Position numbers and translations under genes: made by a program. The notes below the pieces were generated by a model. The model searched no databases. It was not told the DNA's origin and saw nothing but the letters and a program-made list of their open reading frames with translations. Shown piece after piece: positions 1 through 64,000 of a stretch of 64,000 nt of DNA. Each line of letters opens with the position of its first letter. Position 1 is the stretch's first letter. Source of the DNA: Spirochaetaceae bacterium (GTDB taxonomy: Bacteria > Spirochaetota > Spirochaetia > DSM-2461); contig JAOPTT010000005.1 in assembly GCA_051531975.1 (NCBI GenBank), positions 391,030-455,029 on the forward strand, given 5' to 3'.

Positions 1-853
1 ATTTTACGGCTGGAGATACCGGATTAATCCTATATTGTATCTCTGTTGATATAGTCTCTTCATGGTTTTTAATTGAAATAAATTTACATCCCTCTGTATA
101 TAATCTTTTTATGCAGCCAGGAACTATAGATATTCCTAATTCAGATGCAACTTCAGTAATTACGGTTTGCATCGTTTTAGGTTGGCTTATAATGTTAGGT
201 ATAAAATTATGTTTTAAACACTCTGTAAATATTTTGTGGTAGATTACAGGAGCTTCAAACCTATCAAATAGTATGAATTCTTCTTCTGATAACAGATCTA
301 AATCCAATTCATTATACCCTGCCATTGGATGAGATGATGAAACAACGATATATAATTTATCCATATATAACTCCTGGGAAGCTATATTAAGAATTAATTT
401 TTCTGGTAAAGTCCTGGATATTCCTATATCTATGTCCTCGTTTTCAAAAGCTTCTATCTGTTCTTGAACTGACATTTCAAATAATCTAATGTTTACATCT
501 GGATACTCTTTGGAATAAGTTCTTATTAACTCAGGTAAAAAAGTGAAACACGCAGAGCTTAAATATCCAATATTTATATTCCCTATCTGTCCCGATGCAG
601 CTTTTTTAACATTATCTACTGCTCGGTTTTCCTGTTCTAAAATAACTAATGAATCTTTTAATAGAGATTGTCCTGCAGCTGTAACTTTAACTTCCCTGGT
701 ATTCCTCCATAACAGACTTACTCCAAGTTCTTCTTCTAAATCAGAGATGTGTCTACTAATAGCAGGTTGTACTGTATTTAGCTCTCTAGCTGCAGCTGAA
801 AAGCTTTTTAATGTAGCAACACTAATAAAACTTCTTAATAATTTAATTTCCAT
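1..853 (-). CDS. LysR-family transcriptional regulator (3' end runs off window)
   Basis: Not in the ORF track. Manual translation from ATG 853 gives MEIKLLRSFISVATLKSFSAAARELNTVQPAISRHISDLEEELGVSLLWRNTREVKVTAAG, a textbook LysR HTH. Confidence 0.95.
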   Translation of the reverse strand, partial: MEIKLLRSFISVATLKSFSAAARELNTVQPAISRHISDLEEELGVSLLWRNTREVKVTAAGQSLLKDSLVILEQENRAVDNVKKAASGQIGNINIGYLSSACFTFLPELIRTYSKEYPDVNIRLFEMSVQEQIEAFENEDIDIGISRTLPEKLILNIASQELYMDKLYIVVSSSHPMAGYNELDLDLLSEEEFILFDRFEAPVIYHKIFTECLKHNFIPNIISQPKTMQTVITEVASELGISIVPGCIKRLYTEGCKFISIKNHEETISTEIQYRINPVSPAVK

Positions 854-860
854 GAATTAT

Positions 861-879
861 TTATACCATATTTGTATAA
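861..879. promoter_or_regulatory. LysR recognition site (ATAC-N7-GTAT)
   Basis: Perfect dyad TTATAC-catattt-GTATAA fitting T-N11-A, in the divergent lysR/HD intergenic region. Confidence 0.7.
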
Positions 880-955
880 GTGTGATCAAATTATATTATT
901 TCTAATATAAATGAAATCTTAGTATCATAACATTATTGGATAAAGGAGATGTTAA

Positions 956-1540
956 ATGGAAGAAATTGATAGGGTATTAAATTTTATTGTAGAGATTGAG
1001 AAATTAAAAAATGTGCTTAGGAAATCTAAACCAGTAGGTTGTAACAGGTTTGAGAACTCAGCGGAACATAGTTGGCATGTTTGTTTATCGGCATTGATGT
1101 TAAAAGACTATGCCAATGAGGATATAAACATAGATCGAGTAATCAAGATGTTATTAATTCATGACTTAGGTGAAATTGATTCTGGGGATAAAATTATATA
1201 TGAAAGTGAAACCCTAGATAATAAGGAAGTAGAAGCTAATGGTGTAAAAAGATTATTAAACATGTTACCAGAAGGCATGGCGGATATATATGTTCCTTTG
1301 TGGTATGAGTTTGAAGAGGGTAAAACTATAGATTCAAAGTATGCAAAAGCAATAGATAGGGTACCACCACTTTTTCATAATCTATTAGGTAATGGCCATA
1401 CATGGAAGGAACATAACATTTCTAAAACTCAAGTTTATACTTTAAATGAAAGAATAAGTTTAGGCAGTAAGAAGTTATGGGAAGTTATTAAAGTTAAATT
1501 GGATTTAGGGGTTAAACAAGGTTTACTTAAGGATGAATAA
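956..1540 (+). CDS. HD-domain phosphohydrolase (HD_3 / YfbR-like)
   Basis: ENSAEHSWH, LIHDLGEI and KAIDR motifs; SD AAGGAG. Confidence 0.88.
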   Translation: MEEIDRVLNFIVEIEKLKNVLRKSKPVGCNRFENSAEHSWHVCLSALMLKDYANEDINIDRVIKMLLIHDLGEIDSGDKIIYESETLDNKEVEANGVKRLLNMLPEGMADIYVPLWYEFEEGKTIDSKYAKAIDRVPPLFHNLLGNGHTWKEHNISKTQVYTLNERISLGSKKLWEVIKVKLDLGVKQGLLKDE

Positions 1541-2045
1541 AAATATAGCAAAACGAATCAATAGTGTATCTAAATTAGAGGGGAGCTACACATTAAGATC
1601 TGGTAGTAAAAGTAATACTTATTTCGATAAATATCAGTTTGAATCTAATCCAGAACTTCTAAAAGATATTGCCACTTTGATGTTACAGTTAATTCCAAAG
1701 GGTACAGATGTTTTAGCTGGCTTAGAAATGGGTGGTGTTCCATTAGTTACAATGTTAAGTCAGTTAACAAATCTACCATGTGCATTTATTAGAAAAAAAG
1801 CCAAAGACTATGGTACATGTAGGTATTCTGAAGGGACTAACTTATTAAATAAGAAAATCATAATCATAGAAGATGTAGTTTCTAGTGGGGGAGCTATTAT
1901 TGATGCTGTTTTAAAACTACGAGCTGATGGTATTAAAGTAGATACAGCTATATGTGTTATTGATAGGGAAACAGGTGGCAAAGAGAAGCTTAAAGATATT
2001 GGAATTAACTTATTAAGTTTAATAAATAAAACTGAATTAGGCTGA
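1533..2045 (+). CDS. pyrE: Orotate phosphoribosyltransferase
   Basis: TLRSGSKSNTYFDK, RKKAKDYGT flexible loop, PRPP-binding IIEDVVSSGGA. Confidence 0.85.
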   Translation: MNKNIAKRINSVSKLEGSYTLRSGSKSNTYFDKYQFESNPELLKDIATLMLQLIPKGTDVLAGLEMGGVPLVTMLSQLTNLPCAFIRKKAKDYGTCRYSEGTNLLNKKIIIIEDVVSSGGAIIDAVLKLRADGIKVDTAICVIDRETGGKEKLKDIGINLLSLINKTELG

Positions 2046-2049
2046 ACTT

Positions 2050-2373
2050 TTAAAGCCTAGATACAATGTATTGATTAATTGAAACTCTTTCTTCCAGGGA
2101 TTTCAGTACTAAGGCTTTATGAAGTTCTGGAGGTACTCTTAATGTAAGATTTCCCTTGTATTTTCTAGCACTTAAAGGTTCTGGAATAGTCTCACCATCT
2201 TCTAACATCCATGAAATAGTTTCACTTACAACAATTTCTATCTCTTTTAATGCTTCTTGTGCTGTATTTCCATGGGTTAATAAAGATGGGAACTCTAGAC
2301 ATTTGGCTATATGGGTATTATCCTCCACTGACCATTCAATTCTATAAGTGTATTTTTCAACTAAATTATCCAT
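2050..2373 (-). CDS. hicB: HicB-family antitoxin with C-terminal RHH
   Basis: CLEFPSLLTHGNTAQEAL, GETIPEP, YKGNLTLRVPPELH...SINQYI. Confidence 0.92.
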   Translation of the reverse strand: MDNLVEKYTYRIEWSVEDNTHIAKCLEFPSLLTHGNTAQEALKEIEIVVSETISWMLEDGETIPEPLSARKYKGNLTLRVPPELHKALVLKSLEERVSINQYIVSRL

Positions 2374-2596
2374 TTATCTCCTCCATTTTCTTAATAGCTT
2401 TAATTACTGCTTTAACTTGGTAAATTTTAGCCATTTTTCCATCCTTTTGAATATTAATTCTTGGATCACCCTGCCATGGCATTTTAAAAATATGATGACT
2501 ACCTCTAATTCTGGGCTCACCAAAGTATTTAATACTTATCTTGAGTAAGTCTTTTAATTTAACACTTTTTTTATGTTCTAATTCTTCGATAGTCAC
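2366..2596 (-). CDS. hicA: HicA-family toxin (start reassigned to GTG 2596)
   Basis: FGEPRIRGSHHIFK, INIQKDGKMAKIYQVK; overlaps hicB by 8 nt; the longer track start lies inside the predicted promoter. Confidence 0.88.
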   Translation of the reverse strand: MTIEELEHKKSVKLKDLLKISIKYFGEPRIRGSHHIFKMPWQGDPRINIQKDGKMAKIYQVKAVIKAIKKMEEING

Positions 2597-2601
2597 TTTA
2601 A

Positions 2602-2630
2602 ATGATAGCGTATATGATAGCACAGGTCAA
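2602..2630 (-). promoter_or_regulatory. sigma70 promoter of hicAB with tandem operator
   Basis: TTGACC-17-TATCAT; ATGATAGC direct repeat at 2602-2609 and 2614-2621. Confidence 0.7.
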
Positions 2631-2749
2631 TTTAATAGTTATAATATTAGTAAATATTTCTACCTAAAAGAAGTCTAATACTTTTTTAAACTTCCCTAAG
2701 TGAATTAACAACAAAAATAGACTAAATGGCTAGTATTAAAAAAAAAGAG

Positions 2750-2778
2750 TTGCAATAATCCAGACTCAACTGTACTAT
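2750..2778 (+). promoter_or_regulatory. sigma70 promoter of gntR-nfeD-SPFH operon
   Basis: TTGCAA-17-TACTAT. Confidence 0.6.
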
Positions 2779-2800
2779 ATAAGTATAACGGTGGTACGGA

Positions 2801-3175
2801 ATGAGTGAACAAAAAGAATTAACAGTAGATTACAAATCCATTATTCCGGTATACGAGCAGATTAAACAGTTTTTTAAATTGCAAATATTAAACGGTCATA
2901 AATCTGCAGACGAAAAGATAACATCTGTTAGGGAGTTGGCAAGAACAATAATGGTTAACCAAAATACTATTGTAAAAGCCTATTACCAGTTAGAACAGGA
3001 AGGATTTATCTATTCAAAACCGGGACGTGGTTATTTTGTAAAAGAAGTAGTTAAAAACAGGGAGAGTGAAAAGCTGGAACTATTAAACTACATAACAAAG
3101 GATTACCTAGAAAAGGTAACAGAGATGGGCTTCTCGGTTGATGACGTATTAACCCTGATGAAAAAATTAAAATAA
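2801..3175 (+). CDS. GntR-family (YtrA-type) regulator
   Basis: PVYEQIK, SVRELA...VNQNTIVKAYYQLEQEGFIYSKPGRGYFV; short C-terminus. Confidence 0.93.
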   Translation: MSEQKELTVDYKSIIPVYEQIKQFFKLQILNGHKSADEKITSVRELARTIMVNQNTIVKAYYQLEQEGFIYSKPGRGYFVKEVVKNRESEKLELLNYITKDYLEKVTEMGFSVDDVLTLMKKLK

Positions 3176-3184
3176 AAGGAGAGA

Positions 3185-3643
3185 GTGATGATTGAGAGTA
3201 TATCCCCAGTAACACTTTGGTTAATTGTTGGAATAGTTTTCATTATTTTAGAGATGTTTTTACCAGGGTTTATTATTGGATTTTTTGGTATTGGAGCAAT
3301 TATAACATGTCTAACTACACTAATAGGAATCACCCCTAATTTTACAAGTCAGATGATTACATTTTTTATAGTTTCTGTAGTACTTCTTTTACTATTCCAA
3401 AAGGTTTTAAAAAGGAAACTTTTTGGTATTAAAGAAGAGACTACAAACTTTAATATCCAAATTGGAAAAATTGTACCAGTAACAGAATTTATAGATCCTA
3501 CGGAAGGCACTGGTAAAGTAAAATATCAGGGAGCAATCTGGAGTGCAAGTTCTGAAGATAAAATTGCACCAGGAGAAAAAGCAAGATTAGTAGGGTGTGA
3601 CAATTTAACACTTATAGTTAAAAAAGGAAAAGAGGAGAAATAA
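3185..3643 (+). CDS. NfeD-family membrane protein
   Basis: WLIVGIVFIILEMFLPGF TM helices, GKVKYQGAIWSA OB-fold; precedes SPFH gene. Confidence 0.9.
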   Translation: MMIESISPVTLWLIVGIVFIILEMFLPGFIIGFFGIGAIITCLTTLIGITPNFTSQMITFFIVSVVLLLLFQKVLKRKLFGIKEETTNFNIQIGKIVPVTEFIDPTEGTGKVKYQGAIWSASSEDKIAPGEKARLVGCDNLTLIVKKGKEEK

Positions 3644-3645
3644 AA

Positions 3646-4584
3646 ATGATTTTAAATACAATAATTTTAGTAGTTTTAGGTTTACTTTTAATTTACATTA
3701 TATTCAGTATTGTAAGAATTGTTCCAACACAAAAAGCATTTGTTGTAGAGAGACTAGGAAAATATAATAAAACCTTAGAAGCTGGGTTTAATGTACTTGC
3801 CCCTTTTATTGATAAAGTAGCTTACAAGCAGTCTTTAAAAGAGAGAGCAGTAGATGTTCCTCCCCAGACATGTATCACTAAGGATAATATCTCTGTATCC
3901 ATTGATGGAATTCTATTTTATAGAATTGTAGACCCAGTAAAAGCAAGTTATGGAATAGATGACCACTCATTCGCTATTAACCAGATTGCCCAAACGACAA
4001 TGAGATCAGAGATTGGTTCTATTGAGTTAGATGTTACATTTGAGTCTAGGGATAATATTAATAGTGCAATTGTAGCCGCAGTAGATGAAGCTTCTGATCC
4101 TTGGGGTATAAAAGTAACTAGGTATGAAATTAAAAATATCGAGACACCTAGAACAATTAGAGATGCAATGGAAAAACAGATGAGAGCAGAGCGAGAGAAA
4201 CGTGAGCAGATTGCTCTATCTGAAGGTGATAAACTCGCTAAAATTAACCGTGCAGAGGGTATTAAAGAGGAAGCAATTAAAATTTCAGAAGGTGAAAGAA
4301 TTAAAAGAGAAAACGAAGCAAGAGGTCAGGCTACAGCTATTCTAGAAATTGCAAAAGCGACTGCCTTAGGTATAGACGAAGTATCTAAAGCTGTTAACCA
4401 GCCAGGTGGTTCAGAAGCTCTTTCTATGAAGATTGCAGGAGATTGGTTTAAATCCTTCGAAAAGCTTGCTAAAGAGACAAATACAATGATAATCCCAACC
4501 AATATGACTGAAATTGCAAGTGTTTCAGCAGTATTAAAAAGTGCTTTAAACTTTACAAAACCACCAGTAGAATTAAAGAAATAA
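3646..4584 (+). CDS. SPFH/band 7 stomatin-like protein
   Basis: VVERLGKY, QTCITKDN, AQTTMRSEIG, WGIKVTRYEIK, MEKQMRAEREKR. Confidence 0.95.
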   Translation: MILNTIILVVLGLLLIYIIFSIVRIVPTQKAFVVERLGKYNKTLEAGFNVLAPFIDKVAYKQSLKERAVDVPPQTCITKDNISVSIDGILFYRIVDPVKASYGIDDHSFAINQIAQTTMRSEIGSIELDVTFESRDNINSAIVAAVDEASDPWGIKVTRYEIKNIETPRTIRDAMEKQMRAEREKREQIALSEGDKLAKINRAEGIKEEAIKISEGERIKRENEARGQATAILEIAKATALGIDEVSKAVNQPGGSEALSMKIAGDWFKSFEKLAKETNTMIIPTNMTEIASVSAVLKSALNFTKPPVELKK

Positions 4585-4595
4585 TTAGACTTAAT

Positions 4596-4617
4596 ATCCC
4601 GGTAGTAATATCGGGAT
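4596..4617 (+). terminator. Hairpin after SPFH gene (terminator or stabiliser)
   Basis: ATCCCGGTA-gtaa-TATCGGGAT (one G-U pair); weak U-tract. Confidence 0.5.
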
Positions 4618-4643
4618 CTATTTAAAAAATAAAAGGAAATATA

Positions 4644-5759
4644 ATGAAAAAAGTTATTTTAATGTTTTGTATAAGTACTCTATTTTTACTAACCGGTTGC
4701 AAAACTTCAGATATCAGCTATGAGGATGTAGATAAACCTGTATCTATGTTTTATAGATCTGAAAAAAATAACTTCCCTGGTTGTTTAATTTTAGTATCTT
4801 CAAATGGTAAGATCATATACAAAGAAGCATTTGGAATGCAGAATTTAGAAAACAATGTATTAGCATCTTCTGATACTACTTTTAGAATTGGATCAATAAC
4901 TAAACAATTTACTTCAACTGCGGTTCTACTACTAAAAGAGCGTGGTCTGTTATCCTTAACTGATAAACTATCAAAGTATATTCCAGATTTTCCAAAGGCA
5001 GATGAAGTTTCCATATATCAACTATTAACCCACACCTCTGGTATAAAAAGTTATACAGATGAAGAAGATTTTGTTGAAAATGTAGTTAATTATATTTCAA
5101 CTAGGGACCTTATTAATCAAATTAAAGAATCAGGATACGATTTTGAACCTGGTACTGAATTCAGATATAATAACTCTGGATATTTTATTCTTGGATACAT
5201 AATAGAACTTATTTCTGGGGAAAGTTATGGTGATTTTTTAGAAAACAACATTTTTAAACCTCTTAAAATGAAAAATACAGGAGTATATAAAAAAGGTTTA
5301 GGTCTGCCTAACGAAGGTATAGGTTATTCATATAAAAGAGGTGAAATTAAAGAGGAGTTAAATTGGGATATGTCATATGCAGGAGGTGCTGGTAATCTAT
5401 ACTCAGATGTTTATGATCTTTATTTATGGAATGAAGCTCTGTTTAACGGTAAGGTTCTGTCTAAACAATCCTTAGACGAAGCTTTCTCACCAGCACTTTT
5501 ACTTAATGGAGAAAATGCTTTAGAACACCCTATTTTTAATTATGGATTAGGTTGGGCTTTAAACTATTTATTTGACACTGATGTAGTAGAACATAGTGGA
5601 GTATTACATGGATTTACAGCATCTATTTCAAGAATGGTAGAAGAAGATATATCTATAATTATTTTAACCAATAAGAGTTACGACTCATTTGGAGTAAAAG
5701 TTGATATCTTAAAGACAAGAATAATGACTTCAATAATAACTAAACTAAAGCAAGAGTAG
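4644..5759 (+). CDS. Beta-lactamase-family (S12/AmpC-like) serine hydrolase lipoprotein
   Basis: Lipobox LLTGC; SxxK (GSITKQFT), LLTHTSG, YxN (YNN), HSG. Confidence 0.9.
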   Translation: MKKVILMFCISTLFLLTGCKTSDISYEDVDKPVSMFYRSEKNNFPGCLILVSSNGKIIYKEAFGMQNLENNVLASSDTTFRIGSITKQFTSTAVLLLKERGLLSLTDKLSKYIPDFPKADEVSIYQLLTHTSGIKSYTDEEDFVENVVNYISTRDLINQIKESGYDFEPGTEFRYNNSGYFILGYIIELISGESYGDFLENNIFKPLKMKNTGVYKKGLGLPNEGIGYSYKRGEIKEELNWDMSYAGGAGNLYSDVYDLYLWNEALFNGKVLSKQSLDEAFSPALLLNGENALEHPIFNYGLGWALNYLFDTDVVEHSGVLHGFTASISRMVEEDISIIILTNKSYDSFGVKVDILKTRIMTSIITKLKQE

Positions 5760-5785
5760 TTTGCTTTAGCACATAGGATCTTAAA

Positions 5786-7030
5786 ATGAAAAAAACTATT
5801 ATATTCATAATTTCAATATGCCTGCTTTTAGGCTGTACAAGAGATATAACAAAAAGTCTAACTAAGTCTCAGGATATTGTTATCACCAGCTCATTTGATT
5901 CCAAAAAAGATAATAAAATTAATTTAGTATTAGAAATTAAACAACCGGTAGACCACAAAAACCCTAACAGTGAGCTGTTTACGCAGGAGTTTTATCTATC
6001 ACATAGGGGTTTTGATAGACCAGTCGTCGTCGTAACTGATGGTTATTCATCAACAAACAACTTTAATTATGAGGTAGCTGAAATACTAGATGCTAATTTA
6101 ATAGTAATTAATCATCGATATTGCAATAATGCCCTACCAAATAACCCAGATTATAAATACCTAACAATAGAACAGGCTGCTGCTGATCATCACTCTATTG
6201 TAGAGCAATTTAAAGATATCTATAACAACTCTAAATGGATTTCTAGTGGAATAAGTAAAGGTGGTATGGCGGCTATTTATTTTAAAAGGTTTTACCCAAA
6301 TGATGTTGATGTTGTTGTTCCACTTGTAGCACCTACATATATTGGGAATGAGGACAAAAGAGGTCAAGAATATTTTGAAGATGAAGTTAGAGTAGATAAA
6401 GTAAAACAAATAACTCAATTTCAAGAATATGTATTAGAGCACAGAGATGAAATATCTCCACTAATTAGTTCATTTATTCCTAGAAGTTATGATATACGGC
6501 AGAATTTAACTAATGATGAGATCTTAGAACTACTACTACGGAATTACTTTTTTAACTTTTGGAAAAATGGTGATGTTGAAAATAAGATTATACCAACAAC
6601 TGAGGATTCACATAGATTAATGGTTAAATCCCTTATATTTGAAGTCGAGGGTGAACTTATGTCAACAAAAATTCCTGATGGTAAAGCAACTTATTATCTT
6701 GTTTCATCAATTGGGGGCTTTTATCTGGAGACAAAGGTAAACTATATATACGATCCAATAAAAATTGCCATGAAGTTATATGAATTTGATAATAAACCAG
6801 AATTTCAAAGTAGTATATTAGAGGATATAAATAGTTGGGTAATAGAAAATGGAAACAACATTATTTATGTTTATGCAGAAGAAGATCCATTTTCATATTA
6901 TCAGTTTAATATAGGTGCAAAGACTAATGCTGTAAAGTTTATGGTGGAAAATGAAGCACATCTTTTTAGTTTGAAAAAGATGAACAATTATGAACTATTC
7001 ATTGAAACTTTAATGGATAGAATTAACTAG
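5786..7030 (+). CDS. S37/S28-type alpha/beta-hydrolase peptidase lipoprotein
   Basis: Lipobox LLLGC; QPVDH, NHRY, YLTIEQAAADHH, nucleophile elbow GISKGG, YAEEDPF. Confidence 0.82.
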   Translation: MKKTIIFIISICLLLGCTRDITKSLTKSQDIVITSSFDSKKDNKINLVLEIKQPVDHKNPNSELFTQEFYLSHRGFDRPVVVVTDGYSSTNNFNYEVAEILDANLIVINHRYCNNALPNNPDYKYLTIEQAAADHHSIVEQFKDIYNNSKWISSGISKGGMAAIYFKRFYPNDVDVVVPLVAPTYIGNEDKRGQEYFEDEVRVDKVKQITQFQEYVLEHRDEISPLISSFIPRSYDIRQNLTNDEILELLLRNYFFNFWKNGDVENKIIPTTEDSHRLMVKSLIFEVEGELMSTKIPDGKATYYLVSSIGGFYLETKVNYIYDPIKIAMKLYEFDNKPEFQSSILEDINSWVIENGNNIIYVYAEEDPFSYYQFNIGAKTNAVKFMVENEAHLFSLKKMNNYELFIETLMDRIN

Positions 7031-7037
7031 ACTCGTG

Positions 7038-7056
7038 ACCGGGGTAAAGTCCCGGT
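7038..7056. terminator. Hairpin between convergent genes
   Basis: ACCGGG-gtaaagt-CCCGGT. Confidence 0.5.
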
Positions 7057-7076
7057 AATTAGTTTAATAATCCTGG

Positions 7077-7811
7077 TCATAATATAATCTTAAGGATAGT
7101 TATTAATCCAACTATGGCTAATAGTATTAACACGATCCCTCTGAAATGATGATCTTTGATTTTTTTTGCCACAGTTATTCCTAACATTGAACCTATTAAT
7201 ATAGTTACTATATTGGCTCCCATGATTCCAGCCATTTGGGTAGTTAATAATCTATTAAATATAAAAACAAAAATAGTTATTATGTTTGTAATTGTTGCAT
7301 AAATTGCTAAGTTCGCTCTAAATTCATTTTTATCATAACCTTCGTTACTTAAAAACAGTACAATTGGAGGGCCACTCATAGATAGACTTCCATTTAGTAT
7401 TCCACTTATAAAACCAGTTAAACCATAGGACAGTTTCTGTCTTTTAAAATGTACTTTATATCCCTTAAACATAAATATAGAAGTTAAAATAATTAATATA
7501 CCAATAATACCTTTTAGAATCTCAGGGTTTATGTTTTTTAATCCATAAACTCCAATTGGGATACCAATTATTCCACAAATAATCATAATCCATATACGTT
7601 TTAAATTAATATGTTTAATAGCCCATGATACAACAACAATATTATTAACCAAGCTATAACAAACGACCATAGGTACTACTGTTTTAACTGGAATTACAAA
7701 ACTTAATAATGGCACAGCAATTAAAGAAAAACCAAATCCTACTGTTCCTTGTACAGTACTTGCAATAAGGACAATAACACAAGAAAATATAATACTTTCT
7801 ATACCACTCAT
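7077..7811 (-). CDS. TauE/SafE-family membrane exporter
   Basis: VQGTVGFGFSLI, GSLSMSGPPIV; about 8 TM helices. Confidence 0.9.
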   Translation of the reverse strand: MSGIESIIFSCVIVLIASTVQGTVGFGFSLIAVPLLSFVIPVKTVVPMVVCYSLVNNIVVVSWAIKHINLKRIWIMIICGIIGIPIGVYGLKNINPEILKGIIGILIILTSIFMFKGYKVHFKRQKLSYGLTGFISGILNGSLSMSGPPIVLFLSNEGYDKNEFRANLAIYATITNIITIFVFIFNRLLTTQMAGIMGANIVTILIGSMLGITVAKKIKDHHFRGIVLILLAIVGLITILKIIL

Positions 7812-7897
7812 CTACACTTGCCTCCTTTTCATCAAGAACGAATTATATGTCAAAATAAGTGATATATACAATTAATTTATATAAATAAATTTAAATA

Positions 7898-7913
7898 TGA
7901 CATAACGGTGTCA
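7898..7913. promoter_or_regulatory. Palindrome TGACA-N6-TGTCA, probable operator of the WYL regulator
   Basis: TGACA-taacgg-TGTCA, 37 nt upstream of the GyrI-like ATG. Confidence 0.6.
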
Positions 7914-7950
7914 CAACCTTCTGTTAATCTTATTTTGTAAGGAGATAAAT

Positions 7951-8556
7951 ATGAAAATATTTTTAATTGTAGTAGTTTGTTTAGTTTTATTAGTTGGGTT
8001 GTTTTACATCTTCTCAGTAGTTACTGGTCCTAAAAAAAAGGATTTTGTAGAATTTATTGAACCAAGAATAATCGATAAACCTGATATGTTGGCTATAGTT
8101 GTAGATTTTGATGGTGACGCAGATAAAGTAATAAAAGAAGCATTTGGTCGAATGTTTAAAAAGTACTTCAGCTTAAAAGGTGTACCAAAAGGTGGTAAGC
8201 AACCTGCTCCGATAGCAAGATACAGTAACTTTGATAATGTTTCAGAACTATCACAGGAAGAGCTTAAAAAAATGGACTGGACCGGTTTTACAGCGATAAA
8301 AGTTCCATCAGGCACAGCAAGTTTTCAAGATGAGTATGTTCGTTTAGAAACTGTAGAGTATGGGAAGGTAGCAGAAATAGTTCATTTTGGATCATATGAG
8401 TCCGAAGTAGAAAATATTACAAAACTGAAAGAGTTTATTAAAAAATCAGGTTATGAAATATCAGGTCTCCACGAAGAGGAGTACATTGTAGGTCCAGGTC
8501 TAATATATAGATCTCCTAAAAGTTATATAACAATTATTCGATATCAGATAAAATAA
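7951..8556 (+). CDS. GyrI-like small-molecule-binding protein with N-terminal membrane anchor
   Basis: VAEIVHFGSYESE...LKEFIKKSGYEISGLHEEEYIVGP...TIIRYQI; hydrophobic first 24 residues. Confidence 0.8.
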   Translation: MKIFLIVVVCLVLLVGLFYIFSVVTGPKKKDFVEFIEPRIIDKPDMLAIVVDFDGDADKVIKEAFGRMFKKYFSLKGVPKGGKQPAPIARYSNFDNVSELSQEELKKMDWTGFTAIKVPSGTASFQDEYVRLETVEYGKVAEIVHFGSYESEVENITKLKEFIKKSGYEISGLHEEEYIVGPGLIYRSPKSYITIIRYQIK

Positions 8557-8560
8557 TTAA

Positions 8561-9478
8561 ATGCGTATAGATAGAATGCTCTCTATTACTATTATTTTAT
8601 TAGGTAGAGAGCGAGTTAGTGCTAAAGAGTTATCAAAAAGATTCGAAGTATCAAGTAGAACCATTTATAGGGATATCGAAGCTATTAATTTAGCTGGAAT
8701 CCCAATTATATCCCTACAGGGTAGGGATGGAGGTTTTGGTATTATGGAAGGTTTTAAACTAGATAAACAGATATTTACCACAAGAGATATGGCCTCTATT
8801 TTATCTAGCTTAGAAGGTATAAACAGAGGTTTAGAGTCTAATGAAATTAAAAATGTTGTAGAAAAGCTACACTCTCTAATTCCTAATAATCAAAAAGAAG
8901 AAGTAACTAAAAGAGCTAGTAAATTATTAATTGATATTACTCCATGGGGAGACTCAGAAAAGAGAAAAAAGAGATACAAAGAGATAGATTTAGCAATAGA
9001 GAGACAAAAGGTACTAGAGATTAAATATATAAATCCTAATGGAGAAGAATCTATTAGAAATATTGAACCGATGACTCTCGTATATAAAAACTTCACCTGG
9101 TATATTTGGAGTTTCTGTCAAAAACGTAATGACTTTCGAATATTTAAAATGAATAGAATAATAGAACTTAAAACCTTAGATACTTCATTTATAAATAAGG
9201 GTGTAATATACAAAGAAAATAGTGATTATAAACTAGAACTAATAAATATAAAACTTAAAGCTGACCTATCTTTTAAGGGACAAGCTATAGAGAAGTTTGG
9301 TGTAGAATTTATTACTGAATATCCAACTTATTTAGAAATTAATACAACTTTTCCAGAAGGTGCATGGATTCATGAATTTATATTATCCCTTGGAAGTAGT
9401 GTCGAAGTTTTATACCCATTAGGATTACGTAATAAAATGATAAGTTTATTAAATAATATGAACAATCTATATAAGTAA
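8561..9478 (+). CDS. YafY-type wHTH-WYL-WCX transcriptional regulator
   Basis: MRIDRML, FEVSSRTIYRDIE, RNIEPMTL, WYIWSFC, RIFKMNRI, VEVLYPLGLR. Confidence 0.95.
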   Translation: MRIDRMLSITIILLGRERVSAKELSKRFEVSSRTIYRDIEAINLAGIPIISLQGRDGGFGIMEGFKLDKQIFTTRDMASILSSLEGINRGLESNEIKNVVEKLHSLIPNNQKEEVTKRASKLLIDITPWGDSEKRKKRYKEIDLAIERQKVLEIKYINPNGEESIRNIEPMTLVYKNFTWYIWSFCQKRNDFRIFKMNRIIELKTLDTSFINKGVIYKENSDYKLELINIKLKADLSFKGQAIEKFGVEFITEYPTYLEINTTFPEGAWIHEFILSLGSSVEVLYPLGLRNKMISLLNNMNNLYK

Positions 9479-9485
9479 AAAAATG

Positions 9486-9519
9486 TTCTCTGAAATTAAT
9501 ATAAATCACTTTCAGAGAA
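9486..9519. terminator. Bidirectional terminator candidate
   Basis: TTCTCTGAAA-N14-TTTCAGAGAA between convergent genes. Confidence 0.55.
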
Positions 9520-9536
9520 GACCTATACTGGATATT

Positions 9537-10886
9537 TTATTCAGGGTTTTTCATTTTTTTTATAGCTTTGTAAGCAAATGTCCCTGCGATTAGTAAAGTT
9601 AAAAACTCTGAGATTGGAAATGCTATCCACACTCCTGTTAAATTCCATATTCTACTTAATCCAAAAGAAATAGGTAATAAAAAGATGATCTGCCTTAAAA
9701 ATGAGATTATTAAACTTATCTTTGCATTACCTAGAGGCATAAAAAATACTGTTAAAATGATTCCAGCTCCAGAGAAGACAAAACCAGAACTAATTATTCT
9801 TAGACACTGTATTCCTATCCCATACATTTCATCTGTGCTACTAAATAGTGTTAAAAGCTGCCTTGGAAACAGTTGAAAAAGAATCGTTCCAATACACATT
9901 ATTATTGTAGCATAAATTGCACTATATTTTATTGCATCAAAAACTCTTTTATTGTTTTTTGCACCATAATTGAATCCAATAACTGGCATCATACCTTGGG
10001 TTAAACCAAAAATAGGCATGTAGATAAATGATTGTAATTTAAAATATGCACCAAAAACTGCTACTGAAGTTCCAGAAAATCCTGCTAGGATTAAGTTTAT
10101 TACTGTTATCATAACTGATGCTAATAGCTGCATAAACATAGAAGGGATCGCAACTTTAAATATTTCGCTAGTTATTTTTTTACTAAAGTGAAACTTGGAT
10201 ATATTTAATTGAATACCATCTTTGTTTTTTAAAACCAAGGTTAATGCATATAACATTGCAACTAACTGGCCTATTACTGTAGCAATAGCTGCACCTACAA
10301 CTCCAAGCTCTGGGAAAAAGAATAGTCCAAAAATTAGAAAGGGATCAAGAATTATGTTTATACAAGCACCTAAAAGTTGAATTTTCATAGAGCTTATCAT
10401 ATCTCCAGTTGCTCTTAAGATATTCATGCAAACTGCTGTTAATATGTTACCAAAAGAGAAGAACATAATTATCCTTGTATATTGTATTGCATATTCAAGA
10501 ACAACTACGTCATCTGTAAACATTTTAAAAAATAACTGGGGAAGAAAAAATGAACTTATTGCTAACAAACTCCATATTAAAATACCAATAATTAAGCCGT
10601 GTTCAGCTGTATTTTCAGCTTCATCTTTATTTCCCTCTCCAAGTTTCCTGGACATAAATGAGTTTATACCAATTCCTAATCCAACAAAAATCGCGATAAT
10701 AATCATCTGAATTGGGAATGCAAGTGATAGGGCAGTAAGAGCTTTCTCTGATATTCTAGCAACAAACATACTATCCACAATATTGTAAAGTGCCTGAACA
10801 ATCATAGATATCATTGCTGGTAGGGACATTTGTATTATTAGCTTTTTTACATCCATATTAGCAAGTTTTTTCATATTTTCTTTCAT
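9537..10886 (-). CDS. MATE-family efflux transporter
   Basis: LYNIVDSMFV, NIILDPFLIFG, GVVGAAIATVIGQ; 12 TM. Confidence 0.95.
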   Translation of the reverse strand: MKENMKKLANMDVKKLIIQMSLPAMISMIVQALYNIVDSMFVARISEKALTALSLAFPIQMIIIAIFVGLGIGINSFMSRKLGEGNKDEAENTAEHGLIIGILIWSLLAISSFFLPQLFFKMFTDDVVVLEYAIQYTRIIMFFSFGNILTAVCMNILRATGDMISSMKIQLLGACINIILDPFLIFGLFFFPELGVVGAAIATVIGQLVAMLYALTLVLKNKDGIQLNISKFHFSKKITSEIFKVAIPSMFMQLLASVMITVINLILAGFSGTSVAVFGAYFKLQSFIYMPIFGLTQGMMPVIGFNYGAKNNKRVFDAIKYSAIYATIIMCIGTILFQLFPRQLLTLFSSTDEMYGIGIQCLRIISSGFVFSGAGIILTVFFMPLGNAKISLIISFLRQIIFLLPISFGLSRIWNLTGVWIAFPISEFLTLLIAGTFAYKAIKKMKNPE

Positions 10887-10952
10887 TTTGTTTCCTCTTT
10901 TATATTAACAATATTATCCATAATATTGAGATATCTATTCTTATAAATGTAC

Positions 10953-11450
10953 TTACTCGTTTTCTAAACAATAAATAATGACCTGATCTTTTGATCCATC
11001 AAAAAAGATATCTTTTATCCCAAACTCTGTAAATACAAAATTGTTTTTTTCAAGTACTCTCTTAGAACTAATATTTCTAGAAGCAACAGGAGCAATAATT
11101 TTTTTAAGTCCCATTTCATTAAAAGCTATATTTATTACTTCTTTAATAACAAATGTAGCGATTCCATTGCCTGTATATTGTGAATCGATAACATATGCTA
11201 AATTTGCTTTGCACTTACTTATTCCTGTTAAATCAATAATACCTACCATTTCTGACCTATCATCAATATCAATTAGTATTTTCCAGATTATACTTTTAGA
11301 ACTATTAACTAATTTATTATAAAAGTTTTCAGTATCTTTTATAGATTTATGAGGTTCAATTGGGAGGAATTTTACAGTATCTACATTTGATAGTATTTTA
11401 TTTAGATGAATAATATCTTTTTTATTAAATGATTCTAATCGTATTGTCAT
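10953..11450 (-). CDS. GNAT acetyltransferase (RimJ/RimL-like)
   Basis: YTGNGIAT, NISSKRVLEKNNF. Confidence 0.88.
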   Translation of the reverse strand: MTIRLESFNKKDIIHLNKILSNVDTVKFLPIEPHKSIKDTENFYNKLVNSSKSIIWKILIDIDDRSEMVGIIDLTGISKCKANLAYVIDSQYTGNGIATFVIKEVINIAFNEMGLKKIIAPVASRNISSKRVLEKNNFVFTEFGIKDIFFDGSKDQVIIYCLENE

Positions 11451-11505
11451 GTACTACCCTCAAATATAAGTTATACCATAAATAAGTCTAATACTTTATA
11501 CAAAA

Positions 11506-12450
11506 TTAAAATGCCTTCCAACTGAACTCTACATTAACCTTATCTGCTTCAGATAGTGCTAAATTAGTTGAGTGTGCAATTACTTCACATTGATCATAAT
11601 CTGAATTAATTAATTTTACTTTTATTTCTATATGATGTCCTTGGAAACACGTCTCTATAACTTCTCCATTTAATTCACCATCTACATTAATATCTACATC
11701 TTCTGGTCTCACAAAACCTTCAATACTGTCTTTTGTTAAAATATTAACTTTACCAAGAAATGATGCAGTGTATTCAGATTTTGGTTTTGAATATACATCT
11801 ATAGGAGTTCCTATTTGTTGTATGGCACCTTTATTCATTATTGCCAGTCTATCTGATAGATAATAAGCTTCATCTTTATGATGTGTAACAAACAGTGCAG
11901 TTATGTTTTTTGTTTTAATAATTCTTTTTACATCTTTTAATAGGGATTCTTTTAATAATACGTCTAAATTATTAAAAGGTTCATCTAATAATAGAATATC
12001 CGGATTCCCAGCTATAGCTCTAGCAAGGGCTACTCTCTGCATTTCTCCCCCAGATATTTGATGTGGGAAACGCTTTTCAAGGCCTTCAAGTTTACATAGA
12101 TTTAATAACTCTTCTAATTCTTTTTTATCATTTTTTTTATCCATACCAAATAGTATGTTTTTCTCTACATTCATATGTGGAAATAGCGCTAGATCTTGGA
12201 ATACTAGGCCTACAGATCTCTCTTCAGGTTGAATAAATGTCTTTTGGTCTGAAATAGTTTTATCCCCAAATATTATCTTTCCATCAGTAGGAGTTTCAAA
12301 ACCTGCAATCATTCTTAAGACTGTTGTTTTTCCTGAACCACTGGAGCCTAAAATAGTAAAAATTTCACCTTTTTCAATATCAAGGCTTATATTATCTACC
12401 GCTCGATTATTTCCAAAAAATTTATTTATATTGTTAAGACTTAGCTTCAC
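11506..12450 (-). CDS. fbpC: Fe(III) ABC transporter ATP-binding subunit
   Basis: Walker A GSSGSGKT, ISGGEMQRVALARA, LLLDEP; operon context. Confidence 0.88.
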   Translation of the reverse strand: MKLSLNNINKFFGNNRAVDNISLDIEKGEIFTILGSSGSGKTTVLRMIAGFETPTDGKIIFGDKTISDQKTFIQPEERSVGLVFQDLALFPHMNVEKNILFGMDKKNDKKELEELLNLCKLEGLEKRFPHQISGGEMQRVALARAIAGNPDILLLDEPFNNLDVLLKESLLKDVKRIIKTKNITALFVTHHKDEAYYLSDRLAIMNKGAIQQIGTPIDVYSKPKSEYTASFLGKVNILTKDSIEGFVRPEDVDINVDGELNGEVIETCFQGHHIEIKVKLINSDYDQCEVIAHSTNLALSEADKVNVEFSWKAF

Positions 12451-14053
12451 TGTTTTTCTCCGATAACCTGTTTAGTATATAGATTGGAATAACTCCGGTA
12501 ATTATTAGAACAAGAGCTGGAACGGCTGATTCTGGTATCTGTTCATCTATTGCAAGTTCATATATTTTTGTTGCTAATGTATCAAAATTAAATGGTCTTA
12601 AAATCATTGTTAGTGGTAACTCTTTTAGCAGATCCACAAATAACAGTATAGAAGATACTAAAAAGCTTCTCTTTAATAGTGCAAGGTCCACTTGGAATAG
12701 GGTTTTTATTTTAGAAACTCCTAGGGATCTTGATGCCTCTCTATATTTTGAATTTATAGTAACGAGACCTGCATTAATAGGTCTGTATGCCACAGCCATA
12801 AACCTTATGTTGTATGCATAGATTAGTGCAAAAAATGTTCCACTGAATATCAATACATTTTGCATCATATCTATCTTTCCAAAAAGAACCATAATTCCTA
12901 CAGCTATTACTGTTCCTGGTATTGCGTACCCAACTGTAATAAGATTAAAAACTTTTCTAAGCCAGTTAGGAAGTTTACTATTGTTTATTATTGCTGCAGT
13001 TGAGCTAAATATTAAGGAGACTACAACTGCTGTACCTGCTATTGTAAAACTATTTAATGTCAGTTTAAAAAATTCTAAGGATAAAATAGATTCATAGGAT
13101 TTCATAAACCATGATATTAATTGAATAACAGGTATTAAAAATCCTAATAAAAAAGGGGTTAGGCAGAAACATAAAATAAATATACCTTTTAGCCCTTTTG
13201 CTTTAACTCTTTTTACAGGTCTAAGAACTCTGTTGGAGAAGTTAAACTTTCTATTTTTAAGGGCAATTTTCTCAGTTGTTATTGCAACTATTGCAAATAT
13301 TAAAAGATAGGAAGAGAGTTTCATTGCTGCATTTAGATCTCCTAAGGAGAACCAAGCTCTAAATATACCAGTTTGAAATACCTGAACTCCAAAATAATTT
13401 ACTACACCAAAATCATTTAATACTTCCATTAATACAAGAGAAGCTCCACCTAATATTGCTGGAATTGATATCGGAAGTATTACAGTAAAAAACCAGTTCC
13501 TTTTTCCTGATGAAATTGCAGGTTCTACATAACTTAATGCGTAGCTATTTAATGCATTTTTTACTGGGACATATATATAGGGGTATAATGTTATGGATAT
13601 TATAAATATAGCTCCATTTAAATTCATAATGTCAAATATTTTCCATGTTCCTATCTGTATATTAAAAGTATTTCTAAAAAACGATTGTATAGGTCCTGTA
13701 TAATCAAGTATTCCTGAATATACTATTGCTGCAACATATCCTGGAATAGCCATAGGAAGTATTAATAAAAAATCCAGAAGATTTCTTAAAGGAAAGTCGT
13801 ATCTACTAATATAATATGCAGTTCCAATTCCTATAAAAAGAGTTACTCCTACAACTGAAAATGTTAATATTAATGTATCTTTTATATACGTTGGTAGAAG
13901 AACTGTTTTTATATGATCCCAGGTGGAACTTGTTGGCTCAAAAAGTGAGAGCACTACAATTCCACAGGGTATTAAGATTGTAAGTAGTAGAATAATAGAG
14001 ACCAGGTTTTTAACAACCTGTGACTCTTTTTTATTTCCAGCCGGCTTCATCAA
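12434..14053 (-). CDS. fbpB: Fe(III) ABC transporter permease
   Basis: Duplicated permease domains, LNDFGVV, KELPLTMILRPFNFDTLA; exact start uncertain. Confidence 0.9.
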   Translation of the reverse strand: MMKPAGNKKESQVVKNLVSIILLLTILIPCGIVVLSLFEPTSSTWDHIKTVLLPTYIKDTLILTFSVVGVTLFIGIGTAYYISRYDFPLRNLLDFLLILPMAIPGYVAAIVYSGILDYTGPIQSFFRNTFNIQIGTWKIFDIMNLNGAIFIISITLYPYIYVPVKNALNSYALSYVEPAISSGKRNWFFTVILPISIPAILGGASLVLMEVLNDFGVVNYFGVQVFQTGIFRAWFSLGDLNAAMKLSSYLLIFAIVAITTEKIALKNRKFNFSNRVLRPVKRVKAKGLKGIFILCFCLTPFLLGFLIPVIQLISWFMKSYESILSLEFFKLTLNSFTIAGTAVVVSLIFSSTAAIINNSKLPNWLRKVFNLITVGYAIPGTVIAVGIMVLFGKIDMMQNVLIFSGTFFALIYAYNIRFMAVAYRPINAGLVTINSKYREASRSLGVSKIKTLFQVDLALLKRSFLVSSILLFVDLLKELPLTMILRPFNFDTLATKIYELAIDEQIPESAVPALVLIITGVIPIYILNRLSEKNSEAKS

Positions 14054-15065
14054 ATACCTTAACTGCAGCTGTATTATTCTCTCCTAAAAGAGAAAGGTTA
14101 ATTGTATCTTCTTTAAACTTACCCCAGCTATTTACTAGATCTGAAACCTTAGCGTTTGGATTTACTGGATACTCAAAGTTTCCTTTAGCAAATTTTTCCT
14201 GAGCTTCAACAGATAAAAGAAACTCTATTAAAAGTTCAGCATTTGCTCTATTTTTTCCATGTTTTGTAAGACCAGCTCCACTTATATTTATATGTGCACC
14301 TCTGCCTTCCTGGTTTGGAAAGAATATGCCCATCTGTTTACCAACTTTTACTTCTTCTTCAGAAGATGATGTTAGAAGTTTACCAAGATAATATGTATTT
14401 ACGACTGCAACATCGGCAATTCCTGCAGCAATAGCTTTCATCTGATCCCTATCGTTACCTTTAGGCTCTCTTGCCATATTCTTAACCATGTTTTGAGCCC
14501 ATATTTTAGCTTCCTCTTCACCATCAATTGCAATAATAGATGCTAGTAAACTTTGATTATATAAGTTTGAAGAAGACCTAATAACAACTCTACCTCTCCA
14601 TTTATCATCTGTTAAAGCACTATATGTTGATAGCTCTTTAGGATCTACTTTATCTTTGTTATATGCGAAGACTCTTGCTCTTTTAGTTAATGCAAACCAT
14701 TTGTTATCTGAATCTTTTAGGTGTTTTGGTACATTTTTTAATAAAGATGGAGAAATAGATGATAAAAGGTCCAACTCTTTTGCTTTATATAGTCTACCTG
14801 CATCTGCTGTTATTAAAATATCTGCAGGACTATTAACACCTTCGTTTTTTAGTCGTTCAATCAGTTGGTCAGCATCTGCTTTAACCACATTAACAACAAT
14901 ACCTGTTTCTTTAGTAAATTGCTCAAATAGTTGTTTATCAATGTCGTAATGTCTATGGGTATAAACATTAACCTCATTTTTATCTGTGTTACTTTCTTTT
15001 GCAGATTTTCCAAATAGAGTTACTGATAATAGTAACATTGATATTAATATAATTTTATTAGTCAT
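14031..15065 (-). CDS. fbpA: Fe(III) ABC transporter substrate-binding protein (FbpA/FutA-type)
   Basis: VYTHRHY, SPADILITADAGRL, YNQSLLAS, VNTYYLG (tandem Tyr iron ligands). Confidence 0.92.
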   Translation of the reverse strand: MTNKIILISMLLLSVTLFGKSAKESNTDKNEVNVYTHRHYDIDKQLFEQFTKETGIVVNVVKADADQLIERLKNEGVNSPADILITADAGRLYKAKELDLLSSISPSLLKNVPKHLKDSDNKWFALTKRARVFAYNKDKVDPKELSTYSALTDDKWRGRVVIRSSSNLYNQSLLASIIAIDGEEEAKIWAQNMVKNMAREPKGNDRDQMKAIAAGIADVAVVNTYYLGKLLTSSSEEEVKVGKQMGIFFPNQEGRGAHINISGAGLTKHGKNRANAELLIEFLLSVEAQEKFAKGNFEYPVNPNAKVSDLVNSWGKFKEDTINLSLLGENNTAAVKVFDEAGWK

Positions 15066-15091
15066 AATGTCTCCTTAAGTAATATAGGCAT

Positions 15092-15121
15092 AATATAGTT
15101 TATTAGTCTAAGCTAAGTCAA
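15092..15121 (-). promoter_or_regulatory. fbp promoter with DtxR/IdeR-like box
   Basis: TTGACT-18-TATATT; TTAGCTTAGACTAA (15103-15116) lies in the spacer. Confidence 0.55.
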
Positions 15122-15176
15122 TAAAGAAAACAAATATATTTTATGTTTCTAAATGTTTTATCGTATATTAGTATTT

Positions 15177-15213
15177 CACCTCAGTGATAAAATTGTAAAT
15201 TCTCACTGAGGTG
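15177..15213. terminator. Terminator hairpin downstream of the 86-aa ORF
   Basis: CACCTCAGTGA-N15-TCACTGAGGTG perfect 11-bp stem. Confidence 0.6.
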
Positions 15214-15229
15214 CATTGGAGACTAATTG

Positions 15230-15490
15230 TTAAGTAGATTTAATTTTTTCTAGTTCATTTAAAGCTTTATCGGAAAAATGGACGGTGTATTTTGTAGAAT
15301 TCATACTACCTATATCTAGAGAAATGAACTTTAAATAATCTCCATCGATTAAATCATGTATAGATGAAAACTTAATATCTTCTTCTATCTCTTCAAATGG
15401 CTCTTTATTCAAGAGATCACTGTATTCCTTTGAATCGTACTTTTTCACTAGGTTTTCATTAAAACCTAAAAATTTATCAACTATTGTCAT
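15230..15490 (-). CDS. Hypothetical protein (86 aa)
   Basis: SD AGGA, own downstream hairpin; no family recognised. Confidence 0.65.
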   Translation of the reverse strand: MTIVDKFLGFNENLVKKYDSKEYSDLLNKEPFEEIEEDIKFSSIHDLIDGDYLKFISLDIGSMNSTKYTVHFSDKALNELEKIKST

Positions 15491-15713
15491 TGTATATCCT
15501 ACACTTTTATATTTTTAATTATGGACATATTAACATAGATTTTGAAATATGAATATAAATTCATAAGTTATTTGTGACTAATCAAGTATGACAAAAGTCC
15601 AAATGATTTACTTTCAGTGATTAATTATCTAATATATCTTTGTGTAATAAATAGTTTTAACCAGTAAAAACCTGATTTTGGTCATAAATCATAAATAATA
15701 ATGGAGATTTAAC

Positions 15714-16190
15714 GTGAAAAATGCACTTGGTACGATTAATACATATAAAGAAGAACATAAAATTGAAGTAGATCATTTAATAAAAATATCTTTTGAACCT
15801 CTTAGAGAAATATATGTAATAAGCAACACCAACAGTGTTAAAACATTAGATTTCAAGACTTTAGTTTATCAGATAGAAGATATAATAGTTGGAACAATAT
15901 CTTATTATTATGAGGATGATAAAGTTAGGATTTTTAGACTAGCAGTAGATCCTAGTTTTAGAGGAAGAGGTATAGCTAAATCACTACTGAATTATTTAGA
16001 AAAAAGTCTGATATCCACAAAATATAATAAAATAGGACTATATACAATTAAAGAAACTGGTAATGGAGAACTGTTTATTAAGTTTGGATTTAGAATCATA
16101 TCTGAAGATATTGCAACCTTAGCGACTTCACCATTAGGTTATCCAGTTATCGAATTAGATATGGTAAAAAACAGATCTTTGGCAAGGTGA
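15714..16190 (+). CDS. GNAT acetyltransferase
   Basis: RLAVDPSFRGRGIAKSLL; SD GGAG. Confidence 0.9.
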   Translation: MKNALGTINTYKEEHKIEVDHLIKISFEPLREIYVISNTNSVKTLDFKTLVYQIEDIIVGTISYYYEDDKVRIFRLAVDPSFRGRGIAKSLLNYLEKSLISTKYNKIGLYTIKETGNGELFIKFGFRIISEDIATLATSPLGYPVIELDMVKNRSLAR

Positions 16191-16268
16191 TATAAAAAAT
16201 AATAGTAATTATCGTCTAATGTTAGTAATATCAAAATAACAAGAAATCAATTATATAAAGGTTAACTA

Positions 16269-17354
16269 ATGAACAAATATACTCTTATATCCGTTTTAGT
16301 ATTATTATTTTTTATAATTGGATGCAAAAGATCTGAAGTAATGATTAATTCAGAACAAATTATCTCTTTAGATAAAGATATTATAGGTTGGAGACAATCT
16401 GATCTATTTAATGGTGCAGTATTAATGTCCCAAAATGATGAAATAATGTTTATGAAGACATATGGATATACTGATTATACTCATACTAAAAAATTAACAC
16501 TACAATCTTCATTTAGACTGGCCTCTGTATCAAAGCAGTTTACAGCAGCAGGTATAATGATTTTGAAAGATAACAACAAATTGGATTTTGATGATGATAT
16601 TACTAAATATTTACCAGAATTAAAATTAATTTATAAAGGTATAACAATACGAAATCTATTAAACCATACATCTGGACTTCAAGATTATGTAACTCTAGCT
16701 GAAAAACACAGAGGTGATATAGAAATTTTGACTATACCAGTTGTTCTTAATATGTTTAAAGAACATGGAACAAAATTAAGAGTTCCTCCAGGAAGTAAGT
16801 TTGAATATAGTAATACAGGATATATCTTTTTATCAGAAATAATTACTAGGGTTTCAGGTCTTTCATTTGAAGATTTTCTAAAAAAAGGAATATTTGAACC
16901 TCTAAATATGAAAAATAGTAGTGTCGTTAATTTATTATCTAAGGACAATGTACTTCCAAATAGAACTAAAGGATTTATTGGAGACTTAGATAATAGTTAT
17001 CATTGGGCTGATGGTGTTTCAGGGGACGGAAGTGTCTTTTTAAGTATTGAAGATTTTTTACTATGGGAAAATGCAATTAGAGAAAACAGTATAATTTCAG
17101 AATCAAGTTGGAGTGAAGCTATCTCTCCAGTAACATTAAATAACGGTAAAACGTCTTATTATGGGTTTGGTTGGTTTCTTTCGGAAGATAGTAGTTTTAT
17201 AGAACATGGAGGCTCTTGGCTTGGAGCTAGGACATATATAAAAATGGATCTAAAAAACAGAGGGTTAATAGTAGTATTAGACTCATCGTCCAACGATTAT
17301 GTATTGCATCTTGCAGATCGAATGAAAAAAATATATAACTCATTATTAGAATAA
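16269..17354 (+). CDS. Beta-lactamase-family serine hydrolase lipoprotein
   Basis: IIGC lipobox; ASVSKQFT, LLNHTSG, YSN, HGG. Confidence 0.9.
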   Translation: MNKYTLISVLVLLFFIIGCKRSEVMINSEQIISLDKDIIGWRQSDLFNGAVLMSQNDEIMFMKTYGYTDYTHTKKLTLQSSFRLASVSKQFTAAGIMILKDNNKLDFDDDITKYLPELKLIYKGITIRNLLNHTSGLQDYVTLAEKHRGDIEILTIPVVLNMFKEHGTKLRVPPGSKFEYSNTGYIFLSEIITRVSGLSFEDFLKKGIFEPLNMKNSSVVNLLSKDNVLPNRTKGFIGDLDNSYHWADGVSGDGSVFLSIEDFLLWENAIRENSIISESSWSEAISPVTLNNGKTSYYGFGWFLSEDSSFIEHGGSWLGARTYIKMDLKNRGLIVVLDSSSNDYVLHLADRMKKIYNSLLE

Positions 17355-17459
17355 TAATAGAAAGTTAAAATACAAATAAATACTGCTATGTGATATACCA
17401 ATTCTATAATTCTAAAGAGGTTTGGGGTAAGAGCTGGTAAAGGATATATGATTTGTAAA

Positions 17460-20400
17460 TTATCTAAATAAATCTGCCAATAATTGACTTAATTCACTTA
17501 TCTGATATGGTTTCTGAATGAATCCTGATAATCCAGCATCTTTCATCTCTTTAATGTTATCATCCTTTGTAAAACCGGATGAGATAATTATTTTACAATC
17601 TTTATCAATTTTTTTTATTTTAAAAAATGCTTCTTGACCACTAACTTTTGGCATTATCATATCCATGATTATTACATCAATTATATCAATATTTAATTTA
17701 TAAACTTCTAAGGCTTCCTCTCCATCCATAGCAGTTATGATCGTATAACCTAAATCCTCAAGCATAGCTTTCCCAGTTACTCTTATTAATTCTTCATCAT
17801 CTACAAGAAGTATGGTACCATGTCCCAATATGATGTGTTGTTCATTTTCAGCTAAGTATATATCACTCTCAGAACAGGGCAATTTGATGTGAAATGATGT
17901 TCCAGTACCTTCTTCACTATATGCATTTATTACACCATGATGATCCTTTATAGTCCCATAAACTACTGACAATCCTAAACCTGTTCCCTCCCCAAGTTTT
18001 TTTGTTGTATAAAATGGATCAAATATTTTGGTTATTTTCTCTGCTGGAATACCAAATCCTGTATCTTGGATTTCTATATCACAATACATTCCAGGAGTTA
18101 TATCAAACTGTGATGCATTACAATAATTTTCATCTAGTATTATATCTTTGGTTGTAATTTTAATTTCTCCACCATCAGGCATTGCATGACTGGAATTAAT
18201 TCCTAAGTTGAGTAAAATATTTTGCAACCCAGAACTATCACCAATAATATTAAAATATTTTGATTGCTTATTTACTATAATTCTTATTTTTTTATCAATT
18301 GTTCTATTAAAAATTTCAACTGTTTCATCAATTATTTCATGTATATTAAGTATCGAATAATTCAATTCGCCTTTCCGGCTGAATGCCAGTAGTTTAGATA
18401 TTAAATCAGCAGCCCTTACAGATGCTTTCATAATCATATCAACAAGTGTCAATCCATGTTTATCAATTTTTCTTTTAGGATTTTTCAATAAGTGGACTGC
18501 GTTTAATATCCCAGTTAACATATTATTAAAATCATGTGCCATACCACCAGCAAGTTGTCCAATTGCATCCATTTTACTACTCTGATTTAACTCATCCATT
18601 AACTTATGTTTTTTAGTAACATCATCGATTCTAATTACAGCACCTTCTTTATCACTTTCCTGTAGTGGATAAATTGTAATATCAACAAATAAGTCATCAT
18701 CCATTTCCACTTTAATATTCAGATCACTAATTATATCCCCGGTTTGAATACTTTCTATAATACGATTCATATCCAAGTTAAAATCAGGTAATAAAACATC
18801 CAAAATATTCCCTTTAGCATCTTCAGACGATATAGATGTTTTCTCTACCGCTGTTCTATTCCATAATGTAACAACTCCCGTTTTATCTATACCGGCAATT
18901 AAGGATGGCATAGAATCTAAAACTTCTGCCTGGTATTTTTTTAGATGTAATATATCAGCCTCGGATTTTTTCTGATTTTTAAGTGCATCATTTAGTTTGT
19001 ATATATAAAATAAAATAATTATAGCCAGAGCCCAGCATGCAATAGTTATAAGAATCCTAAATAAAAGAGTGTCTCTAAATAGTGGGATAATATGAATTTT
19101 TATCGAATGACCTATTTCGTTCCAGATACCATCACTATTTGATGCTATTACTCTGAATATATAATCACCACCATCTAAATGTGTATAACTGGCATACCTT
19201 CGTTTACTAGATACCTCTATCCAATCCTTATCAAATCCTTCGAGTTTATATTTGTATTTGTTTTTTGATGGATTAGAATAATCTAAAGCGGCAAATTCAA
19301 ATGAGAAAAAGTTGTCATCGTATTCCAACTCAATAAAATCCAGATTTGATGTAGAACCCAGACTTGTTACCTCTTTATTAAAAATTTTAAATGACGTAAT
19401 AACCACAGGAGGAAGTACTTCATTTTCTTTTATACTATCTGGATAGAAATGAACCAGTCCATTAAAAGACCCAAAAAAGAGCTCTCCACTGTTTGTTTTT
19501 AAAGTTGAACTTCGGTTAAAGGGATTAATATCATAGTTTTTGAAACTATCTGCATATTCTGAATATACCGAAAGACCCCTCGATGTACTAATCCATAAGT
19601 TTCCATTGTCTTCTAACACTAGACCTGAAATGGAATCATCAACAAGTCCATTTTTTGTTGTATAAAAAGTCAGTTTACCGGTTGATATCTCTTTTTTTAT
19701 AAGTTTAGTAGAAGTTCCAATCCATAAGTTATTATTTTGATCTTCTTTTATATCTGTAATTAATAGTCCTAAATATGAACCTGGATTTTCAGGATCTTCT
19801 AATGTCTGAGTAAAAGAGTCATTGTTAGAATTATATTTAAACATACCCCTAATACTGCCATGCCATATATTTTGTGAAGAGTCTTCGAAAATAGGGGAAC
19901 TAAATGCTTCCTTTACTGGATAATGGATGAATAGTTTCGTATCATAAGAGTACCTTATCACTCCACTTAATTGGGTACCGATCCATACATTGTTTTTTGA
20001 ATCAACCATTACAGATCTGATTATTTTTTCACTGAAAAACCGGGTAAAATCATCTGTTTTCCTATTATATCTATTTAATCCTGATACTGTTGCAATCCAA
20101 ATATTCCGTTCCTGATCTTCTGCGATCATAGTTATAGAGTTATTAGATATACTTTTTGGATTATTTTGATTGGAAGTATAAATAGTATATTTATCATCCT
20201 CTGGATTATATCTATTTAGACCTCCGTTAGCCGTTCCAATCCACAACTCTCCAAATGAATCTTCAAATACTGATTTAACATCGTCATCACTAAGACTGTT
20301 TATGTCTTCCGGATTGTTTTTTATAAAAGAAAACCGTTCGTCCTTACTGTCATATCGGTTAAGTCCTGCGCCATATGTACCAGCCCAAAGAACCCCAGTA

Positions 20401-21383
20401 CTGTCTTCAAATAGCCCCCAAACATCGTTGGAACTGATTGACTTGGAGTTTCCAATCTTCTTTTTATATGAGTTAAATTTATTGTTTTCAGAATTATATA
20501 TGTTTAGACCTCCACCCCAGGTTGAGACCCATATAGTTCCCTCATTATCTTCTATAACACGGATGGCCGATTTATGACTAATACTTCCAGTATCATTTTC
20601 ATCATAATTGAAATGTGAATAGTTTTCTGATGATTTATTATATCTATAAATACCATTACCAATTGTAGGCATCCAAATATCGCCATTTGAAGTTTCCGTA
20701 ATACTTACACTTTGTGTCATATCGGTTAAATCAACAGTATAGTTACTGTTTTGTATATCATATCTATTTAATATTCCGATGAAAGTAGTGATCCATAATA
20801 CATTATCATTATCTATTAATATTGCTCCAATTCTATCGGTACTAAGACTATTAATATCATCTGGATCATGTCTGAAGTGAGTAAAATTACCAGTTTTTTC
20901 ATCCAGTCTATTTATACCTTTATCAATGGTGGATACCCAGATATTTCCATCAAGGTCTTCTGTAATACTGTATGTACTGTTACTAGATAGAGAGTTCTCA
21001 TTATCCGGGTCATTAATATAAGGTAAAAAATTATCACTTTCTTCGTTATATAAAAATAATCCACCGTTAACAACAGCAATCCATAATCTATCACTACTAT
21101 CAATAAAGACATCAACTGCAGGACCACTTCCTATTGAATTGGGAGAATCTTCATCGGGTAAATAATTTACAAAATCATAACCATCAAAACGGCTAATACC
21201 ATTTCCAGTTCCTAACCAGATAAAACCTTTTGAATCCTGTACAATGTCGTAAACAACCAGATTTGATAGACCCTCATCTGCACCATAACTTTCAAAATTA
21301 ATTTCTTTGGGAGCCGTATCAGCAAAAAGATCAGCCAATAAAAAAAATATTAGGATATATAACAGTGTTTTTTTTGTGTCCAT
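17460..21383 (-). CDS. Hybrid sensor histidine kinase: Reg_prop beta-propellers, Y_Y_Y, TM, PAS, HisKA, HATPase, REC
   Basis: Repeated EDxxGxIWxxTxxGGLNRY blades, YKYKLEGFDKDW, AHDFNNML, FDPFYTTKKLGEGTGLGLS, ILLVDDE/MDMIMP. Confidence 0.95.
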   Translation of the reverse strand: MDTKKTLLYILIFFLLADLFADTAPKEINFESYGADEGLSNLVVYDIVQDSKGFIWLGTGNGISRFDGYDFVNYLPDEDSPNSIGSGPAVDVFIDSSDRLWIAVVNGGLFLYNEESDNFLPYINDPDNENSLSSNSTYSITEDLDGNIWVSTIDKGINRLDEKTGNFTHFRHDPDDINSLSTDRIGAILIDNDNVLWITTFIGILNRYDIQNSNYTVDLTDMTQSVSITETSNGDIWMPTIGNGIYRYNKSSENYSHFNYDENDTGSISHKSAIRVIEDNEGTIWVSTWGGGLNIYNSENNKFNSYKKKIGNSKSISSNDVWGLFEDSTGVLWAGTYGAGLNRYDSKDERFSFIKNNPEDINSLSDDDVKSVFEDSFGELWIGTANGGLNRYNPEDDKYTIYTSNQNNPKSISNNSITMIAEDQERNIWIATVSGLNRYNRKTDDFTRFFSEKIIRSVMVDSKNNVWIGTQLSGVIRYSYDTKLFIHYPVKEAFSSPIFEDSSQNIWHGSIRGMFKYNSNNDSFTQTLEDPENPGSYLGLLITDIKEDQNNNLWIGTSTKLIKKEISTGKLTFYTTKNGLVDDSISGLVLEDNGNLWISTSRGLSVYSEYADSFKNYDINPFNRSSTLKTNSGELFFGSFNGLVHFYPDSIKENEVLPPVVITSFKIFNKEVTSLGSTSNLDFIELEYDDNFFSFEFAALDYSNPSKNKYKYKLEGFDKDWIEVSSKRRYASYTHLDGGDYIFRVIASNSDGIWNEIGHSIKIHIIPLFRDTLLFRILITIACWALAIIILFYIYKLNDALKNQKKSEADILHLKKYQAEVLDSMPSLIAGIDKTGVVTLWNRTAVEKTSISSEDAKGNILDVLLPDFNLDMNRIIESIQTGDIISDLNIKVEMDDDLFVDITIYPLQESDKEGAVIRIDDVTKKHKLMDELNQSSKMDAIGQLAGGMAHDFNNMLTGILNAVHLLKNPKRKIDKHGLTLVDMIMKASVRAADLISKLLAFSRKGELNYSILNIHEIIDETVEIFNRTIDKKIRIIVNKQSKYFNIIGDSSGLQNILLNLGINSSHAMPDGGEIKITTKDIILDENYCNASQFDITPGMYCDIEIQDTGFGIPAEKITKIFDPFYTTKKLGEGTGLGLSVVYGTIKDHHGVINAYSEEGTGTSFHIKLPCSESDIYLAENEQHIILGHGTILLVDDEELIRVTGKAMLEDLGYTIITAMDGEEALEVYKLNIDIIDVIIMDMIMPKVSGQEAFFKIKKIDKDCKIIISSGFTKDDNIKEMKDAGLSGFIQKPYQISELSQLLADLFR

Positions 21384-21463
21384 CAGTAATATTATATAAC
21401 AAAAATATTATAATTACGAATTAAGCTTGGTATGTCACTATCAGAATATAAAGATCCTGATTA

Positions 21464-22897
21464 TTAACACTTCTTAACTGATATCCTATTACGGCCACTT
21501 TTTTTAGCTATATATAATTGATTATCGGCTATTGTAACCCAGTTTCCAAGGGTATCGTTTCTCTTTGGTACTCCAGTACATATACCACAACTTATTGTTA
21601 TAGGGTTAATAATACCTTCATGTTTTATTAGTTCAACATTTTTTCTAATTCGTTCTGTAACAACAGTAGCTTCATCTAAATCAGTATTAGGCATTAATAG
21701 TAAAAACTCTTCTCCACCATATCTTGTAAGTAGGTCAGTTTCCCTAATATCATTTTGGAAACTATTAGCTAATTTTTTTAATACATTATCACCAACATCA
21801 TGACCGTATAAATCATTCACATTTTTAAAAAAGTCTATATCAATCATTACAACAGATATACTGTTTTTACCTCTAATTGCCGCTTCAAATAATAATCGAC
21901 CTTCAATTTGTAATCGATGTCTACTACCAAGCCCTGTTAATGCATCCTCCATTGCCATCTTATAAGCTTTTTCATGGGATAAAGCATTCTCTAATGCTAT
22001 TGCAATATTGTCTCCTATAATTTCTGACAATTCTAAATGTCGTTTTGAAAAATGATTTTTTGTATAACCATCCAGGGTTAATAAGCCAACTATTTCCCCT
22101 CCAGATATCAATGGGATTCCTATCCACGATTCTATAGGTCGTTCTGCTCCTGGTCTGGAAAATGTTGGAAAATCTCTATGGATGTCATTTGATAATAAAG
22201 GTCTGTTATTTTGAAGTACATAGGTATTCATACTGCCTTTAATAGGATATTTGAATTTTAATTTTAATATAGCACTGTTGTCTTTAAAACCTACAGCACC
22301 AATTGGCCTAGAGTAACCATCCTTTAGAGTCTGAATAGTTGCTGTCTCATAGGGGATTAATTGGCTAATCTCAATTAAGATTTTACGCACGGTCTCTTTT
22401 AACTCTAAGGATGAACTAATAACCTTTACAATTTCTCCTATAGTTTCAAGTTCTTCAGATCTTTGTCTCTCTTCTTCGATACTTTTTCTAAGTTTTTGTT
22501 CAACCTCTTTTAAGTCAGAAATATCAAAATCACACCCGACAAAAATAACAGGTTTTCCATCTTCTGTTTTCTTTGCTATTTTACCTAATGAGTGTATCCA
22601 TTTATATGAGTTGTCACTGTTTTTAAGTCTGTATATTTCATGAAAAAGGTCAAGTTTACCTAAGCGAATATTCTTTAAAGCATCAGTAACTCTTTTCCTA
22701 TCATCTTGATGAATATAGGATAAGTAGGATTCTTCAATATCTTTTTTAGGGGTGAAGTTACTAGGTATAGCCTTCCACTCATTACTGAGTAGAAAATCTC
22801 CTGTTATATAATTGGAAATATATAATCCTAGACTAGCCAATGTTTCTAATACATCGGCATCATCCATTGAAAAACTCTCATATAGACTTTTTTCCAT
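21464..22897 (-). CDS. PAS-GAF-GGDEF diguanylate cyclase
   Basis: IHQDDR PAS, WIGIPL GAF, DIDFFKNVNDLYGHDVGD, RETD I-site, RYGGEEF. Confidence 0.93.
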   Translation of the reverse strand: MEKSLYESFSMDDADVLETLASLGLYISNYITGDFLLSNEWKAIPSNFTPKKDIEESYLSYIHQDDRKRVTDALKNIRLGKLDLFHEIYRLKNSDNSYKWIHSLGKIAKKTEDGKPVIFVGCDFDISDLKEVEQKLRKSIEEERQRSEELETIGEIVKVISSSLELKETVRKILIEISQLIPYETATIQTLKDGYSRPIGAVGFKDNSAILKLKFKYPIKGSMNTYVLQNNRPLLSNDIHRDFPTFSRPGAERPIESWIGIPLISGGEIVGLLTLDGYTKNHFSKRHLELSEIIGDNIAIALENALSHEKAYKMAMEDALTGLGSRHRLQIEGRLLFEAAIRGKNSISVVMIDIDFFKNVNDLYGHDVGDNVLKKLANSFQNDIRETDLLTRYGGEEFLLLMPNTDLDEATVVTERIRKNVELIKHEGIINPITISCGICTGVPKRNDTLGNWVTIADNQLYIAKKSGRNRISVKKC

Positions 22898-22964
22898 CAG
22901 TTTATTCTCCGTTCATATTCTATCATGAAAAAATTAATAACTAAATTATACTCTAAACAATATC

Positions 22965-25163
22965 CTAAAGTTTCAATAGAGAAGTTAAATCTTCACTATG
23001 TTTAACATTTGTTTTAAATAATCGTTCAATTGAAAATATATTCTCTTTAAGCTTAATAATCTGATTTTCCTGGTTATCTATAAGAGAAAAAGTGGATTCT
23101 AACATGGATTTAAAATCTTCAAGACTATGCTGAACATCATCATTAATATTTTTATTCGATTCAGAAAGTTCTTTTATCGTTGAACTATCTTTTATTAATG
23201 CTTTTATGGATTCTAGAAGTAGTGTTGTTTCAGAATACTGACCTTCGATATTCTCTCTGGTTTTATCCATTAGTTTTGAACTGTTTATTGCCTCATCAAT
23301 AATTGTAAAAAGTCCATTTTCTACTTCTACAGATAATCTGGAAGTTTCTGAAATAGCAAGTTCCATAGCCTCCAACTTTAAACTACTAGCTTTTACCTGT
23401 GTCCGTGTTTGGGATGAGAGGTTCCTCACTTCATTTGCAACGACTGCGAATCCTTTGCCGGCTTCTCCTGCATGAGCAGACTCTATTGCTGCATTAACCG
23501 CAAGAAGGTCTGTTCTCTCTGAAATGTCCATAATTCCGGTTAGGACATCATTAATAACCTGTGCATGCTCCTGAATCGATTTTACGGCCTTTGTAGAGTT
23601 TGTAATTGTAGCTCTATTATCTTGGGCAATTTCACTAAGATATTTTGATTTTGTATGGGTATCAGTAATGTTATTCTGGTTATTCATCATTTTATTTGTA
23701 ACACTAGATAATGTCTCTTCAATCTGATTGGCAAAAAGAGTCTGGTTTGTAACAGCTTCTAGGATTTCATTGATAGATTTTGATAGATCTATTTTAATCT
23801 TAGGAATAGTACTCTCAATATTTGTAACCTGGGACTTAATCTCTTCTGATACTTTTTTGTTAGCAGCACTATTCTCAACTATAATTTCACTGGATAGATC
23901 AATTTTTTCTTTTAGTAAATTACCAGAGTCCTTAAGACTTGAAGCTACCGATGTTATTCCCTTTATCATCTCTTGTTGGTCTTTGTTGATTTCCGCAATA
24001 GATTCTGCCTGTAATATACTCTTTTTAGCAATTGAATTTTGCTGATTAGATAAAATGATGAACATAGCAAGAATGTAAAAAAGAAATCCGTATGGAACCA
24101 TATAAGCATCAGGAATAACATTGGAACTTACATAGACTAGGTCATGTATAATAAATCCAAGAAAAATTAAAAATGCTAATAAAAGTATCAATGTATCATT
24201 GTTTCTATTTTTTATAAATGAGACCACTGTTATGTAAAGTGTAGTCACTATTATAAAAGGGAAATAATATGATGTCATAAAGTTAAGTACTATATCTACT
24301 CCATGTCTGGAACTTTTAGTAAATACTAATATTGTAAGAATTATTGCAGGAATAATTGTCATAGTTAACAAACTTTTCCGGAACTTTTTAGTTTTTGTAA
24401 ACTCCAATACAAAACTCAGAAGTGCTGAGTGCGCAAGTATAAAACCTAATACACTGGCTTTCATTATAGGTAGTTCATAACCAAAATCAGATGAAAGACT
24501 TATTTCTAGATAGGCCATAGTTACAGACATCGATAATAAAGAAAACAGTAAATACCGTCTGTCACTAATTACACTAGTAAAAAAAAGATAAATAAAATAG
24601 AGAGATATTAGAAAGCAAACTAAACTTATTCCCCTTATCAGATAAGAACTAAGAAAGTATATACCAAATTTATCTTTGGATATCTGTTTATAGGTTGAAA
24701 TATGCATATTAACCAATGGGTTCATATAACCATGGGGGTAAATTTCAACTCTTATGTCATTATTTGATTTCTTTAATAGCTCAGGTGCTAATATGGTTTT
24801 AATAGAAGTAAATCCATTTGCAACGACCTTTTCTCCAATATCTCCAGAAATTGCTACTAGTTGGTTATTCAGATAAATCTTTATAGGATATGGTGTGAAG
24901 GGGAGGGATAGTCCTAAAACCTCATCTTTTAAATCCGAGGGGATATTAAATGTAGTTGCTAAAGTAACCATAGTATCAAAGTTACTTCTTTCTCCAGTAA
25001 ACCTTTTATTATCCCAGGTATCCCAGCTGACCGTATTTTCTGATAAATATTTACCAGGAGAGAGTTCCGAATATTGAATTTTAAATGATCCGGAGAGTAA
25101 ATTTTCACCCCAGATATTTTGAGCTATTAGTAAAATGCTTAGTACAATAATATATTTTTTCAT
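22965..25163 (-). CDS. Methyl-accepting chemotaxis protein with 7TM-DISM-like input
   Basis: Signal peptide, beta-rich extracellular domain, about 7 TM helices, [34 protein letters not shown]. Confidence 0.88.
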
Positions 25164-25276
25164 GTATTTAATTATAGGTATTTATCAGATACCATCAAGT
25201 TTTTTAATGACATATGTCTCAAATATGCTAATATAATAAAAAATATGAAATCTCAATAATAGAAATAGGAGTATAT

Positions 25277-26146
25277 ATGATAACAAAAATACAAAATGAT
25301 AAGGTTTCTATAGAGGTAAACTCGATAGGAGCTGAGCTATGGAGTTTAAAAAAGTCAGGAGATGATCTTGAATATCTTTGGCAAGGTGATGGAACATATT
25401 GGACAGGTAGATCTCCTGTTTTATTTCCAAATGTAGGTGCGGTAAAAGGTAATAAGATGAAGGTCGATGGTGTAGAATATCCACTTGGTAATCATGGTTT
25501 TCCAAGAAAAGCTGAATTTGAACTTATAGAAGGTACAGAAACTAAGTTAGTTTATAGCTATAAATCAAATGATGAATCATTAAAGATGTATCCATTTAGA
25601 TTTGAACTAATATTGTCCTATTCTTTAAATGACAAAGGTGTAAGCATCGATTATACTGTTAAAAATCTTGATACAAAAGAGATCTATTTCCAGTTAGGAA
25701 CACACCCAGGTTTTAATTGTCCTCTAGATTCAGAACTGAAATTCGATGATTATTACATAGAGTTTAACAAATCAGAAGATTCCCGTAGACTGTTTTTTGA
25801 TCAGGATAATCTGACAATAACCAATAAAGATGAAGATGGGCTAAATGGTAATAAAATGCCTTTAAAACATGAAACATTTTATGAGGGTGCAGCAATATTC
25901 AAAGATATAAATTCAAATGAGATTGCATTAAAATCAGATAAAGGTAGCAGGTTTGTAAAACTTAGTTTTAATAAATTCCCAGCTTTAGGTGTATGGCAAA
26001 AACCTGATGCACCATATATCTGTTTAGAACCATGGCATGGAATTAGTGATGACGATAACTATACTGGTGATTTTAAAGATAAATCTATGATAATAACATT
26101 AGATAAAGCAAAAGAATACAATTGTGAAATGACAATTGAAATATAA
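25277..26146 (+). CDS. Aldose 1-epimerase family protein (LacX-like)
   Basis: EYLWQGD..YWTGRSPVLFP, HGF, GTHPGF, YICLEPWHG. Confidence 0.92.
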   Translation: MITKIQNDKVSIEVNSIGAELWSLKKSGDDLEYLWQGDGTYWTGRSPVLFPNVGAVKGNKMKVDGVEYPLGNHGFPRKAEFELIEGTETKLVYSYKSNDESLKMYPFRFELILSYSLNDKGVSIDYTVKNLDTKEIYFQLGTHPGFNCPLDSELKFDDYYIEFNKSEDSRRLFFDQDNLTITNKDEDGLNGNKMPLKHETFYEGAAIFKDINSNEIALKSDKGSRFVKLSFNKFPALGVWQKPDAPYICLEPWHGISDDDNYTGDFKDKSMIITLDKAKEYNCEMTIEI

Positions 26147-26161
26147 AATATAACAAAATAG

Positions 26162-26190
26162 TTGTTACTGGGACTAACTCCTAGTAACAA
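26162..26190. terminator. Bidirectional terminator candidate
   Basis: TTGTTACTGGGA-ctaac-TCCTAGTAACAA between convergent genes. Confidence 0.65.
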
Positions 26191-26200
26191 TTTTCATATC

Positions 26201-28255
26201 TTAACTATTATTTATTAGTTTAGATATGAAAGTGCTTAATTGAGACATATTATATGGTTTCTGGATATAGGAACTTAAACCATCAGTTAGCAATACTTCA
26301 ATGTTTTCATCTATAACATATCCCGATGCAATTATAACTTTGCAATTTTCATCTATAGTTCTCATCTTATAAAATGCTTCCGAACCATTCATTTTAGGCA
26401 TTGTCATATCCATTAATACTAAATCAATATCTGAAAAGGATTTTTTGAAAATATCTACAGCCTCCATACCATCTTTTGCCAATAAAATCTTATATCCCAT
26501 ATACTCAAAAAAACATTTTATAGTTGTTCTAATTATTTCTTCATCATCCACAACTAAAATCAGACCATTTCCCTCTAAAAAAGATTCATCTTTTTTGCTT
26601 TTATCAGACTCTTCGTAGGCCACTGGAAAAAAAAGTTTAAATAATGTTCCTGAACCAACATTGCTTTCTACTTCAATAAAACCATTTAATGCCCTAACTG
26701 TTCCATAAACTACAGATAAACCAAGCCCTGTTCCTTTTCCTTGCTCCTTAGTAGTATAAAAAGGATCAAATATACTGTTTATATGTTCCTTTGGAATACC
26801 GCATCCAGTATCTTTAATAGATAATTGATAATACTCCCCAGGTTCAATAGTAAAATTATCTGATTTTATATGTTTCTGTTCCATATTTATTTTTGTAATA
26901 TTAAAAGTAATACTTCCACTACCTTTTATTGAGTGACTAGAATTGATTCCTATATTTATTAAGGCATTCTGTACTGTGGTTTTATCACCTTTAATATAAC
27001 AGCTTTTAATATTGTTGTTTATTGAAATTGTGATCTTTTTGTCAATTGAGGACTTTAATAAATCTGCAGCATCATCAACTATTTCACATAGGTCAATAGT
27101 TTTAGTTTTATCAGAATCATTACTGCTGTATGTTAAAAGTTTGGCTGTTAAATCCTTTGCACGGTTTGATGCTTGAATTATAATATCAACATATTTTAAA
27201 TATTTATCGTCTATTGTCATATCGGGTAGTTTTAAAAGTTGAGCGGCCCCATTGATACCAGTCAAAATATTATTAAAATCATGTGCTATTCCAGCTGCTA
27301 ATACTCCAACAGATAACATCTTTTCGTTATGTGACAATATTTTTTCATTACGCTTTATTTCAGTCACATCATCAATACGGATAACAGCACCTTTTGTATT
27401 AATTTCATTTAGTGGATAAATTGTAATATCCTGGTAAACAATACTGTCATTTTTCATATAAGAATGTTTCTGTTCACTTATTATTTCACCACTTTTTATG
27501 CTCTCTGATATTGTAAAAACAACTGAAGATAAGTGTGGGAATATACAAGAAATTTTTTGTCCAATAATATTTTCCTTGGACTTATCGGCTTCTAGTATTG
27601 CCATATTATTACATAATATTATTTTACAGTCTGAATCTACAGAAACTATAATAGAAGGCATTGATTCAATGATACTAGATAGTTGGTTTTTAAGTAAAAG
27701 TAGAGCATCCCCTGCTTCGGTAAGTTTTGTAATATCAGTTATGATTATTCTAAATTGACCGTTATTCCCATCGACTTCTGGGCGAATGACACATTCTAAT
27801 TGAGAATAAAAATACCCAGAGTCCTTCTTTTTCAGTCGGATCTTACTGGACTGTTTTTCACCCAACTTTGTTAATTGGTTATATTGTAAATAAAAAATAT
27901 CTTGGTCTTCATCAAAAATAAAAGAAGTAAAATCGGACTCAATAATATCTTCCTTATCTATCCCAAACATTTCGCATGCTGTAATGTTAGATTCTATTAT
28001 CTGTTTATTTTTATTTAGTGTTAAATATCCAACAGGGGCATAATCGTAAAGGTTTAAATATTTTTGTTTAGATTCTTCAAGTTCAATTTGAGTATTCCGA
28101 AGGTCCTCGTTTTGCATCTCCAGTTCAATTTGACTGGTATTCAATTCATGGATTAAATTATGAACTTCTTCCTGAGATAAGTCTGGTAAGTTCTTTGATT
28201 TTGGTTCATAAAAAGATTCTGCACGCCTCCGTAAATCTTCAAATTTGTCTTTCAA
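26201..28255 (-). CDS. Cytoplasmic PAS-PAS hybrid histidine kinase/REC
   Basis: IHELNTSQIELEMQNEDLR coiled coil, YDYAPVGY, AHDFNNIL, G-boxes, C-terminal REC; ATGA overlap with upstream gene. Confidence 0.93.
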   Translation of the reverse strand: MKDKFEDLRRRAESFYEPKSKNLPDLSQEEVHNLIHELNTSQIELEMQNEDLRNTQIELEESKQKYLNLYDYAPVGYLTLNKNKQIIESNITACEMFGIDKEDIIESDFTSFIFDEDQDIFYLQYNQLTKLGEKQSSKIRLKKKDSGYFYSQLECVIRPEVDGNNGQFRIIITDITKLTEAGDALLLLKNQLSSIIESMPSIIVSVDSDCKIILCNNMAILEADKSKENIIGQKISCIFPHLSSVVFTISESIKSGEIISEQKHSYMKNDSIVYQDITIYPLNEINTKGAVIRIDDVTEIKRNEKILSHNEKMLSVGVLAAGIAHDFNNILTGINGAAQLLKLPDMTIDDKYLKYVDIIIQASNRAKDLTAKLLTYSSNDSDKTKTIDLCEIVDDAADLLKSSIDKKITISINNNIKSCYIKGDKTTVQNALINIGINSSHSIKGSGSITFNITKINMEQKHIKSDNFTIEPGEYYQLSIKDTGCGIPKEHINSIFDPFYTTKEQGKGTGLGLSVVYGTVRALNGFIEVESNVGSGTLFKLFFPVAYEESDKSKKDESFLEGNGLILVVDDEEIIRTTIKCFFEYMGYKILLAKDGMEAVDIFKKSFSDIDLVLMDMTMPKMNGSEAFYKMRTIDENCKVIIASGYVIDENIEVLLTDGLSSYIQKPYNMSQLSTFISKLINNS

Positions 28256-31101
28256 TCATTACTCCTACTTGTTACCAAAAAACTCTCTATATTATTAAAT
28301 ATTAGAGATGTAACAAATGTTTTTGAATTATCATCATCAATAACAATAATAGAACCAGTTTTATTATATTCTAATTCCTTTATTTGTTTTGGAATTAGAT
28401 TGATAGCACATTTACCTATTAATAATGAATTAGCAGGCTTACCAAAAGATTTTTTTGCTTGAATATTTACATATGAGAAAACATTATTAGTAATAATATA
28501 AACGATGTCAGTTGTTTGTTCAGACAAATAATTCCACATGACCTCATTCTCAGAAAGCTTGAGTAATGCATTTTTATAATTTGATATATTTTGAAAAGTA
28601 ACAACAACACCATCAATGACATTATTAGTAGTTCTATAGGGACGGATTCGCATCTCATAAACACCACCTTTGTTATCTATAACTTCAGATTCATTATGGC
28701 CAAGATCCCTAAGTACTATTTTTGCACACTCCACTAATTTAACGTTTTTTAATGTTGTAGCAAAATGTTCTATCGGTCTTCCAATATCAGCTGATGTAAG
28801 GTGGAAAAAATCGGTTACTTTAGGTGTATAACGTCGGATATTAAGGTTTATATCAAGAAATATAGTCGCAATCTCTGTAGTATCAAGAAGGTTTTTAATA
28901 TCATCATTTGCTTCAACTAACTCATCGATTCTAAATTGCAACTCTGTATTTACAGTTGTTGACTCCTCATTAAGAGATTGAAGTTCTTCTTTTGAAGTTT
29001 CAAGTTCTTCATTTGTGCTCTGTAACTCCTCATTTGTTGACTGAAGCTCCTCATTTGTTGATTTTAATTCCTCGTTAGAAGTTTCAAGTTCTTCAATTGT
29101 TGTTTGCAGATTTTCTTTTGTATATAAAAGCTCATCTTCAAGTCTTTTTACATCATTACCTTTTATTATAGAGTGTTCTTCGACAAAGACACTGTTTTTT
29201 TCTTTTTTATGATGTGAACCTTCATCAAAAATAATAAGCATTAATCCCCGACTATGGGTACTAAAATTTGGTAATGGTCTAACTATAAGTGTTACATCTA
29301 CAAAACCTGTATAATCTTGTACTTCTAGCCCCTTTATAATTACTTCCTGACGACTTGTTGCCATTTTTTTGATACCTGAAATTAAACCAGCTTTTAATCC
29401 TGGTCTTGCCATCTCAAGAATATTTATACTTGTCTCACCTTCGGCTGGTTCAAGGAATTTTCCTATTCGACCATGGATATAAATTATGTCAGCAAGGTCG
29501 TTTATAACAACACATGTAGGTAGTTCACTTTTTGACAATATAGCTTTTAATAATTTAAGTGTATCAACCTCTTTTAGTGGTTTAAGGGGCTCAGACACTT
29601 CTTTCTGGGTGATAATTGACGAAGTACCAAAAGTTGGTAAATCTATTATAGGAAATCCTACTCTATTTGATGAAGACTTTTTAAAGATTTTCCACTTTTT
29701 ATCTAAAATAGAAAATAATTTTGATGATTGTCCAATCGTTTCTGATGATCCTAAAAAGAGTATTCCATCATGATTTAAACTATAGTTAAATATTGGAAAG
29801 AGCTTTTTTTGAAGTTCTGCACCAAAATAAATAAGTAGATTACGGCATGACAATAGATCAAGTTTTGTAAATGGAGGATCTTTGATTAGGTTTTGTGGCG
29901 CAAATATAACCATTTCCCGGATATTTTGATTTATTCTATAATGATTTTCTTCATGAGTAAAAAACTTGCTTAATCGAACCTTAGAAATATCTTCAGATAT
30001 AGAAACAGGATATATACCTGTTCTAGCCCTTTTTATGGCTTCCTCATCAAGGTCTGTCCCAAATATTTGTACTGAAAAATGACGCTCAACTAATTCCATA
30101 TATTCCTGAAAAATAATAGCAATAGTATAAACTTCCTCTCCACTACTACAACCAGGAACCCATACTCGTATTTGATAATGTTCAGGTTTATCAGCAAGAT
30201 ATTCTGGAATAAATTTATTTTTTAATAGATCAAAAGCCTCAGGATCTCTGAAGAAGCTTGTAACACCAATTAGTAATTCTTTAAATAATATGTGTATCTC
30301 TCTTTCCGATTCCTGAAGATATTGAATATAACCATTAATATCCTCCATTTGGTGAACTTGCATTCGCCGTGCAATACGCCGGGTTATTGTATTTTTTTTA
30401 TAAAATGAAAAATCATGTTTTGTAGATGTTCTTAATAACAAAAATATTTTCTGCATAGCATGTTCATATTTTGAATCATCTGAATTAAATTCTAATGTTT
30501 GTTTGTTCATTTTATATTTAACATATTTTAATAGCTGATTAGGCATGTCTTCAGGAGATAATATATAATCAGCCAGCTTAGTAGCAATAGCGCTCCTAGG
30601 CATACCATCATATTTTGCTGACTCTGCTGATTGTACCATGACCATCCCAAGTTCGGCTTTTACGGCTCTAATTCCCTGGGTTCCATCGGTACCTGTCCCT
30701 GAAAGAATAATACTTATTGCCATGCTCCCTTTGTCCATAGCCAATGACCTGAAAAAAATGTCGATTGGTAGGTTAGCACCATGGGGCTTAGTCATTTTTA
30801 ATAATTGTAGTACTCCATTTAAAATTGACATCTCTTTATCAGGTGGAATAATATATACATGATTAGGTTTAACTATCATATGATCTTTTACCTGTAAAAC
30901 CTGCATTTTTGTCTTTTTTTGTATTATTTCCGGAAGTATACTGTTATGACTTGGATCTAGATGGGATACAACAACACAAGCAATTCCTGAATCGCTGGGC
31001 ATTTTACTAAAAAAAGCCTCTAAGGCTTCAAGACCACCTGCAGATGCTCCAATTCCAACCACGTAGAATTGATTGTCTATATTTTTCTCTTTCTTTACCA
31101 C
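28252..31101 (-). CDS. CheB methylesterase-CheR methyltransferase fusion with coiled coil and PAS
   Basis: GIGASAGG, ILSGTGTDG, VTSFFRD, WVPGCSSGEE, CRNLLIY, ELQSTNE heptads. Confidence 0.95.
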   Translation of the reverse strand: MVKKEKNIDNQFYVVGIGASAGGLEALEAFFSKMPSDSGIACVVVSHLDPSHNSILPEIIQKKTKMQVLQVKDHMIVKPNHVYIIPPDKEMSILNGVLQLLKMTKPHGANLPIDIFFRSLAMDKGSMAISIILSGTGTDGTQGIRAVKAELGMVMVQSAESAKYDGMPRSAIATKLADYILSPEDMPNQLLKYVKYKMNKQTLEFNSDDSKYEHAMQKIFLLLRTSTKHDFSFYKKNTITRRIARRMQVHQMEDINGYIQYLQESEREIHILFKELLIGVTSFFRDPEAFDLLKNKFIPEYLADKPEHYQIRVWVPGCSSGEEVYTIAIIFQEYMELVERHFSVQIFGTDLDEEAIKRARTGIYPVSISEDISKVRLSKFFTHEENHYRINQNIREMVIFAPQNLIKDPPFTKLDLLSCRNLLIYFGAELQKKLFPIFNYSLNHDGILFLGSSETIGQSSKLFSILDKKWKIFKKSSSNRVGFPIIDLPTFGTSSIITQKEVSEPLKPLKEVDTLKLLKAILSKSELPTCVVINDLADIIYIHGRIGKFLEPAEGETSINILEMARPGLKAGLISGIKKMATSRQEVIIKGLEVQDYTGFVDVTLIVRPLPNFSTHSRGLMLIIFDEGSHHKKEKNSVFVEEHSIIKGNDVKRLEDELLYTKENLQTTIEELETSNEELKSTNEELQSTNEELQSTNEELETSKEELQSLNEESTTVNTELQFRIDELVEANDDIKNLLDTTEIATIFLDINLNIRRYTPKVTDFFHLTSADIGRPIEHFATTLKNVKLVECAKIVLRDLGHNESEVIDNKGGVYEMRIRPYRTTNNVIDGVVVTFQNISNYKNALLKLSENEVMWNYLSEQTTDIVYIITNNVFSYVNIQAKKSFGKPANSLLIGKCAINLIPKQIKELEYNKTGSIIVIDDDNSKTFVTSLIFNNIESFLVTSRSND

Positions 31102-31191
31102 AGTGTCTCTCTTAAATTATTATATTTATATGCAATTATAAGCCTAAGTGCTTGGATTTACAACAATATTACCAATATCATAATAAATAAA

Positions 31192-31974
31192 TCATGCTAT
31201 TAATACCTGAATCGTTAAGTAATATTTTTCTCTTGAAAATAAAAATGTATTAAAAACATCTTCAATAGTAATAATCTCCCCTTTAATTGTTAATCCTCTT
31301 TCTGCGGCTTCATTTTTTAATTTAGTTATGCTATTTATAATATCTATATTTTCTGAAACTAGGGATGTATTGGAAAGATATGTGCCAGCCGGAATAGTTA
31401 AAGTTGGTAGATCCTTTAATTTATGTTTTTTATCTTTATTATGGGTTCCAAGCCATATTTGGTTATTATCCTTATGTATTGTATATAGATCATGGGTATA
31501 CTCAAAAAGATTTAACTGATATTTTTCATATAGATCGTATAACTCTTTTATCGACGGGAATTTATTTGCTATTTTTGATAGTATATATACCTTTCTACTC
31601 TTATAGGATTTAATGATAAACTCTTGATTTTGTATTTTTAGAAACTCTTTTAAACTACTTTCCATTATTTTCTTTTTCTGAGATAACTGTTTTATTTCCA
31701 TAGATAAATTCTTAATTGATGTGTTAATGAGTTCTTCATATTTATATCCCTCAGATCTGAAGAGCCTTTCCTTTATCATCACTAGAGGTAGATCTAACCC
31801 TTTTAACTGGTTGATTGCAACAAGTTGTAACATCTCTTCAAAATTATAGAGACGATAATTGTTTCCTTCTAATCGAGTAGGTGTAATAAGACCTTCTGCT
31901 TCATAAAATCGGATCTGGGATTTAGACATATCCATCATTTCCGCCATTTCACCAATGGTTAATAATGTTCTCAT
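31192..31974 (-). CDS. MerR-family regulator (BltR/BmrR-like C-terminal domain)
   Basis: TIGEMAEM, IRFYEAEGLITP, NNYRLY, TIPAGTYL. Confidence 0.92.
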   Translation of the reverse strand: MRTLLTIGEMAEMMDMSKSQIRFYEAEGLITPTRLEGNNYRLYNFEEMLQLVAINQLKGLDLPLVMIKERLFRSEGYKYEELINTSIKNLSMEIKQLSQKKKIMESSLKEFLKIQNQEFIIKSYKSRKVYILSKIANKFPSIKELYDLYEKYQLNLFEYTHDLYTIHKDNNQIWLGTHNKDKKHKLKDLPTLTIPAGTYLSNTSLVSENIDIINSITKLKNEAAERGLTIKGEIITIEDVFNTFLFSREKYYLTIQVLIA

Positions 31975-31984
31975 TTGTAAATCC

Positions 31985-32015
31985 TTGACATTAAAGTTAC
32001 TTGAAGGTTTATCAT
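31985..32015 (+). promoter_or_regulatory. MerR-type promoter (19-bp spacer) for MATE gene
   Basis: TTGACA-19-TATCAT with dyad TTAAAGT-t-ACTTGAA in the spacer. Confidence 0.8.
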
Positions 32016-32021
32016 AACATT

Positions 32022-33392
32022 ATGAAACAAAGTAGACAATTAGATTTAGGGGTAACACCTATTAAGAAGGTGTTCTGGTCATATGCCATTCCATCTATTT
32101 TAGCGATGATAGCACAAAATACAGCAACATTGGTGGACTCCATTTTTATAGGTAGATTTGTAGGGCCTGAAGGATTATCAGCAGTCAGTCTATTTTTCCC
32201 TGCTGTTGGAATATTAATTGCTATAGGAGCTATGATCGCGATAGGTGCAACATCTTTAGCTGGTATCGATCTAGGTGCAGGTAGGATTGAAAAGAGTAAT
32301 AATATATTTAATGTAACTGTTGTCAGTTTAACAGGAATTGGTCTGCTTTCTGCAATAATACTCTTTAATATAATGAAATTTGTACCTGGCTTAGTTGGAG
32401 CTACAGGTTTAACTGCCAAATACTTAATTGATTATGGATTACAACTAAGTGGATTTTTTCCATTTTTTCTTCTTAACTTCGCTTTTATGTTCTTCTTAAA
32501 ACTAGATGGAAAACCTCATTATATGATTATATCTAGTATTTGCAGCACACTGATTAATATAACTTTAGACTATCTGTTTATTGTTAAATTTGGGTGGCTT
32601 TTAAGGGGAGCAGCTCTTGCTACAGGACTATCTCAGATAATTCCATGGATCATTTTATTTAGTGCAATAATAATAAAATCCAGATGGAAACTTGCTAGGC
32701 CTCATTTCCATTTTTTAGAAATTAAAAATATTATATTTAATGGCTCATCTGAGTTTTTAAGTAATATCGCTTACTCTCTCGCAGGTATGATTTTTAATAT
32801 AATGATTCTTAAAAAAATAGGTGTAATGGGAGTGGCTGCATATGCTGTAGCACTACAGGTGGCTAACCTTGTTGGCTCTATAGCCTACGGATTTGGAGAG
32901 TCAAACCAAGCTGGGGTTAGTTATAATTATGGTGCAAAATTATTTAACAGAGTAGATGGCTTTAGGAAACAAACAATGCTTGTAACCTTTATTACGGGGT
33001 TAATATTAGCAGTAATATCTTTCTGGAAAGGGGAGTTCATCAGTTCACTATTTGTTACAGACCTAGAGACTATAAAAATGGCAACTTACATCTTAAAATT
33101 TTATTCATTTGCATTTATCTTCACAGGTTTAAATATTGCTATTGGAACATATTATACGGCAATTAACGATCCGGTAAGATCCGGAGGCATTACTCTATAC
33201 AGGAGTTTTATAGGATTAATAATAGGGTTAGTGCTGTTTATTTGGTTATTTGGCAATAATGGTTTATGGATGGCAATTATCTTTTCAGAAGTAAGCAGCT
33301 TTATTATAGGTATAATAATGCTTAAAAAGAGTCCTCATGGAAACCCAATCAAAGAAACTGGTTTACAGATTCCGGTTTCCGTATTATCATAA
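32022..33392 (+). CDS. MATE-family efflux transporter (start reassigned to ATG 32022)
   Basis: VDSIFIGRFVG, NITLDYLF, GAALATGLSQ; the track start 32001 lies inside the promoter. Confidence 0.93.
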   Translation: MKQSRQLDLGVTPIKKVFWSYAIPSILAMIAQNTATLVDSIFIGRFVGPEGLSAVSLFFPAVGILIAIGAMIAIGATSLAGIDLGAGRIEKSNNIFNVTVVSLTGIGLLSAIILFNIMKFVPGLVGATGLTAKYLIDYGLQLSGFFPFFLLNFAFMFFLKLDGKPHYMIISSICSTLINITLDYLFIVKFGWLLRGAALATGLSQIIPWIILFSAIIIKSRWKLARPHFHFLEIKNIIFNGSSEFLSNIAYSLAGMIFNIMILKKIGVMGVAAYAVALQVANLVGSIAYGFGESNQAGVSYNYGAKLFNRVDGFRKQTMLVTFITGLILAVISFWKGEFISSLFVTDLETIKMATYILKFYSFAFIFTGLNIAIGTYYTAINDPVRSGGITLYRSFIGLIIGLVLFIWLFGNNGLWMAIIFSEVSSFIIGIIMLKKSPHGNPIKETGLQIPVSVLS

Positions 33393-33468
33393 ATTATCAA
33401 AAGATGACCACCACTGATTATATATTGATCAAAGTATGTGGAAGTTAGAAATTAGCAGGGTAATAAAT

Positions 33469-34014
33469 ATGGATGTTAGAGATAAAAAATTAGTTGATGT
33501 AGTTTTAGAACTGTTCATGGATAATGGTGCTAAATTTAAGATGGAGGATGTGGCCTCCCAGATGGGGATAAGCAAAAAAACCATCTACAAGGAATATGGT
33601 AACAAAGAAGACTTAATTATCCTGGTTGTAAGTGCTATTTTTGAGGGCATAGAAAGTCAGCTACAAAAGATTCTTGAATCAAAAAAATATAACACTCTCC
33701 AGAAGCTTATTCATATAACCTGTACATTCCCAGATACAAAATTTGTCGATTACCATAAGGCTCTGATGCTGAAAGATGATTTCCCTAAACCCTATGCTAT
33801 GTTTATCAGCTATATCGAGGATAACTGGACCCTTTCGAAGCAGCTCTTTGATCAGTGCATCAAGGAAGGGCTGATAAAACCAATTGATCACGGACTATAC
33901 CGTACCATGATCCTGGGAATCACAAAGCAGGTTCTTGTAATGAAAGATATCGATCAGGAAGAGCTTCTTGGTAGATGTGTGCGCCAGTTATTTGAGGGGT
34001 TCATTGTTTCGTAG
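33469..34014 (+). CDS. TetR/AcrR-family regulator (start probably 33469)
   Basis: FKMEDVASQMGISKKTIYKEYGNKEDL. Confidence 0.9.
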   Translation: MDVRDKKLVDVVLELFMDNGAKFKMEDVASQMGISKKTIYKEYGNKEDLIILVVSAIFEGIESQLQKILESKKYNTLQKLIHITCTFPDTKFVDYHKALMLKDDFPKPYAMFISYIEDNWTLSKQLFDQCIKEGLIKPIDHGLYRTMILGITKQVLVMKDIDQEELLGRCVRQLFEGFIVS

Positions 34015-34083
34015 ACTGAGATTTAACATAAACTTAGTCACATTCATTAAAAAACCTATAAACACAATTAAGGAGAAACTTTT

Positions 34084-35604
34084 ATGAATAAAAAGAATAC
34101 AAACCTGATGAGAATTATTGCCTATGTAGTGATTCTACTACCGATTATTATGTTCCTATTGCTTGTAATTGGAAACCAATGGCTCTGGCCGGATATGAAT
34201 AAAATTGTAGGCGAAGCAGTAGGTATTCAGGTGAACTGGATTCTGATAATCCTAGCTCTGATCTCTTTGGGTGGAATATATCTGCTGACTCTTTTATATA
34301 AAGTTATAGATTTTAACAGGAAAGGAATTATTAGACCTGTAAGGATTATACGTTTGATAATTCCAGTTCTCACAGCCCTGACATCAGTGGCTCTTTCCAT
34401 GGTAATATTCGACGAGGCTGGGTCTTTGCTTTTCAGCAAACCTGTTAAGGATTACACTCTACCTCCCGTATTGCAATTGGCAGATGGAACGACCGTGGAG
34501 GATATCGCTGTTTGGGATGAAATCCGTAGAGATGAGATTATCAGTCTCTTTAATGAATATGTATATGGTCCCGTTCCTGGGAAACCAGAGAATATGAGGT
34601 TTGAAATACTTGATATCAAGCAAGATGCACTTGATGGAAAAGCTATTCGAAAGAATATTCGGGTATATTTCACTCCCGCTGAGACTGGGCCTTACATGGA
34701 TCTCCTCATTTATCTACCAAAAAATACAACAGGACCAACCCCACTTTTCCTTGGGATGAATTTCTATGGTAATCACACCACAACACTAGAAACAGATATT
34801 CCTCTTTCAAAAGTCTGGGTACGTAACAAATCAAAGTACGGAATCAGACAAAACCTAGCAACGGAAGAAAGCAGGTCTGTCCGTGCAAACCGCTGGCCGG
34901 TATCAACTCTCATTGGGAAGGGATATGGCTTAGCAACTGTTTATTATGGAGATCTAGACCCTGATTTTGATGACGGATTTACTAATGGTATACACCCTCT
35001 TTTTGATGTGGAAACAGGGGCTATCAGCGCCTGGGCCTGGGGCCTTAGTAGAGCCATGGATTATTTCATGACCGACAGTGATATCGATGGGGAAATGGTA
35101 GCCCTTATGGGACATTCTCGACTTGGAAAAGCAGCTCTCTGGGCTGGTGCAAACGATCCACGTTTTGCCATGGTTATCGCAAATGAATCAGGCAGTATTG
35201 GGGCGGCTATCTCCAGGAGAAAGTATGGAGAGGACGTAGAGTATATAACTTCTACCTTCCCCCATTGGTTTATTCCCAGACTTCGGGATTTTGCTAACCG
35301 GGAAGAAGATTTGCCAGTAGACCAACACATGCTGCTCTCCCTAATTGCCCCTCGTCCACTTTATGTGGCCAGTGCGGCGAATGACAGATGGTCCGATCCA
35401 GAAGGGGAGTTCCTAGGACTGCTTAATACCCGAGAGGTTTATGAACTTTACGGTCTGAAACCTACCACCACGGATGAAATACCTGGAATAGAAAAACCAG
35501 TGGTGAATATAACAGGTTACCACATCAGGGAAGGCATCCATGATGTTACAGATTATGACTGGGAACAGTTTCTAAACTTTGCAGATATATACCTTAGTAG
35601 ATAA
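34084..35604 (+). CDS. CE15 glucuronoyl-esterase-like hydrolase with three N-terminal TM helices
   Basis: GAISAWAWGLSRAMDY, GHSRLGKAALW, LPVDQHMLLSLIAPRP, DRWSDPEGE, GIHDVT. Confidence 0.85.
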   Translation: MNKKNTNLMRIIAYVVILLPIIMFLLLVIGNQWLWPDMNKIVGEAVGIQVNWILIILALISLGGIYLLTLLYKVIDFNRKGIIRPVRIIRLIIPVLTALTSVALSMVIFDEAGSLLFSKPVKDYTLPPVLQLADGTTVEDIAVWDEIRRDEIISLFNEYVYGPVPGKPENMRFEILDIKQDALDGKAIRKNIRVYFTPAETGPYMDLLIYLPKNTTGPTPLFLGMNFYGNHTTTLETDIPLSKVWVRNKSKYGIRQNLATEESRSVRANRWPVSTLIGKGYGLATVYYGDLDPDFDDGFTNGIHPLFDVETGAISAWAWGLSRAMDYFMTDSDIDGEMVALMGHSRLGKAALWAGANDPRFAMVIANESGSIGAAISRRKYGEDVEYITSTFPHWFIPRLRDFANREEDLPVDQHMLLSLIAPRPLYVASAANDRWSDPEGEFLGLLNTREVYELYGLKPTTTDEIPGIEKPVVNITGYHIREGIHDVTDYDWEQFLNFADIYLSR

Positions 35605-35626
35605 CCCAGTATTAATAAGTGTGATA

Positions 35627-35986
35627 TTACTCTGATATATTATTCAAAAACTGGGCAGTTATATTAACACATCCTTCACAAGATAGAACCTTTTTCTTAA
35701 GAATTTCTTTGCAGTTTAAAGATCCTGCTTCTTCTTTGAAAGTTTCTTGGAAACTTCCTAATACCTCAGGACGTGCTTTTTCAAGAAGATATTCGGCTGC
35801 ATAATAGGCTCCACATACTTTTCCTGGAGCTCTGCCATGACCATATTTTTTGAATTGTTTCAGATCTTTGTCACTCATTGGGGATATGTCATGATGAAAT
35901 ATATGTGAAATAGCTTCTGCACAGTTTAAACGCTTTTTTTTAGCTGAACCTACAAAAAGTTCTATGGAGTTTTTTATTTTTTTCAT
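35627..35986 (-). CDS. C-GCAxxG-C-C family putative redox protein (start reassigned to 35986)
   Basis: NCAEAI, VCGAYYA, GSLNCKEI, CEGCV; SD AAGGA. Confidence 0.75.
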   Translation of the reverse strand: MKKIKNSIELFVGSAKKKRLNCAEAISHIFHHDISPMSDKDLKQFKKYGHGRAPGKVCGAYYAAEYLLEKARPEVLGSFQETFKEEAGSLNCKEILKKKVLSCEGCVNITAQFLNNISE

Positions 35987-36071
35987 TATTGTCCTTAGAC
36001 GGTAGTATACAACAACATGTAGAAAACGCAACTGGAATTAGCATCATATCTGATGTATTGGAGTTATAAAA

Positions 36072-36087
36072 ATTCCCCGTAGGGAAT
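36072..36087 (-). terminator. Short terminator hairpin
   Basis: ATTCCC/GGGAAT stem followed by a T-run on the minus strand. Confidence 0.45.
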
Positions 36088-36101
36088 ATCTAAATAAATA
36101 T

Positions 36102-36545
36102 TTATTTTAGTAATTCTAGTAACTTATCATACCGCTGGCGATTTAATCCAATATCGGAATAACCAACTCTTGAAGCTGAACGGAAATGTATAAGAGCTAC
36201 TTCTTCATCAAAATAGAACTCAATATCATCGTTGTATTTCATTTTACTAGTCGTATTAACAGCATGAATATAATTTGACTCATCTTTTACTATACTGATA
36301 TTTCCATAAACCTCTAGGGCCTTTTTAATCCACTCTTTTGATTGGTTTAAGTCTCCCTTAAATGGGATAGGATCTACCTTTTTTTCAGGATCATCACTTT
36401 GGGAGGATACTGCATTAGGGGATTTAGGCATAGGAGCTAGTTTCCCATCATTAACACCTAGATCAGCTGGAACCTTGTTGTTTTTTACTACCATAAATAG
36501 AGCCATAAGTACAATTATGACTACTATAACTATTAATACTTTCAT
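36102..36545 (-). CDS. DUF1499-family protein
   Basis: PKSPNAVSSQ, YNDDIEF, IHFRSASRVGYSDIGLNRQR. Confidence 0.88.
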   Translation of the reverse strand: MKVLIVIVVIIVLMALFMVVKNNKVPADLGVNDGKLAPMPKSPNAVSSQSDDPEKKVDPIPFKGDLNQSKEWIKKALEVYGNISIVKDESNYIHAVNTTSKMKYNDDIEFYFDEEVALIHFRSASRVGYSDIGLNRQRYDKLLELLK

Positions 36546-37006
36546 CTAAAAACCTCTTTTTTCTGATTATTTTCTGCTTTATCAAGTATATCCCCTAGTT
36601 CATCCAGGAGACTTACAAATTTAATATACTGTTCCTTATTCATATTTATATAATCCATAAGAACTTCAGGAACATTTAAGGCTTTTTTCTTAAGCATTTT
36701 GCCATCACTTGTTATTTTTACCCAGATTCGTCTGTTATCTTCAGGATTTTTAACTCTGAAAAGATAACCAAGTGATTCGAGACGTTTTACAATTGGGGTT
36801 AAAGTCCCGGTTTTAAGATCCAAACGTTTTCCAAGTTCTTTAAAATCAATCTTTTCTTCCTCCCACATAACCATCATGGTTACATATTGGGGATAAGTTA
36901 TATCCAGGGATGCCAATATAGGCTGGTAAATTCTGGTCATTGTCCGGGATGTTTTATACAGACGGAAACAGATCTGTTTATCTAACATTAGTGCGCCTTC
37001 AATCAT
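36542..37006 (-). CDS. MarR-family regulator (OhrR-like)
   Basis: LDKQICFRLY with the N-terminal Cys, ITYPQY, GTLTPIVKRLE. Confidence 0.9.
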   Translation of the reverse strand: MIEGALMLDKQICFRLYKTSRTMTRIYQPILASLDITYPQYVTMMVMWEEEKIDFKELGKRLDLKTGTLTPIVKRLESLGYLFRVKNPEDNRRIWVKITSDGKMLKKKALNVPEVLMDYINMNKEQYIKFVSLLDELGDILDKAENNQKKEVFR

Positions 37007-37014
37007 ATCTACTC

Positions 37015-38403
37015 CTACTTCCTAAACAATTTAACTATTGGATTATTAAGGATATTATCTATCATTACACTTTTACCTATTTTGGAGAAAACATCACTAT
37101 AAGTAGGGTAGGGATGTATTACAGATGCCATTTTTGAAAAATTGATACCTCTAGTTTTTAGAAGCTGAACTTCTCCTATCATTTCACCTGCTCGGTCTGC
37201 TAATATAGAAACACCAAGGACTTTACCTTTTTTATCAAGAATAACCTTGATTTTCTCTATAGTCTCACCTCCGGTCATAGCACGGTCAAGTTGATTAAAG
37301 TCATAGTCATATATTCGTATGGAATCACCATGGGACTTTCTGGCTTCATTTTCTGTTTTACCAGCTCTTGCAAGTTCAGGTTCTGTAAAAGTCACCCATG
37401 CTACATGGTCATAGTTTATTTTACGGTTAATTGGCAAAATCGCATTCTGAGTAGCCAATATACCTTGTACATTGGCCATATGTGAAAACTGGTATGGCCC
37501 TACAACATCACCAATAGCATAGATCTTTTTAGATGTAGTCCTCATAGAAGTATTAACCTCTATTCCTTCTCTGTTATATTTAATTCCGGCATTATCTAGA
37601 CCTAATCTGTCTATATTTGGTTTTCGTCCAATAGCAACAAGAAGAGAATTTGCTTCAACAATCTGCTCGGAACCATCTTTTTCATATTTAAGTGAAATTT
37701 TATCTCCAGATTTTGAAATCTTATTTGCTTTAGCACCTAAATGAAGTTTTATACCTTCACTGGATAGTTGTTTTTCTATGGAAAGAGAGAATTCCTTCTC
37801 TTCTCTGAATATTAGAACAGGCTTCATTTCTACTAGTTGAACATCTGTTCCTAGTCGCCTTATAGCCTGAGCCAACTCAATTCCTATTGGTCCTCCACCT
37901 AAAATTATTAGGCTTTTTGGAAGTCTCTCTAGTTCAAAAATATTTTCATTTGTAAGATATGGAACTGAATCTAACCCTTCAATAGCAGGAACGAATGCTG
38001 ATGAACCTGTGGATATTATATATTTTTTACCTTTTATCTCTTTGTCTCCAACTACTAGTGTTGTTGGATCTTTAAAGCTTGCCTCACCCTGAAGATACTC
38101 AATTCCGGATTTTGTTAGTGCCTCTGGTGTTTCATGGGAATAGATGTTTTTCCTAACAGCATGAACATGATCCAGAGCATTTTTACTATCATAGGAATAA
38201 TCTTTTATCTCTTTTCTAATAGTATGTATTTTTTTTGCCTCGTGTATCAGTGCTTTACTAGGAATGCAGCCTGACCATGTACACTCTCCACCAGGTCTGT
38301 TTTTATCAATTAACAGAACCTTTTTCCCAAAACCCGCTGCAGTAACAGCTGAAGTAATACCTCCGGAACCGGCACCAATAACAACAACATCATATAAATC
38401 CAT
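37015..38403 (-). CDS. FAD-dependent pyridine nucleotide-disulfide oxidoreductase (LpdA/MerA-like family)
   Basis: GAGSGG, GGECTWSGCIPSK, GGGPIGIE, HPYPT; no MerA C-terminal Cys pair. Confidence 0.9.
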   Translation of the reverse strand: MDLYDVVVIGAGSGGITSAVTAAGFGKKVLLIDKNRPGGECTWSGCIPSKALIHEAKKIHTIRKEIKDYSYDSKNALDHVHAVRKNIYSHETPEALTKSGIEYLQGEASFKDPTTLVVGDKEIKGKKYIISTGSSAFVPAIEGLDSVPYLTNENIFELERLPKSLIILGGGPIGIELAQAIRRLGTDVQLVEMKPVLIFREEKEFSLSIEKQLSSEGIKLHLGAKANKISKSGDKISLKYEKDGSEQIVEANSLLVAIGRKPNIDRLGLDNAGIKYNREGIEVNTSMRTTSKKIYAIGDVVGPYQFSHMANVQGILATQNAILPINRKINYDHVAWVTFTEPELARAGKTENEARKSHGDSIRIYDYDFNQLDRAMTGGETIEKIKVILDKKGKVLGVSILADRAGEMIGEVQLLKTRGINFSKMASVIHPYPTYSDVFSKIGKSVMIDNILNNPIVKLFRK

Positions 38404-38415
38404 TATTTTTATCCT

Positions 38416-38459
38416 TACAATTTTAATTGATCGCGCTAGATCAATCGTCTAAGATCAAT
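38416..38459. promoter_or_regulatory. Probable MarR/OhrR-type operator array
   Basis: TACAATT-tt-AATTGA, dyad ATTGATC-N6-GATCAAT (38426-38445), AGATCAAT repeated at 14-bp period. Confidence 0.5.
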
Positions 38460-38554
38460 ATATCTTGGAAATTTTTTATTGTCAATATGATTTATAACTA
38501 ATAATAACCATTATTACAGTTGTTAAGGGAATAATAGTATCTTACACTTAAATT

Positions 38555-40657
38555 ATGAAGAAAATTAAAAGAGGCATAGACCTAAGAAGAAAAATATCAT
38601 TTACCTTTTTATTATCCGTAATTATGTTCTTTATTGTTACTACCATACTTGTTTTTACTATAGTAGGTGTAGATTCAACGTATAAAAGTTTTATACGTAC
38701 AATTATAGAAAAGGATTCAGTTATTGCAGAAATCAACATTGCAATGCTTGAATCTAGAAGATCAGAAAAGGATTTTCTACTACGACTGGATACTAAATAT
38801 TCTGATAGGGTAGATACGAGTGTTGATTCAATTTTGGAATTGATAACAACTCTTAAGTCACTAAATACAGATATATATAATTTAGTAAAAGATGATGAAA
38901 TATATAATAAATCAAAAGAGAGTGCAGATAATTTATTTAAATATATAACAGAGTACAGAAAATATTTTACTAGTGTAAAAGATCTAACCATAGAGAGGGG
39001 ACTGGACCAGGATAGTAATATTAGAGGATCTTTTAGGGCTGCTGCCCACGATCTAGAAGGTATGATAGAAAGAATAAAGTCTCAGGATTCAATGGTTACT
39101 TATCTGCTAATTCGAAGAAATGAAAAAGATTACATTATTAGAGGGCTTTCAAAATATACAGATACAATTGCCTCCCTGATACAAAGACTATCACAAGAGA
39201 TTAAAATAGGTAGCACAGGTGATGTTACAGACGAATTAAATAGTTTATCTATCTACTATGAAGATTTATTAAAACTAGTAGAAATAGATATTAAAATTGC
39301 GAATGACATAGAAATGTTAAGAGAAGCTGTGCATCAAATTGAACCAATTATATTGGAAGAGGAAGAAGATATACATCACCTTCTTGATAATGAAGGAAAT
39401 AAACTTGATAAAAGTATACTTTCATATATTTTAACTGGAGTAATACTCTCTATTATCATGATTACACTAAATATTGTATTAGCTTTTATTATAATTAAAT
39501 CAATTTCAAATCCTATAAATATAATAAGCCGCGATACTAGTGGTTTAGAAGAGGGTGATCTAACAACAAAAATAACATATGATAAAAAAGATGAACTTGG
39601 TCAAATTTCAAATATTATAAACATGGCTATAAGTTCCTTTAGAACACTTATAACAACAGCACAAAACTCATCACAAAAAAGTATTGAGTTAACTTCTGAA
39701 ATATCTTTTTCTGCTAACCAGACTGCGGCATCCACAACTGAGATTACAGCAAATATAACATCAATTAATACTAAAACTCTCAGCTTAGAGAATCTTATCT
39801 CTAGTTCAGCGGAAAATACATCTCATATTAGAGATCTTACTAACGATTTTTATCAGCTTATACAAAATCAGGCTTCATCAGTTGAACAGTCAACAAGTGC
39901 AGTCGAGGAGATTACATCTACAATTAATAATGTTTCCCAGGTTGCAAGAGATAAAAGTGAACTTGCAAAAACTTTAAAACAGGTAACAGAAGAAGGGGAG
40001 AGGCAGATAAACTCAACTAATCAATTAATAAATGAGGTTTCATCTTTGGCAAAAGATATTATTAGTGTAACTGAAATCATAAATAATATTGCATCACAAA
40101 CTAATTTATTGGCTATGAATGCGGCAATTGAAGCAGCCCATGCAGGAGATGCAGGTAAAGGGTTTGCTGTTGTTGCAGACGAAATAAGAAAGCTTGCAAT
40201 TTCTTCAGCAGATAATGCTAGTAAGATTAATAGTTTATTAACTGAAGTTGATAAGAGAGTCTTCTCCGCATCGGAAGCTTCAGGCCACTCGATAAAATCA
40301 TTTATGAGTATTAAAGATGAAGTATCAAGTTTTATTCATGCACTTTCAGATATTGTACTATCTATGGATGAAATGTCCCAGGGTTCAAAAGAGGTCCTAG
40401 ATTCATCAATATTCCTTTCTAATTCTATGTCTGAGATATCAAATAAGACAGATACTATTGTAGAGAATGTAAATGAAGTATCAGAATCAATGACTCAAAT
40501 TGGTAATCTGACCAGTGAAACAGTAAGTGGTATAAATGAGATAAACACAGCAATTAAGGATATAGATACTACAGTTTTAGATCTGAATGATAAATGTCTA
40601 ATAAACCAGGATGTTATGAAAGAACTAGATACCAGTATTAATAAGTTTAAAATCTAG
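38555..40657 (+). CDS. Methyl-accepting chemotaxis protein (helical periplasmic sensor, HAMP)
   Basis: Two TM, RRSEKDF/RRNEKDY repeats, [40 protein letters not shown]. Confidence 0.95.
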
Positions 40658-40671
40658 TTTGGAGTAATTCA

Positions 40672-41037
40672 ATGAAAAATAGTGTTCAATGGTTTGAAAT
40701 ACCAACAATAGATCTTGATAGAGCCAAATCTTTTTATTCAAAAGTTTTTGATTTAGAATTTCAGTTTATAGAAATGTCTACTTCCCAAATGTATATGTTT
40801 GGTAATCCTGAGGAACCTGGATCATGTGGAGCTTTAATTTCTTCAAAAAATACCAAACCTAGTACAAATGGGGTAGTGATCTATTTTACTTGTAAAGATA
40901 TCAATGAAAAATTAGATCTAATAAAACAAAACAGTGGGACTATTATTACTCCAAAAACAGATATTGGAGAATTTGGTGCATTTGCTCATGTCAACGATTC
41001 GGAAGGTAACAGGATAGGATTACACTCAGAAAATTAA
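40672..41037 (+). CDS. VOC/glyoxalase family protein
   Basis: WFEIPTIDLDRAKSFY, DSEGNRIGLH. Confidence 0.92.
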   Translation: MKNSVQWFEIPTIDLDRAKSFYSKVFDLEFQFIEMSTSQMYMFGNPEEPGSCGALISSKNTKPSTNGVVIYFTCKDINEKLDLIKQNSGTIITPKTDIGEFGAFAHVNDSEGNRIGLHSEN

Positions 41038-41089
41038 AAATATGTTGCGTGAAATCTTCAACAATATTAAAAAACTTGTTAGTCATAGA

Positions 41090-41138
41090 TTGACAAAGAA
41101 CTTTTGATAGTACTATAGTTGTACATACAATAGTTGTA
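41090..41138 (+). promoter_or_regulatory. Promoter and probable MarR operator
   Basis: TTGACA-18-TATAGT; palindrome TTGTA-ca-TACAA (41119-41130); ATAGTTGTA repeated. Confidence 0.6.
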
Positions 41139-41155
41139 TTATCAGGAGATATAAA

Positions 41156-41701
41156 ATGAATGATTTAATTTATATAGGTGCTAGTAATAGTAAAAAATCG
41201 ATTAATAGAGAGTTTGCAAAATATACTGCAAATAAAATCACAGGTTTAAATACCACTGAACTCAATCTGAATGATTATGAGGTTGCAATATATAGTGTTG
41301 ATAGAGAAGAAGAGGGTGGAATCCCGGAAAAAATTAAAAACTTTATGCAAAAAATAGATGAGTCTAATGGATTGGTTATTTCATTGGCTGAACATAATGG
41401 AAATTATACTGTTGCATTTAAAAATATATTAGACTGGGCATCAAGAGCTGATAGGAATGTATGGAAAAATAAACCAATTTTTTTACTATCAACATCACCT
41501 GGTTCAAGTGGTGGGGGAAATGTATTAAATTTAGCAAAAGCAAGTTTCCCACATATGAATGGGATAGTAGAAGCTACTTTTAAGCTACCTTCATTTTATG
41601 ATAATTTTTCAAATGAAATAGGAATTAAAGATAATCTACTAGAAAAAATATTCCAGAAAGAGTTTGATAAATTCAGGAGTGTATTAGAGGCTCAGTTATG
41701 A
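41156..41701 (+). CDS. NADPH-dependent FMN reductase
   Basis: GASNSKKSIN, AEHNGNYTVAFKNILDW, STSPG. Confidence 0.9.
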   Translation: MNDLIYIGASNSKKSINREFAKYTANKITGLNTTELNLNDYEVAIYSVDREEEGGIPEKIKNFMQKIDESNGLVISLAEHNGNYTVAFKNILDWASRADRNVWKNKPIFLLSTSPGSSGGGNVLNLAKASFPHMNGIVEATFKLPSFYDNFSNEIGIKDNLLEKIFQKEFDKFRSVLEAQL

Positions 41702-43095
41702 ATAAAAAGAGCAGAGTATTTAAACCACTAATCTTAATGACAGTACCGGCAATTGTTGGAATGTTAATAACATTTATATTTCAACTTGCAGATACATATT
41801 TTATAGGGAAATTAGGAGTAGATAAGCTTGCTGCAATGAGTTTTTCATACCCGATTTACATATTATTTATTGGACTTTTTATGGGTATGTCCTCGGGAGT
41901 TGCATCAACAGTTGCAAAAGCACTTGGGGAAAAGAAAATATTAAAAGCAAAATACTTAACAGGAATATCAGTAATAATTTTTTTAATTATAGGTCTAGTT
42001 TTAGGTATTATTTGTCTTTATACAATAGATCCTCTTTTCAGAACTTTAGGAGCAAAGGGTGATACTCTAATATATCTAAAAGAATACATGGGAATACTAT
42101 TTCCTGGGTTCTTTCTTTTAGTTGGAACTCTTATAGGAAATTCAGCTTTAATGGCTAAAGGAATTATGATAAGAACAACAATTATTATGGGTATAGGTGG
42201 AGTAATCAACATTATCCTTGATTATTTACTAATATTTGGTATTGGTGATATAACTGCAATGGGTATTAAAGGAGCTGCATTTGCAACTGTTTTTTCATGG
42301 TTGGTAACATTTGTATTGATGACCATTCTACTTGTAAGAGAACAGATGATTAGCTTAAGAGTATTTTCATCACTATCTAGGGTCAAAAGTAGAGTTATTG
42401 AGATATTCAGGATTGGTTTACCAGCAGTAGCAGCTCAGATATTAAATCCTATAGCAATATCTGTATTAACCAGAGTCATAGCTTTATCAGGAGAGGGTGC
42501 AATAGCATCATATGGGATAGTTACAAAAATAGAGAGCTTAGGTTTAACTGTAATTTTGGCTTTAAGCGTAATATTAACACCATTTATTGGAAGACTATAC
42601 GGGGCAAAGGAAAATGAACATATTGAAAGAGTGATAGCATACTCAGGAAGAATTTCAGTTTATTGGAGTACTCTTTTGTTCATAACTTTAATCTTGTGGG
42701 GGAAAAATATAGTAAGTGGATTTACATCTGATGTTAGTGTAATTGAAACAAGTAGGTTATATTTCTATATCATTGGAATTTCATTACCAGCATTTGGTTT
42801 AACACATATAACAACATCACTATTTAATGGAGTTCAAAGACCAGATTTATCCCTAAGACTAACACTGGTAAAGTCTCTATTATTAACAATTCCATTAGGA
42901 ATAGCAGGGTCATTCTTAGGTGTATATGGAGTCTTTGCTGGGATATCACTTGGAAATATAATTGGAGTACTTTATGCTAGAAAGTTATTAACTACGTGGT
43001 ATATTAAAAACAGTTCAAATCTTCTTAATCATAATCCTGCTAAGGACTACATAGAGGATTTTAGAAGATTATTTAATTACATAAGGAGGAAGTAA
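41698..43095 (+). CDS. MATE-family efflux transporter
   Basis: LADTYFIGKLG, NIILDYLLIFG, MGIKGAAFAT. Confidence 0.93.
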   Translation: MNKKSRVFKPLILMTVPAIVGMLITFIFQLADTYFIGKLGVDKLAAMSFSYPIYILFIGLFMGMSSGVASTVAKALGEKKILKAKYLTGISVIIFLIIGLVLGIICLYTIDPLFRTLGAKGDTLIYLKEYMGILFPGFFLLVGTLIGNSALMAKGIMIRTTIIMGIGGVINIILDYLLIFGIGDITAMGIKGAAFATVFSWLVTFVLMTILLVREQMISLRVFSSLSRVKSRVIEIFRIGLPAVAAQILNPIAISVLTRVIALSGEGAIASYGIVTKIESLGLTVILALSVILTPFIGRLYGAKENEHIERVIAYSGRISVYWSTLLFITLILWGKNIVSGFTSDVSVIETSRLYFYIIGISLPAFGLTHITTSLFNGVQRPDLSLRLTLVKSLLLTIPLGIAGSFLGVYGVFAGISLGNIIGVLYARKLLTTWYIKNSSNLLNHNPAKDYIEDFRRLFNYIRRK

Positions 43096-43514
43096 TGAAT
43101 ACAACATATTATGAAACAATTCATCAGATAATTAGAACCGGTCATTGGATTACTGACAGTTTAAATAAGCTCTTAAAAGATAAAGGTTCAACTGAGCCCC
43201 AGTATAATGTCCTCAGAATACTCCATACTTCCAAAGAGGATATTATTACTCTGGATTATATTAAAGAGGGCATGGTTCAACCAAGTAGTAATGTTACCAG
43301 AATAGTAGAGAAGCTACTAATTAAAGGTTACGTTACAAGAGAAGAGTGTCCAACAAATAGAAGAAAAAAGGACATAAAACTAACAACACAGGGAGTAATA
43401 TATCTTAAAACTCTAGATGAAGTTGTTGAGTCGTTCCACAGTCCTATGTTTGATAAATTAAACTCTAATGAACTAAATAACCTAAAAGATTTAATTAAAA
43501 AATATAATAATTAA
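43095..43514 (+). CDS. MarR-family regulator
   Basis: TEPQYNVLRIL, SNVTRIVEKL, NRRKKDIKLT. Confidence 0.92.
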   Translation: MNTTYYETIHQIIRTGHWITDSLNKLLKDKGSTEPQYNVLRILHTSKEDIITLDYIKEGMVQPSSNVTRIVEKLLIKGYVTREECPTNRRKKDIKLTTQGVIYLKTLDEVVESFHSPMFDKLNSNELNNLKDLIKKYNN

Positions 43515-43572
43515 ATCTTTCAGGGAACATTTTATGAAGTTGCGTTTATATGAAATTAATATCTCATATAAA

Positions 43573-44856
43573 CTAATTTGTAGGTCGTAGAATCTTACAA
43601 CCTACCCATTTCTGCAAAACTTCTGGAACTATAACTGAACCATCCTCTTGTTGGAACTGCTCTATAATAGCTGGTAAAAGTCTACTAGTTGCAAGCCCTG
43701 AACCATTTAGAGTATTAACAAATTCACTCTTTTTACTTCCTTCTCTTTTGAATCTAATATTACCTCGCCGTGCCTGATAATCAGTTCCATTTGAAACAGA
43801 AGATATCTCTTTGTAAATATTCATACTCGGTATCCATACTTCTAAATCCAGAGTTTTTGCCATTGACGCAGAACAATCCTTTGCCGCTAATTTACTTACT
43901 ATATAGTGCAGACCTAAACCCTGAACAAGTTTTTCTGCTTTATCTAGTAACTCTTGTAGGCCAGCATTAGAATCTTCAGGTTTTGTAAAATGAAACATTT
44001 CTACCTTATTAAACTGATGCCCTCTAATCATACCTCTCTCTTCACTTCTATAACTACCTGCTTCCTGTCTGTAACAGGGAGAGTAGGCAAAAAGCTTTTT
44101 AGGAAGATCAGAATCTTTAAGAGTTTCATCTCTATAATAATTAACTAGTGCAGTTTCAGAGGTTGGTAATAAAAACTGTGTAGACTCTTTATCCCCATCA
44201 TTTAATCTATAAACATCATCTGCAAACTTAGGAAATTGTCCTGCAACATAACCACATTCATTATTAAGAATATGTGGAGGCAATATAAACTCATAATCAT
44301 CCATCAGATGAGAATCTATGCAGTAGTTTATTAACGCCCACTCAAGTCTTGCTCCAATACCTTTATATAGCCAAAACCCATTACCACCCATTTTTACACC
44401 TCTTTTATAGTCAATAAGACCAAGAGATTCCACCAGTTCCATATGTCCTCTAAATTTATACTCAAATATAGGCTTCTCTCCCCACTTTTTAATAACCTGG
44501 TTGTTTTCTTTATCTCCAGCAACTACATCATCTAATGGGATATTAGGTAGCTCTATAAGTATGTCATATATGAGGTTTTCAATTTTTTTAAGTTGTTTTT
44601 CAGAGTCTTTTATATTTAAAGAGAGGGATTTCATTTCATCCAATAAGTGTTTAACATTACTGCCGTTTTTTTTAAGTACTGGGATTTCCCCTGATACTAT
44701 GTTTCTACGATTCTTCATTTCATCAACTTTAGTATCCAGATCTCTAAAATCTGTGTCTAAAGTTAATAACTCTGTAAAATCCAAATCATCTACCCTTTTA
44801 AGCAGAGCTTCTTTTACAGCTTCTGGATTCATTCTAATTTTCTTTAAATCTAACAT
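43573..44856 (-). CDS. serS: Seryl-tRNA synthetase (start reassigned to ATG 44856)
   Basis: MLDLKKIR start with SD AAGGAG; GQFPKF, LLPTSET, CYRQEAGS, HQFNKVE, EISSVSN, LNGSGLA. Confidence 0.97.
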   Translation of the reverse strand: MLDLKKIRMNPEAVKEALLKRVDDLDFTELLTLDTDFRDLDTKVDEMKNRRNIVSGEIPVLKKNGSNVKHLLDEMKSLSLNIKDSEKQLKKIENLIYDILIELPNIPLDDVVAGDKENNQVIKKWGEKPIFEYKFRGHMELVESLGLIDYKRGVKMGGNGFWLYKGIGARLEWALINYCIDSHLMDDYEFILPPHILNNECGYVAGQFPKFADDVYRLNDGDKESTQFLLPTSETALVNYYRDETLKDSDLPKKLFAYSPCYRQEAGSYRSEERGMIRGHQFNKVEMFHFTKPEDSNAGLQELLDKAEKLVQGLGLHYIVSKLAAKDCSASMAKTLDLEVWIPSMNIYKEISSVSNGTDYQARRGNIRFKREGSKKSEFVNTLNGSGLATSRLLPAIIEQFQQEDGSVIVPEVLQKWVGCKILRPTN

Positions 44857-44880
44857 AAAATCTCCTTTAAAATTTTGAGC

Positions 44881-44911
44881 AAAAAAAAGCCCCATCGTTT
44901 TCGATGGGGCT
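44881..44911 (-). terminator. Intrinsic terminator in the serS leader (attenuator)
   Basis: GCCCCATCG-AAAA-CGATGGGGC followed by T8, ending 24 nt before the serS ATG. Confidence 0.9.
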
Positions 44912-44934
44912 GTAATTAACAAATATGGTTTGAT

Positions 44935-45033
44935 CTATTTTTTAATAAATACCGATTCTACCATTACCCCAGAAATAAATTCAGATGATGAGGAGGAGAT
45001 GGATAAATTGTTCAAAAAGATATTTAAGATCAT
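44935..45033 (-). CDS. Serine-rich leader peptide of serS (32 aa)
   Basis: Manual translation MILNIFLNNLSISSSSSEFISGVMVESVFIKK*; between promoter and terminator. Confidence 0.8.
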   Translation of the reverse strand: MILNIFLNNLSISSSSSEFISGVMVESVFIKK

Positions 45034-45039
45034 AAATTT

Positions 45040-45068
45040 AATATATAAAATATTATTATATCTGTCAA
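45040..45068 (-). promoter_or_regulatory. sigma70 promoter of the serS leader
   Basis: TTGACA-17-TATATT, then 6 nt to the leader ATG. Confidence 0.8.
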
Positions 45069-45084
45069 TTAGTAATTAAGGACT

Positions 45085-46452
45085 TCACTTTATTAGGTTT
45101 CTAATCCACTTTTTACTTCTCATTCTCTTCATAGCCACAAATATTTTAAAAACCTCTTCGGTTATTATAAATATAAAAACCCAAGCTAAAGATAGTTTCC
45201 ATACAAATGCAGCTAAAAATCCAAGAGGGATTCCTAAAAACCACTGGCAACTTACATCTAATTTCATTACAAACTTAGTATCTCCACCACTTCGTAATAT
45301 TCCTACAATTATTATGATATTAACAGCCATAAATAACATTTTTACTAATAAAATAGTAAAAATAATACCAGTCATAACAATAGTTTCAGCGGGCATAGCT
45401 GTAAAAAATCCAAGATAAATAGGTTTACAAATTAACATTAAAATAAATATAGAAATGCTTAATAAAAATCCCATAAATAGTAATACTTTAGCCTCTTGCC
45501 AAACTTTTTCATACTTTTCTTCACCTAAAGAGTGGCCTAAGATAATACTTGTTCCAGTAGCCAAACCACGGTAAAAGGCGATCATAATAGATGAAACAGG
45601 TTCTATCATGGTCATAATTGCTAGCTCGTTACTTCCTATTCGACCGTAAATAATATAATAAACATATGTTCCACTAGCCCATGCTAATGCAGCAAAAGAG
45701 AGAGGAAGAGAGAGACTTAATAATTTTTTAATACCCTGGGGAGTCATCTGCTGTTTAAACTTAGTAATAGAAAGTCTAAAAGCGGAATTAAAAAACAGTG
45801 TTATAATTACAATTAATGTCGCTTCTAAAAGGCAACTAAATAGTGTTCCATAAGCAGCACCTTTTAAACCCATGGCTTTAAAACCAAAATGTCCAAAAAT
45901 TAGCGTATAATTTAAAAAAACATTACTAATTACTCCAATAAAGCTAACTAGAGTACATTTTTTTACTTGTCCAGTACTGCTTAGACCAATATTAAAAGAT
46001 AGGATTATAGATTGTAACATTAAGTTATTTGAAATTATTTTAAGATATTCCGAACCGTATCTAATTACCTCTGGGTCATTAGAAGATATGGCAATAATTT
46101 GGTTCGCAAATATTTTAATTAGTACTGATAAAATTATGGATATAGATAGGGATATCATTGCTGATAATAGAACATTCCGGGCAACACCATCTGCATCTTT
46201 TTTACCCCAGAACTGGGATATTAATATTCCTGAACCATTTGTTAATCCTAATAACATAATGAATAAAACAAAAAATGGTTTACCTGCTGCACCAACAGCA
46301 GCAATCTGGGTAACTCCTAGAGCTCCGATCATTATTGTATCTATAAGGTTCCTGGAAGAACTTAGTAGGTTTTGTAGAGTTACTGGTATTGCTATAGAAA
46401 AGATTCTATTAAAAAAATCTCTATTTGCCGTTTGTCTTAGTTTAGCGATCAT
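45085..46452 (-). CDS. MATE-family efflux transporter (start reassigned to ATG 46452)
   Basis: LIDTIMIGALG, NVFLNYTLIFG, GILRSGGDTK; the track start is the -35 box itself. Confidence 0.93.
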   Translation of the reverse strand: MIAKLRQTANRDFFNRIFSIAIPVTLQNLLSSSRNLIDTIMIGALGVTQIAAVGAAGKPFFVLFIMLLGLTNGSGILISQFWGKKDADGVARNVLLSAMISLSISIILSVLIKIFANQIIAISSNDPEVIRYGSEYLKIISNNLMLQSIILSFNIGLSSTGQVKKCTLVSFIGVISNVFLNYTLIFGHFGFKAMGLKGAAYGTLFSCLLEATLIVIITLFFNSAFRLSITKFKQQMTPQGIKKLLSLSLPLSFAALAWASGTYVYYIIYGRIGSNELAIMTMIEPVSSIMIAFYRGLATGTSIILGHSLGEEKYEKVWQEAKVLLFMGFLLSISIFILMLICKPIYLGFFTAMPAETIVMTGIIFTILLVKMLFMAVNIIIIVGILRSGGDTKFVMKLDVSCQWFLGIPLGFLAAFVWKLSLAWVFIFIITEEVFKIFVAMKRMRSKKWIRNLIK

Positions 46453-46460
46453 AGATGAAG

Positions 46461-46491
46461 AATATAACAGTAAGAGTGTGCTCCAAGTCAA
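46461..46491 (-). promoter_or_regulatory. MerR-type promoter (19-bp spacer)
   Basis: TTGACT-TGGAGCACACTCTTACTGT-TATATT; GAG..CTC dyad in spacer. Confidence 0.6.
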
Positions 46492-46535
46492 TATAGATAT
46501 AGGTTTTTATTTAAATATTTAGTTAGATGTCATCA

Positions 46536-46564
46536 TTGACCAGCTAATATAAAGAAGGTAAAAT
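46536..46564 (+). promoter_or_regulatory. sigma70 promoter of yhfG-fic
   Basis: TTGACC-17-TAAAAT, 6 nt before ATG 46571. Confidence 0.7.
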
Positions 46565-46570
46565 TACTAT

Positions 46571-46729
46571 ATGAATATTAAATCTTTTGAAGAAAAAGTT
46601 GAATTCGTAAGAAAAAGTAGACTGGGGAATTATAAAGAAAGTTTAAGGCTTGAAGGTATGAATTCTTCTCTAAAACTCCATGGAAAGACTAGAGCTGAAA
46701 TCATCTCATTCTACACAAATAAAAAATGA
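46571..46729 (+). CDS. yhfG: YhfG/FicA-type antitoxin (52 aa, below ORF-track cutoff)
   Basis: MNIKSFEEKVEFVRKSRLGNYKESLRLEGMNSS...; (S/T)xxxE(G/N) inhibitory motif SLRLEG; ATGA overlap with fic. Confidence 0.85.
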   Translation: MNIKSFEEKVEFVRKSRLGNYKESLRLEGMNSSLKLHGKTRAEIISFYTNKK

Positions 46730-47319
46730 TATCTAATAAATATGGCACCGATGAAGATCCATATTGTTACAAGAATACAGATGTTCTAATAAATAAGCTT
46801 GATATTAAATCTAATAAAATTCTAGAGAAAATTGAAGAAGAAATTACGATATTAGCTGCTGACGAAATTGAATTTTTAGCCCCACCATATAACTTAGAAT
46901 ATTGGATAAATATTCATAAATCACTTTTTGAAGATCTATATTCTTGGGCTGGGGAGTTTAGATCACTAAATATAACAAAGGGTTCAACAGTATTTTGTAA
47001 TCCACTTTATATTGATAATGAACTTATTAGGATATTTAATAATTTAGAATGTAATAACTATTTTATGAGTTTATCATATACCGAACTCATTCCACAATTA
47101 GCAGAATTATATATTGAACTAAATGTTATACATCCATTTAGAGAAGGTAATGGACGTTCCCAGCGTATACTGTTTGATCATATAATTATAAATTGCGGAT
47201 ATAAGATGGATTGGTCACAGATTTCTAAAAATATATGGTTAGAAGCAAATATTAGTGGTGTAGAACTTAATTACAAACCAATGATTGAAATAGTAAAAAA
47301 AAGTCTAACTGAGTTTTAA
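46726..47319 (+). CDS. fic: Fic-domain adenylyltransferase (class I, FicT-like)
   Basis: DPYCY..TDVLINKL, HPFREGNGRSQR. Confidence 0.93.
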   Translation: MISNKYGTDEDPYCYKNTDVLINKLDIKSNKILEKIEEEITILAADEIEFLAPPYNLEYWINIHKSLFEDLYSWAGEFRSLNITKGSTVFCNPLYIDNELIRIFNNLECNNYFMSLSYTELIPQLAELYIELNVIHPFREGNGRSQRILFDHIIINCGYKMDWSQISKNIWLEANISGVELNYKPMIEIVKKSLTEF

Positions 47320-47381
47320 AGTCTTACCTAGAGCAAATAGTTCTTCTGATAATGTATCTACCTTAAGTCTTATACCTTTTT

Positions 47382-48605
47382 TTAATCTTTTTTCTGTAAT
47401 CTCTTAACTAAATAGTAGAGAGGAATCACTGGCAATAATAAAAGTCCACAAATTAACATTGCAAACGGAATAGAGATGAACTTTGCAATACTTCCTGTTA
47501 TTGGTCCACCTATAATCTGACCAATAGAGTCAAATTGACTACTAACTGAAAATAGGGTAGCTCTTGTTTTTGAATCCTTTATGTTATGGTTAAACCATGC
47601 ATTAAATAAAGGATAATTTACATTCTTTAAGATACCAATAATCCAGTAAAAGATTAAAGCTCCCCATAACCAATTTATATATCCAAAACTTATTAAAGAG
47701 AAAATTAGACATATAACTACTACGATTAATATTTTAGAAGTTTTAGTTTGATTAAACTTATCAACTTTCTTATTAATAAAACCAAGAATAATAAAACTTA
47801 TTAGCTGTGTAATTGCCCGGATAATACCAAAAAAGATTATGGGGTTTCCTGTTCCAAAGTCTGGGATAATAAAGCTTCCTAAAATATGAGGTGTCCATAA
47901 ACGATCATAACCTTCACTATATAATCCAAAGAAAAATCCAACTAACAGAAGAACTAATAGTATTGGTGCTGCTTTTATCTGTTTTAAAGAGCCTTTTAAT
48001 GATTTATACATTAAATTAAACGAATTCCTATCAGAAAAATCTACTGGTTTAAAATCTGTCTCTTTCATTATTATAGGAAGAATTAGACCCATTATAATAA
48101 AAAGTACTCCACCAGCTATTATTGGTATTTGAATATTACCAATACCTAGATAAACACTTAAGGGAATAGCAATGAAACCACCAAGATTTGCTGCTCTAGC
48201 ACCTTTAATAAATACATTTTGAACCTTTTCTTCCCCAACTTCATCTGCGATCCATGCTTCTGAAGCACCACTTATACAAGTAAAACCTAACCCCCATAAT
48301 ATTTTGCTTATAGCAATAAAAATGAAGTAGGGGAATAAACCCTCAATTAAAAATGCCACACCTGTAATTAAAATACCAATAATAATAGAAAACTTTCTAC
48401 TTTTTAAGTCCGCAATTATCCCTGTAGGTATTTCAAAGATAAATACACTGGATTCCAAAATTGTACCTATAAAAACAAGTTGCAATGGTGATAATTTAAC
48501 AACATTTACATGATAAATTAAATTTACAGTAAATATTAATGAAAATATAAATGAATTAAGAAATGAGAATGATATGTAAAGTTTTGAACTATCTATTTTA
48601 TTCAT
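47382..48605 (-). CDS. MFS efflux pump, TetA(P)/Tet(40)-like
   Basis: LSPLQLVFIGTILE, FEIPTGIIAD..SRK, SGASEAWIADE, SEGYDRL, GQIIGGP. Confidence 0.8.
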   Translation of the reverse strand: MNKIDSSKLYISFSFLNSFIFSLIFTVNLIYHVNVVKLSPLQLVFIGTILESSVFIFEIPTGIIADLKSRKFSIIIGILITGVAFLIEGLFPYFIFIAISKILWGLGFTCISGASEAWIADEVGEEKVQNVFIKGARAANLGGFIAIPLSVYLGIGNIQIPIIAGGVLFIIMGLILPIIMKETDFKPVDFSDRNSFNLMYKSLKGSLKQIKAAPILLVLLLVGFFFGLYSEGYDRLWTPHILGSFIIPDFGTGNPIIFFGIIRAITQLISFIILGFINKKVDKFNQTKTSKILIVVVICLIFSLISFGYINWLWGALIFYWIIGILKNVNYPLFNAWFNHNIKDSKTRATLFSVSSQFDSIGQIIGGPITGSIAKFISIPFAMLICGLLLLPVIPLYYLVKRLQKKD

Positions 48606-48855
48606 GTTAACTCCAATTTTTAATGCAAGAACTTTAACTAATGTACTCTAATGAAGAAGACAAAACTTTGCTGAAAATGCTTTTATGTTCTAATATTAAA
48701 AATATAGTCATTTAATTGAGTCGTACAAAAAAAGTATAATTATCCATATAAGATCTATGATATAGTATTATAGAGAGGACATATCACCATGAAGATTGAT
48801 AGATAATTAGACATTTTAATAGTGTTAATAAATATAATATTAGAGGAATTAGTAT

Positions 48856-49326
48856 ATGAGTGAATATGAGAAATGTTTAGAAGTTATGATTCAATTGTTT
48901 AAGAAAGATTTTATGTTTTCTTTTGCTACTGCTAAGGACAATATTCCATCTGTACGAATAGTAGATACATATTATTATGATGGAGCTTTCTGGATAGTTA
49001 CATATTCAAAATCTAATAAAGTAAAAGAACTTGAGAGTAATGCAAATGCTGCATTATGTAAAAATCTCTACACCTTTAAAGGTAAAGCTTTTAATGTTGG
49101 ACATCCATTAGAGGAGAAAAACAGTGAAATTAGAGAAAAACTTATTAAGGTTTATGAGTCATGGTATTTTTTACATAATAATGAAAAGGATAAAAATATG
49201 TGTTATGTAAAATTTGTTCCAGAGACAGGTTTCTTTTATAAAAATGGTACTGGATATAAGGCTAATTTTATTAATAAGGAAGTTGAATGTTTTCCATTTG
49301 AACCTCATGTCGAGGGTCTTGATTAA
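48856..49326 (+). CDS. Pyridoxamine 5'-phosphate oxidase-like FMN-binding protein
   Basis: FATAKDNIPSVRIVD, TYSKSNKVKEL. Confidence 0.8.
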   Translation: MSEYEKCLEVMIQLFKKDFMFSFATAKDNIPSVRIVDTYYYDGAFWIVTYSKSNKVKELESNANAALCKNLYTFKGKAFNVGHPLEEKNSEIREKLIKVYESWYFLHNNEKDKNMCYVKFVPETGFFYKNGTGYKANFINKEVECFPFEPHVEGLD

Positions 49327-49461
49327 TATCGTTTGATTTAAATTTCACCTCCCTAGAAGTTAGTTTATATAATTCCAAAATACAAAATAGTTCAATCGTG
49401 CAAAAAATATCAAGAAATTAAACTCATTTTCATATACCTTAGTATTTATAGGCAGAGGAGG

Positions 49462-50313
49462 TTGTATATGACGATTTATGAGCAAATTCAAAAAATTATA
49501 GATTACCTAGAAGATAATCTGTCAAGCCAACTAACCTGTGAAGAAGTAGCTGATGAAGCAAATATGTCTGTAAGAAGTTTGTATAACTATTTTTGGGCAA
49601 TATCTGGTTTTAGTTACAAACAATATGTAATTAAGAGGCGTTTAACAAAGTCATTAGATTCTTTACAAAATCAAAACCTGTTGATAGTAGATGTAGCTTT
49701 TGAATCAGGGTATGAAACCCACGAATCATTTTCAAGGGCATTCAAAAATGAGTTTGGAGTATCTCCTGTTGATTTTAGAAAAAAACCTCAGATTTTTAAA
49801 GGAGTCAAAAAATTGGAAATAATAAATGAGATGCATATGGGTGTTGTTGTTAAAAGTTTAAAAGAAATGAAAGTAGTCGCTTTTGAGGGATTTGCACCGG
49901 AGCCGGAAGAGAAGGCTAAAGAAAAAATGGTAGAGTGGTTAAATAAAAGAGATTTACATAACAAACCCCACCGTATTTTTGGTTTTAATATCGATTTAGA
50001 TGGTAAGGCTTTTAATGAACCTGAAAATGAAGGATATAAATTTCTTGTTACAATTTCTGATGAACTAGACTTAACAAAGGATAATATAAAGACTGAGGTT
50101 ATCAATGCTGGAAATTTTGTAGTTACTGGTATTGAGGGAAACTTTGAGGTTGATCCAACAGGGAAATGGATTACTGAAGGATGGCAGAAACTTAAAAATA
50201 TGATTAAACATAAAGGTTACAAAATTAAGCATCCTGGGAGATGGTTTGAAGAGGAGTTGGAACCTTCAAAACAGGGTAATTTAAGGCTCGATCTTTATTT
50301 AGAGATAGAGTAA
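49462..50313 (+). CDS. AraC-family regulator with GyrI-like effector domain
   Basis: IDYLEDNL, VAFESGYETHESFSRAFKNEFGVSP; start may be 49468. Confidence 0.92.
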   Translation: MYMTIYEQIQKIIDYLEDNLSSQLTCEEVADEANMSVRSLYNYFWAISGFSYKQYVIKRRLTKSLDSLQNQNLLIVDVAFESGYETHESFSRAFKNEFGVSPVDFRKKPQIFKGVKKLEIINEMHMGVVVKSLKEMKVVAFEGFAPEPEEKAKEKMVEWLNKRDLHNKPHRIFGFNIDLDGKAFNEPENEGYKFLVTISDELDLTKDNIKTEVINAGNFVVTGIEGNFEVDPTGKWITEGWQKLKNMIKHKGYKIKHPGRWFEEELEPSKQGNLRLDLYLEIE

Positions 50314-50389
50314 AAAATAATAAACTAGGTAGTCCGATTGGAATATGGTATATACTATTTAAATCTCATATAAAGGGAGTGTAACATTT

Positions 50390-51568
50390 ATGAGAATACC
50401 ACATTATAGGGATGTAAAAAAAATAGTAAACAAGGGTAAAAGCCCTGATAGTTGGTATACAGGACTATACGGTGTATCTCCATATATGGCTTGTGAACAT
50501 GGATGTCTATACTGTGATGCCCGAGCTGAAAGATATAATATCGAAGGTGATTTTGAGAAGGATATCGTAGTAAAAGGCAATACAATTGAACTATTAAAAA
50601 AGGAATTACCTAAACTTAGAGAGTATGGCACTATAACTCTTTCTTCAGGAATTAGCGATTCATATCAGCCTTTGGAGAATGAACTAAATATCACTAGAGA
50701 AGCTCTTAAACTAATAAGGGATGTTAAATACCCAGTAACCTTACTTACAAAATCAACGCTAGTTAAACGAGATCTAGATATATTTAAAGAGATAAAAAGT
50801 TATGCGGATATTCATGTTCACTTTACTTTAACCACTCTGGATGAAAATATTAACTCAATTTTTGAACCTAATGCTCCTAGTGTTTCAGAAAGGCTTGAGT
50901 CTATCAAGCTTTTAAAATCAAATGATATTGGTGTCGGTATATCAGCAATGCCTTTTCTTCCATTTATAACAGAAACAAAAGATAATATAATTGATTTATT
51001 AGATAAATTAAAAGAATTAGATGTAGATTTTTTAGTCCCTATGGTACTAGCTCTGCGCCCTGGTCGACTCAAAGAACTATATTTTGATGTTATAGCTAAA
51101 CAATATCCACATTTATTAAAACAATACGAAGATTTATACTCAAACAATACAACTTATGGTGGACCAAGATATAATAATCACAATCTGTATAAAAACATAA
51201 GAGACTACATGGATGTAATAGGTCTCTCACAGAGATTACCTCTTAGATATTATAGAACACAACTTAATAACTATCACACCATAGAACTGCTATTAGACCA
51301 TATGATGACACTTTATCGAAATAGGAATATTGATATTTCAAAGTTAAAAGAAGCTAATAAAAATTACATGGGATGGCTAAAGAGTGAAAGAAGTTATATT
51401 GCTAGAAGAAGAAATCTAAACTTTGATGAATTAGACAATAAACTAGATTCAATTCTGAGAAATGATGAATTTGATAAAATAATCAAAAACAGGAAACTCG
51501 CCCATTTTATGAAAGAGATTATGATAGATGGTGCAGACTATGATTATTGCACCCTTAAACTTAAATAA
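50390..51568 (+). CDS. Radical SAM protein (spore photoproduct lyase-like)
   Basis: SPYMACEHGCLYC, SDSYQPLE, LTKSTLVKRDLD, FEPNAPSVSERL. Confidence 0.88.
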   Translation: MRIPHYRDVKKIVNKGKSPDSWYTGLYGVSPYMACEHGCLYCDARAERYNIEGDFEKDIVVKGNTIELLKKELPKLREYGTITLSSGISDSYQPLENELNITREALKLIRDVKYPVTLLTKSTLVKRDLDIFKEIKSYADIHVHFTLTTLDENINSIFEPNAPSVSERLESIKLLKSNDIGVGISAMPFLPFITETKDNIIDLLDKLKELDVDFLVPMVLALRPGRLKELYFDVIAKQYPHLLKQYEDLYSNNTTYGGPRYNNHNLYKNIRDYMDVIGLSQRLPLRYYRTQLNNYHTIELLLDHMMTLYRNRNIDISKLKEANKNYMGWLKSERSYIARRRNLNFDELDNKLDSILRNDEFDKIIKNRKLAHFMKEIMIDGADYDYCTLKLK

Positions 51569-51912
51569 ATACTGGACAACAAAGATCAAAAATGATTTGA
51601 TAAGTTATTGAGCACTTTCAATAAGAAGGTAAAATTATGAAAAAGAGTATTACTAAAAAATAAAATCGGGTCGATTCTAAAATAAATTATCCACATCTAT
51701 TTTCTGTTTCCACCTGAACAGATACAAATTAGATATCCAACTCACAAAATTAAACCTTATTAATATATCTAACAAATATGATAGTTCTTGTATTAAGATT
51801 AATTTATGTTTGCCTTAAATAATTTTATACATCGTATTAAATTCCACAACTGTCTTATAGTTTACTGAAATCACAAGACAGAACTAATTATTCTATTCCG
51901 AGGAGATTAATT

Positions 51913-52398
51913 TTGAGATCTAAAAATATTATAGACTTAGCTAATACAAAGATGGAAATTGACACTAGTAGTGTTCCCCAGTATGTTTCCAACGTATCAA
52001 GTATCGATTCATTTGATCTAGGATCAAAACTTCTGTTCTTTGACATTAGAGAATTGCCACCTGGTAACTTTTCTTGTCCATACCATTATCACTCTGATGA
52101 AGAGGAAGTATTTGTCGTAATTGAAGGAGAGGCATTATTACGACAAAATGATAAAAAAGAGCTTGTAAAAGAAGGTGATCTACTGTTTTTTAAAAGTGGG
52201 GAGGAGGGTGCTCATCAGTTATACAATCACACCGACTCCCCATTTAAATACCTTGATCTATCAACAAACCGTGATTATGGTTTCTGTGGATATCCAGATT
52301 CAAAAAAGATAAACATTGGTAATGGGCATATATATAAAGAAGATGACAAGGTTGGTTATTATGATGGAGAGAAGGACATTCCTGATTTCTGGAAATAA
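51913..52398 (+). CDS. Cupin-domain protein
   Basis: PYHYHSDEEE, AHQLYN, YPDSKK; SD GAGGAG. Confidence 0.9.
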   Translation: MRSKNIIDLANTKMEIDTSSVPQYVSNVSSIDSFDLGSKLLFFDIRELPPGNFSCPYHYHSDEEEVFVVIEGEALLRQNDKKELVKEGDLLFFKSGEEGAHQLYNHTDSPFKYLDLSTNRDYGFCGYPDSKKINIGNGHIYKEDDKVGYYDGEKDIPDFWK

Positions 52399-52422
52399 GA
52401 TAACTTAAAAAATCTTAGTAGT

Positions 52423-52445
52423 TGAGGGCGGTATGTCTGCTCTCA
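52423..52445 (+). terminator. Terminator hairpin
   Basis: TGAGGGCGG-tatgt-CTGCTCTCA then TTATTT. Confidence 0.55.
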
Positions 52446-52543
52446 TTATTTCCATATAAATATGTACCTCAATATGCAATTTTATTGTAAAATATTTCAA
52501 ATAAAGCTATTTAAAACATTTGGTAAAGTTAAAAGGACTTCTA

Positions 52544-52996
52544 ATGATTCAATTAAAAAGAGCAACTGTGGAAGACGCAGATAAAATCCTAGATATTAAC
52601 AAAAAAGCATTTAATGATGAAATGCAAACCGTTTTAGGACGTGATGGAGGTCCTCCAGGTTATGATAATTTGGAAGAGCATATAAAACTAATTAATGAGT
52701 TCAAAGTATATATAGTTAAAGTTAATGAAATAATTATTGGAAGTTTTTTTCTTATTCCTCACTCTGTATCTCATTATAGTTTGGAAAGTTTTTGCATATA
52801 TCCAGAATTCCAAAGTAAAGGTTATGGTCTAAAAACATTAAAACAAATGGAAAATATCCATCACGAAGTTCAAAAATGGAGTTTAGGTGCGTTTAAGAAA
52901 AGTATTCACATTCAGAAACTATATGAGAAGTTTGGTTTTATTAAAGTAGATGAGGATGAGTGGGAAATAAAATACGAAAAAAAAATTATTTCATAA
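52544..52996 (+). CDS. GNAT acetyltransferase (start probably 52544)
   Basis: GGPPGYD, PEFQSKGYG, LYEKFGF; SD AAGGA. Confidence 0.88.
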   Translation: MIQLKRATVEDADKILDINKKAFNDEMQTVLGRDGGPPGYDNLEEHIKLINEFKVYIVKVNEIIIGSFFLIPHSVSHYSLESFCIYPEFQSKGYGLKTLKQMENIHHEVQKWSLGAFKKSIHIQKLYEKFGFIKVDEDEWEIKYEKKIIS

Positions 52997-53102
52997 CCAC
53001 TTAAGATATTAATTTCTATTACTCATATATAATCTTAGAATTATTGCTAATCAATCAATGTAATTATATGATAATAAAATAATTTACTGGAGAGACCCTA
53101 TA

Positions 53103-53798
53103 ATGAATGAACAAAAAGAGAATCCGTTTCTCAATCTATTATTTAATATAATTGTACCTTCTTTCATATTAATGAAGTTAAGTGATATTGAGTATCTTGG
53201 ATCTACAAAAAGTCTGATATTGGCATTACTCTTCCCTTTAGTTTTTGGTTTATACAGTCTAATAAAGAATAAAAAAGTCAATTTTTTCTCGGTAGTTGGT
53301 CTTGTGAGTATAATTTTAACTGGATCGTTTTCCTTGTTAGCTCTTGATGTTAAATGGATTGTGATGAAAGAGGCTGGTATACCGTTTCTATTTGGTCTTT
53401 TTGTAATTATATCACTTAAAACTCCATTTCCTGTAGTGAAGAAATTATTACTTAATGACCAGATATTAAATATGGATATTATTAGCATAAAACTGTTAGA
53501 AACTAATAATACCAGTAAGTTTGATAAATGTATTACTATATCTACTTTTATGTTATCTGCATCATTTTTTATATCAAGCTTCTTAAATAGCTTCTTAGCA
53601 ATAAAATTACTCAAAAGTCAGCCTGGTTCAAGTGCCTTCAATGAAGAATTGGGGTTAATGACAGCATATAGTTTTCCTGTAATTGCTGTCCCATCGATGA
53701 TTATATTGGTACTTATTTTTGCCTATATTTTCAGATCCCTCAAGTTTTTAACTGGTTTAAAATCTAATGAGATACTGGCTGATGTGCTAGTAAAATAA
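53103..53798 (+). CDS. Membrane protein (VC0807/IspA-like)
   Basis: NLLFNIIVP, KEAGIP, FNEELG, SFPVIAVP; multiple TM. Confidence 0.7.
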   Translation: MNEQKENPFLNLLFNIIVPSFILMKLSDIEYLGSTKSLILALLFPLVFGLYSLIKNKKVNFFSVVGLVSIILTGSFSLLALDVKWIVMKEAGIPFLFGLFVIISLKTPFPVVKKLLLNDQILNMDIISIKLLETNNTSKFDKCITISTFMLSASFFISSFLNSFLAIKLLKSQPGSSAFNEELGLMTAYSFPVIAVPSMIILVLIFAYIFRSLKFLTGLKSNEILADVLVK

Positions 53799-53810
53799 TT
53801 AGGAGCAGCA

Positions 53811-54353
53811 ATGCACAAAGATCTAAATATAGATAATACATACTTATATCATTATTATGAAAATAGTAATGGAGCACTTAAAACTATCTCAGATATGAAG
53901 CTTAGTGAAGCGCAAAGTTTATTAAATGAATTAAGTCAAAATGAGGATTATTTTGCTGGAAAACGAGATAGAAATTATTTAACAATCCGATTGAAAATTG
54001 AAAAATATATTAGAAATAAATTTATAACATTAGGGGGGAATCCAATACTAGAATTTCCTCATTATTTTACTTTAGAAAAATCAGATTGGCTTAAAACATG
54101 GTATCCTAATCCTGCCTGTATTAAGATCCCACTTTCAGAAATTGACTCTCAATTAATTAGCTTCACATATGGGGATACTTTTCCTGCTTTTAGATATAAA
54201 CAAAATAATCCTACAAGAGGAAAAATATTTACAACTGAAAATATTTTTGAGGCCATAGATAAATATGGTTTACCTCAAAGAGTTAATCCTAACGGAGACA
54301 ATGGCCCCATAAGATATATTGAAGCACAATTATGGTATAATTTAAATGAATAG
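53811..54353 (+). CDS. Hypothetical protein (180 aa)
   Basis: SD AGGAG; YLYHYY, PHYFTL, ISFTYGD, RYIEAQLW motifs. Confidence 0.75.
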   Translation: MHKDLNIDNTYLYHYYENSNGALKTISDMKLSEAQSLLNELSQNEDYFAGKRDRNYLTIRLKIEKYIRNKFITLGGNPILEFPHYFTLEKSDWLKTWYPNPACIKIPLSEIDSQLISFTYGDTFPAFRYKQNNPTRGKIFTTENIFEAIDKYGLPQRVNPNGDNGPIRYIEAQLWYNLNE

Positions 54354-54379
54354 GTATCTTGGGAATTCTACTATTTGTA

Positions 54380-54796
54380 TTAATTAGTATTGGAAGGACT
54401 ATATTTTTTAAGCTTTTCATCAAACAAAAGATATAGCGAAGCATTTAATATGAAAAGTAAAATAGCATAGTAGTAACCATATCTTCTTGATATCCATGTG
54501 GATGCACCCCATGAGTTTCCTAAAACTATTGTTAAACAGATAAGTTTCGATAACTTTTCTGGTGAAATTAGAGTCAAGAAAGCAATTATTAATAGCCATA
54601 TAAATGTTACAAGAAATATCCCAAGAATGTGGTGCCTCATTGCAAAATTTAGAACTGGGTTTATTTCATTTACTTTATCTAATGCCCTTATCCAATAATC
54701 TGTAGGTTGGTTTATAGTAGTAACGATTAAGTCTATACAGCATGCAATAAAGGCAGGTATAAAAATATATAATTTATATGCATTTTTCTTTAGCAT
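54380..54796 (-). CDS. Hypothetical membrane protein
   Basis: Four TM-like segments, D..TT and EINP motifs; SD GAGGA. Confidence 0.7.
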   Translation of the reverse strand: MLKKNAYKLYIFIPAFIACCIDLIVTTINQPTDYWIRALDKVNEINPVLNFAMRHHILGIFLVTFIWLLIIAFLTLISPEKLSKLICLTIVLGNSWGASTWISRRYGYYYAILLFILNASLYLLFDEKLKKYSPSNTN

Positions 54797-54812
54797 TTAT
54801 ATCCTCTTAAGT

Positions 54813-55295
54813 TTATACAGTTAAATCTAATACCATGCATATTTCACCTTCACTAACTTCACCTGTAGCTTTAAATCCAACGGATTCATACAAACTACTA
54901 CCAACCTTATTGTCTGGGTCATAGGATAAAACTAATGTATTGGCAGGACCTTGGGGAAATGATCTGATTAATTCTATAGCTTTAATAAGGGATTCACGGC
55001 CATAACCTTTCCCCTGAAATTTTTGATCTATCATAAACCGCCATATATCATAGGTATCTTCTTTCACATCATTATCTAGATCTTTATTAATTAAGGACAT
55101 TAAAATAAAACCAACCATGACATCATCATTATAGATAGCATAGGGCATGGGTTTGCAAACATTATTATCTTTAGCAACATAAGCTATTGCAAGACTATTA
55201 ACATTGGGTGCTACAAACTTACTACCTGCAACCCCTGGGTCAAGTTTTATACATTCTCTATAATTATCTAGAGTTATTTTTTCAAATCTTATCAT
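54813..55295 (-). CDS. GNAT acetyltransferase (BltD/spermidine-acetyltransferase-like)
   Basis: FVAPNVNSLA, IWRFMIDQKFQGKGYG, LYESVGF. Confidence 0.88.
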   Translation of the reverse strand: MIRFEKITLDNYRECIKLDPGVAGSKFVAPNVNSLAIAYVAKDNNVCKPMPYAIYNDDVMVGFILMSLINKDLDNDVKEDTYDIWRFMIDQKFQGKGYGRESLIKAIELIRSFPQGPANTLVLSYDPDNKVGSSLYESVGFKATGEVSEGEICMVLDLTV

Positions 55296-55422
55296 TTAAT
55301 TTTTACCTCTTTTTAGGTATAGTACTTTAAATAATCATTTAACTAAAACAGAATATTAAATACTTTGTTTAAATATTAGATAAAGTATTATAGACTCGTT
55401 GTAGGTTTTTAAGGGGAGTACA

Positions 55423-55839
55423 GTGATTAAAGCATCATGTTTGTGTAATAAAGTAAAAGTAGAAATTAATGGTGATTTTGTTATAATGACTAATTGTCAC
55501 TGCTCCAAATGTAGAAAATTTACAGGATCAGCTTTTGGGACTTTAGCTTTATGTAAAAAAGAGGACTTTAAAATAGTTTCAGGTAAAGAATTTATATCTA
55601 ACTATGAGATGTCAGATGATTTTACTAGAACATTTTGTAAATGTTGTGGATCTCCATTACCAGTTGAAGGGCATGTTGCATTTCAGGGGTTAGTAGCTAT
55701 TCCTGCAGGTATATTAGATGATGATCCTAAAATAAAACCAAGTAAACATCTGTTTGTAGGATCAAAAGCACCCGGGTGGGATATTCATGATGACATAGAA
55801 AATAATGAGGAATGGTATCCTGGTTATAAAAAAGGGTGA
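55423..55839 (+). CDS. GFA/CENP-V family zinc protein
   Basis: SCLC, CHCSKCRK, FCKCCGS, HLFVGSKA. Confidence 0.92.
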   Translation: MIKASCLCNKVKVEINGDFVIMTNCHCSKCRKFTGSAFGTLALCKKEDFKIVSGKEFISNYEMSDDFTRTFCKCCGSPLPVEGHVAFQGLVAIPAGILDDDPKIKPSKHLFVGSKAPGWDIHDDIENNEEWYPGYKKG

Positions 55840-55848
55840 ATAAGATAA

Positions 55849-58686
55849 CTATTCAAATGTAAAATTAGTAATATGGGTAATTGAATTTGGCTCAAAAACG
55901 AATCTAGGTGTGTTAGATAGTTTATAATCAACTAAAATACTTGAAATAATAACATCATTAATTTTCAATTCAACTAAATCACCTTCTCTAGCAACTTCTA
56001 TATGGTAAGATGCTCCATTTAAAAATTTAAAATCAACATTAGTTTTTGTTAATGTATATCTATTATTAACTAATTTTGATAATCCCAAAGAGTCATTTTT
56101 TAGATCAAAACCAAAATTGATATTTGTTTTATTCTCTCTAAAATAAACAAAAAAACCTTTATCAAAATCTAATAGATCAAAACTAAATTTAAAATCATTA
56201 TTAACTGGAAAGCTACTACTAGAATCTATAGAAGCTCCACCATCAGAAGTATTTGTAACTTTAACGGAGTTACTTAATGTTTCTAATATTAGTCTACTAT
56301 CTTCTAAAAAAGAGAAATAATCACCTTTTTGACTAAAATATTTATTTTGATACATTTCAAAACCACGACTTCTTAAAACTTTAAGAAGTGATTTTGCATC
56401 CTCCCTATTATCAGATATTAGATGGGCAAATATTTCTTGAATTTGTTCAATATTTATCCCATAGGGAATAGCTTCTTCAATTAGTTTATACTTACCATAT
56501 GATAATAAATTAGATATGATTGTCTTATCATTATATCCTATTAGATTTATATCTGCACCAGAATCAAGTATTGGTTTAACTGCCCAACGATATTCAGGGA
56601 TTGTATATGCCATCTCTAAGATACTCCAGCCAGATGTAGTTTTAAAATCCAAACTGTTTACACGGTTAACGACTCTGATAAATTCGTCTTTTAAATCTCT
56701 ACGCATTAGTGTATTTAGAATAGTATAGGCATTAACTCCTGATAATAATTGATCTGGAGTATTATCTAGATAATAATTTATATCTTCTTTGGAGCCATAA
56801 TATCTTAGATAATAAAGTGGAGTTTTAACATCTTTAATACTTGTATGGTATTTATCCTTCGTATTGTCAAATAATAACCGAAAATAGGGGGCAAAGTTTT
56901 TAACTTCTTCATATTTTTCACTTAAAGATTGATAGGTTTTATTATGGGTTTTACGAAGATAGCTAAGTAGAGGGGTAATTCCATCTGATGTCCGATTATC
57001 TAGATTAGTTCCATATGATATTAAAAGGTTATATATTTCTAGGTGATTATCGTCATCTCTGGAGGTTACGAGATAAATAGGTGTCTGTTTATCGTCAAGC
57101 TTTTTATTAGGATCAGCCCAAAACTTCATAAGCTTTTCTATTATTTCTAATGTTGAATATCTAGCGGCAATATGGAGATTTGACCAATCTTTTTTCCCTA
57201 TACTATTTATGTTTTTTACTTCTGGTATCAACAACATAGAAATATCATCTAAAGAATATCTTAAGGAGTATGCCAAAGGTTTATATCCCGATATATCTCC
57301 AAGATCTGGGTCTGCACCATAACTTAAAAGTAACTCTACACTCTTTGGATCATGATTTAGTATAGCTCTTGTTAGTGGAGTCGTACCATTCTTAAGCTTT
57401 TTGTTAGGATCTGCACCAGCCTCTAATAACATCTTTACAATATCATTTTCTTTATGAATAACTGCATAATAGAGAGATGTGGTTTTATTTCCTCCAGTGT
57501 TTGGGAGGTTTGGATTAAATCCTGAATCTAAAAGTAGTTTAACTGTTTTTTTATCTTTTTTTGTAACGGCATATGAAACATAGCTTAGACCACTACTTAA
57601 TTGTATATCATGTATTTTATCGATTCTCTGTGTTAAAATAGATTCTACTTTATTAAATCTTTTATCTCCTATAGCTGTTTGTAACTCATAATCATCTATA
57701 TAAAATGTCGTTAAGTTTTTACTTTTTCTTTCATAGTCAAATAACATTGCTACTTCTGGTGCTATATCGATGTTTGTAGGAAGTTTTGGAGGTTGAATCG
57801 TTAACTTAAATATTTCAGGGTCCTTAGAAACATCAAAAAACATTAAATCATTAGCTATATCTGGAAGGTCTTTTAGATCACTTTTACTCCAAATACGTCT
57901 ATTAACAAGTAGCTGAACAGTTAGTGCTCTATTTCTGATACCATTTGATATTTTTTCACTATTATACCAAAGCATAGTTAAGCCAGCAATATAACTTGAC
58001 CCCCAGTCTAACCAACTTATATCAAATTTAGACATCTCTAAAGCGACATCTTCTATAATATAATTAGCCTGATCCCTAGAGAGGTAGTCCATGGCAAAAC
58101 CCCAACGAGTAAATATAGAAATCCTCTCTAATTCAAATAGATATACATCTCTATAAGATATAAAATCACGATTATTAAGAATAAAAACCATTTTTGTATA
58201 ATCGTTTTGGGTAATTATACCAGTTTTAATCTCTGTCTCCCATGTTTCATATTGACGTAATTGGTCCAGATCATTTAATAGATGTTTTTTAGTTAATATT
58301 AAATTTAGGATATCAATATACCGTTCTCTCATACCTTCTAGTAATAGAGTATTTAACTGTTTCATATACTCGTCTTTAGTATATATGTCCCAAATACTGT
58401 GTAATACTCTCTCAGCAGCACTTAGTGAATCTTCTTTATTATTTTTAAGTTCTAGTGTGGCAAATAGGTTTCTATTGGAATATGAGAGTATATCAGAAGC
58501 AGAATAGCCAAAGGTTAGTAATGTGTTTAACTTCTCCTCTTGCCAATCTTCTAGTTGTCTATCAATTTTATTCTTTGAAATTATTTCTAAAAAGTCTACA
58601 TCAGTCCGCTCTACTGAATCAATAATTTTATTTGTTTGGCATGATAACATTAATGTTAATAGTACTAATATAATTTTAAATTTCAT
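55849..58686 (-). CDS. Lipoprotein with DUF1266-like domain, ankyrin repeats and C-terminal beta-rich domain
   Basis: MLSC lipobox; WDI...RWGFAMDYLS...SWLDWGSSYIAG; repeated LLxxGADPN / GxTPL. Confidence 0.8.
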   Translation of the reverse strand: MKFKIILVLLTLMLSCQTNKIIDSVERTDVDFLEIISKNKIDRQLEDWQEEKLNTLLTFGYSASDILSYSNRNLFATLELKNNKEDSLSAAERVLHSIWDIYTKDEYMKQLNTLLLEGMRERYIDILNLILTKKHLLNDLDQLRQYETWETEIKTGIITQNDYTKMVFILNNRDFISYRDVYLFELERISIFTRWGFAMDYLSRDQANYIIEDVALEMSKFDISWLDWGSSYIAGLTMLWYNSEKISNGIRNRALTVQLLVNRRIWSKSDLKDLPDIANDLMFFDVSKDPEIFKLTIQPPKLPTNIDIAPEVAMLFDYERKSKNLTTFYIDDYELQTAIGDKRFNKVESILTQRIDKIHDIQLSSGLSYVSYAVTKKDKKTVKLLLDSGFNPNLPNTGGNKTTSLYYAVIHKENDIVKMLLEAGADPNKKLKNGTTPLTRAILNHDPKSVELLLSYGADPDLGDISGYKPLAYSLRYSLDDISMLLIPEVKNINSIGKKDWSNLHIAARYSTLEIIEKLMKFWADPNKKLDDKQTPIYLVTSRDDDNHLEIYNLLISYGTNLDNRTSDGITPLLSYLRKTHNKTYQSLSEKYEEVKNFAPYFRLLFDNTKDKYHTSIKDVKTPLYYLRYYGSKEDINYYLDNTPDQLLSGVNAYTILNTLMRRDLKDEFIRVVNRVNSLDFKTTSGWSILEMAYTIPEYRWAVKPILDSGADINLIGYNDKTIISNLLSYGKYKLIEEAIPYGINIEQIQEIFAHLISDNREDAKSLLKVLRSRGFEMYQNKYFSQKGDYFSFLEDSRLILETLSNSVKVTNTSDGGASIDSSSSFPVNNDFKFSFDLLDFDKGFFVYFRENKTNINFGFDLKNDSLGLSKLVNNRYTLTKTNVDFKFLNGASYHIEVAREGDLVELKINDVIISSILVDYKLSNTPRFVFEPNSITHITNFTFE

Positions 58687-58736
58687 GAGTTATACTATAT
58701 CAATAATCTAAATAGTTAAAGAAATTAATAAATGCA

Positions 58737-59711
58737 CTAACTCTCTTTTAGCCAAAGTGAAAATTTCTCTAATTCATCCCTATTATTAGTTAGCCATTTA
58801 ACTGATTCTTCATTTGTCGACTGACTAATGTAATGACAAAATGTTTTTAAGTGCTCTGACTGTGCAATTTTATAAAAAAAGGGAACATAAAAATCCCAAG
58901 TAAATCCTCTGTTATCTTTTTTGATCTCACCTAAGATGTTAAATAGTGATTCACTATTATTAATAAAGTTATCATCGGTAGATTCAAGTATTCTAAATGA
59001 TTCTAGGGCTAAATCTGCAGCTAAAAAGCCTGATTCTAACTGATTTGGATTAATTGTTATATTTGCATCCCCTGGTGTTTTCGTAAAATTACTAATAAGT
59101 CGATCGTAAGCTGTTTTAGATCTTGATGAATTGGGCTCTAAAAACAGAAAGTAATAAAGAGAGAGTATACTTTTTGCTTTCTGATTTGTTTCTGACATAA
59201 TATATGATAAAAGATTATGGCTGCTGGCATGATTGTTATTAGTTCTTATTGCATTGTTAATAATTTCTTCTGCTTTTAAATAATCTTTAATTCTATAATA
59301 ATTAATTCCTAGGTTATAATATAGGAGATAATGATCACCATACTGTTTTATTGCAGATTCAAATAGTTCTATTGATTCCTGAGTTCTTCCAAGATAATCT
59401 AGGCATGATCCTTTGTTTATTATTGCTGATAACAGATGTTTGTCATTCTTCTTAATAACCATTTCAGAATATTTTAATGCTTCACTATAGTCACCTTTAT
59501 ATAAATAAGTTAATGATATTTCGTACTGTACTAGGGAATTATCTGGTTCAATTTTTAATGCTTTTTTGTAATAATCAATTGCTTTATCATATTCACCAGC
59601 ATCATGGGACTTTATTCCTTGATCAACATAGGAATCGACTTCTTCATTTGCAGTTAAGTTTACTAAAAATGTGGTAAACAGCATAATTAATAATATTTTT
59701 TTTACATTCAT
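58737..59711 (-). CDS. Exported tetratricopeptide-repeat protein (start reassigned to 59711)
   Basis: Signal peptide MNVKKILLIMLF; GEYDKAIDYYKKALKIEP and further TPRs. Confidence 0.88.
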   Translation of the reverse strand: MNVKKILLIMLFTTFLVNLTANEEVDSYVDQGIKSHDAGEYDKAIDYYKKALKIEPDNSLVQYEISLTYLYKGDYSEALKYSEMVIKKNDKHLLSAIINKGSCLDYLGRTQESIELFESAIKQYGDHYLLYYNLGINYYRIKDYLKAEEIINNAIRTNNNHASSHNLLSYIMSETNQKAKSILSLYYFLFLEPNSSRSKTAYDRLISNFTKTPGDANITINPNQLESGFLAADLALESFRILESTDDNFINNSESLFNILGEIKKDNRGFTWDFYVPFFYKIAQSEHLKTFCHYISQSTNEESVKWLTNNRDELEKFSLWLKES

Positions 59712-59875
59712 GCCAGTAGTATATATGTAAGTGTTACTTACGTAAAATATAAAAATAAAGAAGCACATAGACTCTAATTTTATCATTTCCTATCTTCCAT
59801 AAATATACAATAAAATTTCACGCTTCAAAAATATATTTCTTGCCACTAATTGATATATGAATATAATATTTTTAT

Positions 59876-60706
59876 ATGATTCATCTTAGAATGTTTTACT
59901 ATCTTGGAACGGGCATAATAACCTTTGGAATTTCTCTAATTATTATCTCTCTATTAAAAAAAGAAATACTTAACAAAATGAATATATCTTTTATTCTATT
60001 TTATGTTTTAAGTTCTATGCATTTAGTGTTAATTTTCTTCAATCTTTACTTCAGATACAATATTGAATCATCATTTAATCCAGACTTTATTCTGAAAATA
60101 GCCGTTATGATCAGTAGAATAAGGATCGTATTTTATATTGCTTTTGTCCATTCATTAAGTGGTTCAAATAAACATAAAATCCTTCATTATAGTATTCTCA
60201 CTTTAGTAACAGTTGGTTCTATTATATCTTCAACAATTACAACATTGATTGCAGTAATATATTTCTTTATTTTCTTGGTTTATCTATTTGTCGAAAAGGA
60301 TGAAATTAATAATAAAAATCATATATTAATAAAATATTTCTTAATAATATCCAGTATTACTTTAATACCATTTATTTTGGATCTTTTTGAAGAATTAGGT
60401 CTTTTTATGAATCTGCTAAATCTTGATTTTTTCCCATTTTGCCTAATTGCATTAGGAATAATATTTGTAGTTACAATTTTAAGAAATAATAAAATCACTA
60501 AATTGTCATACAAAATTGATAAAAAACTTGTTACAAATAGAGAGAGTGAAATAATTGAAAATATATTACAGGGTTTAACAAATAAAAATATAGCTGAAAA
60601 ATTATTTATTTCTGAATCTACAGTAAAAAAACATATAAATAGTATTTTTAGAAAACTTCAAATTAAAAGTCGGTGGGAGCTATCTCAATTAGCTGATAAA
60701 ACTTAG
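59876..60706 (+). CDS. Membrane-embedded LuxR-family regulator
   Basis: About 7 TM helices then TNRESEII...GLTNKNIAEKLFISESTVKKHINSIFRKL. Confidence 0.9.
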   Translation: MIHLRMFYYLGTGIITFGISLIIISLLKKEILNKMNISFILFYVLSSMHLVLIFFNLYFRYNIESSFNPDFILKIAVMISRIRIVFYIAFVHSLSGSNKHKILHYSILTLVTVGSIISSTITTLIAVIYFFIFLVYLFVEKDEINNKNHILIKYFLIISSITLIPFILDLFEELGLFMNLLNLDFFPFCLIALGIIFVVTILRNNKITKLSYKIDKKLVTNRESEIIENILQGLTNKNIAEKLFISESTVKKHINSIFRKLQIKSRWELSQLADKT

Positions 60707-60735
60707 TTCTACTGTAGAACTCACCTAAAGTTCTA
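60705..60735. promoter_or_regulatory. AGTTCTA/TAGAACT heptamer array, probable LuxR/NarL-type operator
   Basis: AGTTCTA-N3-TAGAACT-N7-AGTTCTA, three exact copies. Confidence 0.6.
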
Positions 60736-60786
60736 TATTCTTTTTATATCAACCAACCATAAAATGATTCCATAAAGGAGTTAAAA

Positions 60787-61137
60787 ATGAAAATATTATT
60801 AAAAACATGTATCTTGTTATTATTCATGATTAGTGGGATAGCATGTCAGACAAAATTAGAACATGGTACATTAATGGAATTAAACCGGAAAGGTGAGTGG
60901 GGGAGAGTTAAAGAGAAAAGTATTACAGTCATAGATGATAAAGATATTTATACGATAGCAGAAATATGTGAATTCTACTTTCATCTTATATATTCGGAAG
61001 TTAGATTAGGAGAAAAAAAGAGTGCTCAGCATCATATTAAAGAATTAGAAAAATATATAAGTAAAAATGGTTTACCAGATATTGTTTTGTGGATTGAAAA
61101 TGAATTAGATAAATTGAAGATGGAACTACAAACTTAA
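60787..61137 (+). CDS. Hypothetical helical lipoprotein
   Basis: SD AAGGAG, lipobox GIAC. Confidence 0.75.
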   Translation: MKILLKTCILLLFMISGIACQTKLEHGTLMELNRKGEWGRVKEKSITVIDDKDIYTIAEICEFYFHLIYSEVRLGEKKSAQHHIKELEKYISKNGLPDIVLWIENELDKLKMELQT

Positions 61138-61140
61138 GCA

Positions 61141-61169
61141 TTAAACTGCATCACCTTGGTGTAGTTTAA
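61141..61169. terminator. Terminator hairpin
   Basis: TTAAACTGCATCA-cct-TGGTGTAGTTTAA. Confidence 0.6.
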
Positions 61170-61267
61170 ATAATAGCCTTGTTTTACTTCTTGGCATTTG
61201 AAAATCCAAACATGGACATATGAAAGCATCCTTTTTAACATTTTCAATGTCATAGATAATTTTTATT

Positions 61268-61636
61268 CTAGCAATCTGATAATTTTACTTTTTTATAACC
61301 ACCATTCTTTTTATCTTCTGGATGAGGTTCTATCCCTATTATGGTTATATCTAATTTATTGGGACCATAAACCCAAAATATTCTTCCAGCAGACGGTTTG
61401 TTATTCTCTAAATAAGATTGCCATACTTTTAGACCATATCGTTTACTTAAAGGTTCTATCTCATGTGATACAAGACCTGGATGTCTAGGATTTGAACTCA
61501 AGAAATTAAATGTTTTAATTAATTTGTTAAAAAGTTTTTCATCATTTTTATTTAATGTTTGGTTTCTCTTTTGATCCAATAAATTATTCCAATATTGTTC
61601 CATTTCTGGAATACCCATTCTTATTTTATAGTTCAT
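61268..61636 (-). CDS. RelE/ParE-superfamily toxin-like protein
   Basis: LSSNPRHPGLVSHEI, VWQSY, RIFWVY, IIGIEPHP. Confidence 0.7.
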   Translation of the reverse strand: MNYKIRMGIPEMEQYWNNLLDQKRNQTLNKNDEKLFNKLIKTFNFLSSNPRHPGLVSHEIEPLSKRYGLKVWQSYLENNKPSAGRIFWVYGPNKLDITIIGIEPHPEDKKNGGYKKVKLSDC

Positions 61637-61880
61637 TATTAAATTCAGATAGATCTATCGGATCTGATACATTATTTTCTTTTAAATTCTTTATTGAAGA
61701 ATCCATCATTACTAATGTATTAGAAGAAATTGTTTGTGGGTCAATAAGAATTCTTGGTTGTAATTCTATTTTACCATCTTCAAATTCAATAACATGATAG
61801 TAATCATAGTTTGCACCTCTGACTGTAATTCTGTGTTTAGAATCTAATTTTGTATCATATTGTTTCAGTACTGAACTCAT
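61626..61880 (-). CDS. AbrB/MraZ-like antitoxin candidate
   Basis: KLDSKHRITV, EDGKIELQP, acidic tail; overlaps toxin start. Confidence 0.65.
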   Translation of the reverse strand: MSSVLKQYDTKLDSKHRITVRGANYDYYHVIEFEDGKIELQPRILIDPQTISSNTLVMMDSSIKNLKENNVSDPIDLSEFNNEL

Positions 61881-61892
61881 TCTACACTCCGT

Positions 61893-61906
61893 GTGGGATA
61901 TCCCAC
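61893..61906. promoter_or_regulatory. Palindromic operator of the TA pair
   Basis: Perfect 14-bp palindrome GTGGGATATCCCAC, 12 nt upstream of the antitoxin ATG. Confidence 0.65.
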
Positions 61907-62027
61907 TTTTATATTAATCCTTTATTAACAGATTAACAAGTCAAGAACTATGAATATGCACAAAAATAATTAACTTCCTAACCGTAGGTTTGTTATGAAT
62001 TAGACCATATAATACCCGAATAACAAT

Positions 62028-62134
62028 CAGAATCCTTCTGGAGCGAATAGGGCGCAGATACCGACCTAAGAGTCTATCTTCGTTCATTCGCTTGTTCTAC
62101 CGCGTATTTATTATTGAATGCTCAGTAGTTATCA
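62028..62134. repeat. Structured imperfect palindrome, attC-like
   Basis: Ends TAAC...GTTA, inner stems AGCGAAT/ATTCGCT and AGATA/TATCT; locally GC-richer. Confidence 0.35.
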
Positions 62135-63205
62135 CTCATTTAAAATCTCAACAACTAGATCTTCGATATCCCATAAAGAGGTAACGTGACTTGTATTAGT
62201 TAAAGTGATAATTAATTGATCTTTAGCCAAGTTCATATAAATTATTGAACGATATCCCCAAATAAAACCATTATGAAGTACAATTTCACCATTTTTATAT
62301 ATGAACCAACCATAGCCATAACTTTGGTTATTATTTATTTTAGTTTGGGTTTTAAACATTTCCTTTTTACTATATTCAGATAGAAAATTGGAATTAAGAG
62401 CATTGCTCCACTTGTATAAATCCTCTACAGTTGAAAAAATATCACCATATGCATACGACATAGATAAATTGCACTGACTTTCAACTTCAGAAAAAGAAAA
62501 ATCTGTATATCCTAAAGCTGTATTCTCTTTAATGGGAAAATAATCATCTGTTCCCGTATTTGTCATGCCTAAAGGTTTGAATATTCTTGCTGATAGAAAA
62601 TCTTTATAAGATAATCCACTGACTTTATCAATAATAAATCCAAGAATGGCATAATTGACATTACTGTATTCAAACTCAACCCCAGCTTTAGTTGATTCTG
62701 AATCCTTCTTAGGAAGTATCTTAAACAGATCATCAGTTGAATAATCAATTTTAGAAGAAGTGAAAAGTTTAAATAATTTCACATCACTGTAGTCATTTTC
62801 CCCAAGCTCTTGTAAAAACTGATCTGTTTTATAATTACTAGGAATTCCTGATGACATACTTAATAGATGATGTATTGTAATAACCTCTTCTGTTGGATAA
62901 TCAATATATTTAGTAATTGGATCTGAAACATTTAATAAACCATCTTCTTGTAACAATAAAATACAAGCAGCAGTAAATTGTTTTGTAAGAGAACCAATCG
63001 GGAATTTTGTTTTAATTGTATTTAAAACATTCTGTTCTTTATTCGCATATCCATAAGCCCCCGAATAGTAGACCTCATCGCCTTTTGCAACAAGAATTAC
63101 TCCATTAAATGGTTTATTTGCTAGTTCCTTTTCTATTTTTTCTTCTTTTGATGAACAACTTAGAAGTAAAATTGAAATGACTAATAGTAAGATAATTTTT
63201 TTCAT
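62132..63205 (-). CDS. Beta-lactamase-family serine hydrolase lipoprotein
   Basis: LLSC lipobox; GSLTKQFT, YSN, HNG. Confidence 0.9.
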   Translation of the reverse strand: MKKIILLLVISILLLSCSSKEEKIEKELANKPFNGVILVAKGDEVYYSGAYGYANKEQNVLNTIKTKFPIGSLTKQFTAACILLLQEDGLLNVSDPITKYIDYPTEEVITIHHLLSMSSGIPSNYKTDQFLQELGENDYSDVKLFKLFTSSKIDYSTDDLFKILPKKDSESTKAGVEFEYSNVNYAILGFIIDKVSGLSYKDFLSARIFKPLGMTNTGTDDYFPIKENTALGYTDFSFSEVESQCNLSMSYAYGDIFSTVEDLYKWSNALNSNFLSEYSKKEMFKTQTKINNNQSYGYGWFIYKNGEIVLHNGFIWGYRSIIYMNLAKDQLIITLTNTSHVTSLWDIEDLVVEILNE

Positions 63206-63215
63206 ATATAATCCT

Positions 63216-63551
63216 TTAAAAGAAAACTGATAGAGCTAGATTTATTGCTCCAGCTAAAATAAATCCTATGGCTCCAGGAATCTGAGAATTATTAAATTCC
63301 TCCATTTTACGGACCGATGTATCATTCATATCCTCATGAACACCATATAGTATGTCCTCTCTATGGTTGACAACACCTGACTGAAGTTTAAATATTCCAA
63401 TAAAAACGATTACCAAGCCGATTATAAATCCATTAGAAAAAAAACTGCCATTTTTCTGATCTAAAGGAGTAAAAGAAAACAGATAAGTTATTGTTAATAT
63501 AATTCCACTTGATAATAAACTAATAAAAAAAACTTTGATGAACTTTTTCAT
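63216..63551 (-). CDS. Hypothetical membrane protein (start probably 63551)
   Basis: Three hydrophobic segments; SD AGAGG. Confidence 0.65.
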   Translation of the reverse strand: MKKFIKVFFISLLSSGIILTITYLFSFTPLDQKNGSFFSNGFIIGLVIVFIGIFKLQSGVVNHREDILYGVHEDMNDTSVRKMEEFNNSQIPGAIGFILAGAINLALSVFF

Positions 63552-63746
63552 AATATACCTCTTTGTTAAATTTACCACTGTACTATTTCAGTATAACAGT
63601 TGGGGTTAATATGTCAACTATATTATTTAATCAAGTTTTGAGATAAATGTTGAACGTAGATCCTTATATATAATTTAATTATTTTAATTACTACCACATA
63701 TTTTCTCATAGAAATTTATAAATAGTATTATTCTTTGTCCCAGTTG

Positions 63747-63795
63747 TTGACAAATGACCAGTGGTCTCTTAATATGCAAGAGACCACTGGTCATT
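63747..63795 (+). promoter_or_regulatory. Promoter with two inverted TetR-like operators
   Basis: TTGACA-17-TAATAT; perfect 18-bp inverted repeat AATGACCAGTGGTCTCTT-N7-AAGAGACCACTGGTCATT. Confidence 0.7.
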
Positions 63796-63903
63796 ATGAG
63801 GGAATATAAGTTGAAAAAGACTTAATAAGTTCCATTGAAATAATTATCAATGGAATAAGAGTGAATAATAAAAATGAAAAATAGACATATTAAGGAGAGT
63901 CGT

Positions 63904-64000
63904 ATGGCACAACATACAGAAAAAACAATTAGGGTAAATGTCCCTGCATCAAAAATTTGGGATGTATTAAAGGACTTTAGTGGCGCTGAAAATTATTCAG
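63904..64000 (+). CDS. SRPBCC/START-family protein (5' part only)
   Basis: SD AAGGAG; MAQHTEKTIRVNVPASKIWDVLKDFSG. Confidence 0.75.
   Translation, partial: MAQHTEKTIRVNVPASKIWDVLKDFSGAENYS

Follow-up and report, generated by a model that had tools for sequence, protein, structure and literature searches.

In the pheST attenuator of Escherichia coli, a leader peptide rich in Phe codons controls the genes for phenylalanyl-tRNA synthetase, and, to our knowledge, leader-peptide attenuation of synthetase genes is experimentally documented essentially only for this operon. For serS, which codes for seryl-tRNA synthetase, the T-box is taken to be the standard solution; T-boxes also control the thrS/thrZ and tyrS/tyrZ pairs of Bacillus subtilis, in which falling charge levels of the cognate tRNA induce a reserve synthetase. 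Leader peptides with His codons have been predicted upstream of the Bacillus hisS paralogs hisS* and hisZ (Naville and Gautheret 2010, PMC2965389), and polycysteine leaderless short ORFs are reported as attenuators of mycobacteria in a preprint (bioRxiv 10.1101/834739). Among the papers that we searched, none describes a Ser-codon leader for serS, in line with an earlier note on the present DNA, which knew of no characterised attenuator of this kind, and none deals with spirochaete synthetase genes controlled by leader peptides.

Here we describe a serS gene (serS2) preceded by a promoter, a Ser-rich short ORF and an intrinsic terminator (Table 1), in a window of 64 kb, by which we mean the whole stretch of DNA that was analysed. 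We propose that these elements constitute a ribosome-mediated leader-peptide attenuator, which would report the charging of tRNA-Ser and adjust the output of serS2, as an auxiliary synthetase gene, accordingly; on the evidence of the sequence and of modelled folds, we put the probability of this reading at roughly 0.7. A Ser-codon leader before serS is probably a variant of a known mechanism in a form not previously described. The host is a marine spirochaete with a genome of 5.46 Mb; the earlier note had drawn its comparison with Firmicutes.

Table 1. Features of the serS2 locus (coordinates are positions in the window; pairings are predicted)
Feature	Position	Strand	Remarks
MATE efflux gene, upstream	45085..46491	minus	no terminator between its end and the leader promoter
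Promoter TTGACA-17-TATATT, sigma-70-type, for the proposed leader transcript	45040..45068	minus	11/12 positions match; TTGACA 45068-45063, 17-nt spacer, TATATT 45045-45040
Leader ORF, 32 codons	44935..45033	minus	ATG 45033, stop TAG 44937-44935; translation MILNIFLNNLSISSSSSEFISGVMVESVFIKK
Proposed regulatory codons 11-17: TCC ATC TCC TCC TCA TCA TCT	44983..45003	minus	Ser 6/7
Segment 1 (CCATCTCCTCC)	44992..45002	minus	base-paired to segment 2 when the RNA is free (minimum-energy folds)
Segment 2 (TTTCTGGGGTAATGGT)	44960..44975	minus	anti-antiterminator when paired to segment 1; otherwise supplies the antiterminator's 5′ strand
Segment 3, ACCAT ... AGCCCCATCG(AAA)	44899..44929	minus	3′ strand of the antiterminator, including the terminator 5′ arm
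Intrinsic terminator	44881..44911	minus	10-bp stem (7 G-C), AAAA loop, T run; stem AGCCCCATCG-AAAA-CGATGGGGCT spans 44911-44888, then T run
Shine-Dalgarno sequence AAAGGAGA of serS2	44861..44868	minus	GGAG at 44865-44862
serS2, seryl-tRNA synthetase	43573..44856	minus	Pfam and NCBIfam TIGR00414; ATG at 44856

The gene itself scores 418 bits against NCBIfam TIGR00414 (cut-off 302) and is the extra copy of the two serS genes in the genome, being 33% identical to the other. None of 40 relatives and none of 37 family members carries a serS2, and its nearest relatives are clostridial, belonging to other phyla or families and reaching at most 67% identity; in the tree, which is a FastTree run only, a support of 86 bears on its placement inside the Clostridium clade. 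Judged by these sequence affinities, serS2 is a second, acquired gene of foreign (Clostridia-like) type, that is, a lone xenolog.

The earlier note had placed upstream of this gene, on the minus strand, a promoter, then an ORF of 32 codons in which six of codons 11-17, and eight codons overall, specify Ser, a strong terminator, and the Shine-Dalgarno sequence and start codon of serS, and each of these elements lies where the note put it. The promoter is the best among 17 promoter-like sites between 43300 and 46800. Within the leader ORF, Ser occupies codons 11 and 13-17, and all eight of its Ser codons are TCN; TCC, which makes up 7.9% of the Ser codons in long ORFs, supplies three of the six in the run, and this enrichment of a rare codon counts in favour of an attenuator. 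Genome-wide, two intergenic small ORFs among 92 run-bearing ones have at least 5 Ser in 7 codons, and the serS2 leader, standing ahead of one of the two serS genes, is the sole intergenic small ORF to reach 6 of 7. The 32-residue peptide matches no Pfam family, and a BLAST search of its own genome returned no second copy of the leader DNA, the hits being chance words of 19 nt or less. On the plus strand, a 49-codon ORF (44930-45079), whose acidic run DDEEEM is the mirror of the Ser codons, was rejected as a gene: it has no Pfam family, and the only promoter-like site of that strand (9/12, 45024-45051) falls inside it.

The leader ATG sits 6 nt past the -10 box, which makes it probable that translation of the ORF begins on a leaderless 5′ end. 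The leaderless look remarked on in the earlier note is indeed the modal arrangement for genes of this host that have no Shine-Dalgarno sequence: -10 hexamers peak 6 nt upstream of such ATGs genome-wide, and of 1302 starts in this class, 5.7% have a TAnAAT that ends at this distance, the background being about 0.4-0.9%. At the other end of the leader, the terminator lies inside the sole possible serS transcript: the only strong promoter is the one upstream of the leader ORF, and the roughly 20 nt between the T run and the start codon of serS hold no promoter-like site.

The leader thus combines a credible start, a cognate Ser run and a terminator with no later promoter, three marks of an attenuator; a fourth, an exclusive antiterminator that depends on the position of the ribosome, is a fold prediction. 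Minimum-energy folding yields both of the alternative pairings that the earlier note had described for TGGGGTAATGGT (44971-44960), which pairs with CCATCTCC... in the free RNA and, once the Ser codons are masked, with ACCAT...GCCCCA. In the free RNA (nucleotides 1-136), the predicted pairing is 1:2, with 2 of the 10 bases of the terminator 5′ arm paired upstream. By contrast, when the fold is computed with codon 11, 15 or 17 covered by a ribosome footprint, the 2:3 antiterminator results, with 8, 8 and 7 of the 10 arm bases paired, respectively. The fold of 45033-44856 has a z of -3.0, and 31 of 1000 dinucleotide shuffles (3.1%) reproduce the toggle from one pairing to the other, which we regard as only moderately unusual. 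The free leader is predicted to adopt the 1:2 pairing together with the terminator hairpin; at equilibrium, the terminator always wins in the computed folds, and hence the predicted switch must be kinetic. Further, a ribosome halted on the final Ser codon would already be in contact with the beginning of segment 2, a point that counts against the model.

Briefly, the proposed attenuator might work in the following manner. Judging from the -10 spacing, transcription would start at the leader ATG or no more than two bases from it, such that a ribosome could load on the leaderless 5′ end right behind the polymerase. With plentiful Ser-tRNA, this ribosome would pass codons 11-17, cross segment 2 and reach the stop codon; segment 2 would then be covered or re-paired with segment 1, allowing the terminator hairpin to form, with release of a leader transcript some 150 nt in length. 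Scarcity of Ser-tRNA, arising via serine starvation or via inhibition or shortage of the housekeeping SerRS, would instead stall the ribosome on the TCC/TCA/TCT run and mask segment 1. The freed segment 2 might then pair with ACCAT...GCCCCA, including the 5′ arm of the terminator, and the polymerase would read on into serS2. The induced SerRS2 could act as a back-up, or as an inhibitor-insensitive enzyme when the housekeeping SerRS fails.

Two family-agnostic scans of the genome for leader ORFs with a residue run, a promoter-adjacent ATG and a terminator point to four sister leaders: one before tyrS with a YYYYY run (MNISVANTNYYYYYNSLFFVRYKLQKL), one before thrS with a TTTTTQTTT run (MIINVKSTTTTTQTTTD), a Leu-rich one before leuA, and one with a non-cognate Gln run upstream of a MetRS-like gene. 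Their promoters are of the TTGACA/TTGACT/TGTACA type and stand at the same distance from the ATG as that of the serS2 leader, the ATGs of all five lying 6-8 nt beyond the -10 hexamer. With runs of L, I or K and masked ones excluded, three of the seven run ORFs sit before a cognate synthetase. Two of the sisters recur elsewhere: the tyrS leader keeps its Tyr run and its ...LQKL-stop ending in 3/3 genomes, with its antiterminator strand, 5′ arm and 3′ arm co-varying (CTAC/GTAG/CTAC versus CTGC/GCAG/CTGC), and the thrS leader keeps TTTQTTT in all three genomes that have this type of thrS. Before the other thrS type, the relatives show no Thr-run leader (0/27), and 14 other loci matching four aminoacyl-tRNA synthetase Pfam families are without such a leader. 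The Gln run before the MetRS-like gene is absent from all four orthologous loci; being both mismatched and unconserved, it indicates that cognate identity and conservation cannot be assumed for every run lying beside a synthetase gene. Other run-bearing small ORFs (a second Ser ORF, a Val ORF, a second Tyr ORF, and Ile and Leu runs) were treated as chance occurrences: the start codon is TTG or GTG in nearly every case, an ATG beside a -10 box occurs in none, and inspection by eye saw no terminator in their spacers.

The conservation of a Ser run upstream of serS orthologs, to which the earlier note had looked for support, was not found. No Ser-run leader precedes the serS2-type genes at 80 loci on genome contigs, three of which had less than 230 nt of upstream sequence, or at 23 loci from a same-class set of 400 genomes. 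Metagenome contigs gave one weak, unrelated Ser run in 75 usable loci out of 80, five having been dropped with matches less than 150 nt from an edge or beginning beyond the first 5 residues; a comparable Ser leader is thus wanting among all 178 usable loci of the serS2 type. Likewise, of 11 loci with housekeeping-type serS none reaches 4 Ser within any 7 codons; five have short ORFs in which Ser fills 3 codons of 7, none of which also combines a promoter-adjacent ATG with a terminator. The serS2 leader is a singleton, and conservation support for it is absent. Nevertheless, this negative carries little weight because serS2 is a lone xenolog whose nearest relatives are no more than 67% identical.

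The same absence from the orthologs searched would also fit an ORF that is Ser-rich by chance. In that case the hairpin would either belong to the MATE gene as its distant terminator or damp transcription constitutively, and serS2 would be expressed by unregulated leak-through or governed by an unknown protein or small RNA that targets this hairpin. Since the MATE gene is without a terminator of its own, read-through from it also meets the leader terminator, which would end those transcripts as well; moreover, an estimate from base composition leads one to expect a handful of windows with 6/7 Ser genome-wide, and the fold toggle does turn up among shuffled sequences. However, a chance origin calls for five simultaneous coincidences: a promoter close to consensus, the leaderless spacing of the ATG, a cognate run ahead of one of just two serS genes in the genome, a terminator, and an alternative fold that depends on the ribosome. 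The same combination with cognate runs recurs before tyrS, thrS and leuA, in the first two cases with conservation in other genomes. Further, the MATE orthologs in G001 have a terminator-like hairpin of their own about 50 nt past the stop, and no serS follows the MATE orthologs of either G001 or G002. We accordingly consider this explanation, which survives best among the rivals, unlikely.

Less probable still is a general sensor of translation stress of the erm or cat type, wherein any slowing of the ribosome, be it by antibiotics or by global starvation, would open the terminator. The company of serS2, whose neighbours are MATE, MarR and MFS genes, and the Gln-run leader ahead of the non-cognate MetRS-like gene are suggestive of such a role, but at serS2, tyrS, thrS and leuA the run fits the regulated gene, and the stall site that yields the predicted antiterminator is the Ser run itself. 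A third possibility, which strikes us as quite improbable, is that of an independent small gene, the hydrophobic and Ser-rich peptide or the short RNA acting alone and the read-through into serS2 being incidental. The unit is complete in this regard, with its promoter, ORF and terminator, and there is a precedent in Sinorhizobium trpL, for which attenuator-derived RNAs and leader peptides with functions in trans have been reported (PMC6614838, PMC7298713). Yet serS2 has no other promoter, neither a family for the peptide nor another genomic copy of its DNA was found, and a role in trans would be compatible with one in cis.

With respect to known RNA regulators, no Rfam family reaches its gathering threshold anywhere in the window, and in 44700-45300 the matches at E<=10 are all sub-threshold, and almost every one overlaps the terminator hairpin. 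One of these, Phe_leader (RF01859), scores 24.9 bits against a gathering threshold of 55 (E = 0.074), with a match at 44882-44939 that ends with that hairpin; no amino-acid leader family of Rfam attains its threshold on the serS2 leader. The T-box model (RF00230) gives no match at E<=10 in the same interval and none in the whole genome, whereas it matched in 5 of 14 control genomes, and the T-box core motif has no full match in the genome. The T-box scan that the earlier note had suggested therefore came back empty, both at the locus and in the rest of the genome. Rfam likewise returned no match on either the second serS locus or a third, weak one, and only a 21-bit PinT match on the thrS leader and repeat region. 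On the other hand, the two nearest-scoring serS relatives among those scanned for T-boxes, L004 (67% identity) and L022 (64%), have Rfam T-box leaders above threshold. Although these relatives would give a source for a T-box in degenerate form, or for some other known riboswitch, that came along with the clostridial-type serS2, these searches and the length of the leader, about 150 nt from its start to the end of the terminator as against the 219 positions of the T-box model, make that explanation extremely improbable.

More tentatively, and with somewhat less than even odds, we suggest that a T-box-free spirochaete rich in leaderless mRNAs might run leaderless attenuators on its foreign or auxiliary synthetases (serS2, the second tyrS, thrS and the MetRS-like gene), and that the ancestral clostridial T-box of serS2 might have been replaced by a new Ser-codon attenuator. 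Such a swap of a T-box for a leader peptide would represent a switch of mechanism forced by the transcription-translation regime of the host. Should the serS2, tyrS and thrS leaders work as predicted, serine can be the regulatory amino acid in classic attenuation. If true, this would also mean that the coupling of transcription and translation in a spirochaete is tight enough for attenuation from leaderless 5′ ends, and that a horizontally acquired gene can exchange a T-box for a leader peptide reading the same physiological signal; the locus would, moreover, offer a compact, testable sensor of Ser-tRNA.

Comparison with the described systems places the proposed serS2 attenuator beside pheST, with which it shares a leader ORF of cognate codons followed by a terminator/antiterminator, and autoregulation via the charged tRNA. 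It differs in the use of Ser and serS, in its spirochaete host, and in a leaderless start in place of a Shine-Dalgarno sequence, and it bears no sequence relation to pheST, the Phe_leader match being sub-threshold. The 1:2 / 2:3 / 3:4 layout that the earlier note had recognised at serS is supported by the elements, the predicted folds and the sister leaders; it is that of the attenuators known from the trp, his, thr and leu operons in Proteobacteria and Actinobacteria, which employ stalling at regulatory codons, and the free and masked folds of the serS2 leader are predicted to behave as in this classic model. Those attenuators, however, control biosynthetic operons, whereas the serS2 leader would control a synthetase. 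With the serS T-boxes of Bacillota, the locus would have in common the signal (tRNA-Ser charging), an antitermination output and the gene family; the T-boxes bind the tRNA directly, whereas the proposed sensor of serS2 is the translating ribosome. Like the predicted Bacillus hisS* and hisZ leaders, it would be an attenuator on an extra synthetase copy, with the other copy regulated differently; the amino acid and the phylum are different, and Bacillus also uses T-boxes, of which this spirochaete has none (PMC2965389). The mycobacterial polycysteine ORFs, as reported, resemble the serS2 leader in their leaderless 5′ AUG and in the run of one amino acid in a regulatory short ORF; they differ in targets and phylum, and the proposed read-out at serS2 is a canonical intrinsic terminator (10.1101/834739). 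Finally, as a proposed reserve copy, serS2 would parallel the thrS/thrZ and tyrS/tyrZ pairs, with a leader peptide taking the place of the T-box.

The leader lies on the minus strand between a MATE efflux gene and serS2, the second and foreign-type serS of the window, and both its elements and the gene are directly observed (table). On a minus-strand reading, the coordinates of the earlier note all proved correct, and its identification of the gene as a serS is borne out by Pfam and NCBIfam TIGR00414. The leader promoter ranks at the top of 17 promoter-like sites scanned in 43300-46800, and the ~20 nt from the T run to the serS2 start codon hold no promoter-like site. The serS2 transcripts all cross the hairpin; therefore, conditional read-through of some form is needed. 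The T-box that the earlier note had proposed scanning for is absent: Rfam at E<=10 over 44700-45300 yields only sub-threshold hits other than T-boxes, nearly all over the terminator hairpin; no family reaches threshold anywhere in the window; the host genome (G000) as a whole has 0 Rfam T-box matches, with controls positive in 5/14 genomes; and the T-box core motif has 0 full matches in it. A 49-codon antisense ORF (44930-45079, plus strand), with an acidic run DDEEEM mirroring the Ser codons, falls in no Pfam family; it is unlikely to be a gene.

Features of the serS2 locus and of the loci in the same genome with leaders of the same build
Feature	Position	Strand	Remarks
MATE	41698-43095		serS2 neighbor
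MarR	43095-43514		serS2 neighbor
serS2	43573-44856	-	Pfam; NCBIfam TIGR00414 418 bits, cut-off 302
AAAGGAGA	ahead of serS2 ATG 44856	-	sequence reading
Terminator hairpin + T run	44911-44888	-	AGCCCCATCG-AAAA-CGATGGGGCT; 10 pairs, 7 G-C
Leader ORF	ATG 45033, stop 44937-44935	-	MILNIFLNNLSISSSSSEFISGVMVESVFIKK, 32 codons; ATG six bases past -10
Leader promoter	TTGACA 45068-45063, TATATT 45045-45040	-	17-nt spacer; 11/12
MATE efflux gene	45085-46491, stop at 45085	-	upstream of leader; Pfam; serS2 neighbor
Fic/DOC	46726-47319		serS2 neighbor
MFS	47382-48605		serS2 neighbor
403-aa tyrS	C10:75242-77011 (L095), outside window		leader MNISVANTNYYYYYNSLFFVRYKLQKL, YYYYY
648-aa thrS	C14:174610-177190 (L097), outside window		leader MIINVKSTTTTTQTTTD, TTTTTQTTT
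leuA	C14:127383-129113 (L098), outside window		leader MNKLELLQLNLLALLLGKLSMCVVFSKIYS, Leu-rich
646-aa MetRS-like gene	C3:150224-152705 (L096)		leader MNNLSRQEQQQQTQQQQLYYGAA

We consider it reasonably probable (about 0.7) that this locus is a classic ribosome-mediated attenuator, which reports the charging of Ser-tRNA and controls an auxiliary SerRS. Folding predicts the corresponding switch (RNA numbered from 45033 as position 1). Without a ribosome, the RNA as far as the terminator loop (1-136) folds at -16.3 kcal/mol, with CCAU..CC.CC (32-42) paired with GG.GG..AUGG (64-73), and only 2/10 bases of the terminator 5' arm paired upstream. When a 28-nt ribosome footprint masks the Ser codons (A site at codon 11, 15 or 17), the optimal fold lies at -14.4 to -15.3 kcal/mol; here, UUUCUGGGGU.AAUGGU (59-74) pairs with ACCAU (105-109), GCCCCA (124-129) and G132-A135, so that, of the 10 arm bases, 8, 8 and 7, respectively, are engaged. 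Hence, the proposal that segments 1:2 pair when the Ser codons are free and segments 2:3 (the antiterminator) when codons 11-17 are masked is reproduced in prediction, and a ribosome at the stop codon of the full transcript is predicted to give the 1:2 plus terminator form. Defining the toggle as at most 2 arm bases paired when free and at least 7 when masked, 31/1000 dinucleotide shuffles of the leader reproduce it. In equilibrium folds the terminator always wins, as is also true of classic attenuators; therefore, the choice must be kinetic. Where transcription starts, that the leader is translated, that translation is coupled to transcription and that Ser-tRNA charging elicits the response are inferred.

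The Ser run has a distinctive codon usage: TCC makes up 3/6 of its Ser codons as against 7.9% of those in long ORFs, and all 8/8 Ser codons of the leader ORF are TCN, though AGY accounts for 32% of usage. With tRNA-Ser anticodons GGA, TGA and GCT in the genome, this bias could stem from sensitivity to one isoacceptor, from the base pairing that segment 1 requires, or from both.

The remark that the leader looks leaderless fits what appears to be a normal initiation mode in this genome. The ATG lies 6-8 nt past the -10 hexamer, itself 16-17 nt from a TTGACA-like -35, in five leaders of this genome and four orthologous ones. Across 1302 first-ATG starts lacking a Shine-Dalgarno (SD), the -10 hexamer end is enriched 5-8 nt before the ATG over other distances: the share with TAnAAT ending 6 nt upstream is 5.7%, and at 7 nt it is 2.7%, over a background of roughly 0.4-0.9% at 20-44 nt. 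Starts with an SD, found at about half of the genes (1709/3433 versus a 9% background), show no such peak. The housekeeping serS, the lineage's own copy, likewise lacks an SD and carries, 4-6 nt upstream of its ATG, a TATAAT-like hexamer, both here (C2:232032-232731, L099) and in two congeners (L091, L092). Hence, leaderless mRNAs seem common in this genome, and that of the housekeeping serS is probably one of them.

The 5.46 Mb host genome (31.5% G+C) is that of a spirochaete: FlaA, the flagellar sheath family, is matched in it three times above cut-off, as against 0/14 control genomes with a match. Within the window, 34001-36000 stands out with a G+C of 0.40 versus ~0.30 in the rest. Of the two serS genes passing the serS model, serS2 is just 33% identical to the other (C2:232731-233999), whose type is present in 19/20 relatives. 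The serS2 type was recovered in 0/40 relatives at E<=1e-100 and in 0/37 genomes of the host's family; across 400 genomes of the class it turns up 23 times (46-63% identity by BLAST), always outside that family. The closest sequences from any source share 56-67% identity with it and come mostly from Clostridia, and a metagenome scan brought no closer relative (maximum 67%). In a 76-row FastTree analysis (the window, every second of 80 genome loci, 23 class loci and 12 housekeeping-type outgroup sequences), the protein groups with Clostridium and Bacillota (support 86, not starred). The MATE ortholog of two congeners is followed by genes other than serS. Given the low identity, the absence in relatives, the clostridial affinity and the MATE neighborhood of the congeners, we read serS2 as an acquired second copy. 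Genes for export and regulation cluster around it (41698-48605); these neighbors may hint at a role in resistance to a SerRS inhibitor.

The check proposed in the earlier note, a search for a Ser run upstream of serS orthologs, came out negative. Screening for short upstream ORFs with at least 4 Ser in 7 codons, we found a comparable leader at 0/80 genome loci (3 with <230 nt upstream; five high-GC loci had Ser-run ORFs, none with a terminator), 0/23 same-class loci (two high-GC chance ORFs) and 0/11 housekeeping-type loci. Among 75 usable metagenome loci, the one Ser run is in an unrelated 57-codon ORF 362 nt upstream. A second copy of the leader DNA is likewise absent from the host genome. 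Since the closest relative is only 67% identical and most are in other phyla, this absence marks the leader as local to this genome and not thereby as non-functional. Among 20 of the nearest loci, two have an Rfam T-box above threshold (L004, 67% identity, and L022, 64%); a cruder T-box motif flags 15/80 genome and 10/75 metagenome loci.

Sister systems in the same genome are observed directly. We used two family-agnostic scans: one for a strong terminator at most 70 nt before an SD-led ORF of at least 120 codons (62 genes), and another for short intergenic ORFs (8-60 codons) that have at least 5 identical residues in 7 and a long ORF within 300 nt downstream (92 ORFs: L 48, I 29, K 5, masked X 3, S 2, Y 2, Q 1, V 1, T 1). 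The combination of ATG start, adjacent promoter and terminator occurs in five cases only, namely serS2, tyrS, thrS, leuA and a MetRS-like gene, as identified by NCBIfam and Pfam. Setting L, I, K and masked runs aside, a cognate synthetase lies downstream of 3/7 run ORFs, which we estimate to be vanishingly unlikely by chance, with ~1-2 cognate genes in several thousand. A survey of synthetase loci by PF00587, PF00579, PF00133 and PF00152 found no such leader at the 14 other matching loci. The leader-bearing tyrS is also an extra copy, with a second TyrRS-like gene on contig C8, and its type is found in 2/40 relatives. The MetRS-like paralog is divergent (NCBIfam metG 235 bits versus a cut-off of 587, with the housekeeping metG elsewhere); the run preceding this Met-type enzyme is of Gln and thus non-cognate, and 0/4 orthologous loci have it.

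Two of these sisters are conserved. The TGS-domain thrS type is found in G000, G001 and G003 of one genus (no match in G002, which is 81% complete), and in all three the leader contains TTTQTTT, its ATG lies next to a promoter, and the terminator is the same; no Thr-run leader precedes the other thrS type in the 27 relatives that have it. The leader-bearing tyrS type also occurs in G005 and G010 of another genus (57-58% identity), and the Tyr run and the LQKL-stop end are kept in 3/3 leaders. In their alignment, the antiterminator strand, 5' arm and 3' arm co-vary, being CTAC/GTAG/CTAC in G000 versus CTGC/GCAG/CTGC in the other two. This three-way co-change is suggestive, being what two alternative pairings for one arm would predict, with three sequences making it less than statistical. 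In predicted folds, the leuA and G005 tyrS leaders toggle like that of serS2; in the G000 tyrS leader the arm is nearly unpaired under the mask (0-4 of 11), and in that of G010 part of it is paired even in the free RNA. In the thrS and MetRS-like leaders the antiterminator is the default fold; a ribosome placed on the stop codon removes most or all of it in the two clearest cases (the leaders of G003 thrS and of the MetRS-like gene). The stretch from the thrS terminator to the ATG (L097, about 2050-2165, minus strand) also holds a ~40-nt unit ending in ...CTGCTCGCCTATGCAACCAAGG, which occurs 10 times in G000, often in tandem, including five further places on C3, C5, C14 and C18. In four places its last copy merges into AAGGAG or AAGGGG, positioned a few nucleotides upstream of an ATG; it matches no Rfam family and is absent before thrS in G001 and G003.

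Thus, the computational evidence, including the absence of any other known leader and the predicted switch, supports the interpretation as a Ser attenuator; we hold our confidence at the level given because we have a singleton leader and a moderate fold statistic, and because the Gln run of one sister is non-cognate and unconserved. The literature searched, subscription journals aside, has no description of a serS leader-peptide attenuator, nor, among the matches listed, anything relevant on such attenuation of synthetase genes in spirochaetes or of thrS or tyrS. In PMC4833913 leader genes are tallied by their spacing, with no attenuator of a synthetase gene described. As a His-type comparison, leader peptides are predicted before hisS paralogs in Bacillus (Naville and Gautheret, PMC2965389), and leaderless short ORFs with a regulatory role have been described for mycobacteria (bioRxiv 10.1101/834739). 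The T-box of Bacillota serS genes, those of the nearest relatives included, does the same job that we propose for the serS2 leader, which is itself not a T-box. The serS2 leader would instead represent a new and directly testable version of a known attenuation mechanism, working as the attenuators of pheST, trp, his and thr do, although it belongs to no Rfam leader family.
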